Made by a program: the position numbers and the translations under genes | Source of the DNA: Macrostomum lignano | Taxonomy: Eukaryota | Assembly: GCA_002269645.1 (NCBI GenBank) | Contig: NIVC01000936.1 | Span: forward strand, 62,001 to 126,000 | Length of the DNA stretch: 64,000 nucleotides | Direction of reading: 5' to 3' | The notes under the pieces: model-generated | Databases searched by the model: none | What the model was told of the DNA's origin: nothing | What the model saw: only the letters and a program-made list of their open reading frames with translations | Part shown: positions 1 to 64,000 of the stretch, piece by piece | How positions within the stretch are numbered: position 1 is the first letter of the stretch | Layout: every line of letters begins with the position of its first letter

Positions 1-150
1 ACCATGTCAGTTGGTCACTGCCACCATGTCAGTTGGTCTCTGCCACCATGTCAGTTGGTCACTGCCACCATGTCAGTTGGTCACTGCCACCATGTCAGCT
101 GGTCACTGCCACCATGTCAGCTGTTCACTGTCACCATGTCAGTTGGTTAC
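1..150. repeat. 22-bp intronic minisatellite (ACCATGTCAGTTGGTCACTGCC)n
   Basis: Direct tandem copies immediately downstream of the ACTR10 donor at 179. Confidence 0.9.
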
Positions 151-179
151 TGCCCTCCCATGTGCCGAATCATTCTTAC

Positions 180-3100
180 CTTCTCCAGCTTCTCTCCTCC
201 ATCAAGAGCAGCCTCAGACCCCAGCAGGCGCTGCAAATTCAAATGAATAGCCTCAGCTCCCAGCGGAGCAGCTTGCCAAGCTTTGAGCACGGAGACTCCG
301 TGAAATACGGGCACTACAAGGGCCTCTTTGTAGCCGCAGTCCAGCACCAGGCCAGTCTGGGTGCCTAGCGGCAGCAGGCTGAGCAGATGAGCCGGGGCGA
401 ACAGCAGCGATGGCGCTTCGAAGTGATGGAACAGCACGTCTGCTACGGTGTCGCGAATCAGCGTTGGACAGAGCACTGACTCTACTAGGAGCACTGGCCG
501 CTCTTTGGGATTCACCAGCAGGTACCTGAGTGTTTGATTGTCAAAATGCTGGGCTTTTAGGCTCATTCTTACCTAATTCTAGGCTGATCAGCTAAGGTGA
601 TTCCTAAAGTTTTGTAGGTGACTCTTAAAGGAATTTTAGGTGACTCCTAAAAGTATTTTAGGTGATCTTTAAAGCTTATAGATTATAGGTGATTATTAGA
701 AGGATTTTAGGTGATTCCAAGAGGTATTTTAGGGACTTCTAAAAGGATTTTAGGTGACTCCTAAATGTATTTTAGGTGATCTTTATACGCGTTGTACTCG
801 TAGGTGAACCCTAGAGGGATTTCATGTGACTATTAGGATTTTAGGCGACTCCTGAAAATTGTTTAGGTGATTCCTAAAGGATTTTTAGGTGATTTCTAAA
901 GGTATTATAGGTGACTCCTAAAAGTATTTTAGGTGATAAAGTTATTTTAGGTGATTCCCAGAGGAATTTTAAAAAGCATTTTGGGTGAGTTTTTAAACTT
1001 TTATGAAAATACAAGCGTAGACTACAGCCTTGTAAATCATTGAGTTAAAATAATCAGGTAATTTATTGACTTACTTAAAATAGATCGAGTGAAAAAAGTC
1101 AACAAGAAGTGCCCGCAAGTCGTCCTTGTCCTTGTAGTCCCAGACATTACGTGGAACTCCAATTGACTGGAAAAAGTGTAATGAGCAACAAAAGTTAGCA
1201 TGGGTGCAAATTAAATTAGCAAAATATTTAACATAAAACTCCAACCTGCAATGGCGCTTCGCCAACTCGAGTTTTAACCGCCACAGATGGGCTGATCCAT
1301 CGGGGTGCGAACTCACCAGCAATGCCGCACCTGCGAAAATTTATTGTTAAAGGCTTAAGCCATAGAATTAAAAACTGCAATAATAAAAAACTGTATCTTT
1401 AACAAGACAATAGCAATATTTGAAAATATTTTTTGAAGAGCAAGCAACGAAACATTCAATCATTAGTATACACTGCTTTGAAATTGTCTAGAAGAACTTC
1501 TATAGATTTATAGGCATATTTACCTATTTGCATAAATGAGTTGTCAGTAGTAAGTTGGCATATAGTTGGTGTGAAATTCCTATTAGCACAATGTTAAAGA
1601 TATAACAAAATTAGAAAATTGGCATATATAGTACACCTTTGTGTTCTATTGCAAGGGTTAAGCTATAGTTTTCTGACAAATGCATGTAGTTTCACTATAG
1701 GCGAAATATGAATTTGCAAAATATATTTTAATTTGATAGACTTCTTAAACTATAGGTGTAGAAATTGTTTCAGTTTTATCAGAGTCATAATTTAGCTAAT
1801 TTTTGCAAAAAAAAACTAATTTTTGCTAAATTTAAGCTTTTTTATGTAGCTTCAACCCAAATTCATATAGCCTAAAACCAATCATTGGGACAAAGGGAAG
1901 AGATGTTTGGGATGAAAATATTATTTAATGAGATTACTTAATATACCATTTCTTTAATATAAATTTATTCATATCAATTCTTTGACCTTTGGGGAGCACC
2001 TTTATTTAAGGAAAGATAAAAATTCTTCAAGTTCTTTAAGCACACACCTTCTTTCCCATTTTTGTTTTATTTCTGCTGTATCTTTTGTGTTGGTCCAATT
2101 CTAGGTTTTTCCTCCTTTTCCCCCAGTTGCCCTACCTGTTATACCACCCAGTGACCCACCTATTGTTTTCTTAACTTGCTCCCCCTACTTAATAATTTGT
2201 TTTGGCCACAAAAATGTTATACTCTTCCTTCCTCCCACTCTTTTGTTATTGCCCATACTGCCTGCATTACTGCCCATTCCGCCAACTCCCTTGAGCAGGC
2301 ATACAAGCGTGCGGATATGTACGCAAGTACACACTCACATAGGAGTGTAAAGCGGCCCTAACTTTATTTATTGTTAGGCATGTACACTTCATTGTGCCTT
2401 GGGGTTGGCCCTTAAGGCCGCTAATTGCATGAGCAGAGCCAAGCCAAGATTCCAATTCAGCCCCAAATTAATGTGACAGCACTTGGAATTGAGCCTGGGT
2501 TGCTGGCACACCAGAGCAGCTGCGTTACCGCTAGGCTATGGCCCCTTTATTGAAGCCCACCTAGTTTTCTATTAAGTCATTTGCCTATAGGGCATTAAAA
2601 AACCAAATTAATCTCATCTCTGAATGAACTCTGAGATCTCAATGTTCTGTAATATGCAAATTATAGTAGTAGCAATGCTATTTTACTATTAGCAAGCAAA
2701 ACTAAGATAAACAATATACATTGAAATTACAGAGTCTAAGGACCCAAACTGAATGACCATGCCTGTTTAAAAGACCGCTTGACTACAATTATGACTACCC
2801 TCCCTAGACTTCAGGACCCGGCAGACAGAGTACAAGGAGAAAGCTACTGCAACGAAACTACACAATTTTTTTTGGCTTTACAAGTGCCAAGATAACAAAG
2901 ATAGCAATTCAAATTTCAAACTGTCCCAACTCATTGTGTCAGCAATGATTGACTTACAAATCTATTTTCTCCACCCCTATCTCAATAGGCCTATTTTCTA
3001 AGAAAAGTCTATATTTTGAATTTTTATATAATATTAATAATCTTCAAAATAATTTACTTTAAGTATTTTTATAAACATTTTAGCAAAAAATAATTATATT

Positions 3101-3952
3101 TTCTAAGGATGAAACATGTCCTTTGCATATATTAGATTAATTTCTAGGCACATTTAAAGGACAAAAATTCCTAGATGATACTACATGCCAATCATATAAA
3201 CCTATTTTTCTTTGTATAGCCATAGGTTATATATTGTCATTACTCATTAGCAATGTGGTCCACAAGAAGGTAAAAATATTAGTCTAAGGATAGGCTAATA
3301 TTACAATAGGTAAAGACATAGTCATGTTGATGACTATACTTCTGATAGAACACTAGGCCTAGGGGCAGATTTTAAGAAGGATAGGGGATAGCTGCCTCCC
3401 CCCTCCTAAAAAAGCTTTACAGAACATATTTTGCCCCCCCCCCCAAAAACATAAGTTTGCGCCCTTTAAACTTGATTTTTTGCCCCCAAGAACGTTTTTT
3501 GTACCCCTAAGCTTGACTTTTTGCCCCTTACATATTTTTTGTGCCCCTAAGCTTGATTTTTGCCCTCTATATACATTTTGTGCCCCTAGCTTAATAATTG
3601 GCATTCTTTATACTTGTGTTGGCGACACAAACTTAGACCGCCCCCCCAAATAAAACTCTAGATCTGCCACTGACTAGGCCTAGTGTAGTAATAGGCCTTT
3701 TTACTACAAAACAATGGATATATCAACAACTAATTATTCTATAAGGCTTGTTTTAACCATAACTGCAGATAGGAAAAGTTGCTATATTTATATTTAGTTA
3801 TATAATTTTTAGGCGTTAGACTGATAGAGAAAATTCAAACTGAAGTCTTACTTGGTCAAAGAGTGTCCCAACTCAACAACAATGCATGGTTTTTCAGTAG
3901 AATAATTAATGTCCAGAAGTGGTGCTTTCGGATCAAGAATCGGTGCTGACAT
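180..3952 (-). CDS. ACTR10: Actin-related protein 10 (Arp11, dynactin subunit), 5' exons; gene continues beyond the left edge. Exons 3952-3852, 1330-1246, 1166-1075, 525-180
   Basis: GT-AG exons join in phase (101+85+92+346 nt). They give MSAPILDPK..EKPCIVVELGHSLTKCGIAGEFAPRWISPS..YFKYLLVNPKERPVLLVESVLCP..LVLDCGYKEALVVPV, collinear with recalled Arp10 motifs ([49 protein letters not shown]). Confidence 0.9.
575..990. repeat. Degenerate ~20-bp minisatellite (TTTTAGGTGAYTCCTAAAG-like) in ACTR10 intron
   Basis: Recurrent TAGGTGA core about every 20 nt. Confidence 0.7.
2293..2545 (-). mobile_element. tRNA-headed SINE, copy 1
   Basis: Reverse complement begins GGGGCCATAGCCTAGCGGT (A-box-like) and contains GGCTCAATTCC (B-box-like). 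The body aligns by eye along its length with 15957-16226. Confidence 0.7.
3360..3672. mobile_element. Non-autonomous DNA transposon (MITE), hAT-type by 8-bp TSD
   Basis: Imperfect TIRs TAGGGGCAGATTT / AGATCTGCCACTG, flanked by exact 8-bp direct repeat ACTAGGCC (3352-3359, 3673-3680). Internal GCCCCTAAGCTTGA subrepeats. Confidence 0.7.
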
Positions 3953-4948
3953 TTTTAGTGAGAAAATGTATTCTTTTTAAATTAAATCTCCAAAAAGCTA
4001 GAAATTTAGATTCGGTTGAGTCTTGCCTAGATGATAAATTTAAGGATTAGGGCCATTTACTAACGGTTTGCAGATATCGAAAAACACGAGTTCTTAGAAA
4101 TGGGTGGTTTTGTTTTTTGATTTAAGATAGTTATAAACTAAAACAAGTTTCAAGTGGTCGTTTTCTGCTTGTAATGGTCTGAAATCTCAAAATATCGTAA
4201 AAGTTATTTACAAAAATTTCTGATTCGCTGATTTGAGCTTGTGTTTGTTTTAGTTTGAAATAAATGAAATAACTATGGAAAATGGGTAAGAACAGACAGG
4301 TAAATCAGAATGTACTGTATAGTATAAATATTGCAGTCAGTGCAGAGCAATATGATGGAGATGGTGTAAAATTTACGTGTAAATGTCATTAGTGGAGATT
4401 AAACCAATGTTTGCAATTCAAGCCTAAAATCTATATAGACGCTATTCACAGCGAGCTTGTTGATTTCGGCTTGAATTAAATCGAACAAAATGGCTAATTA
4501 AAATCCAATATTCCTGGGCTGAATTCGTTTTTTAAATCAGAACACGCAATAAAATGCACAATTTGTGCAAGAAAAAATCATCAAATACGTCTGAATACAA
4601 TATACAATTACAAACGTTTTGAAACAGCACCTATAGTTAATAAAAACACGCAGTCGGTGTGTTGTGTTCTGCACTTCTGTGGTGCAAGGGAACTTCGATC
4701 ATTCATGCTGCATGACTCAGTGCGTCTGTTTGTCATGCAACCCCCATGCAGCTCGTATTTTATTCGGTTGAGAGCCTTGACTTTGAGGGTCGCGAGGGCT
4801 GATTGCATGGCTGGGCCGTTGGGCAGCTGGGCTCAGTTTCTCTCCCCTCGCGTGGTGTGATTGGCTGAAGTGGGTAATAGGAGCCCGGTCGAGGAGGGTT
4901 GTGGTGGGGTGGTGGCCTGGAGGGGCGTGCAGCCTCCCCCGGGATAGC

Positions 4949-6240
4949 GAAGTTTACCCACGGGACATTTGCCAGCCGACATTTGCCTGCGGGACGTTTG
5001 CCTGCGGGACGTTTGCCTGCGGGACGTTTGCCTGCGGGACGTTTGCCTGCGGGACGTTTGCCAGCCGACGTTTGCCAGCTGACTTTGCCAGCCAACATTA
5101 AGTCAGTGAGTGAAAAATTTGATACTGAAATATTCGCAGTTTAGCGGTTTGAAAAAAAAGTTTTTTAGTCCAACTTTTTGACGGTTATTCGCATGTATAA
5201 AAGTTCGAAAACAAAATCTATACAATAAATGCAGTTCATCAATCTAGCATCTAGTTTAACAACAATTTCTTTGAATGTGAAAATATTATAAAGTTTACTT
5301 CTGACAGTTTTTTATCGCTTTTCCCAGTTTGAGATGTTTAATTTTTTATTTGCGAAGGAAGACACGCAAATCTAAACGGGAATCTCCAGCGAACCAAGTT
5401 ATGAGCAAATATAAGAACTGGTGAACGATAATTCTGGCCTATATATTTCCCAGTTCATTGATTGCGAGATCCAAAAGTAAGCGAATTAATTCCGATGCAG
5501 CTTGTCAAGTGCACGCTGTCATGGCCAAACTCCGTTAAGCAGAGTTAGGCTTTTGAGTTAAGTATATATAGGCGAGACTAGGCCAATACCATTATGGATG
5601 TCCCAGTCTTTTCCCATTTTGCTTGTAAACACTTAGCTTGTTTGGCCAAGATGGAAAAGGGCCATTCCATGGCATACATAGACATCAACTGTGACGATGG
5701 AAACTCTTATTTTGTATTTTTACCTTTCTATTTAGGCAGACAAGAGCAATAACTTCAATAAGCCTGAACAGTAGTTTGTTAGTAAAAATTAACCTGTATA
5801 TTTAATAGCAGTAGTAGGGAGCGAGGTGGAATTAGATTAGTGCTATGTCCACAGTTTTCGAATGCAAGTACATGTAAGTCTAGAGAGGGCATACTTCTTT
5901 AACCAATTGCCGCCTGCAAATGTCCGGCTGGCAAACGTCAGCTGGCAAACGTCGGCTGGCAAACGTCGGCTGGCAAACGTCCCGCAGGCAAACGTCCGCT
6001 GGCAAACGTCCGGCAGGCAAACGTCAGCTGGCAAACGTCCCGCAGGCAAACGTCAGCTGGCAAACGTCCCGCCGGCCAACGTCGGCTGGCAAACGTCGGC
6101 TAGCAAACGTCAGCTGGCAAACGTCCCGCAGGCAAACGTCAGCTGGCAAACGTCGGCTGGCAAACGTCGGCTGGCAAACGTCGGCTAGCAAACGTCGGCT
6201 GGTAAACGTCCCGCAGGCAAACGTCCGGCAGGCAAACTTC
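4949..6240. mobile_element. Foldback-like element with inverted arms built of 15-bp subrepeats
   Basis: Left arm (TTTGCCTGCGGGACG)n at ~4949-5095; right arm is the reverse complement (AAACGTCCCGCAGGC)n at ~5905-6240. Termini GAAGTTT..AAACTTC; ~810-bp AT-rich spacer. Confidence 0.6.
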
Positions 6241-7594
6241 ATAGACCCCTTCCCCCGGGGGGCACCGACTATTTCCCCCGGGCCTTCCACTTAGGAGTGC
6301 TTTTTAGTAGCCTTCCCTATTCCTACTGACCCACCGAGATCCATGCCATAATGCGTGGCAAATTTACTGAAAAATACTAGTAAACTAAGAATTAGAAATG
6401 AAGCCTACAAAGAGTCGTTTACCGGTCTGCTCGTGCCAGATCCTGCCGCCAAGAGAAAGTGCAGAGTGCGCTCCTCTGTCTTTTTTTGGTTGTCAAGGGA
6501 ACAACTAAAGGTCCGCGTTTGTCCTTAAGCCTATCCAATTAAGGATACGCAGTCATATCACGCGAGTTTTATTTTTTGCAATCCTGAGCGTCTTGGCGCC
6601 TAGCTTTGTCTTGGCGTCCTGACGCGGGCATCAGTTCACATAGGAGCGTCCTGACGCCCCAAGCTGCACGTGAGCACTCGCGTCCTGATGCAGGCGAGCA
6701 AGGACCCTTATGGATATACTGTACCCTGTATACATGTGTGAGTGCGTTGACTGCTGGTCGAGAAAAGGTGTTATTGTACAGGTGTCGGCGTTGTACAGCA
6801 GGACAGTCTCGTCTCGATCGACCAGGCTACTACATCGCCTGGTAGGGCATCGGATTAATCTGTGTACGATCGCTGTAACTTGAGGCAACAAGGATAGACT
6901 AACTGCAAACTTTGAACAACACTATTTAAAAGTACATTTTAATTGTGTCAAAACTCCAAAATAGTAAATAACAGCTAGGCCTACCGATGTTTAAATATTG
7001 TATTTAATAAGCTTTTCGAATGATTTTTGATTTGTTTGATTTTGACGGTATATTTGAATTTTTAGATATCGAAATTAAACTGAAGTCTCGTCTTGGTGAA
7101 AGATATCGATAAAAAATATCAAAAGATTCTCGGCGCTTGTTCGCTCTTCCTCAGTAATGTTGAACCATTCGATTCTATAGATGAAGGCAGCTGGCTAAAT
7201 TCTAAAGTAGGCAGAGTTCGAATCTACGGAAAGCGTAAAAGAGCCTTTTCTATATGAGTCTAAAGCGCAGAAAATGAATATGACAGTTTGTCTGTTGGGG
7301 TAGAAAAAAGAGCTAATGATATTTCTAATACGGCTAATCAGCATGCATCTGTTTTGTTAAGCAAAAGCATTTCATAGGCTGAGTATTGTGCGCATATAAG
7401 TACGTAGATTATGATTTTTTATTGAACATTCCTGTTCGCATCGAGTGCGTTTATCCGCGTTGCATCCTTTCAACTGGGTGTTTTTTCAGCTAGAACTCTG
7501 ATCGCTGCTCATGTTGGCCACTCCACTGAGATTGAGGCTGCCGCTGCTGCTGCTGCTGCTGCAACCGCTGCTGGTTCATTTGCTGCTGTGCCTG

Positions 7595-9700
7595 CTATGG
7601 GTTCTGCTGTCGCTGACCCCACTGCTGAGTCTGAGGCTGCTGCTGCTGCGACTGACCCCACTGCTGAGTCTGAGGCTGCTGCTGCTGCTGCGGCTGACCC
7701 CACTGCTGAGTCTGTGGTTGCTTCTGCTGCTGCGGCTGACCCCACTGCTGAGTCTGTGGTTGCTGCTGCTGCTGCGGCTGACCCCACTGCTGAGTCTGTG
7801 GTTGCTTCTGCTGCTGCTGCTGTCGCTGACCCCACTGCTGAGTCTGAGGCTGCTGCTGCTGCGACTGACCCCACTGCTGAGTCTGAGGCTGCTGCTGCTG
7901 CGGCTGACCCCACTGCTGAATCTGTGGTTGCTGCTGCTGCTGCTGCTGCGGCTGACGCCACTGCTGTGTCTGCGGTTGCTGCTGCGAAGAAGCCTGCGAG
8001 ATCTGCGCAGTCGTGTGCCCAGTACCAGTTTGCTGCGTCTCCGACCACTGATTCGATTGTTGGGGCTGGGGCTGCAACTGCTTTTTTGGCTGCATCTGAA
8101 GCTGAGAAGTGCTTTGTTTCATTTGATATTGCTGCTCAGTCGGTGCTTGATTCTGCAATGCCTTTGTTGGAGACTGTTGCTGCGGATAAGCTGGTTGAGC
8201 CTGCTGCGGCATTTGCTGTGCTGACAGCCCAAACTGATTCTGCATTTGCGGCTGCAACTGAGCCTGCTGATGCAGCTGAATCTGATGCTGTGCTCCCGCA
8301 TTTTGGCTCTGAATTTTCTGCCGCTGTGGTTGCATCTGCTGCTGCTGTGGTTTCATCTGCTGCTGTTGTGGTTTCATCTGCTGCTGCTGTGGTTTCATCT
8401 GCTGCTGCTGTGGTTGCATCTGCTGCTGCTGTGGTTGCATCTGCTGCTGCTGTGGTTGCATCTGCTGCTGTGGTTGCATCTGCTGCTGTTGTGGTTTCAT
8501 CTGCTGCTGCTGTGGTTGCATCTGCTGCTGTTGTGGTTTCATCTGCTGCTGCTGTGGTTGCATCTGCTGCTGCTGTGGTTGCATCTGCTGCTGCTGTGGT
8601 TGCATCTGCTGCTGTTGTGGTTTCATCTGCTGCTGCTGTGGTTGCATCTGCTGCTGCTGTGGTTGCATCTGCTGCTGCTGTGGTTGCATCTGCTGCTGTG
8701 GTTGCATCTGCTGCTGTTGTGGTTTCATCTGCTGCTGCTGTGGTTGCATCTGCTGCTGTTGTGGTTTCATCTGCTGCTGCTGTGGTTGCATCTGCTGCTG
8801 TTGTGGTTTCATCTGCTGCTGCTGTGGTTTCATCTGCTGCTGCTGTGGTTGCATCTGCTGCTGCTGTGGTTGCATCTGCTGCTGCTGAGGTTGCATCTGC
8901 TGCTGCTGAGGTTGCATCTGCTGCTGCTGAGGTTGCATCTGCTGCTGAGGTTGCATCTGATGCTGAGGTTGCATCTGATTTTGAGGTTGCATCTGCTGCT
9001 TTTGTGGTTTCATCTGCTGCTGCTGTGGTTGCATCTGCTGCTGCTGTGGTTGCATCTGCTGCTGAGGTTGCATCTGCTGCTGTTGTGGTTGCATCTGCTG
9101 CTGTTGTGGTTTCATCTGCTGCTGTTGTGGTTGCATCTGCTGCTGCTGAGGTTGCATCTGCTGCTGCTGTGGTTGCATCTGCTGCTGCTGAGGTTGCATC
9201 TGCTGCTGTTGTGGTTGCATCTGCTGCTGAGGTTGCATCTGCTGCTGAGGTTGCATCTGATGCTGAGGTTGCATCTGATGCTGAGGTTGTGGTCTTTGTC
9301 GCTGTCTCTGAGGCCGCTGCTGCTGCTGCTGTTGCGGCTGGTGTACTTGCTGCTGAGGCAATGGGGCCTGTGGCACCTGCTGCTGGTGAGGCAATGGGGC
9401 CTGTGACACCTGCTGCTGCTGAGGCAATGAGGCCTGTGGCACCTGCTGCTGCTGAGGCAATGGGGCCTGTGGCACCTGCTGCTGCTGAGGCAATGGGGCC
9501 TGTGGCACCTGCTGCTGCTGAGGCAATGAGGCCTGTGGCACCTGCTGCTGCTGAGGCAATGGAGCCTGTGGCACCTGCTGCTGCTGAGGCAATCGAGCCT
9601 GTGGCACCTGCTGCTGCTGAGGCAATGAGGCCTGTGGCACCTGCTGCTGCTGAGGCAATCGAGTCTGTGGTACGGTGGCTTTCGGCAGCTGCTGCGCATT
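7595..9700 (-). repeat. Coding low-complexity repeats: (PQQQQM)n, (VPQAPLPQQQQ)n, (QQWGQPQQQQQPQT)n
   Basis: CAG-rich repeats in frame with the last kettin-like exon, no frameshift over ~2.1 kb. Confidence 0.75.
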
Positions 9701-12700
9701 AGTCTGAGCCGGAGTCTTTGGCCAGGCAGGATTGAGGTCCTTGACCGTTGCTTCAGCATTTGGCTTGTGCACGGGCAGCTGCCTGCCCTCCTGGCAGCCT
9801 GCGTAGAGCCCGCCGCGCAGCCGGGACTGGACGGAGGCGTACAGCCTCTCAGCCTGCTCCACCTCCGGGTCCCGGTAGGTCAGAGACTTGATCTCCGATT
9901 CTGCGATAATAAATTTTCGAACTTGCTGAGAATCATCATGGACACACTCATGATCATCATGGACACACTCATAATCATCCTGGACACACTCATAATCATC
10001 ATGGACATACTCATAACCATCCTGGACACACTCATAATCATTATGGACACACTCATAATCATCATGGACACACTCATAATCATCATGGACACACTCATAA
10101 TCATCATGGACATACTCATAACCATCCTGGACACACTTATAATCATCATGGACACACTCATAATCATCATGGACACACTCATAATCATCATGGACATACT
10201 CATAACCATCCTGGACACACTCATAATCATTATGGACACACTCATAACCATCCTGGACACACTCATAATCATCATGGACACACTCATAATCATCATGGAC
10301 ATACTCATAACCATCCTGGACACACTCATAATCATTATGGACACACTCATAATCATCATGGACACACTCATAATCATCATGGACACACTCATAATCATCA
10401 TGGACATACTCATAACCATCCTGGACACACTCATAATCATTATGGACACACTCATAACCATCCTGGACACACTCATAATCATCATGGACACACTCATAAT
10501 CATCATGGACACACTCATAATTACCCTGGACACCCTTGTAATCATCATAAACACACGTAATCCTATAGACATACTCGTAATAACCACGAGACACAATAAT
10601 TTTACGACATAAAACACAAATTCGTAGAATTCCGCACCTCGTTCCACTTTTCTTAGATTGTCCGCCGCTCCCATCGGTCTGCTGATCTTCTGCTGCAGCT
10701 CCTGCGATATCGCCACTTTGCGCAGCTCGGCCAGCCGACTGAAATTCGCCTCTGCATTGGGGGAAGAGCAATGGAACGATCTTCAGTCTTTCCATTTGGA
10801 ACAATTGATCTCTGTTGACAGTTCTGTGTGTGGTCTTAACTTTTACAAGACTGATTGTGTCAGACAATAACACTAACACTAAGAGGCTCATCATTGAATG
10901 CTCCGATTGGTTCCCGGATCTGCATCACTGTCATCTGAGGTCATAAAAGTCCACTAAGAAGGATATCTTTTGTCTTGAAAATAATTCACTTGATAACTAT
11001 GTGAAAAAGAGGAAGGCGTAGCGTAGGTATGTTACTATAGTGTGGAGCACAACAATGGATTATTTGTCCATGGTCAGCAGTGCTTACCATATAGGCACTA
11101 AGGGAGTTAGATCATAGATCCCTTCATCCATGAATGAGTAGCCCATCTTGTGTATATATGATCTTTGGGCCAGACTCATAGCTCGTACCCATGGATGAAG
11201 GAATATCATGGATTTCTCATCTGCGCAATGTCCGTGGAGTCGAGGACCCGACCAACCCCCAATCTTGGAATTGTGACGTACCGCTTGAAGTAGATTGACT
11301 GAGCGAGTCTATAAATACTCATCCCGCTTCGTATAAAATTTTCAACTTTCTTTTCAGTATAGGTTGTCTTAAAGAGCAAATGTATAGTCACGATCAATGC
11401 AAAGAGTAACAGTAGCTGGGGAGTAGAGGGTTTCTGGGAGGGAGAGGATGATCCACTTTGAGCATGAGCGGCTACAGCTTGATCTATGTTATGTTATTCC
11501 TTCATCCATGCTCATACCCGGCCAGTCTGCTCCAATAGAGACTGGGTCATCCAATTCACTCAAAGTAGCAGACAAGAGCGGGAATGATAAGCTCTGTTAA
11601 TTTATGGTAAGCACCATTTGATGACGCAATTCTTATGGTTTCAAGCCTAAAAAATCATTCGGAATTATATATCTAGTCCTCTATTTCTCGCTCAGAACAG
11701 CAGCAACAGAATCAAAGTACGGCTGACTGACGCTGCAGTTAGAGAAGAAGCATCGCGTGGCGCATCTTTCCACGCCGGGGTAGAGGGAGGGCCTTCATTT
11801 TTTAGCAGCGGTGCTTCGTGGACCGTCATTCGCCTTGGATGGAGACGACTGTATGGTAGACTATGGTATACACACAAGATTTGAAGAGAGAGAGAGAGAG
11901 GACTCAGACTGAAAGAAATCTTGAAGATCTAATCAGGACAAATCACTGTCCCTCAAGAGGTGTTTCTGAAGCCGTACAACCTCAATTTGACTCAAGCCAG
12001 CACAAGCTTATAAGAACTTCTGAGACTCAAGTTCCTTTCCCACAGTAGTGAATTATTAGCCTCAAATTCTTCTCTAGCTACTTAGTAGTAGGCAATCTCT
12101 AACAGCAAACATCCATGCTCTCGCCTGGCTCAATGTGCTTGAGATCCGGTCGAAAGTCGCCAGCCGGCACCACGCTGACGACGGCCTCGGCGAACACCTG
12201 ACCCAATGGGTTCGCCGCCAACACCCGGAGCTGGTGCTGGCCGACATCCTGGCAGCGAACAATCTCCAGACAGTTGATGGAACCGTCTTTGTGCACAACG
12301 TAGTTGGCCGTCTGGGAGCCCGGTGGAATCGAGATGATTTAATCGATTTTATTGAGTAAAATGACTTACGAATCTAATAACGAAATGCAAGACTTACATT
12401 GCTTGTCTCCAGGTTGTTCTGCGTCTCATCACCGCTCTGGAAAAAATGCCAATGTGGGGGTCAGAAGCGTCAAATTGGATGCAAGGAAGTCAGATAAGTC
12501 AGAATTGAATATAATGCTTAAAAATTTGGGGTCAAGAGTGGTGTAACGAGCGGCCAATTGGATGTCAGGAGTGTCAAATTGGATGGTGTCCAAAATTTTC
12601 ATCATGACAGCCCCTACATGTATAAATATGCTCGTGTATGCTCACATCCTCCATGGCATATGAAATTTAAGCACTGACCGTCGCAATCGGTTGATTATCC

Positions 12701-15700
12701 AGACACCAGGTGACTACTGGCCGCGGATTGCCGCTGAGCTTTACCAGCACCTTCACCGGATCGCCTTCGCCAACCGTGCACGACTCGGGTAGAATGTCGA
12801 AATATGGCGCCGATTGAGGCTCCTCCGATTCTCGAAATCGAAACTCGTCAGGCGCTATGGGGGTCCTGAAACGGGGGTTGGTGTCTCGAGGTCTAAAGTA
12901 GTGCAAATAGGTTTGCTTATCGTACAGGCTAAGATTGAGGTGGGTTTGGTTGGGGCACGGTTTTAGGTGAATGTGGCTAGGCAGAGGAGTGAGGTGAGTG
13001 TTGTGGTAAATCAGCTATGCTGCTTGTTTAAAGTGGTTGAAAACTACGAGAGAGCTATCAAAGCTCTGATGTCTGTATTTATATTGTAAAGCGATGCTAC
13101 GTGCGCGAGAGTGATGACATAATTTAAGCGTACACAATTTGCCCATAGCTCAAATAGCAATAACTCAAACCTAACGTGCCAAGCTTGCGTAAATAATAAT
13201 AGAGAAAGAAATAATAGGAAAGTACAAATACAAATCAATACTCGTACTGAGTGCATGCACATACTTGTAGCTACACGACAAGTGTGGCTAGGCAGGGAGT
13301 GAGGTTGGATTGGCTAGGCAGGGGAGTGAGGTGGGTGTGGCTAGGCAAGGGAGTTAGGTGGGTGTGGCTAGGCAGGGGAGTGAGGTGGTTGTGGCTTGGC
13401 AAGGGAGTGAGGTGGGTGTGGCTAGGCAAGGGAGTGAGGTGGGTGTGGCTAGGCAGGGGAGTGAGGTGGGTGTGGCTAGGCAAGGGAGTGAGGTGGATGT
13501 GGCTAGGCAAGGGAGTTAGGTGGGTGTGGCTAGGCAGGGGAGTGAGGTGGTTGTGGCTTGGCAAGGGAGTGAGGTGGGTGCATCTGGGGTACGGAGGAGT
13601 GTGGTTAAAACGGGGAGTGATTTGTTTGCGGACAAACTATTAATTACTGTTGAGACTTACTCTCGCCACTGTCTCTCCAGCTCCTCTAGACGCTTGTATC
13701 CCTGCGCCTCACCAGGCAGCTGCGTCCGAGTGACGACCCCTTCTCCGGCCCGGCAGACCAGGCCGACGCGATTCGACTCGGCTACGCCGCCGCGGTTGCT
13801 GACCACCGCCCAGTAGAGGCCGGAGTCCTCCGGCTTGCAGTGACTGATGTGCAGCAGGGCGCGGCCTTTTTCTAGTTCAAAGCGCACTCGAGCGGCGCAA
13901 GCCACCGAGGCGCCGTCTTTGATCCACTCGACGCTGAGGTCGCTGTCGCTTGACGGTTCAACCTAAGTTGCAGTGAAAATATTCTTTAAACAATGATACA
14001 GCGTTTGTATTCAAAGATGAGATTTAAGTTAACGAAAGGCATCTCTTATGATTAGGGTTAGGGTAGGGTTAGGGTTAGGGCTAGGGTTAGGGCTAGGCTT
14101 AGGGTTAGGATTAGGATTAGGGTTAGGGTTAGGGTAGGGTTAGGGTTACGGCGAGGGTTAGGGTTCGGGCTAGGGTTACTAGCTTCTTCCGAAGACTGCA
14201 GACTTTTCGCCGACTGTAGACTTCAGCTTTCTTCTTACTTAGTAAAAACTCAATTGCGTCATATCAGATATTAAATTCGCTACGCCTCCCTAAAGACGCA
14301 CCTGCAGATCCAGCAGCACCTGGCCGCCCTCGCGGATCTGCGGCGGCGGCTTGACACCTCGTACAATCCTTGGCGGCGGCTGCTGCTGCTGCTGCATTGC
14401 CAGAAACGCGGCGCTAGAATCGTCGGTTCGACGCTCGAGCTCCTCCTCGAGCAGCATGAGGCTGCGCATGCTCTGCTCGGCGTCTCCGGGCAGCTGGGAG
14501 GTGGTGACCACCCCGCCCTGCGCGTAGCAGACCAGCCGGCAGTAGCCAGACTGGTGCTGCCCGTTTTCGCTCAGCGCCACGGCGCAGTAGTCACCGGAGT
14601 CTTCGGCGTTGGCGTGCCCGAACCGCAGCTGAGCGACACCCATTTCGAAACTGGCCGTCACGCGCGAGCCGAACTGGACTGGCTGGCCGTCCTTGAACCA
14701 GGCCACCTGGACTCGACTGCCGTTGCCGGGGTCGAGGCGAGCTTCGAACGCGGCTGGCGAGCCTTCGATCAGCTGGAGCTGGGCCGGCGACGGGTCGGAG
14801 AGGAAGCGGGGCGGCTCCGGCAGCTGGTTCCGCGATTCAGCCTCCAGGCTGTTGGTGGCGGTGTTGTGGTAAAGCTACAGGGAATCTGGCCTCATCGGTA
14901 CACCATCCACGTTACTTTCTATTTGATGACAAAAAGATTTTTTCCTAACTCCGCAGTGGATTTTTTTCAGGAAATTGGCCTCCAAAAAACTACACGATCT
15001 TTGAGTTCTACGTCCTGTTACACCACAGCGGTCCTTGGCGTTACATCTTGATACAGGTCTGGTACGAGACTTGCGGCGTAAGTAAAAGGGCACAACTATG
15101 CAAAAATAATTTCCTGTGAGAACTTTAACACACTTGCTCAGATGCATAAAATATTAATCCAGTGGAGAGGTCTCGCTTACGGATCGAACTCCTGCTGCAG
15201 CGAGTACTCCTCCAGTCGCTGAATATTCATGACAGACGACTCCGGCAGGGCGGACGCCGTGACGACGCCTGCCGAAGCTGAGCACCTGAAATTTTTGTTT
15301 TCGCGATTTGAGAAGCTCAGTACGCTGATTTCCTGCAGTATCGAGAGCACCAGTGCTCATGCTTAGCTACCTGAGCTCAGCCTGGTTGCTCTGCGCCTTG
15401 CCGTGCTTGTTGGCGGCCTCGCAGTGATAAAATCCGTTGTCCTCCGGGTAGCAGCAATTGATCTCCAGCGCCGTGTAGCCCCGGTCGTACACAGCCTTGA
15501 GCCGGGAGCCCAGCGTCAGCGGGAAGCCGTTCTTGAACCATTCGATCTGCACGTTGGGATCCGCGGCCGGCGTCACCCGAGTCTCGAACCGGACGCGACC
15601 GTTTTCCTGGGCCACGATGCTCTCCAAATGCCGGACGAACTGCGGCACCGCCTGAGGCACCTGGTCGTCAAAGTCTTGGCGGACGCTGCGGCTGTTCAGC

Positions 15701-17424
15701 CGCTCGTTTAGTCGGTCGATGTTTGCCGCCATGGACGCTTCGGGGAGTTGCGTTCGCGTCACCACGCCTTCGTCGGGCACCACTCTGGCGGAAACAATGG
15801 GAGTTTACAATAATCGAGTACAAAATATCCGGATAGTTACTAGCCAAATGGGTCAGTTTATTCGTTGCAAGTTAAGTAGAGTTTGCTTTGGTTAGTACTT
15901 GCCAAAGTTACGGTGGAAGTTGCGATCTCAAATAATCTTGAGATTATTGGGCTACGGGGGGTGCCGTAGCCCAGTGGTCTAGCACGGCGCTTTGATGTGC
16001 CGGCGGCCCAGGCTCAATTCCCAGTGCAGTCACATTAACTTTGGGGCTGAATTGGAATCTCGGCTTGGGCCTGCTCGTGCAATTAACGGCCCTAAGGGCC
16101 AACCCCCCAAGGCGCAGTGAAGCGTACATGCCTAACGATAAATAAAGTTAGGGCCGCTTTACACCCCTGTGTGAGTGTGTGCTTGTGCTTTTGACTGTGT
16201 ACATATCCGCGCTTTTGTGCCTGCTCGTTTACACAGTGTGTACAGCGACTCTGACTTTCGAATCGTCAGGCATGTACAGTCTCTCTGTGCCTTGAACCAG
16301 GGATCTTGACGCGTTTCCTTCCGAACTGCTGTGCTGCAGACTCTGATTTACAAAAAAATTGACAGACAGATCTGGGCACTCACGTCAGTGTAACGGGGTT
16401 GCTTTGGTCCATGCCGAAGTTGCTTTTTGCTACGCATGAGTACTCGCCGCTGTCGTCCGGGTAGGTGTGCGTGATGTGCAGCAGCACGAAGCCTCGCTCG
16501 AAAGTTGTGTTAAAACGGGAGCCTTATGAAGGGCGGCGAGATTTTACTGCAGATGGACCATTGTTGCTTGGAGTCAGTCGCACACAACACATTTAATCAA
16601 CATTGACTTGCTGAAGACCTTGCCACAATAGAAGCGTTCTAATTCTCAAACCTGGCTCTACCCAGACCATGCTCCACCCTCTAGTCCGGTCCATGCTCTA
16701 CCCTCCGGTGCAGTCCATGCCCTACCCTCTGGTCCAGTCCATGCTCTACCCTCCGGTGCAGTCCATGCCCTACCCTCTGGTCCAGTCCATGCTCTACCCT
16801 CCGGTGCAGTCCATGCCCTACCCTCCGGTCCTGTCCATGCTCTACCCTCCGGTCCAGTCCATGCCCTACCCTCCGGTGCAGTCCATGCTCTACCCTCTGG
16901 TCCAGTCCATGCCCTACCCTACGGTCCAGTCCATGCTCTACCCTCTGGTCCAGTCCATGCTCTACCCTCCGGTGCAGTTCATGCTCTACCCTCTGGTCCT
17001 GTCCATGCTCTACCCTCCGGTGCAGTTCATGCTCTACCCTCTGGTCCTGTCCATGCTCTACCCTCCGGTGCAGTTCATGCCCTACCCTCCGGTGCAGTCC
17101 ATGCCCTACCCTCCGGTTCAGTCCATGCCCTACCCTCTGGTCCTGTACATGCCCTAACCTCTGGCCGATCATACCTGCATTCAGTGGGCGGCCATCCTTG
17201 AACCACTCGGTTGCCAAGGAGCTGTCATTGAGCGGCAGCAGCCGACACTCCAGGTGCACCGAGCGGCCCTCGGCCACGCTTAGCACCGGCTTGGGGTGCT
17301 TGACGAACCTCGGCGGCTCGCCCGGCCGGGTCAACGACGCTCGCCGGATCCCCACGGAGGAGTCGCCATCGTCGCTGATAAATTCGCGCGACAGGCCGCC
17401 GTCGACGATGGCAGCGGCCGACAT
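7595..17424 (-). CDS. Kettin/sallimus (titin-family)-like Ig-repeat protein with 5 Ig domains and long Q-rich C-terminal tail (~1525 aa). Exons 17424-17175, 16522-16384, 15784-15371, 15285-15181, 14848(or 14874)-14302, 13962-13661, 12892-12679, 12311-12125, 10751-10638, 9900-7595
   Basis: I-set Ig motifs (PPRFVKHP..EGRSVHLECR..EWFKDG..TYPDDSGEYSCVA; EWFKNG..YPEDNGFYHCEA; WFKDG..AEDSGDYCAVA; PEDSGLYW) are separated by kettin-type linkers (GVVTRTQLP..LE). They end in DFRPDLKHIEP-EANF..LRKV..SEIKSLTYRDPEVEQAE. All junctions are in phase except 15181/14874, which needs the alternative acceptor at 14848 or an extra micro-exon. One GC-AG intron. Confidence 0.8.
9930..10550. repeat. 21-bp intronic minisatellite (CATCATGGACACACTCATAAT)n
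   Basis: Tandem copies between the donor at 10637 and the acceptor at 9901. Confidence 0.9.
11190..11510. mobile_element. P-element-type MITE (321 bp)
   Basis: 16-bp perfect TIR CATGGATGAAGGAATA; near-identical 8-bp flanks CTCGTACC / CTCATACC. A further partial end (CCTTCATCCATG) lies at ~11121-11132. Confidence 0.65.
13275..13580. repeat. 27-bp G-rich intronic minisatellite (GTGGCTAGGCAGGGGAGTGAGGTGGGT)n
   Basis: About 11 tandem copies. Confidence 0.9.
14052..14178. repeat. Degenerate interstitial telomere-like (TTAGGG)n tract
   Basis: About 20 TTAGGG/CTAGGG/TAGGG units inside a kettin-like intron. Confidence 0.85.
15957..16226 (+). mobile_element. tRNA-headed SINE, copy 2
   Basis: GGGGGTGCCGTAGCCCAGTGGT (A-box-like), GGCTCAATTCCC (B-box-like). 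Shared body TTGGGGCTGAATTGGAATCT..CATGCCTAAC.ATAAATAAAGTTAGGGCCGCTTTACAC matches the copy at 2293-2545. Confidence 0.7.
16655..17160. repeat. 24-bp intronic minisatellite (GTCCATGCTCTACCCTCCGGTGCA)n
   Basis: About 20 tandem copies directly after the donor at 17174. Confidence 0.9.
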
Positions 17425-18084
17425 GCCCGAATCGGAGGAAAAGAAGCGGAAAGTTCAAAGAAAAAATTAGGGGGGGGGAGAAGTTAACTGCGTGAAAATT
17501 GTGAAAAATCTCGATGGGAGGAGCAGCCGAGTTTCTCCACACGAAGTTGGACGTCTTTTCCTGCGACTTCCGCTCTGCTGCCTACCAGACTTCCTACCCC
17601 AGCTGCTTATCTCCCGCCAGAAATCCCTTTAAAATTCTAGCCTAAATTCTCTTCCCCCCCAAGCCGTCCAGATCGGCGCTGGCGAGGAGGGTAGGACGTT
17701 GTTGCGCTCGCAAAATTATCCCCTCGACGCACGCGCACCCGAATCGATCGATCCCAACGCCAGGTAAAGGGCAAGGGGGTGAGGTCTCGTGGAGTCGGAA
17801 GGTCGGAATTTGCAGACTGGCCGGCCGACCGTCAACTGAATAGCAGGAATAGCCAGCATCGATTCTGTTCTGTTGCAGAAACTATATAAGAAATTTTCCC
17901 TGCTTTGCCTGACGTGTTTGGCTTGCAGTCGACAACAAAGCCACCCCCCAACCACTACTTGCGGAGAGGCGATGAACACAGGGCTAACCTTTCGCGAACG
18001 GTGCTGGGCCTTCAACCCGGGTGTACAAATGAAAATGGTTAATCGACGATTTTCATGGACCCCTGGTGGGGACGTCTGAACTGG

Positions 18085-18465
18085 AACTCAAGGACTCGCT
18101 GGCCTTCCGTCCCAGATTGATTCTCAAGGACTCCCTGGCCTTCCGTCCCAGATTGATTCTCAAGGATTCCCTGGCCTTCCGTCCCAGATTGAGTCTCAAG
18201 GACTCCCTGGCCTTCCGTCCCAGATTGAGTCTCAAGGACTCCGTGGCCTTCCGTCCCAGATTGAGTCTCAAGGATTCCCTGGCCTTCCGTCCCAGATTGA
18301 GTCTCAAGGACTCCCTGGCCTTCCGTCCCAGATTGAGTCTCAAGGACTCCCTGGTCTTCCGTCCTAGATTGAGTCTCAAGGACTCCCTGGCCTTCCGCTC
18401 CAGACTCAGTCTCAAGGAGTCATTGGCCTTTCGTTCCAGATTGAGTTTCAAGGACTCCCTTGCAT
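18085..18465. repeat. 36-bp tandem repeat (TCTCAAGGACTCCCTGGCCTTCCGTCCCAGATTGAG)n
   Basis: About 10 copies; one frame is open on each strand. Confidence 0.9.
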
Positions 18466-18894
18466 TTCGGGTCCCCTGTGCCTGCTTGTAAAAAAAGTAA
18501 CGATCAAGTACATGGAGTACTTTTTCTCTTTGTAGCCGCAGTCAGCTTCATTTACTGGGTGATAATTGCCTGCCCGTCCGTATGCTCCAGTGTCCATGGG
18601 ATCTCGGATTAATCCCATGGGAGGCCGAGCCTTGCTCAACCGAGAGAAATCCCTATTTCAGTTGGCGGGGGGGAGTGAAGCGAAAGAAGCTGAGCTAGGC
18701 TTGTGTGCAGGAAATCTGATTTGGCAACTCGAATTAGTGAGGCGCTCACTGACTCCAAGCACGCTGGGTCCGGCTTCATCTGACCTCAGCTTGCACTGGC
18801 TTATCGCTGGCCCTGCAGGCACTGCTGTATTGCTGCGAGCACTTTCCTCACAAGTACTAGGCTGAGAATTGCTGCCCACGAAGTGCTGGCCCGA

Positions 18895-19800
18895 TGACTC
18901 TCTCACCCTGTCTCCTCTCTCACCCTGTCTCACTCTCTCACCCTGTCTCCTCTCTCACCCTGTCTCACTCTCTCACCCTGTCTCACTCTCTCATCCTGTC
19001 TCACTCTCTTACCCCGTCTCACTCTCTCACCCTGTCTCACTCTCTCACCCTGTCTCACTCTCTCACCCTGTCTCACTCTCTCACCCTGTCTCCTCTCTCA
19101 CCCTGTCTCACTCTCTCACCCTGTCTCACTCTCTCACCCTGTCTCCTCTCTCACCCTGTCTCACTCTCTCACCCTGTCTCACTCTCTCACCCTGTCTCCT
19201 CTCTCACTCTGTCTCACTCTCTCACCCTGTCTCACTCTCTCACCCTGTCTCCTCTCTCACCCTGTCTCACTCTCTCACCCTGTCTCACTCTCTCACCCTG
19301 TCTCACTCTCTCACCCTGTCTCACTCTCTCACCCTGTCTCACTCTCTCACCCTGTCTCACTCTCTCACCCTGTCTCCTCTCTCACCCTGTCTCACTCTCT
19401 CACCCTGTCTCACTCTCTTACCCTGTCTCACTGTCTCACCGTGTCTCACTCTCTCACCCTGTCTCACTCTCTTACCCTGTCTCACTCTCTCTCCCTGTCT
19501 CACTCTCTTACCCTGTCTCACTCTCTCTCCCTGTCTCACTCTCTCACCCTGTCTCCTCTCTCACCCTGTCTCACTCTCTCACCCTGTCTCACTCTCTCAC
19601 CCTGTCTCACTCTCTCACCCTGTCTCCTCTCTCACCCTGTCTCACTCTCTCACCCTGTCTCACTTTCTCACCCTGTCTCCTCTCTCAACCTGTCTCACTC
19701 TCTCACCCTGTCTCACTCTCTTATTCTGTCTCACTGTCTCACTGTGTCTCACTCTCTCACTCTCTCTCACTGTCTCACTCTCACCGTCTCTCACTCTCCG
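18895..19800. repeat. 17/18-bp minisatellite (CTCTCTCACCCTGTCTCA)n
   Basis: Tandem copies, pyrimidine-rich on the + strand. Confidence 0.9.
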
Positions 19801-20444
19801 TCATCGTTATTCACTCATCTCACTCATCGTCACACTTCGCTATCACACAGTTCCCACCCATGATTCACTAAGATGTAATTAGGCAGACAGAATCTGCCTC
19901 AAGAACTCCCTTTCCCTCCATCTAATTAGAGGCACAGCCTACAAATTACCCTTGGCAACCAATTTTTTAGGCAAGAAGTGCATGAAGCGGAACCGAACTC
20001 AAAAGAAACGCAAGCTGTCAGCTGCAGGGCCACTTCGCTTCCCCAAGGGAAAATCCAGATCTCCTCCTGACGGAGAAGCCCCAGCTCCAGCCCCTCTACG
20101 ACTCGTAGTTGCAAAAAAGTGCAAAGTAAAAAAATGTACAGCACAGTAAAATGCACAGTACGACACAGCAGTTATCAATTATGAATCAATGTGGAAGTTG
20201 GGCGGAAGGATTTTCTGTCTTCTTTGTACGCTGGCTAACTTCTGCTGGGAGTGACCGTTTATCTCCTGGCTGACTTCCTTATCGTCCATCATTCCGGATA
20301 GATACATGCATTTACTGTAACAAATGCTCAGTAAATATTTTATGAGAAATTTACTGATTTTACATTTTATATTGGAAAAACGGTCGTTCGGCTCAAGACA
20401 ATGAGGGGGACAGCTGCTGAGCTCCTTAGGCAGTGAAACAAGGG

Positions 20445-21245
20445 ACTCTCTTTTCTCCTCTCTTCTCTCCTCTCTTCTCCAATCTCTTCTCTCTCGTCTC
20501 TCTTCTCTCCTCTCTTCTCGCTTCTCTCTCTCTTCTCTCCTCTCTTCTCTCCTCTCTTCTCCAATCTCTTCTCTCTCTTCTCTCTTCTTCCTCTCTTCTC
20601 TCCTCTCTTCTCCAATCTCTTCTCTCTCGTCTCTCTTCTCTCCTCTCTTCTCGCTTCTCTCCTCTCTTCTCTCCTCTCTTCTCTCCTCTCTTCTCCAATC
20701 TCTTCTCTCTCTTCTCTCTTCTCTCCTCTCTTCTCGCTTCTTTCCTCTTCTCTCTCTTCTCTCTTCTCTCGTCTCTTCTCTCCTCTCTTCTCTTCTCCCC
20801 TCCCCTCTCTTCTCTCCTCTGTTCTCTCTTCTCTTCTCTCCTCTCTTCTCTCGTCTCTTCTCTCGTCTCTTCTCTCCTCTCTTCTCTCTTCTCTTCTCTC
20901 TTCTCTCCTCTCTCCTCTCTCTTCTCTCCTCTCTTCTCTCCTCTCTTCTCTCCTCTCTTCTCTCCTCTCTTCTCCAATCTCTTCTCTCTCTTCTCTCTTC
21001 TCTCCTCTCTTCTCGCTTCTCTCCTCTTCTCTCTCTTCTCTCGTCTCTCGTCTCTTCTCTCCTCTCTTCTCTTCTCCCCTCTCCCCTCTCTTCTCTCCTC
21101 TGTTCTCTCTTCTCTTCTCTCCTCTCTTCTCTCGTCTCTTCTCTCGTCTCTTCTCTGCTCTCGTCTCTCTTCTCTTCTCTCGTCTCTACTCTCTTCTCTT
21201 CTGTCCTGTCTTTTCTCTCCTCTGCTCTCCTCTCCTCTCCTCTCT
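20445..21245. repeat. Polypyrimidine/polypurine (CTCTT/CTCTC)n tract
   Basis: About 800 nt almost exclusively C/T on the + strand. Confidence 0.9.
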
Positions 21246-22032
21246 TTCACAAAAATGTCACATTGTACCCAGCGCAGTTCGCACTCTCGTATCAAAACTC
21301 TGAGGCAATACTGGTAGAAGACCCCCCTCTGTCCTCTACCAGCCCTTGCGTATGCCAATCCCACTCTACCTTCCTTCACGCGTTTTCTCACAAAGAAATT
21401 TTACAGGTACGAACTGAGATAACAGGTGCGCATTGTCGACTGTTGAGTTTACAACTTGTTGTTTTGCAACCTGCGCGAGAGTTCAGCCAGTCTATCACCG
21501 GCCCCTGCACTCCCCAGCCAGTCCCGCACCAGGGCAATGTTGAAAAAGTCAGTCTGACTCAGTCAGTCAGTCAGGTTAGCAAACCGCTTCCATTCTCTAT
21601 CAGTGTCGCTTTGTCATTTGCTTCTTTCTGCTACAGCTGTTGTACTGAGAATATCGAGGGAGGGAGGGAGAGGGAGAGAGGGAGATGGGAGGTGGTAGGT
21701 GCCAGCCCCCACCCGCGTAGATCTCTGCTTTATACACAAGCGCAACCAGCGGCCCCTGGGGGCGAGAGGGAGGGGGCCAGCCAGTGTGCATTCGTGTCAA
21801 CCGCACCCCTGCACCCCCCCCCAGGCTTTTGGCGGCAGTTGGCTGACTGAAAAAGCTGGAAATGAGAGAGAGAGGAGAGGCAGGCATAGAAATTAGTCTT
21901 CGCAGCCTGCAGTGCATATATATAGTACATTTTTTCTGTTCCTTTACGGGCAAAGCGAAAAGCCAGGCGGCCAGAATTTACTGAATTTTGCTGTTAATAG
22001 TCGTGTCTTCTTCTAGAAGTTGGAAATCAAGA

Positions 22033-43337
<21,305 letters not shown>

Positions 43338-43924
43338 TGGCTTCTGAACAAATTAAATAAATTATTCATATTTTAATTTTTTAATTTATCCATATAAAAG
43401 AATTGACAAATAAAATAGAACTCCGTTAAGAAATTTTAATTTTAACTAAAATGGTTTTATAATTTAACTTTAGTGCGCGTTTCGAATAGGTTCTTTAAAT
43501 TTTGTTGTATTCTATCTAGTGACACTGAGTTAGCAGTGTTGTAATGCTAGGGTTGAAAGCAATTTTTAGATTTGTAATTTGTAGTCAATTCATAACTTCT
43601 TCATATTTTGTTACTCAATATTCAACTTTTACGCATTCATTCCCCGTTATTTGAATTTTGAATTTGAACTAAAAATAAGGGGAGACCCTTGACAATGTCA
43701 AACCAGATTAATAAAAAATTTAATATGGTTTTTGAGTCACTGTCTGCCCCATCCCATGCCTTCATCATTAAAGAGTACTTTAATTCGAATTTGTTTTATC
43801 GCAATAAATATGCTGTCAATAAATATAAACACTGCAACTTAAAAAGTACTTTGAATTGGTGTAACTGAAGTATTTATAGTTTCAGGGGAATTTCTGTCTT
43901 GCTGTACGGGGAATCCTTTTTACT

Positions 43925-45060
43925 GAAAAGTGAATTTCTCTCTTGCTAAAACTGGGAATTTCTCTCTTGCTGAAAAGGGGAATTTCTCTCTTGCTGAAAA
44001 GGGGAATTTCTCTCTTGCTAAAACAGGCAATTTCTCTCTTGCTGAAAAGGGGAATTTCTCTCTTGCTGAAAAGGGGAATTTCTCCTTTACAAAAACGGGA
44101 AGTTTCTCTATTGCTGAAGAAAATAAGCTCTCTCTGGTTGAAAAGGGGAATTCCTCTCTTTCTGACACAGAAAATTTCTCTCTTGCTGAAAAGGGGAATT
44201 TTCCTCTGGTTGAAAAGGGGGATTTCTCTCTGGTTGAAGAGGGGAATTTCTCTCTGGTTGAAAAGGGGGATTTCTCTCTGGTTGAAAAGGGGGATTTCTC
44301 TCTGGCTGAAAAGGGGGATTTCTCTCTGGTTGAAGAGGGGAATTTCTCTCTGGCTGAAGAAGGGGGATTTCTCTCTGGTTGAAGAAGGGAATTTCTCTCT
44401 GGCTGAAGAAGGGGGATTTCTCTCTGGTTGAAGAAGGGAATTTCTCTCTTGCTAAAAAGGGGAATTTCTCCTTTACAAAAACGGGAAGTTTCTCTATTGC
44501 TGAAGAAAATAAGCTCTCTCTGGTTGAAAAGGGGAATTTCTCTCTTTCTGACACAGAAAGTTTCTCTCTGGATGAAGAAGGGGATTTCTCTCTTGCTGAA
44601 GAAGGGAATTTCTCTCTGGCTGAAAAGGGGAATTTTCCTCTGGTTGAAAAGGGGATTTCTCTCTTGCTGAAAAGGGGAATTTTCCTCTGGTTGAAAAGGG
44701 GATTTCTCTCTTGCTGAAAAGGGGAATTTTCCTCTGGTTGAAAAGGGGATTTCTCTCTTGCTGAAAAGAGGGATTTCTCTGTGGCTGAAGAAGGGAATTT
44801 CTCTGTGGCTGAAGAAGGGAATTTTTGTCTTGCTGAAGAAGGGAATTTCTCTCTTGCTGAAGAAGGGAATTTCTCTCTTGCTGAAGAAGGGAATTTCTCT
44901 CTTGCTGAAGAAGGGAATTTCTCTCTTGCTGAAGAAGGGAATTTCTCTCTTGCTGAAGAAGGGAATTTCTCTCTTGCTGAAGATGGGAATTTCTCTCTTG
45001 CTGAAGAAGGGAATTTCTCTCTTGCTGAAGAAGGGAATTTCTGTCTTGCTGAATAGGGAA
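43925..45060. repeat. 24-bp minisatellite (AATTTCTCTCTTGCTGAARRGGGG)n
   Basis: Tandem copies; some 23/25-nt units break the reading frames. Confidence 0.9.
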
Positions 45061-45577
45061 ATTTCTCTCTATTTGAAGGAATTTTCTCACTGGATGAATG
45101 GAATTTCTAGATTGATTAAAAAAGGAATTTCTAACTAAAATGGGAAATATTTAGCTTGCCCGACGTGAGAAAAAGGTTCCAGAGAGAAGCTGCATCTCGG
45201 AGCGCCTGGAAACGGACTGCCTGCGGTGTCTGTGGACTCAGCGGCAGGCATTTGAAACAGCAGCTGCCGGTTGCATTGACACTTCGCGAGACAGGCTTCG
45301 TCTGCAAATTTGAATTCGTGCCAATTCTTGACAAAAATTTGTTGACAAAGCAATTCCCGATTCAGTTTGTCGTTTGAGTATCCAAATTTAGCTGCAAAGC
45401 ACCGATGGCTTGTCGAGTTTGCGGATGTCCCAATCGGTGAAATGATTGACGGAAACAGACAGGTGGGTGGGAAACTTCCGCTGCCTCAAAACTGTTTTCT
45501 TTCAGAATCTTTGTTTACCTTTGAGAATTGCCAAATTCTATTTTTAGATTACTGCCTCGCTGATCTCACTTATCCAC

Positions 45578-46463
45578 CTCTGATCTCTGATCTCTCTCTG
45601 ATCTCTCTCTGATCTCTCTCTGATCTTTCTCTGATCTCTCTCTGATCTCTCTCTGATCTCTCTCTGATCTCTCTCTGATCTCTCTCTGATCTCTCTCTGA
45701 TCTCTCTCTAATCTCTCTCTGATCTCTCTCTGATCTCGCTCTAATCTCTCTCTGATCTCTGATCTCTCTCTGATCTCTCTCTGATCTCTCTCTGATCTCT
45801 CTCTGATCTCTCTCTGATCTCTCTCTGATCTCTCTCTGATCTCGCTCTGATCTCTCTCTGATCTCTCTCTGATCTCTCTCTCTCTGATCTCTCTCTGATC
45901 TCTCTCTCTCTGATCTCTCTCTGATCTCTCTCTGATCTCTCTCTGATCTCTCTCTGATCTCTCTCTGATCTCTCTCTGATCTCTCTCTGATCCCTCTCTG
46001 ATCTCTCTCGGATCTCTCTCTGGTCTCTCTCTGATCTCTCTCTGATCTCTCTCTGATCTCTCTCTGATCTCTCTCTGATCTCTCTCTGATCCCTCTCTGA
46101 ACTCTCTGATCTCTCTCTGATCTCTCTCTGATCTCTCTCTGATCTCTCTCTGATCTCTCTCTGATCCCTCTCTGATCTCTCTGATCTCTCTCTGATCTCT
46201 CTCTGATCTCTCTGATCTCTCTCTGATCTCTCTCTGATCTCTCTCTGATCTCTCTCTCTGATCTCTCCCTGATGTCTCTCTGATCTCTCTCGGATCTCTC
46301 TCTGATCTCTCTCGGATCTCTCTGATCTCTCTCTGATCTCTCTCTGATCTCTCTCTGATCTCTCTCTGATCTCTCTCTGATCTCTCTCTGATCTCTCTCT
46401 GATCTCTCTCTGATCTCTCTCTGATCTCTCTCTGATCTCTCTCTGATCTCTCTCTGATCTCTC
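45578..46463. repeat. 10/12-bp repeat (CTGATCTCTCTC)n
   Basis: Tandem copies. Confidence 0.95.
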
Positions 46464-47434
46464 CTAAATGTTCTTGTCTCAAGTCCCATAGCTTTTTATG
46501 TTCTCCTACTAAAGTTTTGTTCTATCGCTCCCAGCCACATCGCTTCTGATTTCCATGGCAACCAAACCAGTTCTAAAGAATAGCGGAACTGGGAGATGCA
46601 TTTCTCAGCCTATATTTCAGCAAACAAAGCAAAAACCCATATTGTAAGTTTTGAGATTTTTCCAAGAAAGAAACTGCCTTTGCAAATCGCGACTTGCGTG
46701 ACCGCCCGTCTCTCGCGCCGATTTTGCCAATTTCCCTGACAAATTTGACATGTTGGCATCAAGACGCGCTGCGGTGCTCACTACCCAGTTTGAGCCTGTC
46801 CTCGGCTGAACTCGAATTGAGTTGATTCGAATTCCTTAATTAGCTGCATTGACAGGCCCGCCTAGCAACTGACACAGATCAGAAGTCTCTGAGATCTACT
46901 GATAATTATGGGATGTCAATGTAATAATTTTGGATGGCAGCTGGAGCAGCGGAACTCCTGTGATGACGCCAGCATCGTCTGCGGGATGACATCTGAATGA
47001 CAGCAGCATCTTCATAACAAGAGTCTGTGTGACAGAATCTTCATGAAAAGAGTCTGTATGACAGCATCTTCATAACAAGAGTCTGTATGACAGCATCTTC
47101 ATGACAAGAGTCTGTATGACAGCATCTTCATGACAAGAGTCTGTATGACAGAATCTTCATAACCTGAGTCTGTATGACTGCATTTTCTGACAGCATATTT
47201 ATGACAGCATCTTCATGACAGCATCTTCATGACAGCATCTTCATGACAGCATCTTCATAACAGCATCTTCATGACAGCATCTTCATGACAGCATCTTCAT
47301 GACAGCATCTTCATGACAGTGTCTTCATGACAGCATCTTCATGACAGCATCTTCATGACAGCATCTTCATGACAGCATCTTCATGACAGCATCTTCATAA
47401 CAGCATCTTCATGACAGCATCTTCATGACAGCAT

Positions 47435-49146
47435 CAGGGACTACTCAAACATCGGGACGGGAAACTAGGCAAATCATGGCGAAGTTTTTACGAGGCTGGT
47501 TAAATCTATGGCCGCGCCAATGCAGCAGTAGCTATTTCAATATTTAGTTTTTTGTCTTTCTCTCTTGAACGGTGATGGATGATGGAGCCACCTTCGATGA
47601 TCTCCGGACAAGTCCCTTAAAGAATGTGTTTGTTGCTCTTCGTGCCACACCTTGGACGTTGAAGTCAATGTAATGGAAGAAATTTTCAGCTATAGTTGTA
47701 AATAGTGCCTGCACTCTCGTTGCACAAACGGGTGAGTGGGCAGTGAAGTAGCGTAGCAGAGAATTAGAAATGAAAACAGCCACTCTGGGGGTGCCGTAGC
47801 TTTCCCCGCGATAGTAACAGCACACCAAAAATACAATTAGTCGGGGGCTATTCCCATTCCTGCGAGTTGATGTCTTAGTAAGGCCGACTTCCGGATGATA
47901 GTAGTGCTATATCTGCGAGCAGTCGGTGAGTCCAGTGTTAGCTTTAACTGTTCCAGCAAGAATTTAATAGTTGGATTCGAAATCTCTAGCGCTGCGCTGT
48001 CAATGGCGAATATGTTGCTTTTCATGAGATACGAAATCTCGTTCTCAACTGAAAACTCTGAGTTGTTGCATCGTACGATAATTGCATCCAGTTGCGACCA
48101 AAACTTCAGCGTGGGTTGAAATCCAAGTAGGTCGTGAACACTAATTGGCGTGTGCATTATGTAGGCGCGAACAGCAAAATTTGGCGAAATAAATAATCGA
48201 ACAAGCATGTCGCCATTGGAGTCCAATGAAAACATATATAAATCCTGCTGAAAAAATGTAACCACTAAGGAGTGGCGTTTGACTATTTCAGAGTCCTGTA
48301 CGGAGTCACAGAAACCATTCCACGAACATTTGGTGTCGCTCAGCTGAAACTCCTCTAATTCATCCGCTAAGCCACCTCGTGCGTCAGAGAGAACACCTCT
48401 CGTCTTCACATCTCTATTGCGTTCTAAAATGTAAAAACATTTATGGTGGCAACTTTGAGGAAGTTTAGATTATATGAACCAAATGCTAAAGTCTAAAGTA
48501 CAAATAGGTATTCAAAGTATAGTCATACCTTGGTTCTGGACCAGGCAAGATGGAGGAACACCATTGAGAATAGAAGGCGGATCCTTTGGTGCCTCAAATC
48601 GTCGCTTTTTCACCATTGTTGTGTCCGGTGGCCAGTGTTTGGCGCAGATTCCCATGTGATCTGTAACGGACTGAAAGGCGGAATAAAGGAAAAAATTGCA
48701 TATAATATATTAGCACAATTTACCTTATAGTAAATAGCGCCTACCTCTAGGATGTTCGGCAGGGCCTTTTTCCATCGCTCTCGCTCAACCGAGTCCTTCG
48801 GAAACAGATGGACTTTCGTAGCTAATCGTTCGGACTCGTAATTTGACTTGCAGCCAACAACGCTGCACTTTCTTGGCATTGATGCCAACAACACAAGCAG
48901 AAAAATCGAGCTTGTCCTACGCGTCTGCCAGAAACTTAGCTGCTATAATATAATGCAAGCATCCCTGCTAGACTGCAGTGGAAATAACGTATCACAAGCT
49001 TCAAATAATAAAAAATAACCATAGACAACAAAGTCTCGCTCTATACAAATAAGCCAGCCAGCCTCGTCAGCTGCTAACAAACCAGCCTCGTAAAAACTTC
49101 GCCATGATTTGCCTAGTTTCCCGTCCCGATGTTTGAGTAGTCCCTG
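47435..49146 (-). mobile_element. P-element-superfamily DNA transposon, internally deleted (1712 bp)
   Basis: Perfect 67-bp TIRs (CAGGGACTACTCAAACATCGGGACGGG...GAGGCTGGTT); 8-bp flanks GACAGCAT / AACAGCAT. Carries a THAP ORF plus a frameshifted transposase C-terminal remnant (LLSRGKLRHP..RRATNTFFK) at ~47544-47830. Confidence 0.88.
47837..48879 (-). CDS. THAP-domain truncated P-element transposase (287 aa). Exons 48879-48745, 48670-48529, 48423-47837
   Basis: Three GT-AG exons in phase (135+142+587 nt). MPRKCSVVGC..HLFPKD..RERWKKAL..GICAKHW..PPSIL is a C2CH THAP signature; FLLEQLKL..RRYS is a P-transposase motif; stop codon precedes the catalytic domain. Confidence 0.82.
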
Positions 49147-51132
49147 AACAGCATCTTCATGACAGCATCTTCATGACAGCATCTTCATGACAGCATCTTC
49201 ATGACAGCATCTTCATGACAGCATCTTCATGACAGCATCTTCATGACAGCATCTTCATAACAGCGTCTTCATGACAGCATCTTCATGACAGCATCTTCAT
49301 GACAGCATCTTCATGACAGCATCTTCATGACAGCATCTTCATGACAGCATCTTCATGACAGCATCTTCATAACAGCATCTTCATGACAGCATCTTCATGA
49401 CAGCATCTTCATGACAGCATCTTCATAACAGCATCTTCATGACAGCGTCTTCATGACAGCATCTTCATGACAGCATCTTCATGACAGCATCTTCATGACA
49501 GCATCTTCATGACAGCATCTTCATGACAGCATCTTCATGACAGCATCTTCATAACAGCGTCTTCATGACAGCATCTTCATGACAGCATCTTCATGACAGC
49601 ATCTTCATGACAGCATCTTCATGACAGCATCTTCATGACAGCATCTTCATAACAGCGTCTTCATGACAGCATCTTCATGACAGCATCTTCATGACAGCAT
49701 CTTCATGACAGCGTCTTCATGACAGCATCTTCATGACAGCATCTTCATGACAGCATCTTCATAACAGCGTCTTCATGACAGCATCTTCATGACAGCATCT
49801 TCATGACAGCATCTTCATGACAGCGTCTTCATGACAGCATCTTCATGACAGCATCTTCATGACAGCATCTTCATGACAGCATCTTCATGACAGCGTCTTC
49901 ATGACAGCATCTTCATGACAGCATCTTTATGACAGCATCTTCATGACAGCATCTTCATGACAGCATCTTCATGACAGCATCTTCATAACAGCATCTTCAT
50001 GACAGCATCTTCATAACAGCGTCTTCATGACAGCATCTTCATGACAGCATCTTCATGACAGCATCTTCATGACAGCGTCTTCATGACAGCATCTTCATGA
50101 CAGCATCTTCATGACAGCATCTTCATGACAGCATCTTCATGACAGCGTCTTCATGACAGCATCTTCATGACAGCATCTTTATGACAGCATCTTCATGACA
50201 GCATCTTCATGACAGCATCTTCATGACAGCATCTTCATAACAGCATCTTCATGACAGCATCAGAGATGCCAAATAGCTTCAACCCTGGTTGGCTGCACTG
50301 CACTGCCTGCAGACTGGCTAACCAATGAACGGGCCATGCTGCAGTGAGTATGCGGGCCGGCTGCCCATAGGTAAAAATGTTTTAAAGCCGCAGAGCCGAC
50401 CGAAGCATCCCAGTTGCGCGAAAATTATTTTTAAAAACTGCGAGCTTTGTTCCTCATTGAAAAAGTTCGGCTTGCTCTGCAACTGTTTCGGCCGAAATCT
50501 CAAAGGTGAGAGGCGGTGACATTAAATCATTGGTTTGGGATCTGAGTGGCTTCGAAATCTTATTATCTGAGGTGAAAAGAAGGCAGCAGATCCGAGTAGG
50601 CACCGAGATTTACAACTTTCCAAGTTGGACTCAAGGCGCCAGAAGCGCGAATCACCATGGAACACGCAGTCGCTCACGCAGGGTGTTACAGCAGTCCTGA
50701 CTTGTTTTTTAGTAGGGAAATTGTTCCCTGTGTCAAGAATCTTTCCTTGGCTAATCAAGGGCTGCTTCTTTACTGCAGCAGGTGGGAAAGCACCCGCTGC
50801 GATGGCCTCAAGAACAAGGAGACCAGGCGCATGCGGTGACTGCATTGTGGCCAATTTTAGCATGCAGCTGCTTCTGCAGCAGAGCTGGCAAAGTATTCTC
50901 AAGTGGGTCTCAGTCCCCAGGGCAGCGATGGAGGCAGCTGCGCTTGAGAAAATGAAGAGCAGTTTTAAAGGCAAGTTTTTTGCGCCTGGGAGAAGGCTGA
51001 AAAGGCTGGAAAACACCGCGGGAATGAGACGGGGAGAAATTCGAGAAATATTGAAACTGAACCGATTTGAACTCAGTGCCATTTGACAATTACATTTGCG
51101 CTCCTCTTTCAAATTTGAAGAACTGCTAGAAG

Positions 51133-52886
51133 ATGCACCGACTGTCGATCCTGCTGCTGGCTGCCGGACTGCTGGCTACCGGACTCGCCTGCTGCGCTTC
51201 TGGTGAGCTGCTCTGACTGCTCTGGCTGTGTGAACAGTGGCTGTGTGAACAGTGGCTGTGTGAACAGTGGCTGTGTGAACAGTGGCTGTGTGAACAGTGG
51301 CTGTGTGAACAGTGGCTGTGTGAACAGTGGCTGTGTGAACAGTGGCTGTGTGAACAGTGGCTGTGTGAACAGTGGCTGTGTGAACAGTGGCTGTGTGAAC
51401 AGTGGCTGTGTGAACAGTGGCTTTGTGAACAGTGGCTGTGTGAACAGTGGCTGTGTGAACATGACTCTTTGCAGGCGCCGCCGCTGCCGCTCCGCCGGCC
51501 GCCGACTCCGACTTGGCCGCCGCCGCCAGCCGCCACGAGCCGGTCCGCTTCAAGAAAGGCTTCCACTTCTTCAGGCTGCGCCGTCGCCCGTCGGCCGAAG
51601 AGGTGTGCAGCATCGATCCGGACTCTGCGGCGGCCGTGATGGCAGCTGTTGTGAGTTGATGGACTCGGTGACTGACTGTGGTACTGGGGACCTGCCATGG
51701 ACAACTAAATTAGATGGACGATGGGGGGGGGCAGAGCAGCTCAGCGGTGAACGCGGCTGAATCTCGCGCTACGAACCCCTGGTTCGATTCCGTTCGATTC
51801 ATTTGGGGCTTGTGAACTAAAATTGGCCGGGCGGGGGTTCGTGCAGTTCACAGCCAAGAGAGCCTTAACCCCCAGCTCATGTACACCCTGTGTGAGCGCG
51901 TGTACGAGTGCGTGCCTGCGTACAGTATTGTGATGTCACCGAAGGACGATGTCACCGAAGGACGATGTCACCGAAGGACGATGTCACCGAAGGACGATGT
52001 CACCGAAGGACGATGTCACCGAAGGACGATGTCACCGAAGGACGATGTCACCGAAGGACGATGTTACCGAAGGACGATGTCACCGAAGGACGATGTCACC
52101 GAAGGAAAATGTCACCGAAGGACGATGTCACCGAAGGACGATGTCACCGAAGGACGATGTCACCGAAGGAAAATGTCACCGAAGGACGATGTCACCGAAG
52201 GACGATGTCACCGAAGGACGATGTTACCGGGGTGCCCGCAGCCCTGCCTGCATTTTCATAAAACTGTTGCATCAATAATTTTTTAAAAAAACCTTAGTTG
52301 CTTCTGGAAAGAGAGTCACGAATTTACATGTAGAAACTGAAAGCTTCCATTCTACGTATTTTCCCATTGAAATTGCTCAATTCCCAAGTGTGAGACCCTC
52401 CCGCTTTAATTGTCCACGAATTCTCGGCCGCATGTCCAGTAGAAGGTGGGAAAACGCTCAGAGCTCAGTGCAGGGCTGAAGCCCTCGGCTCGCAACAAAA
52501 ACTTGTTGCCTTCAATTAAACTTGCAAGACGCGGAAGGCGCGTGCTTGAGTAGTCCGTGCGCGAGAATTGAAGACAATAGCGCGCCGCAAGCAGCTAATT
52601 ATTAATTTAATGAGCCCGCTAGCAACGCCAGCGGACACCATCGGGTGTGGAAGACGGAAGTTCTTGCTTGTTACTGGTTGGAGACCAGGAGAAAAAAGTC
52701 AGTTTTAGCCAACTCTGTTTCCCATCACAATTATTCATCTAGCGGCTGCTCCACCCACCGCTGTCATGTCTGCTCTGCAGCTCAGTTGCCCCCCCATCCC
52801 GCTTTCAGCGTGCGGCCAAGGCTGGGCAGCTTTGCGAGAGGGACCGCGCCTTCCTGCGTCTGATGGTCAGCGAGCTGCTGCAGTGA
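51133..52886 (+). CDS. Neuropeptide prohormone (107 aa), HFFRL family (flatworm SPP-18/NPP-28-like). Exons 51133-51202, 51475-51650, 52809-52886
   Basis: Signal peptide MHRLSILLLAAGLLATGLACCAS. GT-AG exons in phase (70+176+78 nt) with GTGAGC/GTGAGT donors. Single peptide GFHFFRL flanked by KK and RRR; C-terminal region has two Cys. Confidence 0.82.
51228..51460. repeat. 15-bp minisatellite (GGCTGTGTGAACAGT)n in prohormone intron 1
   Basis: About 15 copies filling the intron. Confidence 0.93.
51932..52228. repeat. 16-bp minisatellite (GATGTCACCGAAGGAC)n in prohormone intron 2
   Basis: About 18 copies. Confidence 0.93.
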
Positions 52887-53529
52887 ACAGCCAACGCAGT
52901 TACCGATCTTTGCTATTGAAAACTATATTCAGAACTGAACTTCTAATCATTAGAAATATCGACTTCGATTTTTGTTAGCATCGTTCAAGACGCCGGAACA
53001 CCAATAATAATGATGGACACCGCGCTTCGAAAGAAATCAACATCCTAAATCCCCGTACGAGTCAAAAGGCTCTTATCTGCAGACATGCAGCTCTCAAACC
53101 GCGAATCAACAAGATTCTTTTTTCTTTTTTCGATCAGCTGCGCGCGTCCTCCGGTGGGGCGGCTCTGAGTGAGAGAAAAGTTTGTTCTGTCCCCCTGATG
53201 CGTGTCCCGTATTGACCGGAGCATGAACATCACATGCACACACGGGACTAAGCAACTCAATCTCTCATGGGCCAGTAATTTATGCATAGATAAATCCATG
53301 CTTTAATCCGGTATGCAGTGTCGAGCCCCCCCCCCCCCGAGTATCTGGGGCTCCGAATTTACATGCCTTTCCTGGCACAAGTAGTTTTAACTAAACCGCA
53401 CAGCAGCCTTTACACGAGCGTAGTATAGAAGTGCCGCTCAGAGTCCCTTTGTTAAAAACACTTTTTCAAGTTTAAACATGCAGCAGAGTAGTTGTATGTG
53501 GAGGATGGGGTTCGATCGCCGCTTTTTAC

Positions 53530-55785
53530 AGGGTTGGCGCCCGTGTCTGTGAGGGTTGGCTTCTGTCTGTGAGGGTTGGCCCCTGTCTGTGAGGGTTGGC
53601 GCCACTGTCTGTGAGGGTTGGCCCCTGTCTGTGAGGGTTGGCCCCTGTCTGTGAGGGTTGGCCCCTGTCTGTGAGGGTTGGCCCCTGTCTGTGAGGGTTG
53701 GCGCCCGTGTCTGTGAGGGTTGGCCCCTGTCTGTGAGGGTTGGCTTCTGTCTGTGAGGGTTGGCGCCCGTGTCTGTGAGGGTTGGCTTCTGTCTGTGAGG
53801 GTTGGCCCCTGTCTGTGAGGGTTGGCGCCACTGTCTGTGAGGGTTGGCCCCTGTCTGTGAGGGTTGGCCCCTGTCTGTGAGGGTTGGCCCCTGTCTGTGA
53901 GGGTTGGCCCCTGTCTGTGAGGGTTGGCCCCTGTCTGTGAGGGTTGGCCCCTGTCTGTGAGGGTTGGCCCCTGTCTGTGAGGGTTGGCCCCTGTCTGTGA
54001 GGGTTGGCCCCTGTCTGTGAGGGTTGGCCCCTGTCTGTGAGGGTTGGCCCCTGTCTGTGAGGGTTGGCCCCTGTCTGTGAGGGTTGGCGCCCGTGTCTGT
54101 GAGGGTTGGCCCCTGTCTGTGAGGGTTGGCTTCTGTCTGTGAGGGTTGGCGCCCGTGTCTGTGAGGGTTGGCGCCCGTGTCTGTGAGGGTTGGCCCCTGT
54201 CTGTGAGGGTTGGCCCCTGTCTGTGAGGGTTGGCGCCCCTGTCTGTGAGGGTTGGCTTCTGTCTGTGAGGGTTGGCGCCCGTGTCTGTGAGGGTTGGCGC
54301 CCGTGTCTGTGAGGGTTGGCCCCTGTCTGTGAGGGTTGGCCCCTGTCTGTGAGGGTTGGCTTCTGTCTGTGAGGGTTGGCGCCCGTGTCTGTGAGGGTTG
54401 GCCCCTGTCTGTGAGGGTTGGCCCCTGTCTGTGAGGGTTGGCGCCCCTGTCTGTGAGGGTTGGCCCCTGTCTGTGAGGGTTGGCCCCTGTCTGTGAGGGT
54501 TGGCCCCTGTCTGTGAGGGTTGGCCCCTGTCTGTGAGGGTTGGCCCCTGTCTGTGAGGGTTGGCCCCTGTCTGTGAGGGTTGGCCCCTGTCTGTGAGGGT
54601 TGGCCCCTGTCTGTGAGGGTTGGCCCCTGTCTGTGAGGGTTGGCGCCCGTGTCTGTGAGGGTTGGCCCCTGTCTGTGAGGGTTGGCTTCTGTCTGTGAGG
54701 GTTGGCGCCCGTGTCTGTGAGGGTTGGCGCCCGTGTCTGTGAGGGTTGGCCCCTGTCTGTGAGGGTTGGCCCCTGTCTGTGAGGGTTGGCGCCCCTGTCT
54801 GTGAGGGTTGGCTTCTGTCTGTGAGGGTTGGCGCCCGTGTCTGTGAGGGTTGGCGCCCGTGTCTGTGAGGGTTGGCCCCTGTCTGTGAGGGTTGGCCCCT
54901 GTCTGTGAGGGTTGGCTTCTGTCTGTGAGGGTTGGCGCCCGTGTCTGTGAGGGTTGGCCCCTGTCTGTGAGGGTTGGCCCCTGTCTGTGAGGGTTGGCGC
55001 CCCTGTCTGTGAGGGTTGGCGCCCGTGTCTGTGAGGGTTGGCCCCTGTCTGTGAGGGTTGGCCCCTGTCTGTGAGGGTTGGCGCCCCTGTCTGTGAGGGT
55101 TGGCCCCTGTCTGTGAGGGTTGGCCCCTGTCTGTGAGGGTTGGCGCCTGTCTGTGAGGGCTGGCGCCCCTGTCTGTGAGGGTTGGCACCTGTGTCTGTGA
55201 GGGTTGGCCCCTGTCTGTGAGGGTTGGCCCCTGTCTGTGAGGGTTGGCGCCCCTGTCTGTGAGGGTTGGCCCCTGTCTGTGAGGGTTGGCCCCTGTCTGT
55301 GAGGGTTGGCGCCTGTGTCTGTGAGGGCTGGCGCCCCTGTCTGTGAGGGTTGGCACCTGTGTCTGTGAGGGTTGGCGCCCCTGTCTGTGAGGGTTGGCGC
55401 CTGTGTCTGTGAGGGTTGGCGCCCCTGTCTGTGAGGGCTGGCGCCCCTGTCTGTGAGGGTTGGTCCCTGTCTGCGAGGGTTGGCCCGTCTGCGAGGGTTG
55501 GCCCCTGTCTGTGAGGGTTGGCGCCCGTGTCTGTGAGGGTTGGCGCCCCTGTCTGTGAGGGCTGGCGCCCCTGTCTGTGAGGGTTGGTCCCTGTCTGCGA
55601 GGGTTGGCCCCTGTCTGCGAGGGTTGGCCCCTGTGTGTGAGGGTTGGCGCCCGTGTCTGTGAGGGTTGGCCCCTGTCTGTGAGGGTTGGCCCCTGTCTGT
55701 GAGGGTTGGCGCTTGTGTCTGTGAGGGTTGGCCCCTGCGTCTGTGAGGGTTGGCGCCTGTGTCTGTGAGGGTTGGCGCCCCTGTA
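53530..55785. repeat. 20-23-bp minisatellite (CCCTGTCTGTGAGGGTTGGC)n with variants
   Basis: About 2.2 kb of tandem copies. Confidence 0.95.
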
Positions 55786-56089
55786 TTATTAAAAGCTAAT
55801 TTAACGATGCTCCAGTCATAAAATAATTGTAAACCACAGGCTTTATTACTTTCGCCAAGCTGCTGATCGCAGTAACAATTCTTTTCACACAATGCTCAAG
55901 ACTCACTTTGAAGGGTGGACAAAAATGCATTACTTCAGGCTCCTAGCGAGCAGAGTCACTTATTAAGCCCTGGGGAATTCCGAGAGCCAGTTGCACCTGA
56001 TCTTGCAAGCTCAGCTGCACAATGACTGTAGCAGTCTCTTACAGGCAGATCTGTCACTCCACTCCACCTTGTCCATCTCAGTCACACCA

Positions 56090-56720
56090 AGCACATAAAA
56101 ACCACACTAAGCACATGAGAATCACACCAAGCACACGAGAATCACATATCAAGCACATGAGAATCACACTAAGCACACGAGAATCACACCAAGTACAGGA
56201 GAATCACACGAAGCACATGAGAATCACACCAAACACATGAAAATCACAAAAAGCACACGAGAATCACACCAAGCACATGAGAATTACACCAAGTACATGA
56301 GAATCACACCAAGCACATGAGAATCACACTAAGCACGAGATTCACACGAAGCACATGAGAATCACACCAAGCACATGAGAATCACACCAAGCACATGAGA
56401 ATTACACCAAGCACACGAGAATCACACTAAGCACGAGATTCACACGAAGCACATGAGAATCACACCAAGCACATGAGAATCACACCAAGCACATGAGAAT
56501 TACACCAAGCACATGAGAATCACACTAAGCACGAGTTTCACACCAAGCACGAGATTCACACCAAGCACATGAGAATCACACCAAGCACATGAGAATCACA
56601 CCAAGCACATGAGAATCACACCAAGCACATGAGAATCACACCAAGCACATGAGAATTACACCAAGCACATGAGAATCACACTAAGTACATGAGAATCACA
56701 CCAAGCACATGAGAATCACA
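56090..56720. repeat. 20-bp minisatellite (AAGCACATGAGAATCACACC)n
   Basis: Tandem copies. Confidence 0.92.
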
Positions 56721-57479
56721 AGCTCTTGAAAGAGATCGCTGAATTTGATTTTCAAAAACCTGGTATGAAAATACATAAAAATAGTGAAGACTACTTGAGT
56801 TTTTAAGATAAAAATATTAGTTTTGTATTCGATAATTTATATTTCAGCAGAGATTAACACATGGAAAATCTTTAAAAAAAACAATATGACAAGCAAAACA
56901 CCGCATAATTGTTCAATTCACGCAATCATTATTGCAATAAATATTTTTCTAATTTGTTAAAATTATTGGCAATAAAATGATAAATCTTACTGGTCAGGTG
57001 AGTTGAGACGGACAGGCAAATAAAAATTGGTGCTAAAAACAATCAAGTTCAGTATTGGGCATGTTTTGGTTGTTTTGTAGTCAAGAGATGCAGACTTCTT
57101 GATTGTTGAGCGACTGTACAAACTTGAATGATAGTAAGTCATACCATCACTGGTTGCAATATTGATAAAAACTGGCGCATAATGATAGACAGACACACCC
57201 TGGTTGAACTGAAATAACAGGTGAACACCGACATAGCGACAGTCCGACATCTGTCATGCTCAGTGATTGACAGCGTATTGTTAAATTGTCTTCTGGAACT
57301 GGTCCCAGGTGAACCTACACCTAGTGACTAATTTTAGGTTAACTAAAAAGGGATTTACGAACTACCAGATGAACCACACGGTGAACTACCAGGTGAACAA
57401 CAAGATAAACTACCAGGAAAACTACCAGGTTAACCACCAGGTTAACCACCAGGTAAACTAACCATCAGGCAAACTAACC

Positions 57480-58372
57480 ACCAGGTAAACTACCAGGTTA
57501 ACCACCAGGTAAACTACCAGTTTAAATTCCGGTTTAGCTACCAGGTTTACTACCAGTTTAAATTCCGGGTTAGCTACCAGGTTTACCACCATTTTAAATT
57601 CCAAGTAAGCTACCAGGTTAACTACCAGTTTAAATTCCGGGTTAGCTACCAGGTTTACTACCAGTTTAAATTTCGGGTTAGCTACCAGGTTTACCACTAG
57701 TTTAAATTCCGGGTTAGCTACCAGGTTTACCACCAGTTTAAATTCCTGGTTAGCTACCAGGTTAACCACCATTTTAAATTCCGGGCTAGCTACCAGGTTA
57801 ACCACCAGTTTAAATTCCGGTTTAGCTACCAGGTTTACTACCAGTTTAAATTCCGGGTTAGCTACCAGGTTTACTACCAGTTTAAATTCCGGGTTAGCTA
57901 CCAGGTTTACCACCAGTTTAAATTCCTGGTTAGCTACCAGGTTAACCACTATTTTAAATTCCGGGTTAGCTACCAGGTTAACCACCAGTTTAAATTCCGG
58001 GTTAGCTACCAGGTTTACCATCAGTTTAAATTCCGGGTAAGCTACCAGGTTAACCACCAGTTTAAATTCCGGGTAAGCTACCAGGTTAACCACCAGTTTA
58101 AATTCCGGTTTAGCTACCAGGTTTACTACCAGTTTAAATTCCGGGTTAGCTACCAGGTTTACTACCAGTTTAAATTCCGGGTTAGCTACCAGGTTTACCA
58201 CCATTTTAAATTCCGGGTAAGCTACCTGGTTAACCACCAGTTTAAATTCCGGTTTAGCTACCAGGTTAACCACCAGTTTAAATTCCGGGTTAGCTACCAG
58301 GTTAACCACCAGTTTAAATTCCGGGTTAGCTACCAGGTTAACCACCAGTTTAAATTCCGGGTTAGCTACCAA
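57480..58372. repeat. 36-bp minisatellite (GCTACCAGGTTAACCACCAGTTTAAATTCCGGGTTA)n
   Basis: About 24 copies. Confidence 0.93.
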
Positions 58373-58542
58373 GTGAGCTAATTAAACCACCAGGCGAACT
58401 CACGCAAACCCAGCTAGATAAAACCCAGATGAGCCATTCATTATCAGGTGAACTATCAGGTAAAGTCAAGCAACACCTAGAAACAAAAACTACAAAAGCT
58501 TGCAGACCGGGGCATTTGGAGCAGCATCAACCCATTGATAGC

Positions 58543-61500
58543 CTACAGTGAAAGCTGGAACTCATCGCAGGTGCGCACAAATGTGTGATTCATGAGTTGC
58601 GCCGCCGTGAGCCGCTGGCGCGGGTCGATGCGCAGACAGTCCATCAGGAAGCTCTGCGCCTCCCGGTCGAACAGCTGGTCCGGGTAGCGGCTGGAGGGGT
58701 CCTGCAGCGGCACCTGCTCAGTCTGGACCAGAAAGCCCACTTTGAAGTAGATGGCGCCCTCCTGCGGCAGGTCGTGCCAAGGCGGCTTGCCGGTCAGCAT
58801 CTGCCACACCACGCAGCCGAGGCCCCAGACGTCGCCGGGCGGTTCGCCGCGGGACTCGCCGCGGATTCGCTCGGGACTGAGGAAGGTCAAAGTGCCAACC
58901 GGCGTGTAGTGCTGCTGCTGCTGCTGCTGCTGATGCGTGTCGGAGTTGGCGTCAGCGGCGCCCATGAGATCGGGATGATTCTCGGTGTAGCGCCGGGTCC
59001 GGTGTCGCAGGCAGGTCTGGGCGCAGTCGAAGTCGCCGAGTTTGAGCTTGGCCGGCGAGGAGGTCAAAAACACGTTGGCAGATTTCACGTCCCGGTGGGT
59101 GAGCTTCTGCTCGTGAATGTAGGCCAGGGCTTTGGTGAGCAGCCCAGTGTAGTCCCGGATCATACGCAGGTCCAGGCCCTGGCCGGAGGCGCTGTGCAGG
59201 TCGCCAGCGTCGCACAGCTCCATGAACAGCAGCGCCTCGGTGCGGTGCACCTCGATGCCGTAGTACTGGACGATGTTGTCATGCGACAGCCGCTTGACCG
59301 CCTCGAACTCGTCTATGAGATCCTTCAGGTCGGACTCCGGCGCTCTGGACAGGTCGATCTTCTTCACCACCATGCTGACGCCATTGTCCAGGTTCACCGC
59401 CGTGAAGGCCACACCGCGGCCGCCTTCGCCTAGCCGGGTGCCGCGCTTCCACCGGTGCGGGAAGTGGTGGTATTTGGCCGCCGTGGCGTTTCGCGCTCCG
59501 CCGCGCTGCTGCGGGTCGATGTCTTGCCTGACGTGGCCGATCCAGCGCTTGCTGGTGAGGAACTCCTGGCGGGCGGACTCCAGCGACTCAATAGCTCGCA
59601 TGCGGCGCTCCTGCCAGCGTGGGCGGAGGGTCCGGAGTTAAGTGTTTAAGTACTAGAAAATAATTTTGATGTCTTTTTAAAGGACCCGGACACCTATAAC
59701 TGACTCGGACACCTATAATAGATTCGGACACCAATAATTGACTCGGACACCTATAATAGATTCGGACACCTATAACTGACTCGGACACCTATAATAGATT
59801 CGGACACCAATAATAGACTCGGACACCTATAATAGACTCGGACACCTATAATAGACTCGGACACCTATAATAGACTCGGACACCTATAATAGACTCGGAC
59901 ACCTATAATAGACTCGGACACCTATAATAGACTCGGACACCTATAATAGACTCGGACACCTATAATAGACTCGGACACCTATAATAGACTCGGACACCTA
60001 TAATAGACTCGGACACCTATAATAGACTCGGACACCTATAATAGACTCGGACACCTATAATAGACTCGGACACCTATAATTCACTCAAACACCTATAATT
60101 TACTCGGACACCTCAGAATCGGAAGCATAAATGACCCTAGGCATCAATAATCGAATTCAGAAAACTATACTCAAACTCGGACACCTAACAATAGATACTC
60201 GGACACCTAACAATAGGCACTCGGACACCTAACAATAGGCACTCGGACACCTAACAATGGAAACTCGGATATCTAACAATAGGCACTCGGACACCTAACA
60301 ATAGAAACTCGGATATCTAACAATAGGCACTCGGACACCTAACAATAGGCACTCGGACACCTAACAATGGAAACTCGGATATCTAACAATAGGCACTCGG
60401 ACACCTAACAATAGAAACTCGGATATCTAACAATAGGCACTCGGACACCTAACAATAGGCACTCGGACACCTAACAATAGAAACTCGGATATCTAACAAT
60501 AGGCACTCGGACACCTAACAATAGATACTCGGACACCTAACAATAGAAACTCAGACGGACCCTAACAATAGGCACTCGGACACCTAACAATAGAAACTCA
60601 GACGGACCCTAACAATAGGCACTCGGACACCTAACAATAGACACTCAGGCAGAAACCTCCCTCGGACACCTAACAATAGATTCGGACACCCAAAAATAGA
60701 TTTGGACACCCTTTAACCTGTTTCGAATCGTTTCATTTCACTCACGTGCAACCCGCCGCCCTGATTGCCCCTGTTTTGCCGGCGCCTGACTTCCTCGGAC
60801 GCGCCGCCTACAGCAGCAGCCGAGGTCACCCTGGTTTGCTGAGAAGGCGTCGACGAATGCTTAGCGGCGTTGCCAACCAGATGGCTGATGCAGTCGTTCA
60901 CCAGTCTGCGGAATTTGTCAAACAATTCGCGGCTGACCAGGCCAACCAGGCCGGGCACGCAGATGGTCAGCAGGAAGTCGCAGAACGGGCTGGACCAGCG
61001 GGGCAGGCGGCCCTAGCCAATTAGTATAGGAATTGCTATTCAGCTACTGAACCGGAAGTGCAATTATCAACAATAACAGTAGCCTAAATATCGAACCGGA
61101 AGTGGAACTATCAACAATAACAGTAGCCTAAATATCAAACCGGAAGTGGAATTATCAACAATAACAGTAGCCTAAATATCGAACCGGAAGTGGAATTATC
61201 AACAATAACAGTAGCCTAAATATCGAACCGGAAGTGGAATTATCAACAATAACAGTAGCCTAAATATCGAACCGGAAGTGGAACTATCAACAATAACAGT
61301 AGCCTAAATATCGAACCGGAAGTGGAACTATCAACAATAACAGTAGCCTAAATATCGAACCGGAAGTGGAATTATCAACAATAACAGTAGCCTAAATATC
61401 GAACCGGAAGTGGAATTATAAACAATAACAGTAGCCTAAATATCGAACCGGAAGTGGAATTATCAACAATAACAGTAGCCTAAATATCGAACCGGAAGTG

Positions 61501-63878
61501 GAACTATCAACAATAACAGTAGCCTAAATATCGAACCGGAAGTGGAATTATAAACAATAACAGTAGCCTAAATATCGAACCGGAAGTGGAACTATCAACA
61601 ATAACAGTAGCCTAAATATCGAACCGGAAGTGGAACTATCAACAATAACAGTAGCCTAAATATCGAACCGGAAGTGGAACTATCAACAATAAAAGTAGCC
61701 TAAATATCGAACCGGAAGTGGAACTATCAACAATAACAGTAGCCTAAATATCGAACCGGAAGTGGAATTATCAACAATAACAGTAGCCTAAATATCAAAG
61801 CGGAAGTGGAATTATCAACAATAACAGTAGCCTAAATATCGAACCGGAAGTGGAATTATAAACAATAACAGTAGCCTAAATATCAAACCGGAAGTGGAAT
61901 TATCAACAATAACAGTAGCCTAAATATCGAACCGGAAGTGGAATTATAAACAATAACAGTAGCCTTAATATCGAACCGGAAGTGGAATTATCAACAATAA
62001 CAGTAGCCTAAATATCGAACCGGAAGTGGAACTATAAACAATAACAGTAGCCTAAATATCGAACCGGAAGTGGAACTATCAACAATAACAGTAGCCTAAA
62101 TATCGAACCGGAAGTGGAACTATCAACAATAACAGTAGCCTAAATATCGAACCGGAAGTGGAACTATCAACAATAACAGTAGCCTAAATATCGAACCGGA
62201 AGTGGAACTATCAACAATAACAGTAGCCTAAATATCGAACCGGAAGCGGAACTATCAACAATAACAGTAGCCTAAATATCGAACCGGAAGTGGAATTATC
62301 AACAATAACAGTAGCCTAAATATCGAACCGGAAGTGGAACTATCAACAATAACAGTAGCCTAAATATCGAACCGGAAGTGGAACTATCAACAATAACAGT
62401 AGCCTAAATATCGAACCGGAAGTGGAATTATCAACAATAACAGTTGCCTAAATATCGAACCGGAAGTGGAATTATCAACAATAAGAGTAGCCTAAATATC
62501 GAACCGGAAGTAAAATTATCAACAATAACAGTAGCTTAAATATCGAACCGGAAGTGGAACAAACAATACACAGCTGCTTACCTGACCCTCCTCGCAGCGG
62601 TCTTTAATAAAAGTCCAGTAAAGCTCGACCAGTTCCACAAAATGGGTGAACAGCTCAACCCGGTTAACTTCATCGGCGTAAAGGCGAACCAGCTCTTTGT
62701 TGTACTCGAACGAAACTCGAAAGCCCTGGTGCAGGGCGTCCTGCGGCCAGATGTCGCCTTCGTCTTGCACCATGCGGCGTAGGCAGCCAAAAATGTCTTG
62801 GCGCAACGAGTGGGCGCTTCGCTTGAGCTGCTGCATGTGCTGAAAGACGTCGTCGAAACAGCAGATGGCCTGGTCGCGCGGTACGATGAAGCCATTCAGC
62901 TTGTTTTCCAGGATGCTGCTCAGTGCCTCGAGCTCGGAGCTGTTCGGGGAGATTAGCAAAATCTCTTTCTTCTTGTTCTTGGGCACCTAGATTAGTTGAG
63001 ATGGGTTCGGTGAGTCACTTCCTTGTTTTTAGTAAAGAAAGAAATCAGGTTGTTTGGGGACACACATTGATATTCTACTAGTCAGGGTCATTCAAGGTCA
63101 CAGTGAAGATCCTACCGCTGAGTCCCCACACAGAGGGTCACTCTTAGCAACCTAGCCAAGGTCATTTAGGGTCACTTTTGACACCCTAGCCAAGATCATT
63201 TAAGGTCACTTTTAACATGCTAGCCAAGGTCATTTAAGGTCACTTTTAACATGCTAGCCAAGGTCATTTAGGGTCACTTTTAACATGCTAGCCAAGGTCA
63301 TTTAGGGTCACTTTTGACATCCTAGACAAGGTCATTTAGGGTCACTTTTAACATGCTAGCCAAGGTCATTTAGGGTCACTTTTGACAGCCTAGCCAAGGT
63401 CATTTAAGGTCACTTTTGACATCCTAGCAAAGGTCACCTAAGGTCACTTTTGACATGCTAGCCAAGGTCATTTAGGGTCACTTTTGACAAACTAGCCAAG
63501 GTCATTTAGGGTCACTTTTGACATCCTAGCAAAGGTTATTTAGGGTCATTTTTGACATCCTAGCCAAGATCATTTACGGTTACTTTTGGCGTTCTAGCCA
63601 AGGTCATTTAGGGTCACTTTTGACATGCTAGCCAAGGTAATTTAGTGTCACGGTTAATATTCTAGCGAATAATCCATTTAGGGTCATTAAAAAAGTTCAG
63701 AAGCTAGGGCCTCACCCGAACACTCGCCAAGTTGAGTCTGTACTCGGCATCGGACGACTGAATGGTGACCTCTTCGCCTGTCCAGACCAAATTTTTGTCC
63801 AGAGTTTTGTCCACGGCAACCAGGGGACAGTTCACCGGCCAGTCTCTCTTCTGGTTGGAATTGAGGAAGTCGCTGAGC
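58543..63878 (-). CDS. MAP3K4: MAP3K4/MEKK4-like kinase, 3' exons; gene continues beyond the right edge. Exons 63878-63716, 62986-62582, 61012-60746, 59610-58543
   Basis: Exons in phase. LHQGFRVSFEYNKELVRL..FIKDRCEEGQGRLPRW..CDFL..LVNDCISHLVG and IGHV..RWKRGTRLGEG..YYGIEVHRTE..FMELCDAG..HRDVKSANVFLTSS..KLGDF match recalled MEKK4-specific motifs. Confidence 0.85.
59690..60115. repeat. 19-bp minisatellite (GACTCGGACACCTATAATA)n in MAP3K4 intron
   Basis: Tandem copies. Confidence 0.93.
60172..60712. repeat. ~22-bp minisatellite (ACTCGGACACCTAACAATAGGC)n, related to the 19-bp array
   Basis: Shares the CTCGGACACCTA core. Confidence 0.9.
61045..62555. repeat. 44-bp minisatellite (AACCGGAAGTGGAAYTATCAACAATAACAGTAGCCTAAATATCG)n filling a MAP3K4 intron
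   Basis: About 34 near-identical head-to-tail copies with no unique spacers. Confidence 0.95.
63150..63650. repeat. 34-bp minisatellite (GCCAAGGTCATTTAGGGTCACTTTTGACATGCTA)n in MAP3K4 intron
   Basis: About 14-15 copies. Confidence 0.9.
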
Positions 63879-64000
63879 CTGAGAAATATTAGTACGTTTG
63901 GTGACATCATATGTCGATAAAAAGTGTACGTAGGAGAAGTAAAGGTTCTTAGTTTACTCAATAGAAACTAGTGTGAAAGATAGCATTTGTAAGGCTGTAC

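What the first reader, a model, noticed from the sequence alone, without database searches (positions are those of the whole stretch)
51133..52886. Hidden three-exon neuropeptide prohormone (KK-GFHFFRL-RRR) invisible to the ORF track
Seen: splicing three short exons gives MHRLSILLLAAGLLATGLACCASGAAAAAPPAADSDLAAAASRHEPVRF-KK-GFHFFRL-RRR-PSAEEVCSIDPDSAAAVMAAVRAAKAGQLCERDRAFLRLMVSELLQ*. It has a hydrophobic signal peptide, one heptapeptide (nt 51558-51578) between convertase sites, no amidation Gly, and a C-terminal block with two Cys. Recalled knowledge, not verified here: flatworm peptides GYHFFRL (planarian SPP-18) and AYHFFRL (schistosome NPP-28). Inference: this is an orthologue, probably unannotated because both introns are filled with minisatellites that create longer decoy ORFs. 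The disulfide-capable C-terminal fragment may be a second product.
Basis: partly seen in the sequence, partly recalled or inferred. Interest (0 to 1): 0.7.

Follow-up and report, generated by a model that had tools for sequence, protein, structure and literature searches.

The report
Flatworm HFFRL neuropeptide precursor gene
The three-exon gene is real and encodes a small secreted precursor of the flatworm neuropeptide family xHFFRL, but it is already in GenBank as an unnamed 'hypothetical protein' of Macrostomum lignano, so it is a correct reading of an ordinary member of a known family.

Summary
KK-GFHFFRL-RRR lies at 51552-51587.

The window is Macrostomum lignano. An identical 107-aa model with the same start and stop is already in GenBank as PAA74592.1, BOX15_Mlig034597g3, 'hypothetical protein'. 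That annotation was built from RNA-seq transcripts, so 'unannotated' is wrong, although the gene has no functional name.

Family membership is well supported:
- The published planarian SPP-18/-19 and schistosome NPP-28 precursors share the heptapeptide, its basic flanks and the two-Cys tail.
- A profile built without Macrostomum sequences scores this protein 27 bits, against 6.5 or less for 2000 shuffles.
- The Schistosoma mansoni gene has the same three coding exons and intron phases 1 and 0.

An exhaustive profile search found the family only in flatworms. It also matched flatworm GnRH-like precursors, which carry the same FRL peptides and tail after a GnRH peptide. The closest relatives of this gene are two M. 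lignano paralogues, so strict 1:1 orthology to spp-18 is doubtful.

Verdict: new member of a known kind, low-to-moderate interest.

The parts
50325..50505 (+). Putative 5' non-coding exon. The start is uncertain. The donor is AAG|GTGAGA at 50505|50506.
   Evidence: The N-terminal extension of an older ML2-assembly model (P0005) maps here and joins directly to 51130. An in-frame TGA lies at 50458-50460. This part is inferred, not shown by reads.
51130..51202 (+). First coding exon. The acceptor is CTAG|AAG at 51129|51130 and the ATG is at 51133. It encodes M1-S23 plus the first base of G24, which is the signal peptide.
   Evidence: n-region MHR, h-region L4-A19 (Kyte-Doolittle 1.5-2.5), small residues C-A-S-G at the end. 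AlphaFold2 gives a helix at 2-22. The GenBank CDS starts at 51133.
51203..51474 (+). Intron 1 (phase 1, GT-AG). Residues 51223-51461 are a 15-mer minisatellite, TGGCTGTGTGAACAG x15.9.
   Evidence: The array has 42.5 copies in the second genomic copy L002.
51475..51650 (+). Coding exon 2: spacer (ending in the decayed first peptide ...SRHEPVRF), KK, GFHFFRL, RRR, and the start of the tail with Cys68.
   Evidence: Best hit of the window to the non-Macrostomum family profile: 17.8 bits, E 4e-4.
51558..51578 (+). Predicted mature heptapeptide GFHFFRL (free acid, monoisotopic M 922.481). KK at 51552-51557 and RRR at 51579-51587 flank it.
   Evidence: It is the only [KR][KR]-x(1-3)-H[FY]FR[LI] motif in six frames of the window.
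51651..52808 (+). Intron 2 (phase 0, GT-AG). It contains a 16-mer minisatellite GATGTCACCGAAGGAC x18.6 at 51932-52229 and a tRNA-like fragment at about 51730-51800.
   Evidence: The array has 13.6 copies in L002. ARAGORN and Rfam call nothing here.
52809..52886 (+). Coding exon 3: the rest of the tail (RAAKAGQLC91ERDRAFLRLMVSELLQ) and the TGA stop at 52884-52886.
   Evidence: Second-ranked six-frame piece against the family profile, collinear with exon 2.

Best explanation
This is a real, transcribed gene of Macrostomum lignano (BOX15_Mlig034597g3). It has three coding exons and probably one 5' non-coding exon. It encodes a 107-aa secreted prohormone of the flatworm 'FRL-containing' family (Smed-spp-18/-19, Sma/Sja-npp-28).

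Inferred mechanism:
1. The signal peptide, encoded by exon 1, directs the precursor into the secretory pathway.
2. A PC2-type convertase cuts at KK and RRR, and a carboxypeptidase trims the basic residues.
3. This releases the non-amidated heptapeptide GFHFFRL. It also releases an N-terminal spacer peptide ending in ...HEPVRF and a 46-residue C-terminal peptide that can form a Cys68-Cys91 bridge.
4. By analogy with planarian spp-18/19, the gene is expressed in discrete neurons, and the peptide acts on an as yet unidentified receptor.

Evolution: the gene is a paralogue of the flatworm GnRH-like precursor that lacks the GnRH peptide. It most likely arose by duplication within the Macrostomum lineage from a two-peptide gene (HQIFRL + GYHFFRL, like Mlig013730), followed by decay of the first peptide.

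Shown here: the gene model, family membership, conserved architecture and intron phases, and the paralogy. Inferred: processing, secretion, neuronal expression and bioactivity.
For: Gene model:
- Exact translation and canonical splice sites.
- Identical 107-aa GenBank model with the identical CDS span. That annotation derives from a genome-guided RNA-seq transcriptome (PMC5730564).
- A second genomic copy keeps all three exons with 1 nt difference each and the same splice sites, while the minisatellite copy numbers differ.

Family membership:
- Full published precursors of Smed-spp-18/-19 and Sma/Sja-npp-28 (PMC2953531 supplements) align along the whole mature part. Invariant positions are K50, F55-L58, C68, P72, C91, D94 and F97.
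- A profile from 8 non-Macrostomum members scores the protein 27.2 bits, against 6.5 or less for 2000 shuffles. The tail alone scores 11.2 against 8.2 or less.
- Tail-only pairwise z-scores are 3.1-5.5 against planarian and trematode members.
- S. mansoni npp-28 has three coding exons with intron phases 1 and 0 at matching places. The two M. lignano paralogues have the same.

Relatives:
- GYHFFRL was detected by mass spectrometry as the free acid in planarians.
- spp-18/19 mark discrete neuronal subpopulations (PMC4214590).
- M. lignano has a pc2 homologue expressed in the nervous system (PMC4490696).

Paralogy: an exhaustive HMM search of 1.84 billion representatives returns only flatworm proteins. 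They include Smed-grh-1, a polyclad GnRH-2 and the M. lignano GnRH-like Mlig008027, all with the same FRL peptides and two-Cys tail.
Against: - No read-level RNA evidence, peptidomics or expression data for this M. lignano gene could be examined. The gene id was not found in any searched paper or supplement.
- No SignalP or NeuroPred tool was available, so the signal peptide and cleavage sites are judged by rule of thumb and by analogy.
- The first peptide site is degenerate. Two of the three differences between the genomic copies are non-synonymous (D36Y, S103N), which is compatible with relaxed constraint on part of the protein.
- The function and receptor of xHFFRL peptides are unknown in any flatworm.
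Confidence: 0.88

Rival explanations
1. It is the strict one-to-one orthologue of planarian spp-18 (single-peptide form), inherited from the rhabditophoran ancestor.
For: Like spp-18 and npp-28, it has a single intact xHFFRL peptide and no GnRH peptide. M. lignano has three types (GnRH-like, two-peptide, one-peptide), mirroring planarian grh-1, spp-19 and spp-18.
Against: - Its best matches by far are the M. lignano paralogues. Full-length scores are 181 and 112, against 91 or less for any other species. Tail z-scores are 17.4 and 8.7, against 5.5 or less.
- It shares a private PS(P)SE(Q)EV insertion before Cys1 and a 22-residue Cys spacing with Mlig013730.
- It retains ...SRHEPVRF-KK, aligned to ...SGHQIFRL-KK, which suggests independent loss of the first peptide.
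- The sequences are too short for a robust tree.
Confidence: 0.2
2. The conserved C-terminal two-Cys helical hairpin is the main functional product, either as a hormone or as a sorting or chaperone domain like a GnRH-associated peptide or neurophysin. On this view GFHFFRL is secondary.
For: The tail is conserved from Macrostomum to cestodes and in the GnRH-like precursors, with C...[LIV]C-x-x-D-[RK]-x-[FL] and a spacing of 16-22 residues. AlphaFold2 predicts a helix-loop-helix at 72-84 and 92-106 with the best confidence of the mature part (pLDDT 70-81).
Against: The heptapeptide H-F-F-R-L is the most invariant element of the family. It is the peptide actually detected by mass spectrometry in planarians, while no tail peptide is listed there for SPP-18/-19. 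The two roles do not exclude each other.
Confidence: 0.25
3. It is a redundant, decaying duplicate (incipient pseudogene) in a recently duplicated genome and has no function of its own.
For: The M. lignano DV1 assembly is highly redundant (PMC5730564). Multiple near-identical copies and two paralogues exist. The first peptide has decayed. The two copies differ by 2 non-synonymous and 1 synonymous change. An exon-2-skipping, frameshifted model (P0007) exists.
Against: The reading frame is intact and the splice sites canonical in both copies. Every invariant family residue is retained. The transcript-based model shows it is expressed. Three differences are too few for a dN/dS test.
Confidence: 0.08
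4. It is a chance ORF assembled from fortuitous splice-like sites.
For: None beyond the short exons and the repeat-rich context.
Against: There is an identical independent gene model, the family profile score is significant, and architecture and intron phases are conserved.
Confidence: 0.01

Closest known systems
Schmidtea mediterranea secreted peptide prohormones SPP-18 and SPP-19 (Collins et al. 2010, PMC2953531; UniProt E3T7U6, E3T7U8)
   Same: Signal peptide, dibasic-flanked non-amidated x[YF]HFFRL heptapeptide, and a two-Cys tail with C-x-I-[PD] ... LC-x-x-D-[KR]-x-F-[LI]. The spacer remnant HEPVRF aligns with the HQIFRL peptide of SPP-19.
   Different: Phe instead of Tyr at position 2 of the peptide. 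Tribasic RRR after it. A 4-5-residue insertion before Cys1 and a 22-residue rather than 20-residue Cys spacing. A long Ala-rich spacer. Only 23-31% identity overall. Probably not a 1:1 orthologue.
Schistosoma npp-28 (Smp_043650, XP_018652713.1) and unnamed orthologues in Fasciola, Opisthorchis, Paragonimus, Fasciolopsis, Calicophoron, Heterobilharzia, Spirometra/Sparganum and Mesocestoides
   Same: A single xHFFRL peptide between basic sites and a two-Cys tail ending ...C-P-E-D-R-x-F-L. Three coding exons with intron phases 1 and 0: intron 1 just after the signal peptide and intron 2 a few residues before Cys2.
   Different: AYHFFRL (trematodes) or GLHFFRL (cestodes). Shorter tail with Cys spacing 16-18. 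S. mansoni introns are 14 kb and 5 kb, against 0.27 kb and 1.16 kb here.
M. lignano paralogues Mlig013730 (PAA71739.1; GHQIFRL + GYHFFRL) and Mlig008027 (PAA94807.1; GnRH-like peptide + GHQIFRL + GYHFFRL)
   Same: Same tail, including the 22-residue Cys spacing. Same three-coding-exon structure and phases. Intron 2 is at the same residue, 8 before Cys2, in Mlig013730.
   Different: This gene has lost a functional first FRL peptide and has no GnRH-like peptide. It has GFHFFRL instead of GYHFFRL.
Flatworm GnRH-like precursors (Smed-grh-1, ADC84439.1; Stylochoplana pusilla GnRH-2, BCO16381.1; Notocomplana humilis GnRH-2)
   Same: After the GnRH peptide they carry two FRL-type peptides between dibasic sites and the same two-Cys tail. 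Collins et al. already list grh-1, spp-18 and spp-19 together as 'FRL-containing'.
   Different: No pQ-x-[FY]-HFS-x-(G/D)-W-x-P-G-K-R motif occurs in this gene or anywhere in the window. It is therefore not a GnRH precursor but a GnRH-less paralogue.

Membership tests
Flatworm xHFFRL ('FRL-containing') prohormones: spp-18/-19, npp-28 | N-terminal signal peptide | tested here: met
   MHR + 16-residue hydrophobic core + C-A-S-G. Hydropathy 1.5-2.5 over residues 1-23. AlphaFold2 helix at 2-22. Exon 1 ends right after it, as in S. mansoni. SignalP itself was not available.
Flatworm xHFFRL ('FRL-containing') prohormones: spp-18/-19, npp-28 | Heptapeptide x-[YFL]-H-F-F-R-[LI] flanked on both sides by di- or tribasic sites, with no C-terminal Gly (non-amidated) | tested here: met
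   KK-GFHFFRL-RRR at 51552-51587. H54, F55, F56, R57 and L58 are invariant in the 8-sequence alignment.
Flatworm xHFFRL ('FRL-containing') prohormones: spp-18/-19, npp-28 | C-terminal tail with two Cys 16-22 residues apart and the motif [LIV]-C-x-x-D-[RK]-x-[FL]-[LI] | tested here: met
   C68 ... QLC91ERDRAFL. The tail-only profile scores 11.2 bits against 8.2 or less for 2000 shuffles. Tail z-scores are 3.1-5.5 against other orders.
Flatworm xHFFRL ('FRL-containing') prohormones: spp-18/-19, npp-28 | Significant match to a family profile built without the candidate | tested here: met
   27.2 bits, E 3e-7 against a small database, and 6.5 bits or less for 2000 shuffles. In the 1.84-billion-protein search the near-identical copy P0002 scores E 6.7e-15, but that profile included P0001.
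Flatworm xHFFRL ('FRL-containing') prohormones: spp-18/-19, npp-28 | Shared gene structure: three coding exons, intron phases 1 and 0 | tested here: met
   S. mansoni Smp_043650. M. lignano Mlig013730 and Mlig008027.
Flatworm xHFFRL ('FRL-containing') prohormones: spp-18/-19, npp-28 | Mature peptide detectable by mass spectrometry; expression in neurons | not testable with these tools
   Shown only for planarian relatives. No data for the M. lignano gene were found.
GnRH/corazonin-type neuropeptide precursors | pQ-x-[FY]-H-F-S-x-(G/D)-W-x-P-G-[KR][KR] directly after the signal peptide | tested here: not met
   No such motif in the protein or in any of the six frames of the window. It is present in the paralogue Mlig008027 and in Smed-grh-1 and Spus GnRH-2.
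GnRH/corazonin-type neuropeptide precursors | Homology of the region downstream of the GnRH peptide (associated peptide) with flatworm GnRH-like precursors | tested here: met
   A profile without any GnRH-type sequence recovers Smed-grh-1 (E 1.7e-5), Spus GnRH-2 (1.5e-4) and Mlig008027 (3.5e-7) from 1.84 billion proteins. No non-flatworm GnRH precursor was recovered.

The most novel reading that the evidence does not exclude
The xHFFRL prohormones (spp-18/19, npp-28 and this gene) are duplicates of the flatworm GnRH-like precursor that lost the GnRH peptide but kept its 'associated' FRL peptides and two-Cys tail. In trematodes and cestodes, this search found only the GnRH-less form.

If so, the secondary products of a GnRH-type precursor have outlived the hormone itself and carry an independent, strongly conserved signalling function. 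Loss of the upstream peptides would have happened repeatedly, here visibly in progress (HQIFRL to HEPVRF).

The grouping of grh-1, spp-18 and spp-19 as 'FRL-containing' is already in a supplementary table of Collins et al. 2010. The novelty would therefore lie in the evolutionary reading and the Macrostomum and Neodermata data, not in the resemblance.
Probability: 0.6. Interest if true: 0.4.

Novelty: new member of a known kind. Interest (0 to 1): 0.25.

Why it matters
It gives a functional name to an unnamed GenBank/UniProt entry in a regeneration and transgenesis model flatworm. It also extends the xHFFRL peptide family to Macrostomorpha, an early-branching rhabditophoran lineage.

Together with the paralogues found here, it shows that M. 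lignano carries all three precursor types: GnRH-like, two-peptide and one-peptide. That makes M. lignano a tractable system (RNAi, transgenesis) for asking what these peptides and the conserved two-Cys tail do. The same family is present in schistosomes, liver flukes and tapeworms, where neuropeptide signalling is of interest as a drug target.

As a methods point, a reader of raw sequence recovered a correct three-exon model of 70, 176 and 78 nt among minisatellite decoy ORFs.

Tried and rejected
- **Literature search for GFHFFRL, GYHFFRL and AYHFFRL.** Only Collins 2010 holds the motif.
- **Search for the gene id.** 'Mlig034597' was found in no paper text and in no supplement of two M. lignano transcriptome papers.
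- **Papers not held.** Koziol et al. 2016 and McVeigh et al. 2009, the flatworm neuropeptide surveys, are not in the library. Whether an 'Ml-npp-28' was already named there could not be checked.
- **Schistosome GPCR deorphanisation papers.** They do not mention npp-28.
- **ARAGORN and Rfam on the whole window.** Nothing was called, so the tRNA-like piece in intron 2 is at most a degenerate fragment.
- **Profile of the three GnRH-like precursors against 5.8 billion proteins.** Only flatworm hits, with no mollusc or annelid GnRH precursors. A link of the tail to non-flatworm GnRH-associated peptides was not shown.
- **AlphaFold2 model.** Only moderate confidence (mean pLDDT 66), so no fold search was run.
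- **dN/dS between the two genomic copies.** Not attempted, because three differences are too few.
- **Chance-ORF explanation.** Rejected.
Full report
**Observation**

The region was read directly and the three proposed exons were spliced in a script.
- Exons 51133-51202 (70 nt), 51475-51650 (176 nt) and 52809-52886 (78 nt) give 324 nt in frame.
- Both introns have canonical borders: CTG|GTGAGC...TTTGCAG|G and GTT|GTGAGT...CTTTCAG|C. Their phases are 1 and 0.
- The heptapeptide GFHFFRL is at 51558-51578, preceded by KK and followed by RRR, with no Gly that could give an amide.
- The two Cys are residues 68 and 91.
- Tandem Repeats Finder shows a 15-mer x15.9 at 51223-51461 (88% of intron 1). 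It shows a 16-mer x18.6 at 51932-52229 (about a quarter of intron 2).
- The mechanical ORF list shows ORFs of 117-192 aa running through these arrays on both strands. Exon 2 surfaces only as a 48-aa fragment.

The description is therefore correct, apart from intron 2 being only partly minisatellite.

**Source and annotation status**

A search of 5.8 billion proteins returned an identical 107-aa protein, 'hypothetical protein BOX15_Mlig034597g3 [Macrostomum lignano]' (PAA74592.1; UniProt A0A267FNP5). It also returned a 98% copy, BOX15_Mlig034597g1 (PAA66707.1).

The encoding contig is NIVC01000936.1 of assembly GCA_002269645.1. The called gene spans 1754 nt that coincide exactly with window 51133-52886.

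The GenBank annotation of that assembly was produced from a genome-guided RNA-seq transcriptome (StringTie/TACO plus mapped de novo transcripts, with CDS by TransDecoder; PMC5730564). The model is therefore indirect transcript evidence for both junctions.

Several frameshifted or chimeric models from the older ML2 assembly also exist (P0003-P0007).
- Two of them join different upstream donors to the same acceptor 51129|51130, three bases before the ATG. One donor is 50505|50506 (AAG|GTGAGA). The other is 43333|43334, inside the last codons of the upstream ABAT-like aminotransferase gene.
- I read this as a probable 5' non-coding exon and/or a trans-splice acceptor. This is inference.

**Second genomic copy**

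L002 (NIVC01001539.1) carries the same three exons with one substitution each, one synonymous and two non-synonymous (D36Y, S103N). The splice sites are identical and the flanks are about 95% identical. The minisatellites have 42.5 and 13.6 copies instead of 15.9 and 18.6. This fits the known redundancy of the DV1 assembly. It is too little divergence to test for selection.

**Family membership**

The recalled peptides were verified. Collins et al. 2010 (PMC2953531) list GYHFFRL as confirmed by mass spectrometry from SPP-18 and SPP-19, and AYHFFRL as predicted from Sma/Sja-npp-28. The listed mass of 938.48 equals the free acid. The supplements give the full precursors.

| Test | Result |
|---|---|
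| Alignment with spp-18/-19 and npp-28 | Invariant K50, F55-L58, C68, P72, C91, D94, F97, so similarity extends through the two-Cys tail |
| Profile from 8 non-Macrostomum members, whole protein | 27.2 bits, against 6.5 or less for 2000 shuffles |
| Same profile, tail alone | 11.2 bits, against 8.2 or less |
| Six-frame scan of the window with that profile | Exon 2 and exon 3 are the top two of 2934 pieces, collinear on the profile |
| S. mansoni npp-28 gene (Smp_043650, L004) | Three coding exons; phase-1 intron just after the signal peptide; phase-0 intron 5 residues before Cys2 (8 residues here) |

**Wider family**

A profile of eight members was run without a word index against 1.84 billion representatives. 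It gave 19 hits at E of 1e-3 or better, and every one that was identified is a flatworm protein.
- Trematodes: schistosomes, Heterobilharzia, Calicophoron, Fasciola, Fasciolopsis, Opisthorchis, Paragonimus.
- Cestodes: Spirometra/Sparganum and Mesocestoides, with GLHFFRL.
- Planarian: SPP-18 and SPP-19.
- Unexpectedly, GnRH-like precursors: Smed-grh-1 (pQSYHFSNDWLP-amide, then YHTGHQMFRL, GFHYFRL and the two-Cys tail), the polyclad Stylochoplana pusilla GnRH-2, and M. lignano Mlig008027 (QQFHFSHGVNGWKPGKR, GHQIFRL, GYHFFRL, tail).
- M. lignano also has Mlig013730, a 107-aa precursor with GHQIFRL-KK-GYHFFRL and no GnRH peptide.

Both M. lignano paralogues have three coding exons with phases 1 and 0. 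Intron 2 of Mlig013730 lies at the same residue as here.

The xHFFRL prohormones are therefore paralogues of the flatworm GnRH-like precursor that lack the GnRH peptide. Collins et al. already list grh-1, spp-18 and spp-19 together as 'FRL-containing' in a supplementary table, so the resemblance is not new.

No GnRH-like motif exists in this gene or anywhere in the window. A profile of the GnRH-like precursors found no non-flatworm relatives.

**Orthology**

The gene's closest relatives are the M. lignano paralogues.
- Full-length local scores are 181 (Mlig013730) and 112 (Mlig008027), against 91 or less for any other species.
- Composition-controlled tail z-scores are 17.4 and 8.7, against 3.1-5.5.
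- It shares with Mlig013730 a private insertion before Cys1 and the 22-residue Cys spacing.
- Its spacer ends in ...SRHEPVRF-KK, which aligns to ...SGHQIFRL-KK.

I conclude that it probably arose by duplication of a two-peptide gene in the Macrostomum lineage, with decay of the first peptide. This would be parallel to, rather than orthologous with, the one-peptide state of spp-18 and npp-28. The sequences are too short for a robust tree, so this stays an inference.

**Mechanism**

Shown: a secretory-type N-terminus (hydropathy; AlphaFold2 helix at 2-22), basic cleavage sites, and a conserved peptide and tail.

Inferred by analogy:
- Cleavage by a PC2-type convertase. An M. lignano pc2 homologue is expressed in the nervous system and is essential (PMC4490696).
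- Carboxypeptidase trimming to GFHFFRL-OH (M 922.481).
- Release from discrete neurons, as for planarian spp-18/19 (PMC4214590).
- Action on an unknown receptor.

The tail is predicted as a helix-loop-helix (72-84, 92-106; pLDDT 70-81), with each Cys just before a helix. That is compatible with a disulfide-stapled second product or a sorting domain. No tail peptide is listed for SPP-18/-19 in the planarian mass-spectrometry tables, so this remains open.

**Verdict**

It is a new, functionally unnamed member of a known flatworm neuropeptide family, and of modest interest. The link to GnRH-like precursors and the complete three-type set in a transgenic model species are the most useful by-products.

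Noticed in passing
window 29911-42924 (and the whole window): A 13-kb array of the 8-mer TGTCTTAG (about 1626 copies) runs up to or into the upstream aminotransferase gene. Strong tandem arrays (TRF score 400 or more) cover about 35 kb, or 55%, of the window, against 15% simple and tandem repeats genome-wide.
   Followed up: partly
window 51129|51130, with donors at 50505|50506 and 43333|43334: Two older gene models splice different upstream donors onto the same acceptor three bases before the ATG. One donor is a putative 5' non-coding exon. The other lies inside the last codons of the ABAT-like gene 7.8 kb upstream. This suggests a trans-splice acceptor or a polycistronic transcriptional unit.
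   Followed up: partly
window 41133-43337 (+) and 58543-62886 (-): The neighbouring genes are a class-III aminotransferase whose C-terminus resembles GABA transaminase (resemblance from memory), ending at 43337, and an MEKK4-like protein kinase on the minus strand. The same kinase flanks the second copy of the prohormone gene.
   Followed up: no
window ~51730-51800 (intron 2): A tRNA-like fragment with a B-box-like GGTTCGATTCC and an A-box-like GCTCAGCGGTG. ARAGORN and Rfam do not call it, and it is single-copy in the window. It may be a SINE or tRNA relic.
   Followed up: partly
L006 3001-3877 (M. lignano Mlig008027, GnRH-like gene): It encodes an unusually long 14-residue GnRH-like peptide, QQFHFSHGVNGWKPG-KR, with a 3-residue insertion relative to typical lophotrochozoan GnRH. 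A phase-1 intron lies inside the peptide. No alternative GT donor that would remove the insertion was seen.
   Followed up: partly
window 49148-50261 and 47004-47435; L002 8404-9129: A 14-mer minisatellite ACAGCATCTTCATG (79.6 copies) lies directly upstream of the putative 5' exon and recurs 2 kb further upstream. It is conserved in position but not in length in the second genomic copy.
   Followed up: no
protein P0007 (UniRef A0A1I8HWE4, named 'KLK10') and P0003 ('Phycoerythr_ab domain-containing'): Database names attached to older models of this locus are spurious. P0007 is an exon-2-skipping, frameshifted model, and P0003 is a chimera with out-of-frame aminotransferase sequence.
   Followed up: yes
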